Of a stretch of DNA of 38,465 nt, positions 1 to 38,465 are shown in pieces. The number at the start of each line of letters is the position of its first letter. Positions within the stretch are counted from its first letter, which is position 1. This DNA is from Sediminibacterium ginsengisoli. Lineage in GTDB: Bacteria; Bacteroidota; Bacteroidia; Chitinophagales; Chitinophagaceae. The notes under the pieces are model-generated. The model was not told the origin of the DNA and did not search any database. It saw nothing but the letters and a program-made list of their open reading frames with translations. The translations under genes were made by a program, and so were the position numbers. The DNA lies in the NCBI GenBank assembly GCA_945860335.1, contig CAMAQW010000001.1, forward strand, positions 1 through 38,465, given 5' to 3'.

Positions 1-1527
1 GAGGGTACCGAAAAAAATCCGTGGGAATTAGAACACCGCAACGGTACAACCCAAGAAGATAAAAAAAATTCTCCCATACAAAGTAAGTGTTACGCTTACG
101 ACGAGGTTTCAAAAAAGTTTTTTGTAAACGATAACGATCATCCTTACAATCCAGTAAAACCTTTTGATTGGATTAGAGGCAATCATGTTGGTGGTCGCTC
201 ACTGATGTGGGGCCGTCAAAGTTACCGCTGGAGTCCACTCGATTTTGAATCCAATGCAAAAGATGGTCATGGTACAGATTGGCCTATTCGTTACAACGAT
301 TTAGCACCATGGTATAGTTATGTAGAAAAATTTGCCGGCATCAGTGGCAATAGAGATGGCCTTTCTATGCTACCTGATGGAGAGTTCATGCCTGCTATGG
401 AAATGAACTGTGTAGAAAAGCTAGTAGCTGGTGAATTAAAAACAAAAATGGGTCGTCCCATGATTATTGGACGCTCCGCCAATCATACGGCAAAAATTGG
501 AACCCGTGGCCCTTGTCAATTTAGAAATAAGTGTCATCAGGGTTGTCCATTTAGTGGCTATTTTAGTTCCAATGCAGCAACCCTTCCTGCCGCTTTTGCA
601 ACAGGAAATTTAACACTTCGTCCAGATGCCATCACCACAGAAATTTTATACGATAAGGAAACCGGCCGTGCAAAAGGGGTGCGCATTTTAGATTCAAACA
701 CCAATTTAACCGAAGAGTATTATGCAAAAATTGTTTTCTTAAATGCATCTACTTTAGGCACTTCTCATATTTTACTCAATTCTGTTTCGGAGGTTTTCCC
801 AGAAGGTTTTGGCAACAGTAGTTTACAAGTAGGCCACAACTTAATGGACCACCATTATGGCGTGGGTGCTTCTGGAACCTATGAAGGATTTTTAGATCAG
901 TACACGTATGGACGAAGACCCAACGGTATTTATATTCCTCGGTTTAGAAATTTAGATGGTGGATCTTCGGCAGGGTACGTTCGCGGATTTGGTTATCAAG
1001 GTGGCGCCGGAAGGGGAAGACAAGAGGGTGAAGGTATTGGAGCATCGTTTAAAGAAAGCATTACAGAAGCAGGTAACTGGTCCATGGGTATTGGCTCATG
1101 GGGTGAGCACTTACCATATTACGAGAACAAAGTAACGCTTAGTAAAGACAAAAAAGACAAGTGGGGCTTGCCGTTACTTGATATTGATTGCGAGTTCAAA
1201 GAAAATGAAATGAAGATGCGCGTGGACATGAAAAATAGCGCAGCAGAAATGTTAGAAGCAGCGGGTTTAAAAAATGTTTCTACCTATGATACCATGCCAG
1301 CACCTGGATTTTGTATTCATGAAATGGGAACGGCGCGTATGGGTAAGGATCCTAAAACCTCTGTACTCAATAAGTGGAACCAGATGCACGATGCAAAAAA
1401 TGTATTTATTACAGATGGTTCTTGTATGGCATCTTCGGCTTGTCAAAATCCTTCATTAACCTACATGGCCCTTACTGCAAGAGCCACCGATTTTGCTGTA
1501 AGTGAATTAAAGAAAGGAAATTTATAG
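1..1527 (+). CDS. GMC-family FAD oxidoreductase (glycoside 3-dehydrogenase-like flavoprotein subunit), 5'-truncated by window edge
   Basis: Frame is open from base 1 (EGTEKNPWELEHRNG...WIRGNHVGGRSLMWGRQSYR), so the true start is upstream of the window. GMC motifs VGGRSLMWG, GHNLMDH, HEMGTARMG, NPSLTYMAL; Cys cluster CQFRNKCHQGC. Confidence 0.9.
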   Translation, partial: EGTEKNPWELEHRNGTTQEDKKNSPIQSKCYAYDEVSKKFFVNDNDHPYNPVKPFDWIRGNHVGGRSLMWGRQSYRWSPLDFESNAKDGHGTDWPIRYNDLAPWYSYVEKFAGISGNRDGLSMLPDGEFMPAMEMNCVEKLVAGELKTKMGRPMIIGRSANHTAKIGTRGPCQFRNKCHQGCPFSGYFSSNAATLPAAFATGNLTLRPDAITTEILYDKETGRAKGVRILDSNTNLTEEYYAKIVFLNASTLGTSHILLNSVSEVFPEGFGNSSLQVGHNLMDHHYGVGASGTYEGFLDQYTYGRRPNGIYIPRFRNLDGGSSAGYVRGFGYQGGAGRGRQEGEGIGASFKESITEAGNWSMGIGSWGEHLPYYENKVTLSKDKKDKWGLPLLDIDCEFKENEMKMRVDMKNSAAEMLEAAGLKNVSTYDTMPAPGFCIHEMGTARMGKDPKTSVLNKWNQMHDAKNVFITDGSCMASSACQNPSLTYMALTARATDFAVSELKKGNL

Positions 1528-1632
1528 ATTTATTTTGATCTAATTTGTTGATTAACAATCACTTAAATTATCTTTTATATAAATCATTAAACTTATATAA
1601 ATAAAACTAGATTTGTATTTCAATCATTTTGA

Positions 1633-2697
1633 ATGCACACTTCTAGGAAGCAGTTTTTATTGCTTTTACTTTTGGCAACCTGCTTTGTTTGGTCTTGCAA
1701 AACAGTGCAGCCTCCAGCTTCAGCAAAAGGAAATAATAACATCGAAGGAGAGTCTTTTGTACTTGCTAATACCACTTCTTCTAATTTTTTATATGCGTCC
1801 ATTGTTAAAGGTTCGGTAAGTGTACGCAGTACTTACCTGCCCTCCGATTCGGGTTCCATCACATACCAAGAAGGAACAGACTTTACCATCAATTATAAAA
1901 AAGGAACCATTGCAAGAACATTAAAATCTCGCATTCCTAATTATGCAAATCATTCATTGTTTGAGAAAATAAATTTTAACCAAAACGAGGCTAAAAATTA
2001 TAGCAATAATCCCTATTTTATTTGGGTAGACTATGCTACAAACAAAAACGAAATACTTGTAGATTCAATGGATCAAAGCCAGTATTTAAGGGCGTTTAAA
2101 AATAAATTAGAGCGCGGAGTGCCCGTAAATATTATTTCCTATGGAAATAGTATCGCAGCAGGAATGGAATCTACAAATGATCAATTAAGGTTTCAGAACC
2201 GGTGGATCAATCATTTAAAAACGTTATTTCCGACATCAAATATTAAACTAGAGGACGCGACCCTGCCAGGTTATACAACACTTGAAGCCATTGCTTATTG
2301 GGAAGCATACATTGGCCGAAAAAATCCTGATTTGGTGCTTTTGGGTTGGGGTATGAATGAAGCCAACATTGGCGGCATGACACCTAGTGATTATAAACGT
2401 AACCTTATTACTTTAGCGCAAAAGAGTAAGCAATTTAAGAATGCTGAGGTTGTCATTTATTCCTGTTTTAGACCCAATGAAAATTGGCGTTTCGCCAGCC
2501 ATAAAATGGAGTTATATACCCAGGCTGCTAAAGAAGCAGCAGCTACTGCTAATTGTGCCTATGTTGATGTGTATGGGGTTTATGAAAAAGTATTTGCACG
2601 AAAAAATCAGCCTTCGTTATTGAGTAACAACATTAACCATCCCAATAACTTTGGACACTGGTTGTATTTAAGGGCGTTTATGAATGTGGTTTTTTAA
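1633..2697 (+). CDS. SGNH/GDSL hydrolase family lipoprotein (putative esterase)
   Basis: Lipobox-like FVWS-C; SGNH blocks YGNSIAAG, GWGMNE, NINHPNNFGH. Confidence 0.8.
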   Translation: MHTSRKQFLLLLLLATCFVWSCKTVQPPASAKGNNNIEGESFVLANTTSSNFLYASIVKGSVSVRSTYLPSDSGSITYQEGTDFTINYKKGTIARTLKSRIPNYANHSLFEKINFNQNEAKNYSNNPYFIWVDYATNKNEILVDSMDQSQYLRAFKNKLERGVPVNIISYGNSIAAGMESTNDQLRFQNRWINHLKTLFPTSNIKLEDATLPGYTTLEAIAYWEAYIGRKNPDLVLLGWGMNEANIGGMTPSDYKRNLITLAQKSKQFKNAEVVIYSCFRPNENWRFASHKMELYTQAAKEAAATANCAYVDVYGVYEKVFARKNQPSLLSNNINHPNNFGHWLYLRAFMNVVF

Positions 2698-3929
2698 ATT
2701 ACCGAAAGCACTTTGTTTTTTGCAAGCAAACATGCACCAATAATACCCGCTTTTTCGCCAAGTTTTGAAAGTTTTAATTCTGTATCTGCGTTAACAAGGC
2801 TAAGTGAATACTTATTAATTGAACTCTTAGTAGGTAATTTTAGGTATTCACCCGTTTCGGATAAAGTACCACCTAATATGATTAACTCAGGGTTAAACAC
2901 ATTAATTAATACGGCTAATCCCTTTCCTAAATTCTCCCCAATTTCAGCAAGTAACTCAATCGTTAATACATCTTCATTTTGACCTGCTAGTACAATGTCG
3001 GTCAGTGTGATGTCTTCAATTTTTTTATTTTTCTTTAAAGCAGCAGACGTATACCCTTGTTTAATTTTTTCTTTAAACTTTCGGAGTAGCGCATTACCAG
3101 AGGCTTCAGTTTCTAAACAACCTTTTTTACCGCAGTGACAAATAATTTCATTGTTAAAAAAGGGGATATGTCCAAACTCACCACTAAATCCAGACTTACC
3201 GTAATAAACTTTTCCATCAATTAAAATACCAAGCCCTATTCCATAGTCGAGATTAACAAACAATACATTTTTTTCTGTATTTACTTCGCCATTACAAAAT
3301 TCACCAAATGCCATGGCCCTTGAGTCATTTTCTAAATAGGTTTTAATCCCAATTTTTTCCTGAATGATTTGTGATAACGGCTCTTCTTGAAAATGAAAGA
3401 AAGTATAACTATATCCTTTTGTATGGTTAATTCTACCTGAAAGATTGATGCCTAAACTTAAAATCTTTTCTTTCTTAACCCCAACCTCTTTAATAAAGTT
3501 TTGTATGATTTGAATTAACTGGTGTAAAGATTCGGCCGTATTTTCTAATTTAAATGCAATCCTATTTTTTTGACTGACCAATTGCTTTTTAAAATTGAGG
3601 AGCCCGATATTGATATAATATTTTTTAACATCTACCCCTAGAATAAACCCAGCGTCACCAATTAAGCCGTATAAGTTGGCTTTTCGGCCTCCTGTTGATT
3701 CAAATTTACCATAGTCGCTAATGAGTCCTTCTTCAATTAATTCGGTAATTAAGCTAGTGGTTTTAGGTACACTGATATTTAGTTCTTTGCTTAATTCATT
3801 GATAGAAGCGCTTTCGGTTTGATCTAAGTGCTTGAAAATTAATCCTTTAAGAATTTTATTTTTTAGCGCAACACCAGACGAATTGTCATTGTTAAAAAGT
3901 GTAGAGAGTATATGATTTGGCTTACCCAT
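2694..3929 (-). CDS. ROK family transcriptional regulator (NagC/XylR-like)
   Basis: N-terminal wHTH (SINELSKELNISVPKTTSLITELIEEGLI), STGGRKA linker, ENDSRAMA, GEFGH, CHCGKKGCLE zinc motif. Confidence 0.93.
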   Translation of the reverse strand: MGKPNHILSTLFNNDNSSGVALKNKILKGLIFKHLDQTESASINELSKELNISVPKTTSLITELIEEGLISDYGKFESTGGRKANLYGLIGDAGFILGVDVKKYYINIGLLNFKKQLVSQKNRIAFKLENTAESLHQLIQIIQNFIKEVGVKKEKILSLGINLSGRINHTKGYSYTFFHFQEEPLSQIIQEKIGIKTYLENDSRAMAFGEFCNGEVNTEKNVLFVNLDYGIGLGILIDGKVYYGKSGFSGEFGHIPFFNNEIICHCGKKGCLETEASGNALLRKFKEKIKQGYTSAALKKNKKIEDITLTDIVLAGQNEDVLTIELLAEIGENLGKGLAVLINVFNPELIILGGTLSETGEYLKLPTKSSINKYSLSLVNADTELKLSKLGEKAGIIGACLLAKNKVLSVI

Positions 3930-4097
3930 AGCGGTTTTGTGTAAGTAAATATAGGAAATGGCTGAAAAAGTCTTAATAATTAAAAAAATTTAAAAAGTAT
4001 TGCGATTATTAGTAAAATATTTAAGATATTGCTGATATATATAAAAAATCGTTATCAATTTAATTCGGATCAATTAAGGTCAAAGGTTCTAAATAAT

Positions 4098-5267
4098 ATG
4101 AGCAAAGAAAAACTGAAGGCATATAGTAGCCTCTACAAAAATGAGCTAGTTAATAATATACTACCATTTTGGCTTGAGAATAGTAAAGATGAATTAAATG
4201 GCGGATACTTTACTTGCTTGGATCAAAAAGGAAATGTGTATGATACCGATAAATTTATTTGGTTGCAGGGAAGAGAAGTGTGGTGTTTTAGCTTCATGTA
4301 CAACCACCTTGAGCAAAATCCAGCTTGGTTGGATATGGCATTGCATGGTGCTAATTTTCTAAAAAAATACGGAAGAGACGCATCTGGAGATTGGTATTTT
4401 TCGCTTACTGCAGAGGGTAAACCCCTAATTCAACCCTATAATATTTTTAGTGATTGTTTTGCTACAATGGCTTTTGCTTCTTTAGATAAAGCAACGCCTT
4501 CTGATGAGTTTAAAAAAATTGCCTTAGATACTTTTAATAATATTATCAAACGCAAAAACAATACAAAAGGAAAATATACTAAAAGTTTTCCTGGAACGCG
4601 GTCTTTAAAAAACTTTAGCCTTCCAATGATTCTTTGTAATCTTTCGTTAGAGCTGGAACATATTTTAGGTAAAGAAAAAGTAGAGGAATTTATCCCTACC
4701 ATTATTCATGAAGTGATGGATGTATTTTATCATTCCGAATTTGGATTGATTTTAGAAAACGTTCATGAAGACGGTAGTTTTTCAGACAGTTTTGAAGGTC
4801 GTTTGCTAAATCCAGGGCATGCCATTGAAGCCATGTGGTTTATTATGGACTTGGGTAAACGAACAAATGATGAAAAATTAATTCATAGAGCAAAAGATAT
4901 CATGTTGCGTACGCTAGAACATGGATGGGATAAGGAATATGATGGTATTTTGTATTTTTTGGATGTAAAAGGGTATCCTCCACAACAGTTGGAATGGGAT
5001 CAGAAATTATGGTGGGTGCATGTAGAAGCGTTGGTTGCATTAGCAAAGGGTTATGCATTAACAGGTGATGAAAAATGTTTAGAATGGTTTGAAAAAGTAC
5101 ATGCATACACATGGTCTAAATTTAAGGACAAAGAATACGGAGAATGGTTTGGTTATTTAAATAGAAGAGGTGAAGTTTTACTGCCATTAAAAGGTGGTAA
5201 ATGGAAGGGTTGTTTTCATATACCAAGGGCTTTGTATCAAATTTCTAAAACCTTTGAAACAGTTTAA
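4098..5267 (+). CDS. N-acylglucosamine 2-epimerase (AGE/NanE-type, ManNAc-GlcNAc interconversion)
   Basis: GGYFTCLD, DKFIWLQGREVW, NPGHAIEAMWF, QKLWWVH, KWKGCFH motifs. ATG at 4098 (MSKEKLK) preferred over TTG at 4029. Confidence 0.92.
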   Translation: MSKEKLKAYSSLYKNELVNNILPFWLENSKDELNGGYFTCLDQKGNVYDTDKFIWLQGREVWCFSFMYNHLEQNPAWLDMALHGANFLKKYGRDASGDWYFSLTAEGKPLIQPYNIFSDCFATMAFASLDKATPSDEFKKIALDTFNNIIKRKNNTKGKYTKSFPGTRSLKNFSLPMILCNLSLELEHILGKEKVEEFIPTIIHEVMDVFYHSEFGLILENVHEDGSFSDSFEGRLLNPGHAIEAMWFIMDLGKRTNDEKLIHRAKDIMLRTLEHGWDKEYDGILYFLDVKGYPPQQLEWDQKLWWVHVEALVALAKGYALTGDEKCLEWFEKVHAYTWSKFKDKEYGEWFGYLNRRGEVLLPLKGGKWKGCFHIPRALYQISKTFETV

Positions 5268-7184
5268 ATGAGGGGAATAAAAATATATATTTTTTACTTT
5301 CTTTCACTGTTACTCGTGATTGATGCACAAGCACAAACATCTTACAAAACAGATGTTTTGGTTATAGGCGCAAGTGCCAGTGGCATTGCTGCTGGTATAC
5401 AATCTGCTCGTATGGGCGTTCAAACAATAATTGTAGAGCCTACTACTTGGTTAGGTGGCATGATAACTGCAGCAGGTGTTTGTGCATTTGATGGCAACCA
5501 TAGTATGCCATCTGGTTTATTTGGAGAATTTAGAGAGGCTTTACACAAAGTGTATGGCGGTGCCTCTAAAGTGTCTACAGGCTGGGTTAGTAATACACTC
5601 TTTGAACCACATGTGGGTGATAGTATTTTCAAATCGATGGTGCTTCATACCAAAGGGTTAACGGTGAAGTATCAGTTTCAATTTGTAAGCGCTATTAAAA
5701 ATAACAATGCAATCACTGGTGCCATTTTTCTACATCTGCCAACCAATCAAAAAGTTACCATTTATGCCAAACAAGTTATAGATGCTACTGAACTTGGGGA
5801 TGTGCTTGCAAATGCAGGAGTGCCATATAGTTTAGGTATGGAAGCAAGTGCAGTAACTGGTGAAGATGTACATGTTTCAGAAACAAATGATATCGTTCAG
5901 GATATCACTTATGTTGCTATTTTGAAAGATTATGGAAAGGGGACAGATAAGACCATTCCAAAGCCAAAAAATTACGATCCTTCCGAATTTGATGGAGCCT
6001 GCACTGATTATTATTTTAATACCGCAAAGCCAAAGCCAAATGTTGATGCCAAAAAAATGCTTGACTATGGCAAACTACCCAATAAAAAATACATGATTAA
6101 CTGGCCTAATAGTGGCAATGATATTTATTTAAATATTGTTGAAATGAATGAGGCTGATCGCGAAAAAGAATTGGTAAAAGCCAAGGAGCAAACACTTCGG
6201 TTTATTTATTTTATTCAACATCAATTAGGATTTAAAAACTTAGGATTAGCGGATGATGAATATCCGACAGCTGATAAATTACCACTTATTCCTTATCATA
6301 GAGAAAGTAGAAGGGTAAAGGGTTTGGTGCGTTTTGATGTAAAGCATATTGCAAAGCCTTTTGATTCGCCCAATCCATTGTATAAAACAGGTATTGCAGT
6401 TGGCGATTATCCAATTGATCACCACCATAAAAAAAATCTAAAAGCACCGCAGCATCTAGACTTTTATCCTGTTCCTTCTTTTAATATTCCACTAGGATCT
6501 TTAATACCACAAGATATAAGTGGTTTAATTGTTGCAGAAAAAAGCATAAGTGTTTCAAATGTTGTAAACGGTACAACTCGACTTCAAGCCATTGCTTTAT
6601 TAATTGGTCAGGCTGCTGGAACATTAGCAGCTCAAGCTGTTCAGCAAAATCTTGATGCACAAAATATACCTGTTAGAAAAGTGCAATTAGGTTTGCTTAA
6701 TAGCAATGCCTATATCATGCCTTATTTTGATGTACCTCAAAGCCATCCTCAATTTATTGCGACCCAAAAAATTGGTGCAACTGGAATTTTAAAAGGACAA
6801 GGGGTCCCCTATAGTTGGGCAAATAGAACGCTTTTTCATCCAGACTCGCTTGTAAACCGAACGGCTTTAGCTCAAGATATAGCTGATTTATGTTTACTAA
6901 CACCAAAACAGCAAGCCTATCTAAGCCTATCTGAAACTATTGATATCATTATTGAAATAGCAAAGAATAAGAAGCTTGCAACAAAATCGGCTTCTTGGAA
7001 TTTATCTGATAAAAAATTACTTACAAATCAGATAAAGCAATCATGGCAGCGATGGAAATTTGGTTCATTCAACCCCAATAGTTATGTAACACGCATTCAG
7101 TTTGCACAGCTAATGGATGCTACCATCAATCCTTTTGAATTGCAACAAATTGACCACAACGGAAAAATTAAACCTACATATTAA
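5268..7184 (+). CDS. Exported FAD-dependent oxidoreductase with C-terminal SLH-like segments
   Basis: Signal peptide ending AQA-Q; DVLVIGASASGIAAG Rossmann motif, IDATELGD, YHRESRR, GDYPIDHH; C-terminal FDVPQSHP...GILKG...FHPDSLVNR and FNPNSYVTR. Confidence 0.8.
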   Translation: MRGIKIYIFYFLSLLLVIDAQAQTSYKTDVLVIGASASGIAAGIQSARMGVQTIIVEPTTWLGGMITAAGVCAFDGNHSMPSGLFGEFREALHKVYGGASKVSTGWVSNTLFEPHVGDSIFKSMVLHTKGLTVKYQFQFVSAIKNNNAITGAIFLHLPTNQKVTIYAKQVIDATELGDVLANAGVPYSLGMEASAVTGEDVHVSETNDIVQDITYVAILKDYGKGTDKTIPKPKNYDPSEFDGACTDYYFNTAKPKPNVDAKKMLDYGKLPNKKYMINWPNSGNDIYLNIVEMNEADREKELVKAKEQTLRFIYFIQHQLGFKNLGLADDEYPTADKLPLIPYHRESRRVKGLVRFDVKHIAKPFDSPNPLYKTGIAVGDYPIDHHHKKNLKAPQHLDFYPVPSFNIPLGSLIPQDISGLIVAEKSISVSNVVNGTTRLQAIALLIGQAAGTLAAQAVQQNLDAQNIPVRKVQLGLLNSNAYIMPYFDVPQSHPQFIATQKIGATGILKGQGVPYSWANRTLFHPDSLVNRTALAQDIADLCLLTPKQQAYLSLSETIDIIIEIAKNKKLATKSASWNLSDKKLLTNQIKQSWQRWKFGSFNPNSYVTRIQFAQLMDATINPFELQQIDHNGKIKPTY

Positions 7185-7202
7185 AAAACAAAACGTTTGC
7201 TT

Positions 7203-10200
7203 ATGAAAAAAGTATCGCTCTTTTGCTGTTTTCTGCTAATGATCTTGAGCAGTGCAGTAGCGCAACAATTTAATGTTGCGGGAAGAGTAACCAGTGCCAG
7301 TTCTGGTAGACCTGCAGAAGGTATTTCGGTATTGGTTAAAGGATCAAAAAAAGGAACCACCACAAATTCGAGTGGAAATTACAATGTATCAGTTAATACA
7401 GGTGCGACACTTGTTTTTTCTGGAATTGGGTTTGCAACACAAGAATTAAAAGTATCTGGTAACACACTTGATGTAGTGCTTCAAGTTACAGTGGGTGATA
7501 TTGGTGAAGTAGTTGTTGTGGGATATGGTTCTCAGAAAAAAGCAAGTCTTACGGGGTCATTGGTAACTTTAAACAACAGCGCTTTAAACAAGCGTCAAGT
7601 TTCAAGTACGAGCCAAGCTTTACAAGGTTTAGCCCCGGGTGTAACCGTTCAACAGCAATCTGGAAAACCTGGCGCAGATGGAGCTAGTATAGTTGTGCGT
7701 GGACAGGGTTCCATTTCAGGTAGTAATGCACCCTTAATTATTGTGGACGGATTGGCCGTTGGTTCTCTAGACCAAATCGATCCTAACGCTATTGAAAGTA
7801 TTACATTGTTAAAAGATGCTGCATCTACGGCCATTTATGGTAATAGAGCATCTGCCGGTGTAGTTTTAGTAAAAACAAAAAGGGCTACCGAAAAAGGTTT
7901 ACAAGTAAACTACAATGCTTTTGTAACACAACAGCAAGCTACTTCTTTACCCAACAGAGTAAGTGGTATCGATCATATGTTATTGAGTAACGAGGCAGAA
8001 AAAAACCGAACTGGTATTCCTACATCTTCTGTTTTTCCTCAGGCATTGATTGATCGTTATAAAACTACTGCCCCTAATAATTTAGATATCATTGATACGG
8101 ATTGGATAAAAGAATTGTTTACCAATTCTGGCATCATGCAAAACCATAACGTGCAGGTATCTACATCTACCGATAAGGTTAATTTGTTTTCTTCTTTTTC
8201 TTATTTGAAGCAAGAAGGTTTAATTCCTAATAGTAGTTTTGAGAAATACGATATCAGACTTAATCCTGAATTTAAAGTGAATGATAAGTTTTCTTTGGTT
8301 TCTGTACTAGCATACAATACCAATAGAACAACAAACCCATCTACTGGTAGTGCTGAATTTATTATTCGTCAAGCAATTGGTCTTCCTGCTATTGGTGCTG
8401 GTAAATTTGGCCCTGGCATGTATGGTAATGCTGCACAGTCTAACAATAGAAATCCACTTGCGATGGCGGAAGCTGCTGGTACATCGGTGGTTAATGGAAG
8501 TACAATGCTTACTCGTTTTGGATTTAATTATAAGCCTATTAGTGGTTTAGAAATTGAAGCATATTGGGGTAGACAAGTGTCAAATCCTTGGACTAAAACA
8601 TTTGTTAAGAATGCTGATATTTATCAGCCAAATATTGCTACAGGTGGTTATTCATTTGTGGGCACATGGCCTGGTACAACTAGTTTGTCTGAGTCATATA
8701 CCAATAACGTGTATAAAACATATTTAGGACAAGCAACGTATACAAAGCGTTTTGGTAATCATTCAATAAAAGTATTAACAGGTGCTCAGACAGAGTTATT
8801 CACCAACTATTTCTTTGGTGCATCTAGAACTGGTTTTGTAAATCCAAACCAACCTTACTTAAATTTAGGAAGTGGTATTCGCGATAACAATGCGGGTGCA
8901 TCTGAACTTGCGTTGGCTGGTTTTTTTGCAAGGGTTAACTACAGTTTATCTGATAAATATTATTTAGAATTAAATGGTAGAAGAGATGGTACTTCTCGTT
9001 TTTCTCAAGCAAGAAATAAACAATGGGGTAATTTTGGAGCGGCATCTGCTGGTTGGATTTTTTCTAAAGAATCATTTTTCAAAAGCATATCTGACGTAGT
9101 AACATTTGGTAAGATCCGTGGTTCAATAGGTGGAAACGGAAACCAAAATATTGGTAACAACTATGCTTACGATGCTTTTTATGCGCTATCGAATTACAGC
9201 AATCCCAACAATGGTACCAATGCTTATTTTGGTAATGTAACTACTTTGGGTGTTGCTTTACTTCAATTTGCAAATCCTGATTTAAGTTGGGAAACATCTA
9301 AACAATGGAATGCGGGTCTAGATCTTACTTTAGGCAAGCATTTTACGGTAACTGCTGATTATTATGTGAAGACATTAAAAAACATGTTATTGCAAAGAAC
9401 CTTACCGCAGTCTGCTGGAGGATTAAGTAATCCTTTTGTGAATGCGGGTAACATGGAAAATAAAGGATGGGAATTTAGTGTTAACTACAAGAAAAACTTT
9501 GGTAAGTTAGGTGTAGATGTAACTGCAATGATTTCTGATGTTAAAAATAACGTTCTAAATCTTGTGCCTGGAACTCCGTTTATTGGTGATGGTATTAGAA
9601 CTGCACCAGGTCAGGCCTTAGGTTCTTACTTTGGGTATTTAGCAAATGGCTTTTTTACCGATTCAACAGATATTAAAAATTCACCTATTCAATTTGGAAT
9701 TCCTTGGAGTGCAACTACAGCCAATGGTCCAAAGCCTGGTGACATGAAATACAAAGATATCAGTGGACCAGACGGAAATCCAGATGGTAAAATTGACAAC
9801 TTTGATAGAACTTTTATAGGCAATGCATTTCCTAGGTATGAGTATAGTCTTAATGTGAACCTAACGTATAAAAACTTTGATCTAAATATTTTTGGTCAAG
9901 GTGTTGGTCAACGCAATAACTATTTAAGTGGAACAGGTGCTGTTCCTTTTTCAAGTGCCGATTTTGCTGCTTCTCTACTAGATATTCATAAAGATTATTG
10001 GAGACCAGACAATCAAAATGCTACGTTCCCTCGTTTATTACCATCGGGTTCTGGCGGTAACAACTATCTATTGAGTTCTCAGTGGATTAGAAGTGCTGCT
10101 TATTTTAGAATTAAAAACGTTAACCTAGGGTATACGTTACCTCAGGCGTTGTTAAGTAAAGTAAAAATCAAATCGTTTCGTGTATTTGTAAGTGCGGCTA

Positions 10201-10316
10201 ACTTACTTACGATCTCTAAAGCATGGAAAGGATTTGATCCTGAAATAAACAATGCTAATGCAGAATTTTATCCTTTAATGAGAACCTTTACTGCAGGTGT
10301 TAATGTAAACTTTTAA
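7203..10316 (+). CDS. susC: SusC/RagA TonB-dependent outer membrane transporter
   Basis: VVVVGYG, PLIIVDG, IESITLLKDAASTAIYG plug motifs, NPDLSWE, C-terminal F. ATG at 7203. Confidence 0.96.
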   Translation: MKKVSLFCCFLLMILSSAVAQQFNVAGRVTSASSGRPAEGISVLVKGSKKGTTTNSSGNYNVSVNTGATLVFSGIGFATQELKVSGNTLDVVLQVTVGDIGEVVVVGYGSQKKASLTGSLVTLNNSALNKRQVSSTSQALQGLAPGVTVQQQSGKPGADGASIVVRGQGSISGSNAPLIIVDGLAVGSLDQIDPNAIESITLLKDAASTAIYGNRASAGVVLVKTKRATEKGLQVNYNAFVTQQQATSLPNRVSGIDHMLLSNEAEKNRTGIPTSSVFPQALIDRYKTTAPNNLDIIDTDWIKELFTNSGIMQNHNVQVSTSTDKVNLFSSFSYLKQEGLIPNSSFEKYDIRLNPEFKVNDKFSLVSVLAYNTNRTTNPSTGSAEFIIRQAIGLPAIGAGKFGPGMYGNAAQSNNRNPLAMAEAAGTSVVNGSTMLTRFGFNYKPISGLEIEAYWGRQVSNPWTKTFVKNADIYQPNIATGGYSFVGTWPGTTSLSESYTNNVYKTYLGQATYTKRFGNHSIKVLTGAQTELFTNYFFGASRTGFVNPNQPYLNLGSGIRDNNAGASELALAGFFARVNYSLSDKYYLELNGRRDGTSRFSQARNKQWGNFGAASAGWIFSKESFFKSISDVVTFGKIRGSIGGNGNQNIGNNYAYDAFYALSNYSNPNNGTNAYFGNVTTLGVALLQFANPDLSWETSKQWNAGLDLTLGKHFTVTADYYVKTLKNMLLQRTLPQSAGGLSNPFVNAGNMENKGWEFSVNYKKNFGKLGVDVTAMISDVKNNVLNLVPGTPFIGDGIRTAPGQALGSYFGYLANGFFTDSTDIKNSPIQFGIPWSATTANGPKPGDMKYKDISGPDGNPDGKIDNFDRTFIGNAFPRYEYSLNVNLTYKNFDLNIFGQGVGQRNNYLSGTGAVPFSSADFAASLLDIHKDYWRPDNQNATFPRLLPSGSGGNNYLLSSQWIRSAAYFRIKNVNLGYTLPQALLSKVKIKSFRVFVSAANLLTISKAWKGFDPEINNANAEFYPLMRTFTAGVNVNF

Positions 10317-10339
10317 TTGAACTCAATAAATTGAATACA

Positions 10340-12124
10340 ATGAAAAAATATTTAATCATACCAACGCTTCTAGCTGCCTTCGCTATTAGTAGTTGTAATA
10401 AGTTTTTAGATAGAAAACCACTTGATGCGTCTTCTTCTTCTACCTTTTTATCCAATCAATCAGAAATGGAGCAAGGCTTAGTAGGCACCTATGCATCGGC
10501 TATGTGGGTTATTGCTAATAACACCCCTATGCATTATGCGATTGAGTCTAGTACTGATATGGCGATTAAAAGAGGTGGAAATGCGGAAGATTTAATTGCC
10601 ATGGGCGATGGTGGTCCTTTTTTAGTTAACAATGCTATTTGTATATCAGCTTGGAACCAAGCATACAAATTGGTTCAGCGTGCCAACCAACAAATTGTTG
10701 GTATGGAAAATGGTAAGGCTAATGTAACACCGGTGGTATACAACCGAATAAAAGCAGAAGCCCAAGTGCTTCGCGCATGGGGTTATTTTCATTTAATGAC
10801 TTGGTTTGGTGACGTTCCATATTACAGAGCCATGCCATCTGTGGAAGAAGTTTTACAAGCTAAACGCACACCAGTTGCTACCATTGTTGCAGACATGTAC
10901 AAAGACTTAGATGAGGCAGTTGCAGCATTTGATGCAGCAGGTACATCTGCTGTACAAACAATTGGCAGGGTAAATAAGGGTGTTGCACTTGGATTAAAAG
11001 CAAAGTTGGCACTATTAATTAAAGATTTCAGAACAGCAGCAACTGCTACAAAAACCCTTATTGATGCTGGTCAGTATGGATTAAATCCTCGATTTACTGA
11101 TTTGTTTATGCTAAACGGTCAATCTGCTAATGCTAATAGAGAAATCTTGTTTGCGCAGACCTATCCAACAGACGTAAATGAACCACAAAACTGGATGGCT
11201 GTAATTGGTGTTCCTCGTCAGGTAACCAACTCTCAGAGTAGTTTGTTTCCAACGCAAAATTTAGTGGATCAATTTGAAGGAAGAGATGGTCTCCGTATTG
11301 ATGCTTCTACTGTTTATGATCCTGCAAATCCAAGACTTAACAGAGACAATCGACTTAAATGGAGTATTTATATGCCTGGTGATACCATGGTACATTTTGC
11401 ATCTAAAACAGCTGCACTACCTTACAATAACTTAAGGGAGCGTACGGTATTTAATATTTATACCAATGTGCGTCGTAAATTCAATTGGAGTACAGGTGTA
11501 TACAATGATGTAGCAACCAATAATGATTGGATTGGTGCGCAAGCTGCAGGTATTCAGTGGCAAGTAAGTGCTACCGGAAATATTGGCGGCGTTGGTTATG
11601 TATGGAACAAGTACAACGATTCTACTCAGTATACTTTTGAGTCTAGAGTTGGTTTTGTTTTAATGCGTTATGCAGATATTTTATTAACGTATGCAGAGGC
11701 TAAAATTGAGTTGAACGAAATTGATGCAACTGTTTTATCTGCCATCAATTTGGTTAGAGCAAGAGCTGGACAACCTGCTTCTGTGATTGGTAGCCAAACT
11801 GCGATGCGTACTTTAATTAGAAGAGAAAGAGCAGTTGAGTTTGCTGGTGAGGGGCTCCGTTTATTTGATTTAAGAAGATGGGATATTTATGCAAAAGCAA
11901 ATAGTGGACCAGTTGTTGGACTTTCACTAAACCCAGCGGTTCCTGCAGCTAGACCTACTTTTGATGCAGATAATATTCCTAATTATACGAGCAGTGTTAA
12001 CCAGCGTATTAGGTTTAGAAATCAAATCAGAAACAATAGCAACGCAAAATACAAGTTGTGGCCAATACCTCAATCTGAAATAGATAACAATCCAAATCTA
12101 ATACAGAATCCAGGCTGGAATTAA
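10340..12124 (+). CDS. susD: SusD/RagB glycan-binding lipoprotein
   Basis: Lipobox ISS-C, EAQVLRAWGYF, MRYADILLTYAEA, RRERAVEFAGEG.RLFDLRRW, PIPQSEI, QNPGW; directly after susC. Confidence 0.95.
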   Translation: MKKYLIIPTLLAAFAISSCNKFLDRKPLDASSSSTFLSNQSEMEQGLVGTYASAMWVIANNTPMHYAIESSTDMAIKRGGNAEDLIAMGDGGPFLVNNAICISAWNQAYKLVQRANQQIVGMENGKANVTPVVYNRIKAEAQVLRAWGYFHLMTWFGDVPYYRAMPSVEEVLQAKRTPVATIVADMYKDLDEAVAAFDAAGTSAVQTIGRVNKGVALGLKAKLALLIKDFRTAATATKTLIDAGQYGLNPRFTDLFMLNGQSANANREILFAQTYPTDVNEPQNWMAVIGVPRQVTNSQSSLFPTQNLVDQFEGRDGLRIDASTVYDPANPRLNRDNRLKWSIYMPGDTMVHFASKTAALPYNNLRERTVFNIYTNVRRKFNWSTGVYNDVATNNDWIGAQAAGIQWQVSATGNIGGVGYVWNKYNDSTQYTFESRVGFVLMRYADILLTYAEAKIELNEIDATVLSAINLVRARAGQPASVIGSQTAMRTLIRRERAVEFAGEGLRLFDLRRWDIYAKANSGPVVGLSLNPAVPAARPTFDADNIPNYTSSVNQRIRFRNQIRNNSNAKYKLWPIPQSEIDNNPNLIQNPGWN

Positions 12125-12150
12125 TGATTCCACTGTCTTTATTGATTTAT

Positions 12151-12183
12151 AGGCGGGCGCTACATTGTAGCGCCCGCTTTTTT
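12151..12183. terminator. Intrinsic terminator between convergent susD and GH92 genes
   Basis: Perfect 11-bp stem GCGGGCGCTAC-ATT-GTAGCGCCCGC followed by a T run on the + strand. Confidence 0.85.
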
Positions 12184-14335
12184 ATTCAATCATATAGGTA
12201 AGCGAGCCTCCGTTCATGAGTTTATGATGCTCGATATAATGTTGGTCTAATTTTTTTCCATTCCAAAGTACAGATCTGATGTAAGCGTTTTTGTTGTCTC
12301 CTTTTTGTATTACGTTAATTGTCAACTTTTTATTTCCAGCAAGATTAATACTTGCATTTTTTACGAGCGGAAAGCCAAAAACATATTCTCCAGATGCAGG
12401 ATTCATGGGGTATAGGCCAAGTGAACTAAAAATATACCAGGCGCTCATTTGTCCGCAATCATCATTTCCAATTAATCCATCAGGTCCTGTTTTATAAAAG
12501 CTATCTGCAACCGCTTTTATCCATTTGGCTGCTTTATCGGGATAGCCTAGTGCACTATACATGTATATAATATGATGACTTGGTTCATTGCCATGCGCAT
12601 ATTGTCCAATTAAACCAGAAACGTCTGCAGAAGCATTTTCTCCGTGCAAAATGGATGGTGCATTAAATAAAGAGTCTAATTTATTTGCTAATACTTTTTT
12701 ACCACCATATAGTGCTGATAATCCTTCAACATCATGCGGAACAAAAAAACTATGTTGCCATGCCGTTCCTTCAATATATTGTCCTTCAAACCCATGTTCC
12801 GAAAGTAAGGGGTCAAAAGGTTCAATAAATTTTCCTTGACTATCTTTTGCACGCATGAATCCTGTTGATGCATCAAATAAATTTTGGTAATACTTTGCAC
12901 GCTCCATAAATAGTGCATAGTCTTTTGTTTTACCTAATTTTTTAGCTACTTGTGCAATGCACCAGTCATCATAGGCATATTCTAGGGTGATGGTTACACT
13001 CCAGCCATGTTTGTCTTGTGGCAGGTATCCATATTTTATATAATCGCCTGTACCTCTTTGTTTTTGAAACGCAGATTTTAACATGGCTTCATAAGCAGTA
13101 TCTACATTAAATCCAGGCATGTTTTTTAAAATGGCATCTGCTATAACCGGAATAGAATGATAGCCTGTCATGGTATTGGCTTCCCAGGTGCTAATATCCC
13201 ATACGGGTAGTAGTCCATTTTCTTTGTAAAACTGCAACATACTATTGATAAGATCTGGAACTAGCTTTGGTTGTGTGATTGTAAAAAGAGGATTGAGGGC
13301 TCTAAATGTATCCCACAAAGAAAAAATAGTATAACGCGGTTTTCCGCCTTCCATTTTTTGTACTTGTCCTTGTTGATTTTGGTAGGTGCCGTCTATGTCA
13401 GAATAAATTACCGGTGCTAAAGCAGTTCTGTAGAGTGCGGTGTAAAATTTAGTAGCAAAGGCTTTATTGGAAGTATTAATTTCAATTTTATTTAATTCCT
13501 TTTCCCATTTATTTTCTGCCTTTGCGGTGATTGAATTAAATGTTTGGCCACTAATTTCATTGAGTGCCAATCCTGATTTTTCAATACTAACATTACTAAT
13601 ACCGGTCTTTACGATTATCTTTTTTTGTAAAGGCTCAAATTCTAAAAGTAATTTTACCAATTTACCATGTGCCGTTTTATTTATTTCTTGTGCATCAATA
13701 AACCGGTATGATTTTATTTTAGCTGAAAATACAGATGTAAAATAAACACGTTGATTTTTTGCCCAACCGGTAGAATAGCGGTATCCGCCAATCGTTGAAT
13801 CGTTGATGATTTTAATAAAGGCATCTGTTGGTTGATCCCAATTTAATTTAAATCCCATATCGTATCTGATCCATGCCTGATTGGAAGGAAAGCTGTATTG
13901 CTGAATACCTGTTCTTTCGCTTGCCGATAATTCACAAACAATTCCGTTGTCTAGTTTAACTGAATAATAACCAGGTTTTGCACTTTCATTTTTATGGTTA
14001 AATGCATGTTTAATGACAGAGCGGTTGGCGCCAATAGAATCGGTTAGTGGTAATACTGAAATATCGCACCAGTCACCAATACCTGTACCGTTTAAGTGAG
14101 TGTGACTAAATCCAGCAATTGTTTTGCTGCTATAATGGTAGCCACTACACCAATCCCATCCCTCGTCTCCGTTGTCGGGACTGAGTTGAACCATACCAAA
14201 GGGAACTGTGGCTCCAGGATACACGTGTCCGTGTCCGCCTGTTCCTAAAAATGGGTCTACATAACGTGTTTTATTTTGCCCATTACTAATAGCAAATACT
14301 CCCAAAAAAGGGAGTAAGATCAATATTTTTTTCAT
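12182..14335 (-). CDS. GH92 family glycoside hydrolase (alpha-mannosidase-like)
   Basis: YVDPFLGTGGHGHVYPGATVPFGMVQLSPD, FSLWDTFRA, TLEYAYDD, QYAHGNEPSHH, GNDDCGQMSAWY; signal peptide. Confidence 0.95.
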   Translation of the reverse strand: MKKILILLPFLGVFAISNGQNKTRYVDPFLGTGGHGHVYPGATVPFGMVQLSPDNGDEGWDWCSGYHYSSKTIAGFSHTHLNGTGIGDWCDISVLPLTDSIGANRSVIKHAFNHKNESAKPGYYSVKLDNGIVCELSASERTGIQQYSFPSNQAWIRYDMGFKLNWDQPTDAFIKIINDSTIGGYRYSTGWAKNQRVYFTSVFSAKIKSYRFIDAQEINKTAHGKLVKLLLEFEPLQKKIIVKTGISNVSIEKSGLALNEISGQTFNSITAKAENKWEKELNKIEINTSNKAFATKFYTALYRTALAPVIYSDIDGTYQNQQGQVQKMEGGKPRYTIFSLWDTFRALNPLFTITQPKLVPDLINSMLQFYKENGLLPVWDISTWEANTMTGYHSIPVIADAILKNMPGFNVDTAYEAMLKSAFQKQRGTGDYIKYGYLPQDKHGWSVTITLEYAYDDWCIAQVAKKLGKTKDYALFMERAKYYQNLFDASTGFMRAKDSQGKFIEPFDPLLSEHGFEGQYIEGTAWQHSFFVPHDVEGLSALYGGKKVLANKLDSLFNAPSILHGENASADVSGLIGQYAHGNEPSHHIIYMYSALGYPDKAAKWIKAVADSFYKTGPDGLIGNDDCGQMSAWYIFSSLGLYPMNPASGEYVFGFPLVKNASINLAGNKKLTINVIQKGDNKNAYIRSVLWNGKKLDQHYIEHHKLMNGGSLTYMIE

Positions 14336-14338
14336 GAT

Positions 14339-15520
14339 TTATTTTATGTAGGGATAGAGTCCCTGGTACCAAGTTAATTTATCTTTTAAACCCTCATAAA
14401 AGAAAAACACTTCACCTTTAAACCCTTTGTTTCTGTTGCTCTGTATAAATTGAGACATCAAGGCATCTGACTGAACGGTGCTTCCCGATTTAACCAATAC
14501 ACCTGGATAAAAAGGAACTGCAGTATTTTTGTAATATGATTTTTGTTGGTTGATGGAGTTGTCGTAGTCGGTAATATTGTACCGATAAATTTGTGGAATA
14601 ATCGCATCCACCCATGCGCTATCTACCCAAGTTGGCCAGTCCTGTAAATATTCGGTATATCCAAAAGGATATGGACTAGGTGACATGGTAAATAAAATAG
14701 TTGGCTTAATGGCTTTAACTTCTGTTCTTAATCGTTTTAAAAAAACGTTTAGCTTGTCGGCTCTCCACTTTAACCAGCCCGCATCTGTAGGGGATGGGGG
14801 AGGATTGGCGCCACCGTTTTCTGATTTATATAAATTTACTGTATAGGCATCATATCCGCCTGTGGAAGGCATTGCAGGTAATCTGTCATCGCCTTGAACA
14901 CCATCAACATTATACTTGTTCACCACTTCTTTAAAAAGATCAACCATAAATTGTTGTACTTGCGGATGTAATCCATTGAGCCAATCGAATCCATTTTTTA
15001 CAACAAGTTGATTGTTTAAATCTTTTGCTGCCCATTCAGGTTTAGCAGCAACAATGGAGCCGCCGTTTGCAGAATAGGAGGATGAAAATCCATATTCAAA
15101 CCAAGCATGTACTTTTAATCCTGCTGCTTTACCTTCTTCAACGCATTCTTGTAATGGATCTCTACCAACAAATTTTTCCAACTGCTTAATGCCGGTTAAA
15201 TTTTGCATCACGGTGCTAGGGTAAATTGTTCTTGCATTGTTATATACAACAATAAACACATGGTTGATCCCGGCTAGTTTGCAATTGGACATCATTTGTT
15301 TAATGTTGTCTCTACTGTCTAATGCCGTACTCGCTGTTGTTGTTACCCAAACGCCACGCATGGCATTAGCGTCCCAAACTGGAACTGGATTGGGGTTTGG
15401 ATTGGGAGGAAGTGGTGTTGGCGTTGTACCGCCCTTTTTTGAACAAGCGCCAATGCTTACAAGTACAAATAAAAGAAGGCAAATGGATAGACTCTTACGA
15501 ATGTTTAGGTTGAAAAGCAT
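14339..15520 (-). CDS. GHL10 (DUF187, glycosyl hydrolase-like 10) lipoprotein
   Basis: Lipobox IGA-C, Pro-rich tether, MRGVWV, KVHAWFEYG, YNVDGVQGDD, YLQDWPTW, PQIY. Confidence 0.85.
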   Translation of the reverse strand: MLFNLNIRKSLSICLLLFVLVSIGACSKKGGTTPTPLPPNPNPNPVPVWDANAMRGVWVTTTASTALDSRDNIKQMMSNCKLAGINHVFIVVYNNARTIYPSTVMQNLTGIKQLEKFVGRDPLQECVEEGKAAGLKVHAWFEYGFSSSYSANGGSIVAAKPEWAAKDLNNQLVVKNGFDWLNGLHPQVQQFMVDLFKEVVNKYNVDGVQGDDRLPAMPSTGGYDAYTVNLYKSENGGANPPPSPTDAGWLKWRADKLNVFLKRLRTEVKAIKPTILFTMSPSPYPFGYTEYLQDWPTWVDSAWVDAIIPQIYRYNITDYDNSINQQKSYYKNTAVPFYPGVLVKSGSTVQSDALMSQFIQSNRNKGFKGEVFFFYEGLKDKLTWYQGLYPYIK

Positions 15521-15596
15521 GACAAATGTTGAAATTGATGAGCTAACTTAATTAAATATTTTATAAATTTAATATAAGTTTTTAATATTTTTAATT

Positions 15597-16874
15597 ATGC
15601 GTCAACCTACAACCCCAAAATCGCCATTATTTTGGATTCCTAGCACTTGGTTTGCTATGGGATTGCCCTTCGTTGCTTTGTCTACGGCAAGTGCAATCAT
15701 GTATAAAAATTTTGGAATATCTGACACTAGTATTGCGTTTTGGACCTCGCTCATTATGCTTCCATGGACATTAAAGCCTTTGTGGGGACCATTTTTGGAA
15801 ATGTTTAAAACAAAAAAATATTTCGTTTATATCACGCAAATTATAACAGGATCGATATTTGGATTAATCGCTATTTCACTTCATCTAGATCATTTTTTTT
15901 CAATTTCAATTACATTAATGGCAATCATAGCCATTAGTGCCTCTACGCATGATACAGCGGCAGATGGTATTTATTTGAATGAATTAGATCCTGCACAACA
16001 AGCAAAATATGTGGGTTGGCAAGGTGCATTTTATAATGTTGCTAAAATAGTTTCGGGTGGCTTACTCGTTTATTTAGCAGGAGAATTGGAAAAGCGATAC
16101 GGGTTAATTAATGCATGGGTAACCGTTATGTCTTTTTACTGCATTATTATGGTATCGTTGGGTATTTACAATATGAAAATGCTTCCAGAGGGAGGTGTGT
16201 CAAAGCAGGTGGGTACTTTACAAGAAGGCTTTGATGTATTGAAAGATGTGATCATTACTTTTTTTCAGAAAAAAAATATTTGGTATGGGTTGGCTTTCAT
16301 TGTTTTTTACCGTTTTGCAGAAGGACAAGCAATAAAAATTACCCCTTTATTTTTTAAAGCTACAAGAGCAGAAGGTGGCCTCGGATTATCAACTTCGGAA
16401 ATTGGACTATTGTATGGTGTATTTGGAGCTGCTGCTTTTGTATTAGGATCGATTGTAGCAGGTAACTTTGTTTCTAAAAGTGGTGGGTTAACAAGAAAAT
16501 CTCTATTAATATTATGTTGTTTCTTTAATTTACCATTTGCTGCTTATGCCTACTTAGCCATTGCGCTTCCTACTAATTTATATGTTATTGGTTCGGCTGT
16601 TGCGATTGAGTATTTTGGTTATGGCTTTGGATTCGTAGGTTTGATTTTATACATTATGCAACAAATGGCCCCCGGAAAATATAAAATGGCGCACTATGCT
16701 TTTGGAAGTGGTTTAACCAATTTGGGTTTTATGTTACCTTCCATGATTAGTGGATTTGTAAGTGACAAAATAGGGTATCAATATTTCTTTATTTGGGTAC
16801 TTGTTTCTACCATTCCAGCCTTTTTAATTTCTTGGTTAGTACCCTTGCCAAATTTAAATGAAGAAAAAATATAA
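15597..16874 (+). CDS. MFS transporter, AmpG-like
   Basis: About 12 hydrophobic segments; LPWTLKPLWGP, SASTHDTAADG and KMAHYA motifs typical of the AmpG family. Confidence 0.85.
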   Translation: MRQPTTPKSPLFWIPSTWFAMGLPFVALSTASAIMYKNFGISDTSIAFWTSLIMLPWTLKPLWGPFLEMFKTKKYFVYITQIITGSIFGLIAISLHLDHFFSISITLMAIIAISASTHDTAADGIYLNELDPAQQAKYVGWQGAFYNVAKIVSGGLLVYLAGELEKRYGLINAWVTVMSFYCIIMVSLGIYNMKMLPEGGVSKQVGTLQEGFDVLKDVIITFFQKKNIWYGLAFIVFYRFAEGQAIKITPLFFKATRAEGGLGLSTSEIGLLYGVFGAAAFVLGSIVAGNFVSKSGGLTRKSLLILCCFFNLPFAAYAYLAIALPTNLYVIGSAVAIEYFGYGFGFVGLILYIMQQMAPGKYKMAHYAFGSGLTNLGFMLPSMISGFVSDKIGYQYFFIWVLVSTIPAFLISWLVPLPNLNEEKI

Positions 16875-16884
16875 ATATTAGATC

Positions 16885-17817
16885 ATGCGCATTACAGGAA
16901 CTTTCATTGACGAAATTAGTCATGACATACCGCATCAAAATTGGGGGCCACGTGAATGGGAAAAAGATTTTCAATATATGCAGGCTGCCGGTATTGATAC
17001 GGTTATTGTAATTCGCTGTGGCTATAGAAAATTTTTGACCTATCCGTCGGATTATTTAATAAGTAAGCATCAGTGTTATGCGCCTCCAATCGATTTAATT
17101 GATTTGTATTTAACCTTAGCCGAGCGTTATGGCATGAAGCTTTATTTTGGTTTGTATGATAGTGGACACTACTGGGATACTGGAAATCTTCAGTTTGAAA
17201 TTGATGCAAATTTTTATGTTATTGATGAAGTATGGAAAAAGTACGGACATCGTACCGCATTTAAAGGTTGGTATTTGAGTACCGAAATAAGTAGAAAAAC
17301 AAAGGGCGCTATCGAAGCGTTTAATAGTTTGGGTCAAATGTGCAAGCAAATTAGCGGAAACTTACCTGTATTTATTTCTCCGTGGATTGATGGTAAAAAA
17401 GCAGTGATGGCTGCATCTGGTAATTTAACAAAAGAAGATGCCGTGTCCATTCTTGAACATGAAACAGAGTGGAATGAAATTTTTGAAGGTATTCATCAAA
17501 ACATTGATGCTGTTGCCTTTCAGGACGGTCATATTGATTATCACGAACTTCATGATTTCTTTTCAGTGAATAAAAAATTAGCTTCTAAATATAATTTAGC
17601 TTGTTGGACCAATGCCGAAAGTTTTGACCGGGATATGCCCATCAAATTTTTACCCATCAAATTTGAAAAATTAAAATTAAAATTAGAAGCTGCTGGCAAA
17701 TCTGAATATGATAAGGCTATTACTTTTGAATTTTCTCATTTTATGAGTCCTCAGTCGTCATATATACAGGCACATCATTTATACAACAGGTATTTAGAAT
17801 ACATAAACACGATATAG
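16885..17817 (+). CDS. DUF4434-like putative glycoside hydrolase, no signal peptide
   Basis: ITGTFIDEISHDIPHQNWG, GIDTVIVIR, FKGWYLSTE, AFQDG, WTNAESFDRD, ITFEFSHFMSP pattern. Family assignment from recall. Confidence 0.75.
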   Translation: MRITGTFIDEISHDIPHQNWGPREWEKDFQYMQAAGIDTVIVIRCGYRKFLTYPSDYLISKHQCYAPPIDLIDLYLTLAERYGMKLYFGLYDSGHYWDTGNLQFEIDANFYVIDEVWKKYGHRTAFKGWYLSTEISRKTKGAIEAFNSLGQMCKQISGNLPVFISPWIDGKKAVMAASGNLTKEDAVSILEHETEWNEIFEGIHQNIDAVAFQDGHIDYHELHDFFSVNKKLASKYNLACWTNAESFDRDMPIKFLPIKFEKLKLKLEAAGKSEYDKAITFEFSHFMSPQSSYIQAHHLYNRYLEYINTI

Positions 17818-17824
17818 AATTATT

Positions 17825-18922
17825 ATGAGGCGTACTATTTTTTTATTACTGGCAGTGTCTTTATTTCATTTTGCAATCCAAGCGCAGTCTACTTTAAATA
17901 ACAAGCTTCGTGGCACATGGATTACCAATGTGGCTAGTGATGCGATGTTAAATAAAAAAAATGTAGAAGAAGCGGTTTTAAACTGTAAGCGAAATGGCCT
18001 TACGGATATTTTTGTTGTGGTTTGGAATAATGGACTTACAACCTATCCAAGTAAAGTAGTTGAAAAATACATTGGCATAAAGCAAGATCCACGGTATAAA
18101 AAATTTGACCCTATTGCCTCTTTTGTAAGCGAAGGTCACAAGCATGGATTAAAAGTACATGCTTGGTTTGAGTTTGGATTTTCTTATGCCTATAAAGACA
18201 GTAGTTTAAATAATTGGCTATCAAAATACCCCAATTGGGTTGGCCGAGATCAGAAACAAAATCTTCTAAAGAAAAATGGATTTTTTTGGTGGAATAGTAT
18301 GCATCCAGAAGTACAAGACTTTATGCATCAAATGGTTTTAGAAGTTGTACAAAATTATAAAATAGATGGTGTGCAAGGGGATGATAGATTACCGGCAATG
18401 CCATCCGAAGGTGGATATGATTCATATACCGCTAAGGTGTTTGCAGATGAACACAATGGTGTAAACCCACCCGTGGATGCAAAAAATCCTTTGTGGCTGC
18501 AATGGAGAGCTAATAAATTAAATGACTTTGCAAAAAAATTATACGCATCAGTAAAAAAAACAAATGCCTCCTGTATGGTGAGTTGGGCACCAAGTATTTT
18601 TCCTTGGAGCCTTGAACAATATTTACAAGACTGGCCAACTTGGTTAAAAGATGGATATGCAGATCTTATTATTCCGCAGGTATACCGGTATCAATATGAC
18701 AATTATGCGGCTACTTTAAAAGCGGTAGCAAAACAGGTGCCTGCTTCTTTAAAAAATAAAATTTATCCTGGTATTTTAACTTCTTTAGGAGATGGGTACC
18801 GAGTAGATAGTACCTTTTTTGAAAAAATGATTGCATTAAATAGGCAAGAAGGGTATCATGGAGAAGTGTTGTTTTATTATGAAACAATTAAAGACGCAAA
18901 AAAGAGTATCTATAAAAATTAA
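17825..18922 (+). CDS. GHL10 (DUF187) glycosyl hydrolase-like protein, Sec-exported paralog
   Basis: Signal peptide IQA-Q; LRGTWI, KVHAWFEFG, DGVQGDDRLPAMPS, YLQDWPTW shared with 14339-15520. Confidence 0.85.
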   Translation: MRRTIFLLLAVSLFHFAIQAQSTLNNKLRGTWITNVASDAMLNKKNVEEAVLNCKRNGLTDIFVVVWNNGLTTYPSKVVEKYIGIKQDPRYKKFDPIASFVSEGHKHGLKVHAWFEFGFSYAYKDSSLNNWLSKYPNWVGRDQKQNLLKKNGFFWWNSMHPEVQDFMHQMVLEVVQNYKIDGVQGDDRLPAMPSEGGYDSYTAKVFADEHNGVNPPVDAKNPLWLQWRANKLNDFAKKLYASVKKTNASCMVSWAPSIFPWSLEQYLQDWPTWLKDGYADLIIPQVYRYQYDNYAATLKAVAKQVPASLKNKIYPGILTSLGDGYRVDSTFFEKMIALNRQEGYHGEVLFYYETIKDAKKSIYKN

Positions 18923-18927
18923 ATAGA

Positions 18928-19959
18928 ATGAAATCTCAATTATTCAGAAATAATATCATTTTATTTCTTTTTATTATTTTAATTGGTTGTTCTAAAAGTT
19001 CAACCGGTGGAGGAACAACGCCTCCACCACCAACTCCGCCTGTTACTTCTACAACAGCAAAGTTAATGACCTTGCCCCCGGGCTGGAAATTTTCTAGTAC
19101 TATTTCACTTAATTTTCCTAGCGGTATTGAGCTCTATTTTTTTGATAGTATTTATGCTGGAAAAAAAACAAAAATGTTTTGCTTGGCTTACGATAGTAAA
19201 AATACCAGCATAGAATTTAAGCCAGTATTAGCTGCAACTGCAAAAAAAACGAGTGACTTTTATAAGGATGAAGTGGGTACTGTTTATGCGGCACTCAACG
19301 GTGGTTTTTTTGGATCCAATCAATCTTACAGTTTAGTCAAATACAATGGAACTGTAAGCTCAGCAAATATTAAAGTATTGAGCAGAACATTTAATGGGGT
19401 GAGTACTTCTTATTATCCTACTCGCGCTGCTTTTGGCGTTACTTCAACGGGTATTTACCAGTCTGCATGGATTTATCATGTAGGTGCTGGTAATGATTTA
19501 ATATATTCTTATCCATCTCCTAGTCCTAATGTAGAAGGAAAAGCACCCATGGCATTGCCTACTGAGCTTTTTCCAACGGGAGGCAAAGTGTGGGATATTC
19601 ATTCTGCAATTGGGGGATCGCCTCAATTATTAAAAGATGGCAAACTTTCTATTTCTGATACTGCCGAAATGATTGTGATAAACAATAAAACATCTAGGCC
19701 TAGGTCGGCTATTGGATTTACAAATAACAATTTGGTTTTGTTATTGGCTGTTGAAGGGGATAATACGGTTGGTGGGTATGACGGCGTTAATCTTTTAGAT
19801 CTGAGTAATATTATGGCCTCATTGGGTTGTCAAGATGCCATCAATTTAGATGGAGGTGGTTCTACAAGCATGGTGGTATCTAGTCAACAGCTTGTTCGCC
19901 CTGGAGACAATGGTATTGAAAGGCCAGTTGTATCTGCTGTTTTAATTAAAAAGAAATAG
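18928..19959 (+). CDS. Phosphodiester glycosidase (NAGPA-like) lipoprotein
   Basis: Lipobox LIG-C, Pro/Thr tether, ALNGGFF, PRSAIG, AINLDGGGSTSM, RPVVSA motifs. Confidence 0.88.
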   Translation: MKSQLFRNNIILFLFIILIGCSKSSTGGGTTPPPPTPPVTSTTAKLMTLPPGWKFSSTISLNFPSGIELYFFDSIYAGKKTKMFCLAYDSKNTSIEFKPVLAATAKKTSDFYKDEVGTVYAALNGGFFGSNQSYSLVKYNGTVSSANIKVLSRTFNGVSTSYYPTRAAFGVTSTGIYQSAWIYHVGAGNDLIYSYPSPSPNVEGKAPMALPTELFPTGGKVWDIHSAIGGSPQLLKDGKLSISDTAEMIVINNKTSRPRSAIGFTNNNLVLLLAVEGDNTVGGYDGVNLLDLSNIMASLGCQDAINLDGGGSTSMVVSSQQLVRPGDNGIERPVVSAVLIKKK

Positions 19960-19983
19960 CATTCATACGCATGTATAATTAAT

Positions 19984-20019
19984 AAAAAAAGCCGCTCCTT
20001 ATGGAAGCGGCTTTTTTTT
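19984..20019. terminator. Bidirectional intrinsic terminator (PUL end and tRNA-like RNA end)
   Basis: A7-GCCGCTCC-TTAT-GGAAGCGGC-T8; U tails on both strands. Confidence 0.88.
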
Positions 20020-20020
20020 G

Positions 20021-20184
20021 CTGTAGGGGGAGGGATCGAACCTCCAGAAGGCAGTTAGCTATAACACAAAGTTCAGTGGTCGACCCTGGTCGCTTATTGC
20101 TAAGCGGCTCTATGTTACGTTTATCCCGTTATCCTCACCCTCGAGACAAGAGGGCATGTTTGCCTAATATTTCATCACCCCACA
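20021..20184 (-). ncRNA. tRNA-like RNA (anticodon GUC/Asp) with 92-nt structured variable-arm insertion
   Basis: Minus strand: acceptor TGTGGGG/CCCTACA plus G73; T8 G9; D arm ATG-AAATATTAGGCAAA-CAT; anticodon arm CCCTC-TTGTCTC-GAGGG; insertion 20137-20046; T arm GGAGG-TTCGATC-CCTCC. CCA not encoded. Confidence 0.85.
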
Positions 20185-20219
20185 ATAAATAAGAACTGTT
20201 TTGATACTCATTAACAATG

Positions 20220-20252
20220 CAATGTTAAACCATTAGGCCTATTCGTTACAAA
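20220..20252 (-). promoter_or_regulatory. Candidate Bacteroidota housekeeping promoter for the tRNA-like RNA
   Basis: Minus strand TTTG (20252-20249), 21-nt spacer, TAACATTG (20227-20220; one mismatch to TAnnTTTG). Confidence 0.55.
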
Positions 20253-20335
20253 TATTTTAATCAATAATCAAAAACTTTAGAAAAATATCAATAAATTGCT
20301 TTTTTATTAAAATACTACTAAAAACACGCCCTAAT

Positions 20336-20812
20336 ATGAACCCAAAATTGAATCTTGACAAACTCGATTTACAGATTATTCAGGAAATGATGGAGGATGC
20401 TGAAATTTCCTACGCCGATTTAGGTAAAAAACTCTTTGTGTCGGGTGGTACCATCCACGTGCGTATAAAAAAATTAGAAGAACTGGGTGTAGTAAAGGGT
20501 AAAAAATTATCTGTCGATTTAAAAGAACTCGGTTACGACGTAATTGCTTTTATTGGCATCTATCTCGAAAAAAGTTCGCTGTATGATAGTGTTGCCAAGG
20601 AATTAAAAAAAGTACCACAAATTGTGCGTTTAAATTATACCACCGGTAATTATAGCATGTTTGCAGAAATTGTTTGTAAAGATATTCAGCAGTTGCGTTA
20701 TGTTTTACATGATGAGCTGCAAAAAATAAAAGGTATTGAAAGAACAGAAACATTTATTTCACTCGAAGAAAGTTTGGTGCGCAGTGTAGTGGTTTCTCCA
20801 ACTTCGGAATAG
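20336..20812 (+). CDS. asnC: Lrp/AsnC family transcriptional regulator, AsnC-like
   Basis: LDKLDLQII, SYADLGKKLFVSGGTIHVRIKKLEELGVV HTH, YTTGNYSMF, LQKIKGIERTETFISLE closely resemble E. coli AsnC motifs. Confidence 0.85.
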   Translation: MNPKLNLDKLDLQIIQEMMEDAEISYADLGKKLFVSGGTIHVRIKKLEELGVVKGKKLSVDLKELGYDVIAFIGIYLEKSSLYDSVAKELKKVPQIVRLNYTTGNYSMFAEIVCKDIQQLRYVLHDELQKIKGIERTETFISLEESLVRSVVVSPTSE

Positions 20813-23020
20813 TTATTTTTCACGCACATTAAAAGCGTCTCTTAATCCGTTTCCAAGTAAATTAAATGCAAGCACTAGTATCATAATGGCAATGCCAGGT
20901 GCTAGTGCAAGTGCCGGATTGTGGGTGATAATAAAATTATAATTTTCTTTAATCATCAGGCCCCAGCTGGGTTGTGGCGGTTGAACACCCACGCCTAAAA
21001 AACTTAAGCCTGCTTCAATTACAATCGCAGATGCAAAATTACTCGCAGCAATTACGAGTACGGGTCCAATAATATTGGGTAAAATATGTAAAAATATGGT
21101 GCGTGTATTGGAGTAGCCAAGTACCTGTGCCGCTTCAATAAATTCTCTGTTTTTAATGGCCATTACCTGACCGCGCACAAGCCTTGCAACATTCACCCAC
21201 ATGGTTAATCCAACTGCAATAAACACTTGCCAAAATCCTTTTCCTAAAACAAGTGTAATTGCAAACACTAGCAGTAATGTTGGAATACTCCAAATAACAT
21301 TGATAAACCACATAATGCATTCATCTATCCAGCCTCTATAAAAACCGGCTAATGCACCCAGTAAAATGCCAATAGTGAGTGATAGTAAAACAGCAATCAT
21401 GCCAACACCAAGGCTTACTCTTACGCCAATAATGAGGCGGCTTAACATGTCCCTGCCAAACTTATCGGTACCTGCGTAATAGGTTTGTTTAATAACTGGT
21501 TCTTTGGCAGCTAAGCTTAGTGGCATTACACCAGCTTCTGTAATGCCTTCATCAATATATTTCTGGTAATAAATAGAATCACCTTTTATGTGGTAAGAGG
21601 TGATTGGAATAAAGGTATTCGCGTCCTCTTTGCCATTTAATAGCCTATCAAAAAATGAAGCATTTGTTGTTTGTCCTATTCGTTTTACTTGAAGTAATTG
21701 AATCGTAAATCCAGGCTTCATGCTTCCTATTTCAGGAATCATGCGGTTGGCGTTTGGCGAATGTTCGGGTGCTATAAAATAAGCAAACACCGCCATCAAA
21801 AAAGCAGCGGTAATAATATAAAGTGATACACTTGCAGGTTTATTTCGTTTTAATTTTGTAAAAAAACGATCTGGTTCATTTTTAGTTACGGTGCGACCTT
21901 TCCATTTGTAAGATCCAAATGTGCCAAACCAACCAGCCACCACCGTATATAAAATATGAAATGGTTGCATGAATAAAAACCACCAGAGTAACTTTTGTTG
22001 TTTAAAAAATTTGGCAGCTGCATACATAAATGGAAGTTCAACAAGTGTTTTACAACCTATAAAAACAAACCAGTTATTGATATTACCAGTTTCTATTAGG
22101 TTAACGGGGAGGTACACCAATAACGAAAAATTTACCAGGTACACCAGCAGTAATATCCAAAAAATAATTTTGTCTTGATAGCCAAGCGCCTTACTAGACC
22201 AGCGTATCCGCTGTTGTATAAATAAATCTAACGTCGCACTTGGGGCCGTTGTAACCACTGTATCCTGCGCGTATAAGTATCCAATTTTTTCTGGATACGA
22301 TTTTTTCATTTTATGCATCAGTAGCATATCGTCGCCACTGGGTAAATGATCAATGCCACTAAATTTTCCAACGCTTTCAAAGGCTTCTTTACTATAACAC
22401 AAATTAGCGCCGTTGCAGAGTGTGTGTGAACCAGAGCCAACAGCTGCTGCCGTAATACCTTGTAAACTAATAAAATCTAAAACCTGAAAAACCGATAAAA
22501 AGCTTCCGGTATTTTTATAGCTTACTGGCGCCGCAATCATTACGCAGTTATGCTCCTGAATATATGCATCATAACTAGCCAGCCAATTATTGGTAAAACT
22601 GCAATCAGCGTCGGTGGTAACAATCCATGGATGATTTGCCTGTTCAATGGCAATTTCTATGGCTCTTTTTTTATACGCTACTATATTTTCATCTTTTGTA
22701 AAATCTTGCAGGCGCAGTAATCTTACATTGTTATATTGTAAAGCGATTGATCCAACAATGTTTGCGGTTTCATCTTCCGAAAAATCATCTATTACAATCA
22801 ATTCAAATAAATGAGAAGGGTAGTTTTGCGCCAAAATACCCGCTATGCAGTTTTCAATGTTAGCCGCTTCATTGCGGGCCGGAATGACAATCGAAAACTT
22901 AGTTTGAGGTGTTTTGCCCTTAGCCACAAATGCGCGCAGGTTCCAGTGCCCCCTTGTATACAAGGCCATTAATACGCCGTAGGCGGCCAATAAGCAAATG
23001 GTTACCGTAAAAAGGTACAT
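20813..23020 (-). CDS. Fusion: GT2 glycosyltransferase (N-terminal) plus OppC/DppC-type ABC permease (C-terminal)
   Basis: SIVIPARNE, IDDFSED, TTDADC, SGDD, QRIRW and WKGR (GT2); then KRNK, GTDKFGRD, EFIEAAQVLG, HILPN, LSFLGVGVQPPQPSWG, LLGNGLRDAF (OppC). Confidence 0.85.
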   Translation of the reverse strand: MYLFTVTICLLAAYGVLMALYTRGHWNLRAFVAKGKTPQTKFSIVIPARNEAANIENCIAGILAQNYPSHLFELIVIDDFSEDETANIVGSIALQYNNVRLLRLQDFTKDENIVAYKKRAIEIAIEQANHPWIVTTDADCSFTNNWLASYDAYIQEHNCVMIAAPVSYKNTGSFLSVFQVLDFISLQGITAAAVGSGSHTLCNGANLCYSKEAFESVGKFSGIDHLPSGDDMLLMHKMKKSYPEKIGYLYAQDTVVTTAPSATLDLFIQQRIRWSSKALGYQDKIIFWILLLVYLVNFSLLVYLPVNLIETGNINNWFVFIGCKTLVELPFMYAAAKFFKQQKLLWWFLFMQPFHILYTVVAGWFGTFGSYKWKGRTVTKNEPDRFFTKLKRNKPASVSLYIITAAFLMAVFAYFIAPEHSPNANRMIPEIGSMKPGFTIQLLQVKRIGQTTNASFFDRLLNGKEDANTFIPITSYHIKGDSIYYQKYIDEGITEAGVMPLSLAAKEPVIKQTYYAGTDKFGRDMLSRLIIGVRVSLGVGMIAVLLSLTIGILLGALAGFYRGWIDECIMWFINVIWSIPTLLLVFAITLVLGKGFWQVFIAVGLTMWVNVARLVRGQVMAIKNREFIEAAQVLGYSNTRTIFLHILPNIIGPVLVIAASNFASAIVIEAGLSFLGVGVQPPQPSWGLMIKENYNFIITHNPALALAPGIAIMILVLAFNLLGNGLRDAFNVREK

Positions 23021-23116
23021 CTAACAAAGAAAATCAATAATTGGCCAGTTTGAACGACTGCCCCTCTCATTTCATTATTTTTCTTGGTTTTTTGCCAAAA
23101 ACGGCCGTACTTTGAA

Positions 23117-23132
23117 TTAGTTGCATAACTAA
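23117..23132. promoter_or_regulatory. Candidate MarR operator
   Basis: Inverted repeat TTAGTT-GCAT-AACTAA ending 4 nt before the MarR ATG. Confidence 0.5.
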
Positions 23133-23136
23133 CTAT

Positions 23137-23577
23137 ATGTCAAACAACCAATTTAAAAGAGGCGAATTATACAGCGTTATCAATGGTATGGCGTCTACCG
23201 CTGTTGCCAGGCGTTTACAAAAAAACTTTAGACTCGCAGGTCTCGAAATTACCATCGAGCAGTGGAGTGTACTTTATCATTTATGGAAACAGGACGGACT
23301 GAGTCAGCAAGAACTTTGTAACCGAACTTTTAGGGATAAACCAAGTATCACGCGCTTACTAGACAACCTAGAAAAGCAAAAGCTGGTTAAGCGGATGCCT
23401 TCTAAAGATGATCGACGCATCAATTTGGTGTGCTTAACAGAGCCAGCAAAATTATTACAAGATAAAACCATCGAGCTTGCCAATCAAACCATGGATGAGG
23501 CGCTTGTTGGTGTTGGTAAAAATGAAATTGAAATAGTAAAACAAGTATTTCAAAAAGTATACGACAATTTATTATAA
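23137..23577 (+). CDS. MarR family transcriptional regulator
   Basis: ITIEQWSVL, GLSQQEL, DKPSITRLLDNLEKQKLVKR, DDRRINLVCLT. Confidence 0.93.
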   Translation: MSNNQFKRGELYSVINGMASTAVARRLQKNFRLAGLEITIEQWSVLYHLWKQDGLSQQELCNRTFRDKPSITRLLDNLEKQKLVKRMPSKDDRRINLVCLTEPAKLLQDKTIELANQTMDEALVGVGKNEIEIVKQVFQKVYDNLL

Positions 23578-23589
23578 ACGTCTTTTAAA

Positions 23590-25386
23590 ATGATAGATAT
23601 GGAAACTTCAAATCAAAAACCATTACTCGGTGGTGAGTGGATTATTAAAGAAAGTACCCCTGATGCTACTTTTATTCCAGAAGAATTTAATGAAGAACAA
23701 CTGATGGTAAAAGATATGTGTGATCAATTCATCAACACAGAAATTTTGCCCATTGTAGATCGTATCGATAAACTAGAGGCTGGTTTAATGCCATCACTCA
23801 TGGAAAAAGCAGGTGAGCAGGGGCTTTTGTCTACTTCATGTCCCGAAGCATATGGTGGGCTTGGTAAAGATTTTATTACTTCAACTATTGTTAATGAAGC
23901 ATTAGGTGGTGGCTATTCTTTTTCGGTGGCGATTGCTGCACATACAGGTATTGGTACACTTCCTATTTTATATTTTGGTACCGAAGAACAAAAACAAAAA
24001 TACATTCCTAAATTAGCCAGTGGCGAATGGAAGGGTGCGTATGGTTTAACAGAGCCTAATAGTGGTAGTGATGCACTTAGCGCAAAAACAACGGCCGTTT
24101 TATCTAGTGATGGACAGCATTATATTTTAAATGGACAAAAATGTTGGATCACCAATGGTGGTTTTGCGGACGTTTATACGGTGTTTGCAAAAATTGATGG
24201 TGAAAAATTTACTGGTTTTATTGTTGAAAGAGGTACCGAAGGTTTTACCCAAGGTCCCGAAGAACATAAAATGGGCATCAAAGGATCTTCTACCGTTCAA
24301 TTGTATTTTCAAGACTGCAAAGTGCCTGTAGGCAACGTTTTGGGAGAAATTGGCAAAGGACATGTTATTGCATTTAACGTACTAAATATTGGACGTTTAA
24401 AATTATGTGCGGCAACACTTGGTGGTGCAAAAAGAGCAACAACTGTGACTGTGCAGTATGCAAAAACAAGGGAACAATTTAAATTGCCCATTGCAAAATT
24501 TGGAGCTATCAAACATAAAATGGCCGAGATGGCTATTAAAATGTGGGTGTGTGAAGCGGGCCTATACCGAACTGCAAAATGGATTGATGATAAAGAACAC
24601 GCTCTACTACAAGAGGGTAAAACATTTGCCCAAGCATTACTTGGTGCAGCAGAAGAATTTGCTATTGAGTGCGCAATGTTAAAAGTATTTGGTAGCGAAG
24701 TGCTTGATTTTGTGGTAGACGAAGGGGTACAAATTCATGGCGGAAATGGATTTAGTGATGAGTATCAAATTTCAAAAGGATATAGAGATAGTAGAATTAA
24801 TAGAATCTACGAAGGCACCAATGAAATCAACCGTTTGCTTACCGTAGACATGGTGCTAAAGCGCGCTATGAAAGGAAAATTAGATTTAATGACCCCCGCT
24901 ATGGCAGTTCAAAAAGAACTGATGAGTATTCCAGATTTTGGCGATACCGATGATGCAGCTTTTGCAAAAGAAATTAAATACATCAAAAACTTTAAGAAAG
25001 CAATACTCATGGTAGCGGGTGCTGCTGTGCAAAAGCTGATGATGCAACTTGAAAAAGAGCAGGAAGTACTCATGAACATTGCAGACATGGCTATAGAGGT
25101 ATTCCATACAGAGAGTGCACTACTTCGTGTAATGAAACTGACACAAAAAAATGGCGAAGCTGCTACAAGTATTGAAACAGATATTATGCGTACTTATTTA
25201 TATGATGCCGCAGACCGTATCAATAAAGCAGGTAAAGATGCACTCAATAGTTTTGCAGATGGAGACGAGCTTCGTATGATGCATATTGGACTTAAGCGTT
25301 TTACCAAAGTAGACCCATACAATACCAAAGAGTCGCGCCGTAGAATTGCAGACAAGTTGGTGGCGGATGATGGCTACAAGTTTTAA
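23590..25386 (+). CDS. Acyl-CoA dehydrogenase (long form with C-terminal extension)
   Basis: AYGLTEPNSGSDA, LNGQKCWITNG, KMGIKGSST, QIHGGNGF, RIYEGTNEINR. Start may be 23599. Confidence 0.95.
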   Translation: MIDMETSNQKPLLGGEWIIKESTPDATFIPEEFNEEQLMVKDMCDQFINTEILPIVDRIDKLEAGLMPSLMEKAGEQGLLSTSCPEAYGGLGKDFITSTIVNEALGGGYSFSVAIAAHTGIGTLPILYFGTEEQKQKYIPKLASGEWKGAYGLTEPNSGSDALSAKTTAVLSSDGQHYILNGQKCWITNGGFADVYTVFAKIDGEKFTGFIVERGTEGFTQGPEEHKMGIKGSSTVQLYFQDCKVPVGNVLGEIGKGHVIAFNVLNIGRLKLCAATLGGAKRATTVTVQYAKTREQFKLPIAKFGAIKHKMAEMAIKMWVCEAGLYRTAKWIDDKEHALLQEGKTFAQALLGAAEEFAIECAMLKVFGSEVLDFVVDEGVQIHGGNGFSDEYQISKGYRDSRINRIYEGTNEINRLLTVDMVLKRAMKGKLDLMTPAMAVQKELMSIPDFGDTDDAAFAKEIKYIKNFKKAILMVAGAAVQKLMMQLEKEQEVLMNIADMAIEVFHTESALLRVMKLTQKNGEAATSIETDIMRTYLYDAADRINKAGKDALNSFADGDELRMMHIGLKRFTKVDPYNTKESRRRIADKLVADDGYKF

Positions 25387-25415
25387 TTGAATTCTATTTT
25401 TTGTATCTTGGCTAC

Positions 25416-26606
25416 ATGAATTATGTAAGGGCCATCCTATGTACCGCTATCTTTTTTGTACAATCAGTTGCAGCGCAAAACACAGGCTACACTGGCTTTT
25501 GGGCCAGAACGGCGGGTAAATTACCGGCACTTGCTTATGGCTTAGGTGAAGACAGGCTCGGTGGCGCTAAAATGGGCTACCTTGACACGAGCGTGTTACT
25601 TAAAGTGGTGGATACTGCTAAATCCATGTTTCAGGTGCAGCTTTCAAAAAATCATTTTGCCTACATAGATAAGCAGTTTATTGTAGTAGATACAACCGCA
25701 CTTGACAAACCACTTACGCCTTTTCCGTATACCAGTAATTCCATTATTGCAAAAGGCGATTCTTTATTTGATTATGTTTCTATTCGGCTACCAGAAAAAC
25801 TTCCGTATAAATCTTGGATGGATATTAATCCTTCAAAAATTAATATTGATATATATGGTGTTGCATCCAACACCAATTGGATTACACAGCTCTCTAGTTT
25901 ACAAGAAGTAAAAAATGTTTATTACCATCAAGTAGAAGATGATGTGCTAAGGGTTGCTATTGAATTACAGCACAAACAACACTGGGGTTATGCACTTTCA
26001 TATGGTGCTAAAGGACTGGAACTAATGGTAAGAAGGCAGCCACAAAAATTAGACCTTAACACCATGATTGTAGCCATTGATGCAGGACATGGGGGAACCA
26101 ATGTGGGTGCAAGTGGAATTTGTACCAATGTTCAAGAAAAAAATGCCACTTTATTATTTGCCAAGGCACTGGAGCAACATTTAAGAGATGCAGGTGTTGA
26201 AAACCTAATCATGACGCGCGGTTCAGATTCTTCATTTGATAACAAGGACCGGATATTGTGGCTGCAAGCACAGCTTCCGCATGTGGTGATTAGTTTACAC
26301 CTAAACTCCAGTGGTAGCCCATTAATTAGTGGTACCAGTACCTATTATAAGCATATTGGATTTAGGCCCCTCACCCAAACTATTTTAAATAGGATGTTAG
26401 AGCTGGGTCTTAATGAATTTGGTAATGTGGGTAGTTTTAATTTTGCACTCAGTCAACCAACTGAGTTTCCCAGTTGTTTAGTAGAAATAGCCTTTTTATC
26501 TAACCTAGATGATGAGCAAAGAATAATTAACCCCGATTTTCAAAAAGACGTGGCTAAAAAAATTCATGCAGGATTGCAGGATTGGTTAAAAAGAGTAGAA
26601 CGTTAA
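25416..26606 (+). CDS. N-acetylmuramoyl-L-alanine amidase (Amidase_3), exported
   Basis: Signal peptide from ATG 25416; IDAGHGG, EK, ISLHLNS, LVEIAFLSN zinc/catalytic motifs. Confidence 0.9.
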   Translation: MNYVRAILCTAIFFVQSVAAQNTGYTGFWARTAGKLPALAYGLGEDRLGGAKMGYLDTSVLLKVVDTAKSMFQVQLSKNHFAYIDKQFIVVDTTALDKPLTPFPYTSNSIIAKGDSLFDYVSIRLPEKLPYKSWMDINPSKINIDIYGVASNTNWITQLSSLQEVKNVYYHQVEDDVLRVAIELQHKQHWGYALSYGAKGLELMVRRQPQKLDLNTMIVAIDAGHGGTNVGASGICTNVQEKNATLLFAKALEQHLRDAGVENLIMTRGSDSSFDNKDRILWLQAQLPHVVISLHLNSSGSPLISGTSTYYKHIGFRPLTQTILNRMLELGLNEFGNVGSFNFALSQPTEFPSCLVEIAFLSNLDDEQRIINPDFQKDVAKKIHAGLQDWLKRVER

Positions 26607-26625
26607 AAAAATTAAAAGCACAACA

Positions 26626-26970
26626 ATGGATAATTCAATACAAGAGTTTAATGATTACCGTCAAAAAATGAATGACGTTATTTTAAGTAAGGATAACCTC
26701 GTTTTAAAGCGTTTGTGGAATTTAGATACCAATACCTACGACGATGGTGCACTAGACAAAAAAACAAAGGAAATGTTAGGCCTGGTAGCAAGTATGGTGC
26801 TCAGATGTGACGATTGTATCAAGTATCACCTTCAAAAATGCCATGAACTAGGCCTTTCTACAAGCGAAGTGTATGAAATCTTTGCGGTAGCCAACATTGT
26901 AGGCGGAACCATTGTTATACCTCATACCCGTAGGGGTGCCGAATTTTGGGAGGCGCTGGTAAATGGGTAA
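26626..26970 (+). CDS. Carboxymuconolactone decarboxylase / AhpD-like protein
   Basis: GALDKKTKEMLGL, CDDCIKYH (CxxC..H) motif. Confidence 0.88.
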   Translation: MDNSIQEFNDYRQKMNDVILSKDNLVLKRLWNLDTNTYDDGALDKKTKEMLGLVASMVLRCDDCIKYHLQKCHELGLSTSEVYEIFAVANIVGGTIVIPHTRRGAEFWEALVNG

Positions 26971-27035
26971 AAATTTTGTGTTCATTATTAAATTTAGTCG
27001 GACCTTTAGGGCTCGAATCATTCAAATAATACCAG

Positions 27036-28076
27036 ATGTCTACAGCTACTATTACCGAAGCACCTATTTTAACCGCTAAAGATTTTGCAACAGATCAAGA
27101 GGTTCGTTGGTGCCCAGGCTGTGGAGATTATTCTATTTTGGCACAGGTTCAAAAAGTAATGCCAAATATTGGCGTTCCCAAAGAAAACATTGTCATTATT
27201 AGCGGTATTGGATGTAGTAGTCGTTTTCCTTATTACATGAATACATTTGGTATGCACTCTATTCATGGACGTGCAACGGCCATTGCTAGTGGATTAAAAG
27301 CCACTAGACCCGAGTTAAGCGTTTGGATTGTTACTGGCGATGGAGATAGTTTAAGTATTGGAGGTAACCATACCATTCATTTATTACGTCGAAATTTTGA
27401 CGTGAATATTATGATGTTTAACAACCAAATTTATGGTTTAACAAAAGGTCAATATTCACCAACATCCGAAGAACATAAGATTACAAAAAGTACGCCTTAT
27501 GGAAGTATCGATCATCCTTTTAATCCAGCTGCATTAGCGCTTGGTGCCGATGCAAGTTTTATTGCACGCAGTATGGATCGTGATCCTAAGCACCTGCAAG
27601 CAATGCTTACACGTTCACATCAACACAGGGGCGCTTCATTTTTAGAAATTTACCAGAACTGCAACATCTTTAATGATGGTGCTTTTGAAATATTTACAGA
27701 AAAAGCAACCAAGCAAGAAGAAGCTTTATTTTTAGAACAGGGCAAGCCATTAATTTTTGGTGCTAATGGTAACAAGGGTATCAAATTTGATGGATTAAAG
27801 CCTGTTGTTGTAGAACTTGGTGAAGGTGCTAGTACCGATGATTTATGGATCCACGACGAAAGAGATTTTTATAAAGCACAAGTGTTGGTTCGATTATTTG
27901 ATTCGCCTAGTAAACCGGACGGACATTTTCCAAGACCTTTTGGTGTTTTCTTTGAAACAGACAGAGCTTGTTACGAAGACGTAATGGCGATGCAAATTGA
28001 AGAAGTGATCGCTACAAAAGGGAAAGGCGATTTGGATAAAATGCTACGTGGCCGCGAAGTGTGGGAGATTCTATAA
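27036..28076 (+). CDS. 2-oxoacid:ferredoxin oxidoreductase subunit beta
   Basis: WCPGCGD, SGIGCSSR, HSIHGRA, GDGD...NN TPP motif, YGLTKGQYSPT. Confidence 0.95.
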   Translation: MSTATITEAPILTAKDFATDQEVRWCPGCGDYSILAQVQKVMPNIGVPKENIVIISGIGCSSRFPYYMNTFGMHSIHGRATAIASGLKATRPELSVWIVTGDGDSLSIGGNHTIHLLRRNFDVNIMMFNNQIYGLTKGQYSPTSEEHKITKSTPYGSIDHPFNPAALALGADASFIARSMDRDPKHLQAMLTRSHQHRGASFLEIYQNCNIFNDGAFEIFTEKATKQEEALFLEQGKPLIFGANGNKGIKFDGLKPVVVELGEGASTDDLWIHDERDFYKAQVLVRLFDSPSKPDGHFPRPFGVFFETDRACYEDVMAMQIEEVIATKGKGDLDKMLRGREVWEIL

Positions 28077-28077
28077 G

Positions 28078-28686
28078 ATGTTATTAGAAATACACCCTAA
28101 CAACCCCAATCCCAGACATATTGCTACCGTGGTAGACTGCCTTAAAAGTGGCGGTATCATTGCGTATCCTACCGATACCATTTATGGATTGGGTTGTGAT
28201 ATTTTCCAGCCCAAAGCCATCGAAAAAATTGCTCAAATTAAAGGGGTAGATCCGGCTAAAGCGCAACTTAGTTTTGTTTGTGCCGACCTTTCCGATTTAA
28301 GTAAATACACAAAGTCTATTTCAACGCCACTATATAGGCTATTAAAAAATTATTTACCGGGACCTTTCACATTTATTTTGCCAGCAAGTAAGCAAGTGCC
28401 CAAGCTTTTGCAAAATAAAAAAAATACCATCGGACTAAGAATACCAGATAACAATATTGCCAGTGCCATTGTAACTGCGCTTGAGCATCCTATTTTATCA
28501 GCCTCTTTACCTGGAGAAATGGTAGAAGATTACACCGATCCTTATGTGATTCATGAAAATTTTGAAAAGCTTGTAGATATTGTTATTGATGGTGGCATTG
28601 GAGGCATGATTCCTTCTACCATTATCGATTGTATCACCGATGATTATACCGTTATTAGAGAAGGCGCGGGTGTGTGGGAAGGATAG
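28078..28686 (+). CDS. Sua5/YciO/YrdC family protein (YciO-like)
   Basis: EIHPNNP, IAYPTDTIYGLGC, LPGPFTFIL, IGLRIPD, PSTIID. ATG at 28078 follows the upstream stop. Confidence 0.92.
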   Translation: MLLEIHPNNPNPRHIATVVDCLKSGGIIAYPTDTIYGLGCDIFQPKAIEKIAQIKGVDPAKAQLSFVCADLSDLSKYTKSISTPLYRLLKNYLPGPFTFILPASKQVPKLLQNKKNTIGLRIPDNNIASAIVTALEHPILSASLPGEMVEDYTDPYVIHENFEKLVDIVIDGGIGGMIPSTIIDCITDDYTVIREGAGVWEG

Positions 28687-29251
28687 CAAAACTTTTTCTA
28701 TGATGTTCACATAAGCCGTGAACCTCAATAGCTGCGCGGTGTACAGCCGTTCCGTATCCCTTATTTTTATTCCAGCCATACATCGGATATGCTTTGTGCA
28801 GTGTATCTAAATAAGCATCTCTATGTGTTTTTGCTAAAATGCTCGCAGCTGCAATCGACGCATATTTTCCATCTCCTTTTACAATGCAGGTATGTTGTAT
28901 TTTTTTATAGGGCTTAAAACGGTTGCCATCTACAATTAAATATTTTGGCTTTTTTTTGAGTGCATCTACTGCTAAATGCATGGCTTTTATAGACGCTTGT
29001 AAAATATTGATCTCATCAATTTCTGTGTGTGACACACTTGCCACGGCCCATGCAATGGCTTCTTTTTCGATGATGGGTTTTAAAATGGCTCTATTTTTTT
29101 CCGTTAGTTTTTTACTATCATTTAAAAGTGGATGGTAAAAATTAGTTGGCAAAATAACTGCCGCTGCAAATACCGGTCCTGCATAACAACCCCTGCCTGC
29201 TTCGTCAAGCCCTGCTTCTAATAGCGCTGTTTGATAGTTGTTCAGTAACAT
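28655..29251 (-). CDS. rnhB: Ribonuclease HII
   Basis: GLDEAGRG, DSKKL, IVDGN, KGD, SIAAASILAK, NKGYGT, HRKSF. Confidence 0.96.
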   Translation of the reverse strand: MLLNNYQTALLEAGLDEAGRGCYAGPVFAAAVILPTNFYHPLLNDSKKLTEKNRAILKPIIEKEAIAWAVASVSHTEIDEINILQASIKAMHLAVDALKKKPKYLIVDGNRFKPYKKIQHTCIVKGDGKYASIAAASILAKTHRDAYLDTLHKAYPMYGWNKNKGYGTAVHRAAIEVHGLCEHHRKSFAILPTHPRLL

Positions 29252-29310
29252 CGTTTATTGTTTCCACAATTTGATGCAAAATAGTTAAAAAATAACACGC
29301 TTCTAAATGC

Positions 29311-29318
29311 TACCTTTG
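29311..29318 (+). promoter_or_regulatory. Bacteroidota -7 promoter box upstream of ctaA
   Basis: TACCTTTG, exact TAnnTTTG match in the intergenic region. Confidence 0.55.
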
Positions 29319-29352
29319 TACTCAAATTTAGGTGCCATTTAAATCACTATTC

Positions 29353-30435
29353 ATGCATGCTGTAAATCGTTCCAATAAATTAGTAGCCACCTGGCTTTTA
29401 GTGGGTGTGGTTATGACGGTTATTCAATTTGTGCTTGGTGGCGTTACGCGTTTAACAGGTAGTGGACTTTCTATTACGGAGTGGGAAGTAATTACCGGTG
29501 CTCTTCCGCCACTTTCAGAGCAGGCTTGGCTTATTGAGTTTGAGAAATACAAGCAAACGCCACAGTTTCAATTATTAAATTTTGAGTTTGATCTAGAAAA
29601 TTTCAAATACATATTTTTTTGGGAATGGTTTCACCGTTTATGGGCCAGAATTATTGGTCTTGTTTTTGCAGGCGGTTTTATTTGGTTTTTAGTTGCCAAG
29701 CATTTTAAAAAAGAAATGATTAAACCACTGGTGGTACTCTTTATTTTAGGCATCATGCAAGGTGCTATTGGTTGGATTATGGTAGCGAGTGGGTTAGAAG
29801 GTGACGCTGTGTATGTAAAGCCTACACGTCTTGCACTGCATTTTATTTTTGCACTCGGTTTACTATCCTATACATTTTGGTTTGCACTGCAACTGAGTGT
29901 GCCCCAAACGGCACTTCAAATTTCTGCTGGTATGCATGATGCAGTAAAAAAAGCCAAGAAATTTAATTTGGCAATTCTAGCCCTTCTTGTGCTACAACTC
30001 ATGTATGGCGCACTTATGGCGGGCCACAAAGCAGCCATGGTAGCACCTACTTGGCCAACCATCAATGGCGACTATTTGCCTGCTAATTTATTTTCCGACC
30101 CTAACTTTTTCTTAAACTTTATAGAAAATAAAATTCTTGTACATTTCATGCACCGCGGTATCGCTTATATTTTGTTGGTGCTTGTAATTTATTGGACCGT
30201 TCAACTATTTCGCATTAATGGCGGTTCATTTTTTAACCGCATTAAAATATTTCCATTGCTACTTGTGTTACTACAAGTATTATTAGGTATTGCGAGCTTG
30301 CTCTATGCGCGTAGTATTATTCCTGGGGTGTGGGGCATTTTTGAATGGATGGCACAAATACACCAGTTGGTGGGTATGAGTTTGCTACTAAGTTTGGTGG
30401 CTACTTATTATGTGATGCGGGCACAAACAAAGTAA
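29353..30435 (+). CDS. ctaA: Heme A synthase (COX15/CtaA)
   Basis: GGVTRLTGSGLSITEW, WEWFHRLWAR, RLALH, VHFMHR, QIHQ; multiple TM segments. ATG at 29353 preferred. Confidence 0.93.
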   Translation: MHAVNRSNKLVATWLLVGVVMTVIQFVLGGVTRLTGSGLSITEWEVITGALPPLSEQAWLIEFEKYKQTPQFQLLNFEFDLENFKYIFFWEWFHRLWARIIGLVFAGGFIWFLVAKHFKKEMIKPLVVLFILGIMQGAIGWIMVASGLEGDAVYVKPTRLALHFIFALGLLSYTFWFALQLSVPQTALQISAGMHDAVKKAKKFNLAILALLVLQLMYGALMAGHKAAMVAPTWPTINGDYLPANLFSDPNFFLNFIENKILVHFMHRGIAYILLVLVIYWTVQLFRINGGSFFNRIKIFPLLLVLLQVLLGIASLLYARSIIPGVWGIFEWMAQIHQLVGMSLLLSLVATYYVMRAQTK

Positions 30436-31318
30436 AATATCCAGGCAACACTTTTATGGAAAGTGTTTGGGCAGTAGCTACGGCCTCGCCATCTATATGT
30501 AAGGGCGCAAGTTTTGAATTGTTAATTTCTAAACTAGGCGTTTGAAAGTATAGAATGTTTTTATGCTCCATATCCTCTACAAGCTGCTCCATTTTATTAT
30601 TGCCGCTTAATTGTTTTAATATAGCGTAAGGTAGTTTTACTTTATGCATTTTTTGCACCACAATAACATCTAGTAATCCATCATTTAGTTTTGCCTGTGG
30701 CGCAATAGTTACGTTGTTTCCAAATTGATTGCTATTGGCAATGCTAATTAAAAATGCGTCTACAAAAAAACCAAAGTCGGGTAGTTTTATTTCAAAGCCA
30801 TAGGGTTGTGCTTTAAAAAAATGAAGCAAACTTTCTTTGGTGTAATTGAATAAACCACGCTTTGCTTTGCGTGCAAAATTGTGGGCTACTTGTGCATCAA
30901 ATCCAAGTCCACTAAGCATGCAAGAGAATGTATCATTTATGGTAAACGCATCTACGGGCATGGTATGGCCATCAATAATTACTTGTAATGCTCTTTTTAT
31001 TTTTGTAGGTATGCCTGCAGCCCTAGCAAGTCCATTGCCTGAACCTACTGGTAAAATTCCAAAGCGAACGGGTAAGGAAGCAAAAGCTTGAACCACCTGG
31101 TTCACAGATCCATCACCACCAACAATAATAATATCAGTAATTCTTTTAGCAACTATTTGTTCTTTGAGTAGGGTATAATTACCAGTTGCGTTGGTGTACT
31201 CAATCTCAAAAGAAATACCTGCTGCATCTAATTGTTGTGTCAGAAATGCAATGAGTTTTTCTTTTGTGCGCGTCCCTGAAATAGGGTTCACTAAAAATAA
31301 TAGTTTGCGCTCTATCAT
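30401..31318 (-). CDS. Diacylglycerol kinase family lipid kinase (YegS/BmrU-like)
   Basis: VNPISG, VGGDGSVN, PVGSGNGLAR, GLGFDA, NQFGN, HIDGE. Start may be 31327. Confidence 0.92.
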   Translation of the reverse strand: MIERKLLFLVNPISGTRTKEKLIAFLTQQLDAAGISFEIEYTNATGNYTLLKEQIVAKRITDIIIVGGDGSVNQVVQAFASLPVRFGILPVGSGNGLARAAGIPTKIKRALQVIIDGHTMPVDAFTINDTFSCMLSGLGFDAQVAHNFARKAKRGLFNYTKESLLHFFKAQPYGFEIKLPDFGFFVDAFLISIANSNQFGNNVTIAPQAKLNDGLLDVIVVQKMHKVKLPYAILKQLSGNNKMEQLVEDMEHKNILYFQTPSLEINNSKLAPLHIDGEAVATAQTLSIKVLPGYFTLFVPASHNK

Positions 31319-31320
31319 AA

Positions 31321-32364
31321 TTACCATTTGATGAGCGCACTAGCCCAAGTAAATCCACTTCCAAATGCAGCTAAACAAACAAGGTCTCCTTCTTTAATTA
31401 AATTTTTCTCATACGCTTCACATAGTGCAATAGGAACAGATGCTGCAGTGGTGTTGCCGTACTGCATAATATTATTGTATACCTGATCATCCTTGAGTCC
31501 TAATTTTTGTTGCACAAATTGAGCAATACGCAAATTGGCCTGATGCGGAATTAGCATATTTAAATCGGAAGTAGCGTAACCATTTGTTTGTAAAGCCTCA
31601 AGTATTACTTCTGGAAACTTTACAATCGCTTTTTTAAAAACCGATGGACCATCCATGAATGGAAAGTTTTCTGCGTTGTCAATCATTTTATGACTGAGAA
31701 ACATTTCTCCAATAGGCGCTTCGTCAAAAGTTGCATAATTGCCCCAATGATTGGCATGCGTTCCAGGGTTGTACATGGCTAAAATTTCTGCAGCCGCGCC
31801 GTCGCTATGCAGGTGCGTGCTTAATATTCCTTGCCCTTCATTTGTGGCGGGTTGCAACACAACAGCTCCGGCGCCGTCTCCAAAAATTACAGAAACGTTA
31901 CGGCCTCTTGTGCTAAAATCAAGTCCAAACGAATGTTTTTCACTTCCTATCACAAGTATGTTTTTGTACATACCCGTTTTAATAAATTGATCGGCAACAC
32001 TCATCGCATATACAAATCCACTGCACTGATTTCTAATATCAAGCGCACCAATTTCTTTCATACCCATGGCTCTTTGTACCAGTACGCCGCAGCCCGGAAA
32101 ATAATAATCGGGAGAAAGGGTTGCAAATATGATAAAGTCAATTTCTTCGGCAGTAGTGCCGGCTCGTTCGATGGCTATTTTTGCCGCTTCCACCGCCATC
32201 GTAGTAGTCGTTTCCTCAGTACGGTGTGCATACCTTCTTTCCTCGATACCTGTTCTTTCAACTATCCATTCGTTGCTGGTTTCCATATAGGTAGTGAGGT
32301 CTTGATTGGTCACTACATGAGAAGGTAAGTATTTTCCAATACCCGCAATTTTACTACTTAACAT
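31321..32364 (-). CDS. fabH: 3-oxoacyl-ACP synthase III family (FabH)
   Basis: WIVERTGIEERR, QCSGF catalytic Cys, FGDGAGA, PHQAN, YGNTTAAS, FGSGFTW. Confidence 0.92.
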   Translation of the reverse strand: MLSSKIAGIGKYLPSHVVTNQDLTTYMETSNEWIVERTGIEERRYAHRTEETTTTMAVEAAKIAIERAGTTAEEIDFIIFATLSPDYYFPGCGVLVQRAMGMKEIGALDIRNQCSGFVYAMSVADQFIKTGMYKNILVIGSEKHSFGLDFSTRGRNVSVIFGDGAGAVVLQPATNEGQGILSTHLHSDGAAAEILAMYNPGTHANHWGNYATFDEAPIGEMFLSHKMIDNAENFPFMDGPSVFKKAIVKFPEVILEALQTNGYATSDLNMLIPHQANLRIAQFVQQKLGLKDDQVYNNIMQYGNTTAASVPIALCEAYEKNLIKEGDLVCLAAFGSGFTWASALIKW

Positions 32365-32367
32365 ACA

Positions 32368-33363
32368 TTACTTTTTTAGCTTCATTATTTGTTCCAAAAA
32401 TAAAGCAGTTTCTTTTTCTACCGTTACAATATCATTAGACTGAATAGGTGAGGCGAGTACATGATTGCCCGCTTCCGGAACAGCCACCATTCTTTTTAAA
32501 TTGGCAGGCGTAGCCACCGCCGCAAACATTTCTTTCATCGCAGAAACTTTAACAACAGGGTCCTGATTCTTTTCATCTTTAAAATAATAAAGGGTTAGCA
32601 GTGGACATTTTATTTTATTAAAATGACTTGGTATCATGGTGGTTTCAAGTAATTCTTGCAACTCCACAATCGATTCTAAGCGGTATTGATCGTTCCAGTA
32701 TTTTTTAAACTCAGGTGGTTTGTTTTTAATAATATTTTCTTTTCCGCCTATCACCATTCTTGCAATTTGTAAGCCCCAAGGGTTGTTGGTTAAAAATGCA
32801 CTCGGATTGTTAATGGCAATGTTGGGAGAATATAAAACCAGTCCGGCCACATCTTCAAAATTAGAGGCAAGTTCTAGCGCTACCGTACCACCTGTAGACG
32901 TTCCCATTAAAATCACCTTATCGCCTAGTTGTTTTCCAATGGCATATGCTTCCTTTGCAGATTCCCACAAACTAGTGGCGGTCATATTCATAAGTGCATC
33001 GGTGGTATCGATACCATGTTCCGATAATCTTGCGAGGTACATATTGCACCCAAATTGTTTAGCAATATTTCTGTGCACAGGGTTACCTTCTTCCTGACTG
33101 GCACTAAAGCCATGCAAATACACAATCACATAAGGTGTTTTGGCTTTGGTACTATCATTGGCCCAAACAATACGCGCTTCATTGTCTGGTTTTACCTTAT
33201 GCTTGGCTTCATTACTGGCCACGTAGGCTTCTAAAGAGGCTGCATCCGAAGGAACTTGTATTAAGTTATTGTTATAATTGGGGGCTGCCGGCTTAGGGCC
33301 TAAAAAATAAACAGCGGCAAGCACAGCAACGAGTGCAGCTATAATTTTGAGGAAACGCTTCAT
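32368..33363 (-). CDS. Membrane-anchored alpha/beta hydrolase (carboxylesterase-like)
   Basis: N-terminal hydrophobic anchor, YLHGFS, GTSTG nucleophile elbow, DPVV, GNH. Confidence 0.85.
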   Translation of the reverse strand: MKRFLKIIAALVAVLAAVYFLGPKPAAPNYNNNLIQVPSDAASLEAYVASNEAKHKVKPDNEARIVWANDSTKAKTPYVIVYLHGFSASQEEGNPVHRNIAKQFGCNMYLARLSEHGIDTTDALMNMTATSLWESAKEAYAIGKQLGDKVILMGTSTGGTVALELASNFEDVAGLVLYSPNIAINNPSAFLTNNPWGLQIARMVIGGKENIIKNKPPEFKKYWNDQYRLESIVELQELLETTMIPSHFNKIKCPLLTLYYFKDEKNQDPVVKVSAMKEMFAAVATPANLKRMVAVPEAGNHVLASPIQSNDIVTVEKETALFLEQIMKLKK

Positions 33364-33481
33364 AGTTTAATTTATAGGCGTAAATATCTTGTTTTAGCCT
33401 GATATAAGGGTAAACTAAGCGTTAATTATTGGCATTCTGGCCCATCCTTTGCTTTTATGGGGTTTCTTAGCTTATAATCCT

Positions 33482-33489
33482 TACCTTTG
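33482..33489 (+). promoter_or_regulatory. Bacteroidota -7 promoter box upstream of typA
   Basis: TACCTTTG ending 17 nt before the ATG. Confidence 0.6.
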
Positions 33490-33506
33490 CAGCCTTAAAA
33501 AAGCAC

Positions 33507-35306
33507 ATGGAAATAAGAAACATCGCCATTATTGCGCACGTTGACCACGGTAAAACGACCCTGGTTGATAAGATTTTACACGCAACAAAGGTGTTTAGAG
33601 ACAATCAAGAAACCGGTGAACTTATCATGGATAGCAATGAGCTAGAACGTGAGCGCGGTATCACCATCTTAAGTAAAAACGCATCTGTAACTTATAAAGG
33701 CGTAAAAATTAACGTTATTGACACCCCAGGTCACTCGGATTTTGGTGGTGAAGTAGAACGTGTATTAAAAATGGCCGATGGCGTTTGCTTGTTAGTAGAT
33801 GCTTTTGAAGGTCCAATGCCTCAAACAAGATTTGTATTACAAAAAGCGCTTCAATTAAATTTAAAGCCCATTGTAATTATCAATAAGGTAGATAAACCAA
33901 ACTGTCGTCCTGACGAAGTGCATGACGCAGTATTTGAATTATTCTTTAACCTTGATGCTACTGAAGAGCAATTAGATTTCCCTACTTTTTATGGTAGCGG
34001 TAAAAATGGTTGGTTCAACGATAGCTTAACGCCTTGCGAAAATATTGATCCATTACTTGATGGTATCTTAAAATTTGTGCCGCCACCAAATGCAAAAACA
34101 GGTGCTACACAAATGCAAATTACATCACTTGATTATTCTACATTCCTAGGTCGTATTGCGATTGGAAAAGTAGAACGTGGTGTGATCAAAGAAGGCCAAA
34201 ACGTAGTACTAGTGCAGGCCGACGGCTCTATCAAGAAAAATAAAGTGAAAGAGCTCTATGTGTTTGAAGGAATGGGTAAGCGTAAAGTAACAGAAGTTGT
34301 TTCTGGTGATTTATGTGCTGTTGTTGGATTAGAAGAATTCAACATTGGTGATACCATTGCTGATCCTGAAACACCAGAGGCTTTACCTATTATTAGTGTA
34401 GACGAGCCAACTATGAGTATGACATTTAGTATCAATAACTCTCCATTCTTTGGTAAAGAAGGAAAGTTTGTTACTTCTCGTCACATTCGTGATCGTCTAT
34501 TGAAAGAAACAGAAAAAAACTTAGCACTTCGCGTAGAAGAAACAGATAGTGCTGATAGCTTCTTAGTATACGGCCGTGGTATCCTTCACTTAGGGGTACT
34601 TGTAGAAACCATGCGTAGAGAAGGTTACGAGTTAACAGTGGGAAATCCGCAGGTACTTGTAAAAGAAATCGACGGAAAAAAACACGAGCCTTTTGAAATA
34701 TTAGTAGTAGATGTGCCTTCTGAATTTAGTGGTAAGGCTATCGACCTAGTAACACAAAAGAAAGGTGAAATGCTAGTGATGGAATCTAAGGGAGATATGC
34801 AACACCTAGAGTTTGATATTCCTTCTAGAGGTCTTATTGGTCTTCGTTCTCAAATGTTAACGCAAACGGCTGGTGAAGCTGTAATGGCGCACCGATTTAA
34901 TGAATATAAACCTTGGAAAGGACCAATTCCTGGTCGTAACAATGGTGTACTTATTGCTAAGTTTGGTGGTACTACTACTGCTTATTCTATTGATAAGTTA
35001 CAGGACAGAGGACGTTTCTTTATCGAGCCAGGTGAAGAAGTATACATCGGACAGGTATTGGCAGAGCACATTAAGCCAGGTGATTTAAATATCAACGCTG
35101 TGGAAATGAAAAAGCTTACCAACCACCGCGCAAGTGGATCTGATGATAGCGTTCGTATTACACCAAAAACACAATTCACCCTAGAAGAGTGTATGGAGTA
35201 TATCCAACAAGATGAGTGTATTGAAGTAACCCCTAAATCAGTAAGAATGCGTAAAACGCATTTGGATGAAAATGACCGTAAAAACGCGTCAAGATCTAAC
35301 GGGTAA
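33507..35306 (+). CDS. typA: Translational GTPase TypA/BipA
   Basis: RNIAIIAHVDHGKTTLVD, ERERGITI, DTPGHSDFGGEVER, GRGILHL, EVTPKSVRMRK. Confidence 0.97.
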   Translation: MEIRNIAIIAHVDHGKTTLVDKILHATKVFRDNQETGELIMDSNELERERGITILSKNASVTYKGVKINVIDTPGHSDFGGEVERVLKMADGVCLLVDAFEGPMPQTRFVLQKALQLNLKPIVIINKVDKPNCRPDEVHDAVFELFFNLDATEEQLDFPTFYGSGKNGWFNDSLTPCENIDPLLDGILKFVPPPNAKTGATQMQITSLDYSTFLGRIAIGKVERGVIKEGQNVVLVQADGSIKKNKVKELYVFEGMGKRKVTEVVSGDLCAVVGLEEFNIGDTIADPETPEALPIISVDEPTMSMTFSINNSPFFGKEGKFVTSRHIRDRLLKETEKNLALRVEETDSADSFLVYGRGILHLGVLVETMRREGYELTVGNPQVLVKEIDGKKHEPFEILVVDVPSEFSGKAIDLVTQKKGEMLVMESKGDMQHLEFDIPSRGLIGLRSQMLTQTAGEAVMAHRFNEYKPWKGPIPGRNNGVLIAKFGGTTTAYSIDKLQDRGRFFIEPGEEVYIGQVLAEHIKPGDLNINAVEMKKLTNHRASGSDDSVRITPKTQFTLEECMEYIQQDECIEVTPKSVRMRKTHLDENDRKNASRSNG

Positions 35307-35325
35307 TCTTTAAAAGTTATATCGT

Positions 35326-35356
35326 AAAAAGGCCTCCGCAAGCGGAGGCCTTTTTT
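35326..35356. terminator. Bidirectional intrinsic terminator between typA and obgE
   Basis: A5-GGCCTCCG-CAAG-CGGAGGCC-T6. Confidence 0.9.
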
Positions 35357-35375
35357 ATGCAAAAAAATTTCGAAT

Positions 35376-36371
35376 TTATTTATTAAGCGTATCCCACAAC
35401 AAATCTTTCAGCGCACTTAATCCTGTGTTGGTCACAGAAGAAATAAATACGTGTGGTACATTTTTTGGAAGTTCTTTTGCGATTGCTTCTTTTAATTCAT
35501 CGTCCAGCATATCAGATTTACTAATCGCGATGATAAAATCTTTTTGAAGCATGTCGGGATTGTACTGCTCTAATTCGTTGCGTAAAATATCAAATTCTTT
35601 TTTGTGATCGTTGCTATCGGCGGGTATCATAAAAAGTAAAATGGCATTGCGTTCAATATGCCTTAAAAACCGGTGCCCTAGGCCTTTTCCTTCGGCTGCA
35701 CCTTCAATAATACCCGGTAAATCCGCAATACAAAAAGAGCGTGAATCTCTATATTCTACCATGCCAAGTTGTGGCGTTAATGTCGTAAAAGCGTAGTTGG
35801 CAATTTTAGGAGTAGCAGCAGTAATCGATGAAAGTAAGGTTGATTTTCCAGCATTGGGGAATCCAACAAGACCTACATCGGCAAGTACTTTTAATTCTAA
35901 ATATTTATAACCTTCAGATCCTTCTTCTCCAGGTTGTGCGTGCTCAGGTACTTGGTTGGTAGGCGTTGCAAAATTGCTATTACCGAGCCCACCTCTTCCG
36001 CCTTTTAACCAAATAATTTCTTGACCGTCGTATAAAATTTCAGCTTCTATATTTCCTGTTTCTTCGTCTTTTGCGATGGTACCTAGTGGCACTTCAAGTA
36101 TAATATCTTTTCCATCATGACCCGTGCAATTATTTTTACTACCGCCTTCACCGTGTTCTGCTAATACGTTTTTAAAATAGCGCATGTGAAGCAGCGTCCA
36201 AAGTTGCGCGTTGCCTCTTAATATGATATGGCCACCTCTTCCACCGTCGCCACCATCGGGTCCACCTTTTGCGGTGAGCTTATTGCGCATAAAGTGTCTG
36301 GCACCAGCGCCACCATGGCCGCTGCGACAAAAAATTCGGATGTAGTCAATAAAATTATTTCTTTCAGACAC
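35376..36371 (-). CDS. obgE: GTPase ObgE/CgtA
   Basis: [12 protein letters not shown] Obg fold, [30 protein letters not shown]; GTG start. Confidence 0.97.
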
Positions 36372-36403
36372 TATTTTCGTGCAACACGTATTTTGTTAGA
36401 GTA

Positions 36404-36411
36404 CAAAGGTA
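36404..36411 (-). promoter_or_regulatory. Bacteroidota -7 promoter box upstream of obgE
   Basis: Minus strand TACCTTTG in the short tetR-obgE gap. Confidence 0.55.
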
Positions 36412-36416
36412 CAAGG

Positions 36417-37007
36417 TTATACGGTTAACCCGCCTACTAAAATGGTCACCATATTTTCTTCTAATGCGGCAGCCGTAATTTTTTGTTTAGAACGGTGCCA
36501 ACTTTCAATGCCACTTATTGCGTGTAATAAAATAAGCACGGCTGTTGGTGCATCAATAGGTTTGATCTCTTTGTTTTTAATCCCGGTTTCAATAATTGCA
36601 GCTAAACGTTTGCGATAAATGCGGCGCTGGTTTTGAAAATTAGAAAGGTAAGGGTCGTTTAAATGTTTCCACTCTCTATCGCTCACATACACTTCTTCAT
36701 AACTGTTTACCATTTCAACAATATGAAAACGAAGTATTTTTTCAATTTTCTGAATCGCAGGTATAGGTTCCGATTCTATTTCATCTAACTTTTGTAAGAA
36801 ACGGTTGGCGACACTAAAACATAGTTCGTGTAGTAGCTCTGTTTTAGATTTAATGTGATTGTATAAGCTAGCTGCTTCCACGCCCACCGATTCGGCTAGG
36901 TCGCGCATGCTAGCTGCTTTAAAGCCCTTTTCTCTAAATAAAATAGCGGCTTTACTAACGATTACGTCTTTACGGGTCGTATTTTTTTCTGTTTTTATCC
37001 TTGCCAT
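36417..37007 (-). CDS. TetR/AcrR family regulator (KstR2/PaaR-like)
   Basis: FREKGFKAASMRDLAESVGVEAASLYNHIKSKTELL HTH. Confidence 0.92.
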   Translation of the reverse strand: MARIKTEKNTTRKDVIVSKAAILFREKGFKAASMRDLAESVGVEAASLYNHIKSKTELLHELCFSVANRFLQKLDEIESEPIPAIQKIEKILRFHIVEMVNSYEEVYVSDREWKHLNDPYLSNFQNQRRIYRKRLAAIIETGIKNKEIKPIDAPTAVLILLHAISGIESWHRSKQKITAAALEENMVTILVGGLTV

Positions 37008-37020
37008 ATGCTTGTATTTG

Positions 37021-37038
37021 CGCTAACATACGTTAGCG
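37021..37038. promoter_or_regulatory. Candidate TetR operator
   Basis: Perfect inverted repeat CGCTAAC-ATAC-GTTAGCG 13 nt upstream of the tetR start. Confidence 0.6.
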
Positions 37039-37125
37039 GTTTATGCTAAGTTATTGGTTTTTTGCGTTAGTTTTTCCATTTGCACCCAAAAAGCCTATTT
37101 TCGCACCCGTAATAAATCAAATTAT

Positions 37126-38049
37126 ATGTCTTTAGTAGTAGTAGGATCTATGGCTTTTGATGCCATCGAAACACCTTTTGGAAAAAGTGATAGAATCATT
37201 GGTGGTGCGGGTACTTATATTGCCTGGTGTGCTTCCAATTTTACCCCAGTAAAACAAATTTCTGTAGTTGGGGGTGATTTTCCAGAATCTGAACTTGCGG
37301 CGCTTACTGCTCGCGGTGTAGATTTAGAAGGCGTGCAAATTAAAAAAGACGAAAAAACATTTTTTTGGAGTGGTCGCTACCACATGGATATGAATTCACG
37401 TGATACGCTTGAAACACAATTAAATGTGCTTGAAAATTTTGTACCTGTTGTACCAGATAGTTTTCAGGACTGCGAATTTTTGATGCTAGGCAATTTAGTA
37501 CCTAGTGTGCAAAGCAGCGTAATCAAGCAATTAAAAAACCGTCCAAAGCTCATTGTCATGGATACCATGAACTTTTGGATGGAAATTATGATGGATGATT
37601 TATTACACACCATTAGCCTTGTAGATGTATTGATGGTGAATGATAGTGAAGCGCGTCAATTAAGTGGAGAGTATAGCCTTGTTAAAGCGGCTAAAAAAAT
37701 TATGGCAATGGGGCCTAAATATTTGATCATTAAAAAAGGAGAGCACGGTGCTCTTTTATTCCATGAAGATCAAGTGTTTTTTGCACCAGCGCTTCCATTA
37801 GAAGAAGTGTTTGATCCAACAGGCGCTGGTGATACCTTTGCGGGTGGCTTTATTGGTCACATCGTTCGCACCAAAGACATTTCTTTTGAAAACATGAAAA
37901 CTGCCATCATTGTGGGTAGTGCTATGGCTTCTTATTGTGTAGAAAAGTTTGGTACCGAGCGTTTGAGAGAAATTAGCAAGGCCGATATTAGCGACCGTAT
38001 CGCTGAATTTGTAGACCTTGTAAACTTTGATATCAAGCTGGTTGTTTAA
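37126..38049 (+). CDS. PfkB family carbohydrate/nucleoside kinase
   Basis: VVGSMAFD, GGAGTY, NDSEA, KKGEHG, DPTGAGDTFAGG. ATG at 37126. Confidence 0.93.
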   Translation: MSLVVVGSMAFDAIETPFGKSDRIIGGAGTYIAWCASNFTPVKQISVVGGDFPESELAALTARGVDLEGVQIKKDEKTFFWSGRYHMDMNSRDTLETQLNVLENFVPVVPDSFQDCEFLMLGNLVPSVQSSVIKQLKNRPKLIVMDTMNFWMEIMMDDLLHTISLVDVLMVNDSEARQLSGEYSLVKAAKKIMAMGPKYLIIKKGEHGALLFHEDQVFFAPALPLEEVFDPTGAGDTFAGGFIGHIVRTKDISFENMKTAIIVGSAMASYCVEKFGTERLREISKADISDRIAEFVDLVNFDIKLVV

Positions 38050-38064
38050 TAGCGCTCAAAATAT

Positions 38065-38096
38065 TTTGGCGTTGTATTCAAATGCCCCTAATTTTA
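38065..38096 (+). promoter_or_regulatory. Candidate promoter for the asd leader
   Basis: TTTG (38065-38068), 20-nt spacer, TAATTTTA (38089-38096; one mismatch to TAnnTTTG). Confidence 0.5.
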
Positions 38097-38105
38097 CATC
38101 CGAAC

Positions 38106-38150
38106 ATGAGAACATCGAAACATACAAAACGTATCAAGAAACCACTCTAA
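38106..38150 (+). CDS. Putative attenuator leader peptide MRTSKHTKRIKKPL
   Basis: 14 codons plus TAA; 4 Lys, 2 Thr, Ile, Met; lies upstream of a terminator and of asd. Confidence 0.7.
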   Translation: MRTSKHTKRIKKPL

Positions 38151-38189
38151 CCAGGGAGGTGCTTCGTTTTGTAATGTATAAACATACGC

Positions 38190-38224
38190 AAGAGGCCTTC
38201 CCAAATGGGAGGGTCTTTTTTTTT
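38190..38224 (+). terminator. Attenuator terminator in the asd leader
   Basis: GGCCTTCCC-AAAT-GGGAGGGTC stem followed by T9, ending 26 nt before the asd ATG. Confidence 0.8.
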
Positions 38225-38250
38225 AATTATAAAGAAACAAAAACAAAAAA

Positions 38251-38465
38251 ATGAAAGTAGCAGTCGTAGGGGCAACTGGCCTGGTAGGTACAAAAATGTT
38301 ACAAGTACTTGCCGAACGTAATTTTCCTGTCACTGAAATTGTACCCGTAGCATCTGAAAGATCTGTTGGTAAAGAAGTACAGTTTAAAGGTAAAGCGTAT
38401 AAGGTGGTAAGTATGGAAGATGGTATCGCTGCCAAACCTGCTGTTGCTATATTTTCGGCGGGTGG
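38251..38465 (+). CDS. asd: Aspartate-semialdehyde dehydrogenase, 3'-truncated by window edge
   Basis: Translation MKVAVVGATGLVGTKMLQVLAERNFPVTEIVPVASERSVGKEV...AIFSAG; not in the ORF track because it has no stop in the window. Confidence 0.93.
   Translation, partial: MKVAVVGATGLVGTKMLQVLAERNFPVTEIVPVASERSVGKEVQFKGKAYKVVSMEDGIAAKPAVAIFSAG

Follow-up and report, generated by a model that had tools for sequence, protein, structure and literature searches.

The locus and its RNA

The window, meaning the whole stretch of 38,465 nucleotides of Sediminibacterium ginsengisoli DNA that was analysed, contains a gene for an oversized tRNA-shaped RNA, flanked by a promoter-like element, a terminator-like hairpin and the gene of an AsnC-like regulator (Table 1). 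An earlier note, made from the sequence alone, had described the four paired arms with their sizes, the 92 nt between anticodon and T arms, U37, the missing CCA, the promoter-like element and the terminator directly downstream; all of these were confirmed, with the RNA on the minus strand. When the window was searched by script for four-arm cloverleaves with complete pairing, this was the only site, and the shuffled controls gave none (0 of 200 dinucleotide shuffles). The acceptor stem comprises 7 bp with one G-U pair, the anticodon GUC occupies 20147-20145 and the genomic bases 3' of G73 are CAA. At its conserved base the variable arm consists of a 4-bp stem, a 3-bp stem and an RAYAAA/CUAA internal loop. 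With its 3-bp D stem and A15:U48 the class II core is of what we take to be the Leu type.

Table 1. Features of the RNA gene and its flanks in the window.
Feature	Position	Strand	Description
tRNA-shaped RNA gene	20021..20184	-	U1 at 20184 to G73 at 20021, 164 nt; CCA not encoded; based on model R1 and covariation
Acceptor stem, 5' strand	20178..20184	-	pairs with 20022-20028; U1-A72, G2-C71, U3-A70
Class II (Leu-type) D arm	20156..20175	-	3-bp stem, A15, GG, extra nucleotide after position 20
Anticodon arm	20138..20154	-	5-bp stem; loop UUGUCUC with GUC, U37, C38
Structured variable arm	20046..20137	-	92 nt; conserved base, long helix, two distal hairpins
T arm	20029..20045	-	5-bp stem, loop UUCGAUC, A51-U63
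Promoter-like element	20220..20252	-	Bacteroidota-type; -33 TTTG, -7 with one mismatch
Terminator-like hairpin	19984..20018	.	15-bp stem, T runs on both strands; directly downstream of the RNA
AsnC-like Lrp-family regulator	20336..20812	+	divergent from the RNA

The promoter assignment follows the pattern TTTG/TAnnTTTG, which is in use in the literature and which we take to be the Bacteroidota consensus; of 95 host copies, 69 have an exact TAnnTTTG in the 110 nt upstream, a count made without shuffled control. The hairpin is probably common to the RNA and the convergent gene at 18928-19959. For the regulator the best NCBIfam match is PRK11179 AsnC (E 1.8e-45, below the cut-off of this model) and the best PDB match is E. 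coli AsnC (2cg4, E 4e-32). Next to it, a 735-aa ORF (20813-23020, minus strand) combines a GT2-family glycosyltransferase domain with an OppC-type ABC permease domain, being either an unusual fusion or an assembly artefact.

Standard tools pass over the element. ARAGORN reports 0 genes in the window and leaves the site at 20021..20184 uncalled even with introns allowed. Rfam gives no tRNA match in the window at E<=10, with terminator-like matches below threshold only, and at the gathering threshold of Rfam 15 no family is assigned to the window or to six homologous loci, short phage forms included. Neither program identifies the element as a known family, in agreement with the earlier note, which had recognised none.

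Contigs lying on the element were found in eight freshwater metatranscriptome runs. One is identical to the window over 20030-20174 and another over 20030-20157, and both span the whole 92-nt arm. No joint skipping the arm was found in these eight runs, although a rare form may be lost when contigs are assembled. Positions 20030 and 20174, some ten bases within the predicted ends of the RNA, are found repeatedly as adapter ends. Since contigs are blind to strand, ends, level and possible DNA, they show only that the unspliced form occurs in RNA libraries. The RNA is covered by contigs much more deeply than its neighbours, a measure that cannot rank genes and therefore gives no expression level.

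Homologs, structure and distribution

A DNA search gave matches in 31 of 36 genomes of the same genus. The covariation alignment comprises 54 distinct sequences from hosts and phages; 97.0% of its cells are paired, compared to 43-55% in slid-alignment controls, and two-sided changes were found in 27 of 36 pairs, including pairs of the arm. None of 500 shuffles reached this level, a control that is inflated by the relatedness of the sequences. Folding of the single minus-strand sequence gives z = -1.68 with a minimum free energy structure that misses the anticodon arm and is weak evidence; the variable arm folded alone gives z = -1.59 and plus-strand folding is not significant. The case for the structure rests on covariation, not on single-sequence folding. 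Host forms measure 109-212 nt and phage forms 90-171 nt, the distal arm varying freely, and A15:U48 is present in all 95 parsed host sequences. We conclude that this oversized tRNA-shaped RNA of Bacteroidota and their phages is real and conserved.

Carriers were counted with model R1, which scores the locus in the window at 128.5 bits. True members lie above 65 bits and ordinary class II tRNAs below 60 bits, and a match had to exceed both 65 bits and 100 nt to be included; an R1 tally of 132 of 151 was rejected as a carrier count, as it includes ordinary class II tRNAs below 60 bits. Among 110 near-complete genomes from the order to which the window belongs, 61 have the RNA at E<=1e-11; these matches include one degenerate copy and one cut by a contig end. 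Elsewhere in the phylum, R1 found true members in 3 of 135 genomes outside the order, and one more was found separately. When named genomes were scanned with a sequence pattern, 121 loci were obtained; extrapolation from 4 of 64 parts gives an estimate of about 2200 stretches. All 80 loci whose titles were listed are from Bacteroidota (Chitinophagales, Saprospiraceae, Cytophagales and some Flavobacteriales), and cultured carriers include Chitinophaga pinensis, Dyadobacter and Persicobacter.

In some genomes 2 to 10 copies are arrayed in tandem. Ten or more copies, several of them degenerate and with G37, stand upstream of asnC in L333 (G267:C11:18376-19714), and three lie directly behind aspS on the opposite strand in L339 (G258:C3:245257-247661). 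Genome G116 (L173, L334) has one copy with a damaged 5' half and a second one beside asnC, which is cut by the contig end and has a small hairpin inserted in its D loop.

The AsnC-like gene was found in all 61 carriers of the order set and in 12 of 49 non-carriers. It is adjacent to and divergent from the RNA, at a distance of 137-324 nt, in 42 of the 61 carriers, and for 69 of the 121 named-genome loci it was found in the flanking sequence retrieved (up to 600 nt). A search with filters off for a divergent copy upstream of asnC in 12 non-carriers found none. Outside the class, one genome of the phylum has a copy beside asnC (L168, G179:C26:26724-26865), which suggests that the pair was transferred together. 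Upstream of asnC in L322 (G211:C14), a genome without gatB and with AsnA, leader and terminator are kept and the RNA body is deleted. Family f22 (L325-L332), which has asnC and gatB and no RNA, shows a different short conserved hairpin at the RNA's place, directly upstream of asnC (e.g. L329:790-900), with a purine-rich loop, a similar promoter upstream and z -2.57. This hairpin, for which Rfam gives no match in L325 or L329, could be another AsnC-controlled small RNA.

A pattern scan of viral sequences gave 120 loci, many of them in tRNA arrays; the number of viral stretches with the gene is about 140. A normal tRNA-Asp stands beside 9 of 80 phage loci. Short forms of 90-95 nt (L048, L065 and similar), i.e. 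of normal class II size, keep all acceptor and anticodon marks, and ARAGORN labels 7 of the 80 loci tRNA-Asp. Position 1 is A in three phage copies (L052, L121, L124), two of which are complete and have A1-U72. At loci L039-L158 the distal arm hairpin is often capped by a short self-complementary loop, a possible dimerisation site. No dedicated partner protein was found in the 12 of 153 phage clusters scanned, where the neighbours are terminase, exonuclease, PhoH and thymidylate synthase, and one phage copy used as query had no match in 50,697 GenBank phage records.

Identity marks and decoding features

Among 89 distinct host sequences aligned with R1, U1-A72 is found in 88, G2-C71 in 87, U3-A70 in 85, G73 in 88, A51-U63 in 86 and A10-U25 in 83; in copies from named genomes U1-A72 occurs in 134 of 135. 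GUC and G73, which the earlier note had named as AspRS identity elements, are thus near-invariant in the homologs: the 87 seven-base loops have GUC in 85 and UUC in 2 cases, although this constancy is partly model-driven because R1 was trained on GUCUC loops, and all 87 have C38. The invariance of the phage anticodon is circular, as the scan patterns required the anticodon loop. Position 37 is U in 73, G in 8 and C in 6 of the host loops and never A, and 13 of the 87 have a base other than U at position 33. The extra D-loop base after C20 is an A and falls within a class II D loop, a setting in which it may or may not hinder GatCAB.

In the part of PMC9976931 that was available, G73, G34, U35, C36 and C38 are strong Asp determinants, G2-C71 is a minor one and G10 is listed for bacterial Asp identity, whereas U1-A72 makes a tRNA a target of amidation by GatCAB, a reaction for which G1-C72 and U20a are antideterminants. 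With the Asp marks and U1-A72 both near-invariant, the RNA joins the marks for Asp charging to the mark for amidation.

The RNA shares G34, U35, C36, C38, G73 and G2-C71 with bacterial tRNA-Asp(GUC). It differs from it by U1-A72 in place of G1-C72, A10 in place of G10, A51-U63, a 3-bp D stem, a 92-nt arm where a class I tRNA has a short variable loop, the lack of a strict U33 and of a regular purine at position 37, which is U or C in 79 of 87 loops and never A; the normal tRNA-Asp is a separate gene. Class II tRNA-Leu likewise has a 3-bp D stem, A15:U48 and a base-paired variable arm, but the RNA carries G73 instead of A73, an Asp instead of a Leu anticodon and a branched arm several times longer. 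As a candidate GatCAB substrate it offers U1-A72, with GatB encoded in the same genome, but not the GUU anticodon. Two tandem copies in genome G190 (L172:1501-1610 and 1723-1831) combine UUC (Glu) with U1-A72 and G73 and are possibly a Glu-to-Gln version or a case of relaxed reading.

Gene content of carriers and non-carriers

The 110 near-complete genomes of the order were cross-tallied by hand, GatCAB being tracked via gatB. This gene is present in 94 genomes, among them all 61 carriers, and the RNA occurs in none of the 16 gatB-less genomes. GlnRS was found in 59 of 110. Of the 43 genomes with both GlnRS and gatB, in which Gln does not depend on GatCAB, 42 have the RNA; in the lone exception the contig breaks off some 260 nt upstream of asnC. 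In turn, 32 of the 33 non-carriers with gatB lack GlnRS, so that GatCAB is needed there for Gln-tRNA anyway. Joint loss of RNA and gatB recurs in four families (G092/G138; G186/G242/G280/G285; G282; G211). The Fisher significance of this profile is overstated because related genomes are not independent.

AsnA and classical AsnB are absent from 58 of 61 carriers, AsnA being present in the other three, and all four non-carriers of family f4 have AsnA. Neither enzyme was found in 41 of 49 non-carriers, nor in 11 of the 16 gatB-less genomes; non-carriers of this kind manage without a visible Asn route. Classical AsnB was scored with the PRK09431 model, as TIGR01536 is too broad for true asparagine synthetase B. 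A broad AsnB-family model matches 105 of 111 genomes, 58 of 61 carriers included, and some of these enzymes could make Asn.

Outside the order gatB is present in 4 of 4 carriers, and in the same class both gatB and GlnRS in 3 of 3, while about 20 of 21 non-carriers of the class outside the order lack gatB. For the other classes of the phylum, GlnRS was tested in 20 of 58 genomes with gatB, one of them from the window's class; it is present in 9 of the 19 non-carriers tested, so the tight rule linking RNA and gatB is restricted to the class. Such genomes may use the Bdellovibrio route (PMC4206432, available part).

Genome G000 has gatB, GlnRS, AsnRS, AspRS and a normal tRNA-Asp; among the ORFs scanned beside its gatB neither gatA nor gatC was found. 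In carrier genomes all five chromosomal-type copies of the ordinary tRNA-Asn that were read have U1-A72; one further copy, located within a tRNA cluster in G046, has G1-C72. As tRNA-Asn keeps U1-A72, GatCAB has another possible substrate. The AspRS N-termini (91 sequences) do not distinguish carriers from non-carriers. The His and Gly of the non-discriminating AspRS of P. aeruginosa are absent from them and Lys is present as in E. coli, residues that we take as a marker of discrimination, if an imperfect one; literature searches gave no paper on these residues.

Proposed function

The earlier note had interpreted the element as an intact, expressed tRNA mimic that can be aspartylated and as a poor decoder. 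An intact, conserved, standalone gene with AspRS identity marks and weak decoding features, whose RNA occurs in an arm-keeping form, is supported by our results; aspartylation is a prediction. That reading had missed the invariant U1-A72, the Leu-type core, the divergent AsnC-like gene and the co-loss with gatB, which taken together point towards a working substrate or cofactor of asparagine synthesis more than to a generic mimic.

Based on sequence comparison, we propose with a probability of roughly 65% that the RNA is a dedicated, non-decoding carrier for the conversion of Asp to Asn. Its gene would likely stand in for an asparagine-synthetase gene, the RNA being loaded with Asp, which is then converted to Asn without any codon being read. 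Found in RNA libraries with its arm, it would be transcribed as a discrete minus-strand molecule with the predicted ends, matured and provided with CCA. The single AspRS of the cell would recognise the observed marks GUC, C38, G73 and G2-C71 and load Asp, and GatCAB, whose gene is lost together with the RNA, would amidate it via the conserved U1-A72. The giant arm, the non-A base at position 37, the relaxed U33 and A51-U63 would exclude the RNA from the ribosome, since an Asn-loaded tRNA with GUC would misread Asp codons. Asn would finally be released and reused by AsnRS, a step for which there is no candidate release factor. The adjacent AsnC-like regulator would probably turn the RNA on when Asn is low. 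In E. coli, AsnC activates the divergent asnA at low Asn; there, too, an AsnC-type gene faces an asparagine-related gene, but the divergent partner in our case is an RNA gene and its control by AsnC is a prediction. Amplification to as many as 10 copies in an array fits a substrate for which dose is important. Against a carrier speak A10 instead of G10, the lack of G1-C72 and perhaps the extra D-loop base, since U20a in the D loop is a GatCAB antideterminant.

A wider version of this proposal is more tentative, and we consider it somewhat less probable than its opposite. The RNA would then represent an undescribed class of metabolic carrier RNA that replaces asnA under AsnC control, with a discriminating AspRS and GatCAB making free Asn on a reusable, ribosome-excluded body. 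The base of the arm would dock the enzymes or aid release, and large phages would use the RNA to raise the Asn supply during infection.

The closest rival is a scaffold or activator RNA that tethers AspRS to GatCAB for the ordinary tRNA-Asn and is itself not amidated. It predicts the same gene profile as the carrier, explaining the co-loss with gatB and asnC equally well, and the Thermus transamidosome has a non-substrate scaffold tRNA (PMC3367201, available part). The U1-A72 of the ordinary tRNA-Asn fits this role, and the conserved internal loop in the arm base could bind protein. Against a scaffold, the acceptor end conserves all of the marks for charging and for amidation, and tandem amplification to 10 copies fits a substrate better; we regard it as unlikely.

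Somewhat less probable still is a regulatory mimic, i.e. a decoy or sensor under AsnC control that makes no Asn and instead titrates out AspRS or GatCAB or signals Asp/Asn status. The regulator adjoins the RNA in 42 of 61 carriers and phages carry the RNA in their tRNA arrays, which both speak in its favour. It leaves unexplained, however, why gatB is retained only with the RNA in GlnRS-bearing genomes (42 of 43, against 0 of 16 without gatB) and why AsnA is found in 4 of 4 non-carriers of family f4.

A Ser-accepting tRNA of the allo-tRNA kind, charged by SerRS via long arm and G73 and either reading GAC/GAU or donating Ser, appears improbable. SerRS recognises its tRNAs by a long variable arm and G73, and some allo-tRNAs have GUC (PMC5389517, PMC7609411, available parts); the 90-95-nt phage forms with their ARAGORN label tRNA-Asp (7 of 80 loci) are also of normal class II size. 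Yet the acceptor branch is 7/5 throughout, not the 8/4, 9/3 or 13-bp branch of allo-tRNA or tRNA-Sec-like molecules, GUC and C38 are held although SerRS ignores the anticodon, the core with A15:U48 is Leu-type, a link to gatB is not expected, and G000 as well as the surroundings of 9 of 80 phage loci contain a normal tRNA-Asp.

An intron-containing precursor or decayed pseudogene, to which the silence of ARAGORN and Rfam and a few degenerate copies (G116, the G267 array) might point, is largely refuted and very improbable: the stems covary, arm included, arm length varies continuously, removal of the arm would not restore A37, and in place of the spliced product of normal size that the earlier note had considered, the eight RNA runs gave arm-spanning contigs, one identical over 20030-20174, and no joints.

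Relation to known systems and significance

The proposed carrier resembles the indirect Asn pathway of Thermus, Deinococcus, Bdellovibrio and H. pylori, in which a non-discriminating AspRS, tRNA-Asn and GatCAB also convert Asp to Asn on a body with U1-A72 and G73 (PMC4206432, PMC3367201, available parts). In contrast to this pathway, it would be a separate gene with Asp anticodon, class II core and giant arm, need no relaxed AspRS and deliver no Asn to the ribosome. Allo-tRNAs and selC* tRNAs likewise combine a long variable arm with G73 and sometimes GUC and occur in bacteria and phages; judged by the available part of PMC5389517, the RNA differs from them in its 7/5 branch, its fixed anticodon and its linkage to asnC and gatB.

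DNAVirus_1850, an unnamed viral structured RNA candidate of 66 nt with 27 occurrences, marine only, has one occurrence overlapping an ARAGORN tRNA-Asp call, and the available part of PMC10690425 describes no host or function for it. Likened by description only, it may correspond to part of the phage RNA (PMC10690425, available part). A published description of the RNA was not found in our search, which lay mostly outside the subscription literature, and it is apparently undescribed in print.

In about 2200 genome and about 140 viral stretches standard tRNA finders miss the gene or mislabel it as tRNA-Asp. If chargeable, a tRNA body that tolerates arms of 20-140 nt would be a useful scaffold, and since cultured hosts exist, the carrier idea is directly testable. 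If true, it would represent a third design for asparagine synthesis, in which a purpose-built RNA replaces a synthetase or a relaxed AspRS. According to the available part of PMC4206432, some Bacteroidetes that have neither AsnA nor AsnB retain GatCAB in addition to AsnRS and GlnRS. Why they do so is not answered in that paper, and the carrier would provide an explanation in many Bacteroidota. It would also give the conserved AsnC-like regulator of the phylum a target.

Follow-up and report, generated by a model that had tools for sequence, protein, structure and literature searches.

A conserved tRNA-like RNA gene divergent from an asnC-like gene in Bacteroidota: a possible carrier for asparagine synthesis

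The window analysed in this study (the whole stretch of 38,465 nt of contig CAMAQW010000001.1, assembly GCA_945860335.1, assigned to Sediminibacterium ginsengisoli) contains, on its reverse strand, a 164-nt cloverleaf RNA gene extending from U1 to G73, which is placed head-to-head with an ORF encoding a regulator of the Lrp/AsnC type (Table 1). This arrangement, with a gap of 151 bp, had been described in the original prediction, together with a U1-A72 pair, a GUC anticodon and G73. Inspection of the sequence bore this out: the ORF starts at 20336 (+) and the RNA 5′ end lies at 20184 (−), while the three marks are read at 20184/20022, 20147-20145 and 20021, respectively.

Table 1. Features of the RNA-asnC locus (positions within the window)
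Feature	Position	Strand	Remarks
Hairpin, 15 bp, T runs on both sides	19984..20018	−	probable terminator for both directions, lying between the RNA and the upstream ORF that converges on it
tRNA-like RNA gene	20021..20184	−	CAA encoded after G73, no genomic CCA
Acceptor stem, 3′ strand	20021..20028	−	A72 (20022) and discriminator G73 (20021)
T arm	20029..20045	−	G49-C65 and A51-U63; 5-bp stem, normal T loop
Giant variable domain, 92 nt	20046..20137	−	4-bp base stem, bulge, 3-bp stem, then A-rich internal loop
Variable domain, conserved A-rich internal loop	20125-20120 with 20058-20055	−	
Variable domain, distal part	hairpins 20106-20091 and 20088-20074	−	long stem, then three-way junction with the two hairpins
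Anticodon arm	20138..20154	−	G34 U35 C36 at 20147-20145, U37, C38
D arm, tRNA-Leu type	20156..20175	−	3-bp stem, A14, A15, G18 G19 C20 A20a
Acceptor stem, 5′ strand	20178..20184	−	U1 and G2; U1-A72 in 55/55 copies
boxA-like heptamer	20191..20197	−	conserved, just upstream of U1
Candidate RNA promoter, Bacteroidota-type	20220..20252	−	-33-like 4-mer 20252-20249, 21-nt spacer, -7-like 8-mer 20227-20220
AT-rich block in the spacer	20279..20300	.	partly conserved; putative AsnC site
AsnC-like Lrp/AsnC regulator, 158 aa	20336..20812	+	divergent from the RNA; Pfam PF01037, PF13404

The acceptor stem of the RNA is comprised of 7 bp and the molecule has the 7/5 acceptor-T geometry, with G18 G19 and the T loop present; the 5-bp anticodon stem closes the loop U32 U33 G34 U35 C36 U37 C38. 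Folding of the lone sequence gave a z-score of only -1.68, and the minimum free energy structure puts the D and anticodon arms in the wrong place. In an alignment of 25 homologues (27 copies minus two near-copies), 97.4% of the cells pair and 22 of the 47 base pairs vary on both sides, compared with a mean of 9.2 after shuffling and 4-10 when the partners were slid by 1-3 columns. The corresponding value for 55 copies fitted to the model is 37/47, in an alignment of a kind that favours the model. The fold is beyond chance and is backed by covariation. Neither the window nor any of 11 homologous loci yielded a tRNA with ARAGORN, and Rfam, at gathering score, had no match for the window or for 8 loci; relaxation to E <=10 in the window yielded terminator-type chance matches only.

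The variable domain ranges from about 40 to 157 nt among the copies (106-212 nt for the whole RNA). Its proximal base is fixed (A61, A129 and A130, each in 55/55) and its distal part is free. The internal loop of this domain resembles what we take to be the UAA/GAN motif; no paper tying the two together was found in the literature. The hallmarks of tmRNA are G3-U70, a tag reading frame and the lack of an anticodon arm; this identity was rejected, as U3-A70 is present in 53/55 copies, the anticodon arm is intact and a separate tmRNA is encoded in the genome. The core of the RNA is tRNA-Leu-like (A15:U48 in 55/55, C20-A20a in 54/55, and G18 G19), the Leu elements used for comparison of the D arm being those given in the available part of PMC9976931. 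The CAA (not CCA) following G73, the variable U33 and the Leu-like D arm and core are features that go beyond the original prediction.

It is hardly credible that the locus is non-functional, i.e. the remnant of a tRNA-Leu, a scar left by integration or simply the complement of a 63-aa ORF (20001-20192). Degenerate copies do occur (genome G096), and the window has an open frame antisense to the RNA, but this frame is open in just 30 of the 55 copies, the RNA has promoter-like and terminator elements of its own, and covariation across 13 families and phages largely refutes a relic.

Assignment of the candidate promoter relies on what is presumably the Bacteroidota consensus for -33 and -7 elements; the -7-like element is conserved among 63 aligned spacers. 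The label "boxA-like" for the heptamer at 20191..20197 is likewise our assumption. Twenty freshwater metatranscriptome studies contain part of the region 19900-20850, and contigs covering part of the RNA were present in all 8 runs examined, those of X7, X9 and X12 being identical over 128-145 nt. Since these data are assembled contigs, strand, level and ends are not readable from them. Contigs of four studies end at 20174 with an adapter. Depth over the RNA greatly exceeds that over asnC, and no contig covers the spacer at 20205-20298; in contigs, such values indicate neither level nor strand nor absence. No change of C36 was detected in the RNA contigs at 3%. One contig of run X3 ends with G73-C74 and one more C before the adapter, a hint of CCA addition that could also be given by relatives with an encoded CCA, two of which lie 3-4 changes away.

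In E. coli, asnC is divergent from its target asnA, encoding asparagine synthetase. The best NCBIfam model for the AsnC-like protein of the window is AsnC (NF008384; 154.5 bits, under the cut-off of 227), and its best solved relative is E. coli AsnC (2cg4; E 4e-32, the next being 1.5e-20); the nearest relatives are found in Sediminibacterium and other Chitinophagaceae. Linkage was analyzed in a sample of 151 genomes of the class (G000 included), which overlaps the phylum sample described below and holds one RNA-negative row from an unpublished genome (G262). An AsnC orthologue was found in 27/27 genomes carrying the RNA and in 6/124 others, 4 of these 6 having AsnA/AsnB. The synteny foreseen in the original prediction was retained in 23 of the 27 carriers, in which the RNA is head-to-head with asnC, the two genes being unlinked in the other 4. 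The RNA is located upstream of asnC at 75/80 close loci, and the remaining 5 stop at a contig edge. Scanning without filters around 17 asnC genes revealed no RNA. The idea that the RNA occupies the position of asnA is no more than an analogy. Where a genome lacking the RNA encodes a close AsnC orthologue, the neighbours of its gene are unrelated in all 6 cases, and are never asnA or asnB; a more distant orthologue in G143 (42% identical) is divergent from asnB. Apart from asnC, the neighbouring genes differ among the 30 loci listed, and neither a release enzyme nor a conserved partner gene was seen there.

This variability bears on the reading of the RNA as an aminoacyl donor, whose Asp- or Asn-charged form would feed a transferase acting on lipids, the envelope, proteins or a natural product, as with the staphylococcal non-proteinogenic tRNA-Gly. 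The RNA shares weak EF-Tu pairs with dedicated donor tRNAs and its giant arm might be a docking site; however, neighbours as inconstant as these, and an absence of AsnA/AsnB from all carriers that a donor does not predict, make this quite improbable.

Copies of the RNA were counted with the covariance model R1, for which true matches score at least 84 bits over a span of at least 106 nt and ordinary tRNAs at most 60 bits; members at a greater distance may escape this model. Conservation of U1-A72, GUC and G73, another expectation of the original prediction, was confirmed. Among 55 distinct copies, (i) U1-A72, G2-C71 and G73 are invariant, (ii) the anticodon loop has G34 in 53 and U35, C36 and C38 in all 55, (iii) G49-C65 is found in 55 and A51-U63 in 54, (iv) base 37 is U in 48, G in 5 and C in 2 copies, and never A, and (v) base 33 is U in 45, G in 6 and C in 4, so that U33 is not invariant. 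C74 is invariant as well (55/55), and G10 is present in just 6/55. A conservation scan, in which patterns with all seven anticodon-loop bases free were used, gave at least 120 metagenomic and at least 120 viral loci. Among the matches listed, the full cloverleaf was found at 94 metagenomic and 93 viral loci, and the full cloverleaves gave 96 distinct metagenomic and 68 distinct viral sequences; among these, the anticodon is GUC in 96/96 and 68/68, G73 is present in every one, and U1-A72 occurs in 96/96 and 65/68, the three remaining viral sequences having A1-U72. Variants include two copies in G171 (a complete genome, GatB+ GlnRS+, without AsnA/AsnB), both with UUC, a 76-nt arm-less form with A34 adjoining AsnA in G267, and the degenerate copies of G096.

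The five strong Asp determinants named in the available text of PMC9976931 (G73, G34, U35, C36 and C38) are all present in the RNA. The pair U1-A72 is a determinant for bacterial GatCAB, to which the anticodon is irrelevant, tRNA-Asn(C36) being amidated like the wild type (PMC1635274). Asp-tRNA(Asn) is denied to EF-Tu by the pairs G49-C65 and A51-U63, the second of which is described as no bar to EF-Tu binding after attachment of Asn (PMC1904265, available part). The host also has an ordinary tRNA-Asp, with G1-C72, G49-U65 and G51-C63. Judged by these elements, U1-A72 and the rare G10 would count against charging by AspRS, since for the E. coli enzyme G1-C72 helps to position the 3′ end and G10 is a listed determinant (PMC9976931, same part).

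A Ser-charged or miscoding tRNA of the allo-tRNA kind, or a tRNA that genuinely decodes Asp codons, is highly improbable. G73, G2-C71 and the long arm are Ser elements (PMC9976931, available part) and GUC is common among the allo-tRNA anticodons reported in the available part of PMC5389517; yet SerRS ignores the anticodon, while G34-C36 and C38 are near-invariant here, and U1-A72 in place of G1-C72, U37, the variable base 33, the 7/5 geometry and the normal tRNA-Asp of the genome also speak against it.

A difficulty for a role with GatCAB lies in the D arm. An extra base at 20A caused, with the Neisseria enzyme, a 7-fold loss on tRNA-Asn and an approximately 120-fold loss on tRNA-Asp(U1-A72) (PMC1635274, available part), and the RNA is not free of such a base, A20a being present in 54/55 copies. 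A 20a base also occurs in the host tRNA-Asn of 5/5 carriers (6 genes), and is lacking from four tRNA-Asn genes from another class; this can mean either that GatCAB tolerates 20a in these hosts or that their tRNA-Asn is a poor substrate, and it softens, without removing, the objection. The docking place of the GatB tail, near the D and variable loops according to the available part of PMC2811023, coincides with the most unusual part of the RNA. Both A20a, a known GatCAB anti-determinant, and the option of a scaffold or tether had been overlooked in the original prediction.

By blastn, the RNA was found in 26/40 relatives and in 21/24 within the genus; G005 was a false negative, its copy being present and cut by the contig end. 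In the class sample it occurs in 27/151 genomes, representing 13 families. A deeper search (150 candidates) in 10 RNA-negative genomes with GatB or AsnC recovered ordinary tRNAs only. GatB is encoded in 27/27 carriers, compared with 112/151 genomes overall, and 0/39 GatB-less genomes have the RNA (Fisher p 1.7e-4, with kin not independent). AsnRS is likewise present in 27/27 carriers, passing the cut-off in three of them and in two controls once split matches were joined; co-occurrence with gatCAB and asnS thus agrees with the original prediction. AsnA or E. coli-type AsnB was found in 0/27 carriers and 22/124 others (TIGR01536 was not used for AsnB, as it matches several amidotransferases per genome). 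The predicted anti-correlation is therefore seen, and it is weak (p 0.014) because lacking a synthetase is common: 85 of the 112 GatB genomes have no RNA, 77 of these without an AsnA/AsnB match or the fusion described below, and 21/39 GatB-less genomes also have no AsnA/AsnB match.

The sharpest cut is provided by the 58 genomes encoding GlnRS, since GatCAB is not needed for Gln-tRNA there. Fifteen of them have both the RNA and GatB, none has the RNA without GatB, 5 have GatB without the RNA and 38 have neither. Four of the 5 carry a GatB-AspRS fusion of about 1110 aa besides the normal AspRS, and thus GatB accompanies either the RNA or a fused second AspRS in 19/20 cases; G295 (210 contigs) has GatB and GlnRS with neither RNA nor fusion. 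In the phylum sample, the 38 genomes of the same class comprise 15 with RNA and GatB, 1 with GatB only and 22 with neither; outside the class, GatB is encoded in 110 of 113 genomes and the RNA in one. RNA-less close relatives without GatB, often with a synthetase, are G224 (AsnB), G056, G285, G265, G317, G167 (AsnA), G072, G119 and G004. The RNA/GatB contrast repeats within five families and the genus of the window (G193 too), and in two of the repeated contrasts GatB loss is accompanied by GlnRS gain. The genome of the window (76% complete) encodes GatB, GatA, AspRS, AsnRS, GlnRS and an ordinary tRNA-Asp, with no AsnA/AsnB match; gatC was not found there in two crude looks, and GatA is present in 5/5 carriers checked.

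The AspRS part of the fusion has, in 3/3 cases examined, a His at what we presume to be the position marking a non-discriminating AspRS, for which no paper was found in the literature. None of the 91 stand-alone AspRS examined has this residue, so that it fails as a signature separating carriers from non-carriers. No archaeal-type AspRS was found over the cut-off in the 151 genomes. In an AspRS tree (133 columns, quick method) the RNA label needs 18 changes, compared with 22.9 after shuffling; with 51/88 branches open, the resolution of the tree does not allow independent losses to be counted. According to the available part of PMC4206432, a lone non-discriminating AspRS suffices in Bdellovibrio, and retention of GatCAB is therefore explicable without the new RNA.

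The main rival reading, rather unlikely in our estimation, is that the RNA is the tether of a transamidosome: a permanent scaffold whose GUC anticodon would hold one of the AspRS subunits and whose U1-A72 pair and elbow would hold GatCAB, so that Asn is made on the normal tRNA-Asn with the other AspRS subunit. In RNA form, it would correspond to the GatB-AspRS fusion, and the mutual exclusion of fusion and RNA in 4/4 genomes, like the co-occurrence data as a whole, fits this reading. A non-substrate scaffold tRNA is known in the T. thermophilus complex (PMC3367201, available part), and the conserved A-rich loop hints at a docking surface on the giant arm. However, the EF-Tu anti-determinants, G73 and the invariant C74 (55/55) matter most if the RNA itself is charged, the host tRNA-Asn bears the 20a anti-determinant, and the GAD domain of bacterial-type AspRS may obstruct a scaffold tRNA (same source).

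Viral copies bear on a further alternative. IMG/VR contains 31 loci with the RNA, of which 0/31 have asnC nearby and several lie within tRNA arrays; blastn gave no match in GenBank phages and none in PLSDB plasmids. Such phage copies without asnC, together with the tight AsnC co-occurrence in bacterial genomes, the tolerated U34 and A34 variants and an A20a that would impede catalysis more than binding, could be accommodated by an AsnC-controlled decoy or sensor, titrating AspRS and/or GatCAB or signalling how Asp and Asn are balanced, with Asn being formed on tRNA-Asn by a relaxed AspRS. This is distinctly unlikely, as it leaves the GatB of every carrier, the absence of AsnA/AsnB and the exclusion of the fusion unexplained, and no output element or controlled downstream gene was seen, the terminator lying directly 3′ of the RNA.

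By a small measure we favour a dedicated non-ribosomal carrier RNA for asparagine synthesis, a proposal that builds on established observations (the gene, its fold and identity marks, its occurrence in RNA libraries and its distribution). The RNA is likely to be no codon reader and to serve, time and again, as the handle for conversion of aspartate to asparagine. According to this model, (i) the transcript would be trimmed at its 5′ end and receive CCA, (ii) AspRS would load Asp through G34 U35 C36 C38 G73, (iii) the Asp form would be rejected by EF-Tu owing to G49-C65 and A51-U63, (iv) GatCAB would convert Asp-RNA to Asn-RNA through U1-A72, (v) the Asn form would be barred from decoding by U37, the variable base 33 and the giant arm, (vi) free Asn would be set loose by hydrolysis or an enzyme, with no ribosome entry, and (vii) Asn would be recycled by AsnRS, with the system under AsnC. 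Given its GUC anticodon, the RNA could be charged even by a discriminating AspRS and would therefore take over the role of a non-discriminating AspRS or an asparagine synthetase. Counting against the carrier are A20a, the 85 GatB genomes without the RNA, the UUC copies of G171 and the absence of any release enzyme from the loci listed. The chances seem evenly balanced for the fuller picture of a tRNA-derived coenzyme RNA, combining a tRNA-Leu body, an Asp anticodon, Asn acceptor and T-stem marks and a new 90-nt domain, with which AspRS and GatCAB would form an off-ribosome, AsnC-switched asparagine synthetase replacing asnA/asnB in many Bacteroidota, and which phages would carry as an RNA-only auxiliary metabolic gene. 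The original prediction, taken as a whole, is partly supported.

If the carrier model is true, a non-coding RNA would be a dedicated carrier of amino acid biosynthesis, decoupled from decoding. It would explain why GatCAB is kept beside both AsnRS and GlnRS in many Bacteroidota; a group of bacteria with this combination is pointed out in the available part of PMC4206432. AsnC would gain a target in genomes without asnA, and phages an RNA-only metabolic gene. Even under the rival readings, this is a widespread structured RNA missed by ARAGORN and Rfam, in which a new domain takes the place of the variable arm. No title or abstract opening describing such an RNA was found in the literature search, which covered few subscription papers.

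The locus may be compared with several known systems. As in the E. coli asnC-asnA divergon, an AsnC-like regulator is head-to-head with its partner, but here the partner is an RNA gene and not a synthetase. Judged by its sequence elements, the RNA appears to work like the indirect Asn pathway, while standing outside tRNA-Asn, tRNA-Asp, tRNA-Leu, allo-tRNA and tmRNA. With tRNA-dependent Asn synthesis (non-discriminating AspRS, tRNA-Asn and GatCAB; available parts of PMC1635274, PMC2330236 and PMC4206432) it shares U1-A72, G73 and G49-C65/A51-U63, and the hosts are alike in having AsnRS, GlnRS and GatCAB without AsnA/AsnB. The published pathway, as far as compared here, uses tRNA-Asn itself; in contrast, the present RNA is an extra gene beside asnC, and its GUC (not GUU) anticodon, U37, Leu-type core and variable domain of 40-157 nt mean that it cannot be an AAY-decoding tRNA-Asn.

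The cloverleaf, 7/5 geometry, G18 G19 and T loop are those of an elongator tRNA, whereas a constant U33, a regular purine at 37 and a length of 70-95 nt are not found. Bacterial tRNA-Asp has G34 U35 C36 C38 G73 and G2-C71 in common with the RNA, from which it differs in G1-C72 (U1-A72 here), G10, G49-U65 and G51-C63 (weak EF-Tu pairs here), as well as in the purine 37 that most copies lack, the class II core and the giant arm. The class II tRNA-Leu shares A15:U48, G18 G19, A20a, a 3-bp D stem and one unpaired base before 48, and the next-best matches of model R1 are tRNAs of 82-87 nt, scoring no more than 55 bits; it is set apart by A73, as opposed to G73 in all copies, and by the U1-A72 pair, GUC loop and several-fold longer arm of the RNA.

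The staphylococcal non-proteinogenic tRNA-Gly (available parts of PMC1904265 and PMC9976931) is likewise a dedicated gene with weak EF-Tu pairs and off-ribosome work, but it is of normal size and donates Gly to the cell wall, with no amino acid conversion. Allo-tRNAs and selC* (PMC5389517, available part) share the long arm, G73, often GUC, and the need for special searches; they differ in their 8/4 or 9/3 structure, tRNA-Sec-like D arm and diverse anticodons, whereas the RNA described here has a 7/5 branch, a Leu-like 3-bp D stem and a near-invariant GUC.

The RNA, a tRNA-like molecule with a giant variable arm encoded divergently from an AsnC-like gene, occurs in several deviant, duplicated or outlying cellular forms. 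A 76-nt homologue in genome G267 retains U1-A72, U37, C38 and G73 and has A34; the giant arm is missing, and the gene has a terminator-like hairpin of its own. Its host encodes both AsnA and GatB. Tandem duplication is common (loci L042, L027, L039, L070, L071 and L082), and the contig end in L042 (genome G096) carries partial, degenerate copies. In the complete genome G171, whose GatB score is among the lowest, both tandem copies have UUC instead of GUC. Among 113 genomes of other classes G160 is the sole carrier; its copy, which adjoins asnC and has C37 and C3-G70, was possibly acquired by transfer.

Locations of features in the window and of unusual cellular copies
Feature	Location	Strand	Genome	Remark
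In-frame fusion, GT2 glycosyltransferase and OppC-type ABC permease	window 20813-23020	-		735 aa
Glycan-use cluster (GH92, two GHL10, MFS transporter, DUF4434, NAGPA)	window 12182-19959			upstream of the RNA's terminator
Short homologue of the RNA	L088:1501-1576	-	G267	76 nt
Two short tandem copies	L046:1501-1610 and 1723-1831		G171
Copy outside the class	L044:1501-1642		G160

Among the matches listed, 65 of the 68 distinct viral copies have a small conserved hairpin in the distal arm, some contain D-loop insertions of 10-20 nt, and three have A1-U72. Viral locus L327 also encodes, beside its copy of the RNA, further odd long-arm tRNA-like genes.

As regards the other genes of the window, the glycosyltransferase and permease are fused likewise in L219-L221 and L223-L225; more distant relatives have two separate genes. 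We saw no sign of a link between the glycan-use cluster and the RNA.

The tRNA-Asn of five carrier genomes (L625-L630) has an extra base at 20a, which is missing from four tRNA-Asn genes of another class (L050, L051, L054, L055). Two AsnRS matches (G198:C1:26888-27775 and G307:C7:55639-56463) fall within ORFs of approximately 640 aa, longer than usual, which perhaps contain an insertion or fusion.

In G143 (L361:1837-4039), whose genome contains neither the RNA nor GatB, asnB and an AsnC-like gene are divergent, separated by approximately 80 bp. The RNA is also absent from four genomes of one family (G219, G253, G282, G309) sharing an operon type, represented by L111:2141-7124 of G219, that comprises a small GatC-sized ORF, gatA and a gene for a GatB-AspRS fusion of approximately 1110 aa. 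These genomes additionally encode a stand-alone AspRS, AsnRS and GlnRS. All three fused AspRS examined have a His at a position where none of the 91 stand-alone AspRS has one.

Follow-up and report, generated by a model that had tools for sequence, protein, structure and literature searches.

Decoding tRNA-Asp carries a purine at position 37 and a short variable loop. The sections of PMC9976931 and PMC3367201 that deal with tRNA identity are the source for the aspartate and amidation determinants used here; the former includes G1-C72 and G10 among the bacterial aspartate determinants. A nucleotide at position 20a is a GatCAB antideterminant. Class II tRNAs such as tRNA-Leu are characterised in the same sections of PMC9976931 by a 3-bp D stem, A15-U48, A20a, a helical variable arm and a 7/5 branch. 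Allo-tRNAs and SelC* tRNAs, as PMC5389517 presents them, belong to other phyla; they possess a long variable arm, G73 and, in some allo-tRNAs, the anticodon GUC, but their branches are 8/4 or 9/3, their D arm resembles that of tRNA-Sec and their anticodons vary. The tRNA-Asn of tRNA-dependent asparagine synthesis (ND-AspRS and GatCAB; transamidosome) is marked by U1-A72 and G73, and the portion of PMC4206432 concerned with this pathway counts Bacteroidetes among the genera that have AsnRS, GlnRS and GatCAB but no asparagine synthetase.

The window, i.e. the whole 38,465-nt stretch of Sediminibacterium ginsengisoli DNA analysed here, encodes a tRNA-like RNA (Table 1) that joins the aspartate set G34, U35, C36, C38 and G73 with the amidation mark U1-A72 on a body of the tRNA-Leu type. 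While the RNA has this aspartate set in common with decoding tRNA-Asp, it lacks both G1-C72 (A72 in 162 of 164 unique complete RNAs) and G10 (A10 in 210/231), which the cited sections of PMC9976931 list, and it has a pyrimidine at position 37 and a 92-nt arm instead of the purine and the short loop. In common with tRNA-Leu are the class II features named above, including A15 with U48 in 218/231 RNAs; tRNA-Leu, however, has A73, whereas the RNA has G73 (163/164), GUC with C38, pyrimidine 37 and an arm that measures 39–135 nt in almost all copies and contains internal loops and junctions. Unlike tRNA-Asn, with which it has U1-A72 and G73 in common, the RNA displays an Asp anticodon on a class II body, is predicted not to decode and has its own gene under AsnC. 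Position 20a is filled in 231/231 RNAs, and the host tRNA-Asn likewise has U20a in 5/5 genomes. Finally, its 7/5 branch and nearly fixed GUC set it apart from the allo-tRNAs.

When homologues were searched for with a pattern in which the anticodon loop was left free, GUC was recovered in 233/236 matches, a pyrimidine at position 37 in 234 and C38 in all 236, and position 33 was not U in 12; much of the sequence of the D and anticodon stems is still prescribed by the patterns, which therefore miss relatives that have diverged further. AUC or UUC replaced GUC at three loci, all of which lack the distal loop described below. An 8-bp acceptor stem was rejected, the base preceding U1 being free (C 110, T 92, A 28, G 1; n=231). 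ARAGORN called no tRNA anywhere in the window, and Rfam gave no match to the RNA at gathering score, with ribozymes, riboswitches, Y RNA and tmRNA included; its weak matches fell mostly on the terminator hairpin and none reached the gathering score. It is very improbable that the RNA is an ordinary decoding tRNA-Asp with a harmless insertion: its full cloverleaf, canonical T arm and CCA end would suit such a role, but the window genome also encodes a normal tRNA-Asp(GUC), positions 37 and 33 deviate as described, and the RNA co-occurs with gatB (see below).

Table 1. Features of the tRNA-like RNA and its surroundings in the window. Pairing counts for P1 and P2 refer to 222 of 226 unique arms.
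Feature	Position	Strand	Remarks
tRNA-Asp(GUC)-like RNA, 164 nt	20021..20184	minus	7/5 cloverleaf, U1-A72, G73; only C74 of CCA encoded
D arm, tRNA-Leu type	20156..20175	minus	3-bp stem, A14 A15, extra A20a
Anticodon arm	20138..20154	minus	GUC at 20147-20145, U37, C38
Variable arm, 92 nt	20046..20137	minus	between anticodon arm and T arm
P1, 4 bp, GAGG/CCTT	20136-20133/20051-20048	minus	pairs in 221-222/222 arms, up to six pair types
Bulge, 4 nt	20132-20129	minus	4 nt in 180/222 arms
P2, 3 bp	20128-20126/20054-20052	minus	pairs in 183, 211 and 218 of 222 arms
Proximal internal loop GAUAAA x CUAA	20125-20120 x 20058-20055	minus	
P3 helix, fixed length	20059..20119	minus	10-bp part 20117-20108/20071-20062
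P3 conserved U-G and A-U pairs	20112/20067, 20111/20068	minus	9-10 nt from proximal loop
P4 hairpin, GCAA tetraloop	20091..20106	minus	optional insertion
P5, covarying 3-bp stem and 9-nt distal loop GRUNGACCA	20074..20088	minus	
T arm, canonical	20029..20045	minus	
Intrinsic-terminator-like hairpin, bidirectional	19984..20018		directly after the RNA
Lrp/AsnC-family regulator, divergent	20336..20812	plus	best NCBIfam model AsnC, under its cut-off

The initial annotation had proposed, from the window alone, that the arm folds into a three-way junction with named helices and a GCAA hairpin, and had called for a covariation analysis. In isolation the arm is only mildly stable, and not clearly beyond chance (z −1.59; 15 of 200 shuffles equally stable; mean z −2.0 over the 40 junction-type arms measured out of 154), so that the case for the fold is made by its homologues. 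In 32 RNAs of the junction type, selected out of 95, pairing held in 95.8% of 1583 cells, compared with 42–56% in slid-partner controls, and 24 of 50 base pairs varied on both sides. RNAalifold recovered every arm helix unprompted. The proposed helices and the hairpin thus lie where they had been placed, and their structure is conserved. When the whole RNA is folded as a single sequence, its ensemble gives P1 and P2 a pairing probability of only 0.03–0.07, and it is covariation that carries these basal helices. Some details of the proposal had to be redrawn. The A-rich internal loop is present, but P2 had been overlooked, which divides it into a 4-nt bulge and GAUAAA x CUAA; the 10-bp helix stands, except that its top two pairs are weaker (paired in 78 and 81 of 92) and were both left open by RNAalifold; and the 3-bp stem of the second arm covaries, whereas its inner two G-C pairs never do (G-C in 30, unpaired in 2, n=32), so a 9-nt loop on a 3-bp stem describes this arm better.

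Two alternative pairings of the junction GAC with the loop, as a hairpin or as a pseudoknot, were rejected, since P5 covaries in the register first proposed. The cores of the 11-nt tetraloop receptor, the kink-turn and the hammerhead, whose signatures were judged by eye, did not fit. An origin of the GCAA hairpin in 16S helix 6 was likewise rejected, as the likeness does not go beyond the common GCAA cap; in the 5 genomes compared, the arms do not track the 16S of their own genome.

A set of 328 unique arms (159 from genomes, 96 from metagenomes and 73 viral) distinguished what is kept in the arm from what is optional. The three-way junction with P4 was found in 154/328 arms and in none of the 73 viral ones; P4 varies from 10 to 45 nt in length and ends in a GNRA loop in 72 of the 92 parsed. 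The P4 hairpin is a stabilising side branch or cap without a fixed partner and not the functional core of the arm, and the emphasis originally laid on the GNRA hairpin and the junction, a lineage-specific insertion, was misplaced. The most widely kept part is the proximal internal loop (UAA with GAnA in 223 arms, UAA with AAnA in 65, a GAA type in 29 and others in 11), which short arms, down to ~40 nt, retain as their sole module. This loop resembles the UAA/GAN motif, which is defined by a trans U-A pair and a cross-strand A stack and, according to the part of PMC2615604 that describes it, makes A-minor contacts as an internal loop akin to GNRA, although many such signatures do not fold in this way: in both, a conserved UAA faces GAN-A beside a helix, while the arms have A for G in 65/328 and GAA for UAA in 29, and the closing pair would be C-A.

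The distal loop GRUNGACCA was present in 277/328 arms, including 69/73 phage arms, and was closed by G-C in 186/187 arms of the first arm set. Among the parsed arms, a stack of U-G and A-U pairs lay at a distance of 9–10 nt from the proximal loop in 258 of the 264 loop-bearing ones versus 1 of 24 loop-less ones (15 arms that were too short and 25 unparsed arms being left out), and because this spacing is fixed in the loop-bearing arms, P3 would act as a ruler. The arm accommodates insertions on both flanks of the distal loop. At four further loci, extra hairpins at the P1/P2 bulge mark a second insertion site. The invariant GAC of the distal loop raises the quite improbable alternative that the loop shows an Asp codon which masks the GUC anticodon in cis or in trans, in the manner of a T-box specifier loop. 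In its favour are the fixed length of P3 and the anticodon loop, which deviates in 1/147 RNAs with the distal loop versus 5/15 without it; but the masking helix would have 3 bp only, with no covariation by which to judge it, it would compete with AspRS, and the loop-less copies may be relaxed paralogues.

The RNA is transcribed with its arm in place. In 4/4 freshwater RNA runs, contigs, which drop rare forms, covered the RNA including the arm without joints, and one contig identical to the window spanned 20030–20193 unbroken. In run X1 the summed contig depth was 16,000–77,000 over the RNA versus at most 46 on the flanking genes, a depth that cannot rank genes because relatives are pooled. One contig of run X19 ended at U1 and continued into adapter, and the contigs ended in C, CC or CCA at the other side. 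A deep contig of the same run equals the window over 20020–20078 and has two leftover letters, which fit the encoded CCA of a relative to the last base, where the window DNA reads CAA; this suggests that CCA is added to the window RNA, a strain with an encoded CCA being expected to look alike. Among the window (position 20020) and its homologues, the base following G73 was C in 163/164 RNAs, with the full CCA encoded in 23/231 only, and we take the near-fixed C to suggest a processing constraint.

The lack of joints agrees with the initial view that the domain is not an intron, and its suggestion that a selected RNA module sits on a tRNA scaffold is borne out by the covarying fold and the conserved modules. 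For an aptamer or a catalytic element, which it had also listed, nothing was found in support. Conserved unpaired nucleotides in two loops and the AsnC context (see below) could be cited for an Asp/Asn aptamer, a ribozyme or an excised intron, yet we consider this explanation hardly credible in view of the joint-free contigs, the lack of an Rfam match, the absence of the junction from 174/328 arms and the ~40-nt arms that keep nothing beyond the proximal loop. The other roles it had offered, a docking site or a ribosome-exclusion device, are plausible.

By BLAST, the RNA was present in 30/36 genomes of the genus and in 7/24 other genomes of the order. The core pattern matched ~2600 stretches in the genome collection, with titles naming Chitinophagaceae, Saprospiraceae, Cytophagales and some Flavobacteriales, as well as ~140 viral contigs; INPHARED phages and PLSDB plasmids gave no match to the RNA. 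At 13 loci the genes form tandem arrays of two to three copies, often with long loop-bearing arms mixed with short loop-less ones. Phage copies often lie near tRNA genes (30/58 loci). Two phage tRNA-like genes have the same core and GUC loop with an ordinary 21-nt variable arm, and this short-arm form is possibly a reduced or an ancestral one. In the literature searched we found no description of the RNA; subscription journals and tRNA database labels were outside its scope, and tables in PMC4206432 and PMC5389517 may list such loci.

In order to relate the RNA to the genes of asparagine metabolism, 150 genomes of the class were taken in one draw and searched with a covariance model of the 5' core of the RNA, with 33 candidates scored per genome. 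At least 26 clear carriers (E ≤2e-11) and 2 weak matches were found; kin genomes in this tally are not independent observations, so that p values drawn from it overstate the association, and it counts one unpublished genome as a non-carrier, on which by itself no claim is made. All 26 clear carriers, and all 28 with the weak matches, contained gatB, while the RNA was found in 0/39 genomes without gatB. A clear copy occurred in 0/22 genomes with asnA or asnB; the genome of one weak match (E 4e-6) has AsnA. That the RNA was found only with gatB, and that clear copies were not seen with asnA/asnB, fits tRNA-dependent asparagine synthesis. In the 57 genomes with GlnRS, which do not need GatB for Gln, the RNA was found in 14/19 with gatB versus 0/38 without it. 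Within three families gatB and the RNA were jointly absent. Two counts weigh against a carrier role: the RNA was not found in 83/111 gatB genomes, and it was found in 12/92 gatB genomes that lack GlnRS.

Four of the five exceptions, with GlnRS and gatB and without the RNA, have a GatB frame of 1110–1120 amino acids, and the fifth is a 210-contig assembly. The long frame of one of them (G387; L319:2304-5624), located behind gatA, encodes a 1106-aa protein in which GatB is joined to a second AspRS of the bacterial type. The family with this fusion has GlnRS and AsnRS and lacks the RNA, and the fusion is possibly a protein-level alternative for asparagine synthesis. The window genome (76% complete) contains gatA, gatB, AspRS, AsnRS and GlnRS, and gatC, asnA and asnB were not found in this incomplete assembly; gatB and gatA are on separate contigs, with no gatA adjoining gatB. 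His31, the discriminating motif of AspRS, was absent alike from genomes with the RNA, genomes without it and genomes lacking AsnRS (29 of 31 genomes parsed), and so did not separate discriminating from non-discriminating enzymes.

An AsnC homologue was present beside 79 of 102 bacterial loci, upstream and divergent in 97 of the 98 loci with a match; by arm type, it was found in the flanks of 59/63 junction-type, 12/18 loop-only and 8/21 loop-less loci, versus 0/53 viral loci. In E. coli, according to the part of PMC8707732 consulted, AsnC switches on asnA at low asparagine. Promoter scans gave nothing above chance. Beyond the regulator, at 20813–23020 on the minus strand, the window encodes a 735-aa protein with a family 2 glycosyltransferase domain and an oligopeptide ABC permease (OppC) domain.

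AsnRS was absent from 3/26 carriers, so a hand-over of asparagine to AsnRS cannot be general. These genomes would be accounted for if the RNA were a non-substrate scaffold, decoy or sensor for AspRS/GatCAB that aids the ordinary tRNA-Asn or buffers Asp charging, and so would the replacement of the RNA by the GatB-AspRS fusion, the very deep RNA contigs and the phage copies without AsnC; the tRNA of the Thermus transamidosome, in the portion of PMC3367201 that treats it, is a precedent for such scaffolding. We nevertheless judge this explanation unlikely, as a mere scaffold has no obvious need for U1-A72 together with G73 and a CCA end, nor for the near-invariant GUC. The ordinary tRNA-Asn route may itself be open, because the host tRNA-Asn keeps U1-A72.

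Self-complementarity of the arm tip was observed in several forms. The distal loop of the window contains a perfect 8-nt palindrome (20085–20078, minus strand), which the initial annotation had overlooked, and such a loop was found in 85 of 277 loop-bearing arms; the others have a wobble or mismatch centre, without compensatory change. In viral arms, a palindrome of at least 6 nt was centred 4–9 nt past the distal loop in 55/69 cases versus 9/69 at the mirror position, which served as the control, a shuffle expectation of 24.8/65 being inflated by short composition-preserving shuffles. Twelve different central hexamers were represented among these palindromes, and 13 palindrome labels required at least 22 changes on a 64-row tree that is poorly resolved and whose alignment overlaps the palindrome in some rows. 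It is in the phage arms only that a palindrome is kept through compensatory changes. The second palindrome was found in 0/85 arms with the perfect window-type loop and, among arms with A at the loop centre, in all 19 viral and 5 metagenomic ones; 15 bacterial arms with an A or G centre have none. In nine bacterial arms without the loop, the tip is occupied by a different 8-nt palindrome; most loop-less arms carry no palindrome. Loop and palindrome types follow lineage, and in the distal loop changes at the centre and a change of G to A occur, by which self-pairing is weakened or lost.

The DIS loop of HIV-1 is 9 nt in size. As with the palindromic loops of HIV-1 DIS and oskar covered in PMC7357161, the phage arms have GC-rich palindromes of at least 6 nt, and the DIS hexamer GUGCAC itself occurs in 9 of them; in contrast to those loops, the phage palindromes lie in a junction strand and not always in an apical loop, and the dimer is here predicted from sequence. 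Pairing between two molecules is the simplest explanation because the A-flanked six-mers cannot close a hairpin and the longer palindromes keep the would-be loop self-complementary. Cofolding gains (−13.1 versus −7.4 kcal/mol; −16.5 for the window arm) are a consequence of the palindromes and add no evidence of their own. On these sequence patterns the viral-arm palindromes point to RNA dimerisation, in which the private palindromes of phages could favour phage-phage pairing, and host copies could be paired with through the shared loop.

Alternatively, the RNA may be an asparagine carrier whose arm acts as a monomer, combining a steric block to the ribosome with a protein site; GRUNGACCA, as a T-loop-like or bulged-A hairpin, would bind GatB, AsnRS or a hydrolase, and only phage copies would dimerise. 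The distal loop is invariant save for two positions and shows no palindrome covariation, its G-to-A variant is easier to reconcile with a non-canonical pair of the T-loop kind than with Watson-Crick pairing, its spacing from the proximal loop is fixed, and phage copies keep it beside their own palindrome, all of which this alternative accommodates. It leaves unexplained the mutual exclusion of the perfect-palindrome loop and the extra palindrome, as well as the 8-nt palindromic tips of the loop-less arms, and its protein partner is only putative; we consider it rather doubtful.

The reading that we prefer, and to which we give an even chance of being right, takes up the observed fold, modular conservation, unspliced transcription, identity marks and gene co-occurrence together: the 92-nt domain belongs, as its conserved variable arm, to a tRNA-Asp-like RNA that is transcribed and not spliced, and it likely serves as a ribosome-excluding docking and dimerisation scaffold for a carrier on which GatAB(C) likely converts Asp to Asn. 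AspRS would charge the RNA with Asp through GUC, C38 and G73; GatB would accept the Asp-RNA through U1-A72 and amidate Asp to Asn, and the Asn would be released for AsnRS. The divergent AsnC may turn the RNA on at low Asn, as E. coli AsnC does asnA. The long arm, U37 and the relaxed position 33 would keep the Asn-bearing GUC from decoding Asp codons. Within the arm, the UAA/GAN-type proximal loop may fix the angle by A-minor docking and the fixed-length P3 may set the distance, while the self-complementary tip could pair with a second copy. AspRS is a dimer, and the resulting two-headed RNA could span it. The lack of G1-C72 and G10, the filled position 20a (which the host tRNA-Asn has too), the uninformative AspRS motif and the AsnRS-less carriers weigh against an Asp-to-Asn carrier.

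An extension of this carrier reading is possible, although we put it forward tentatively and do not think it likely. The RNA would be a dedicated, non-decoding tRNA cofactor in which two Asp-charged heads are held by their paired arm tips and bring AspRS and GatAB(C) together as an asparagine synthetase on an RNA scaffold, in place of asnA/asnB; phages with self-selective palindromes would supply or redirect Asn, and lineages that lack the RNA would have the GatB-AspRS fusion as their alternative.

If the carrier reading is true, a large part of the aerobic Bacteroidota would make asparagine on a separate tRNA-like cofactor that has been missed by standard finders, and the retention of gatB in genomes with both AsnRS and GlnRS would be explained. 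The arm would then show how a structured domain is presented on a tRNA in nature, and in the phage palindromes covariation would, as it rarely does, signal a functional homodimer of tRNA-like RNAs.
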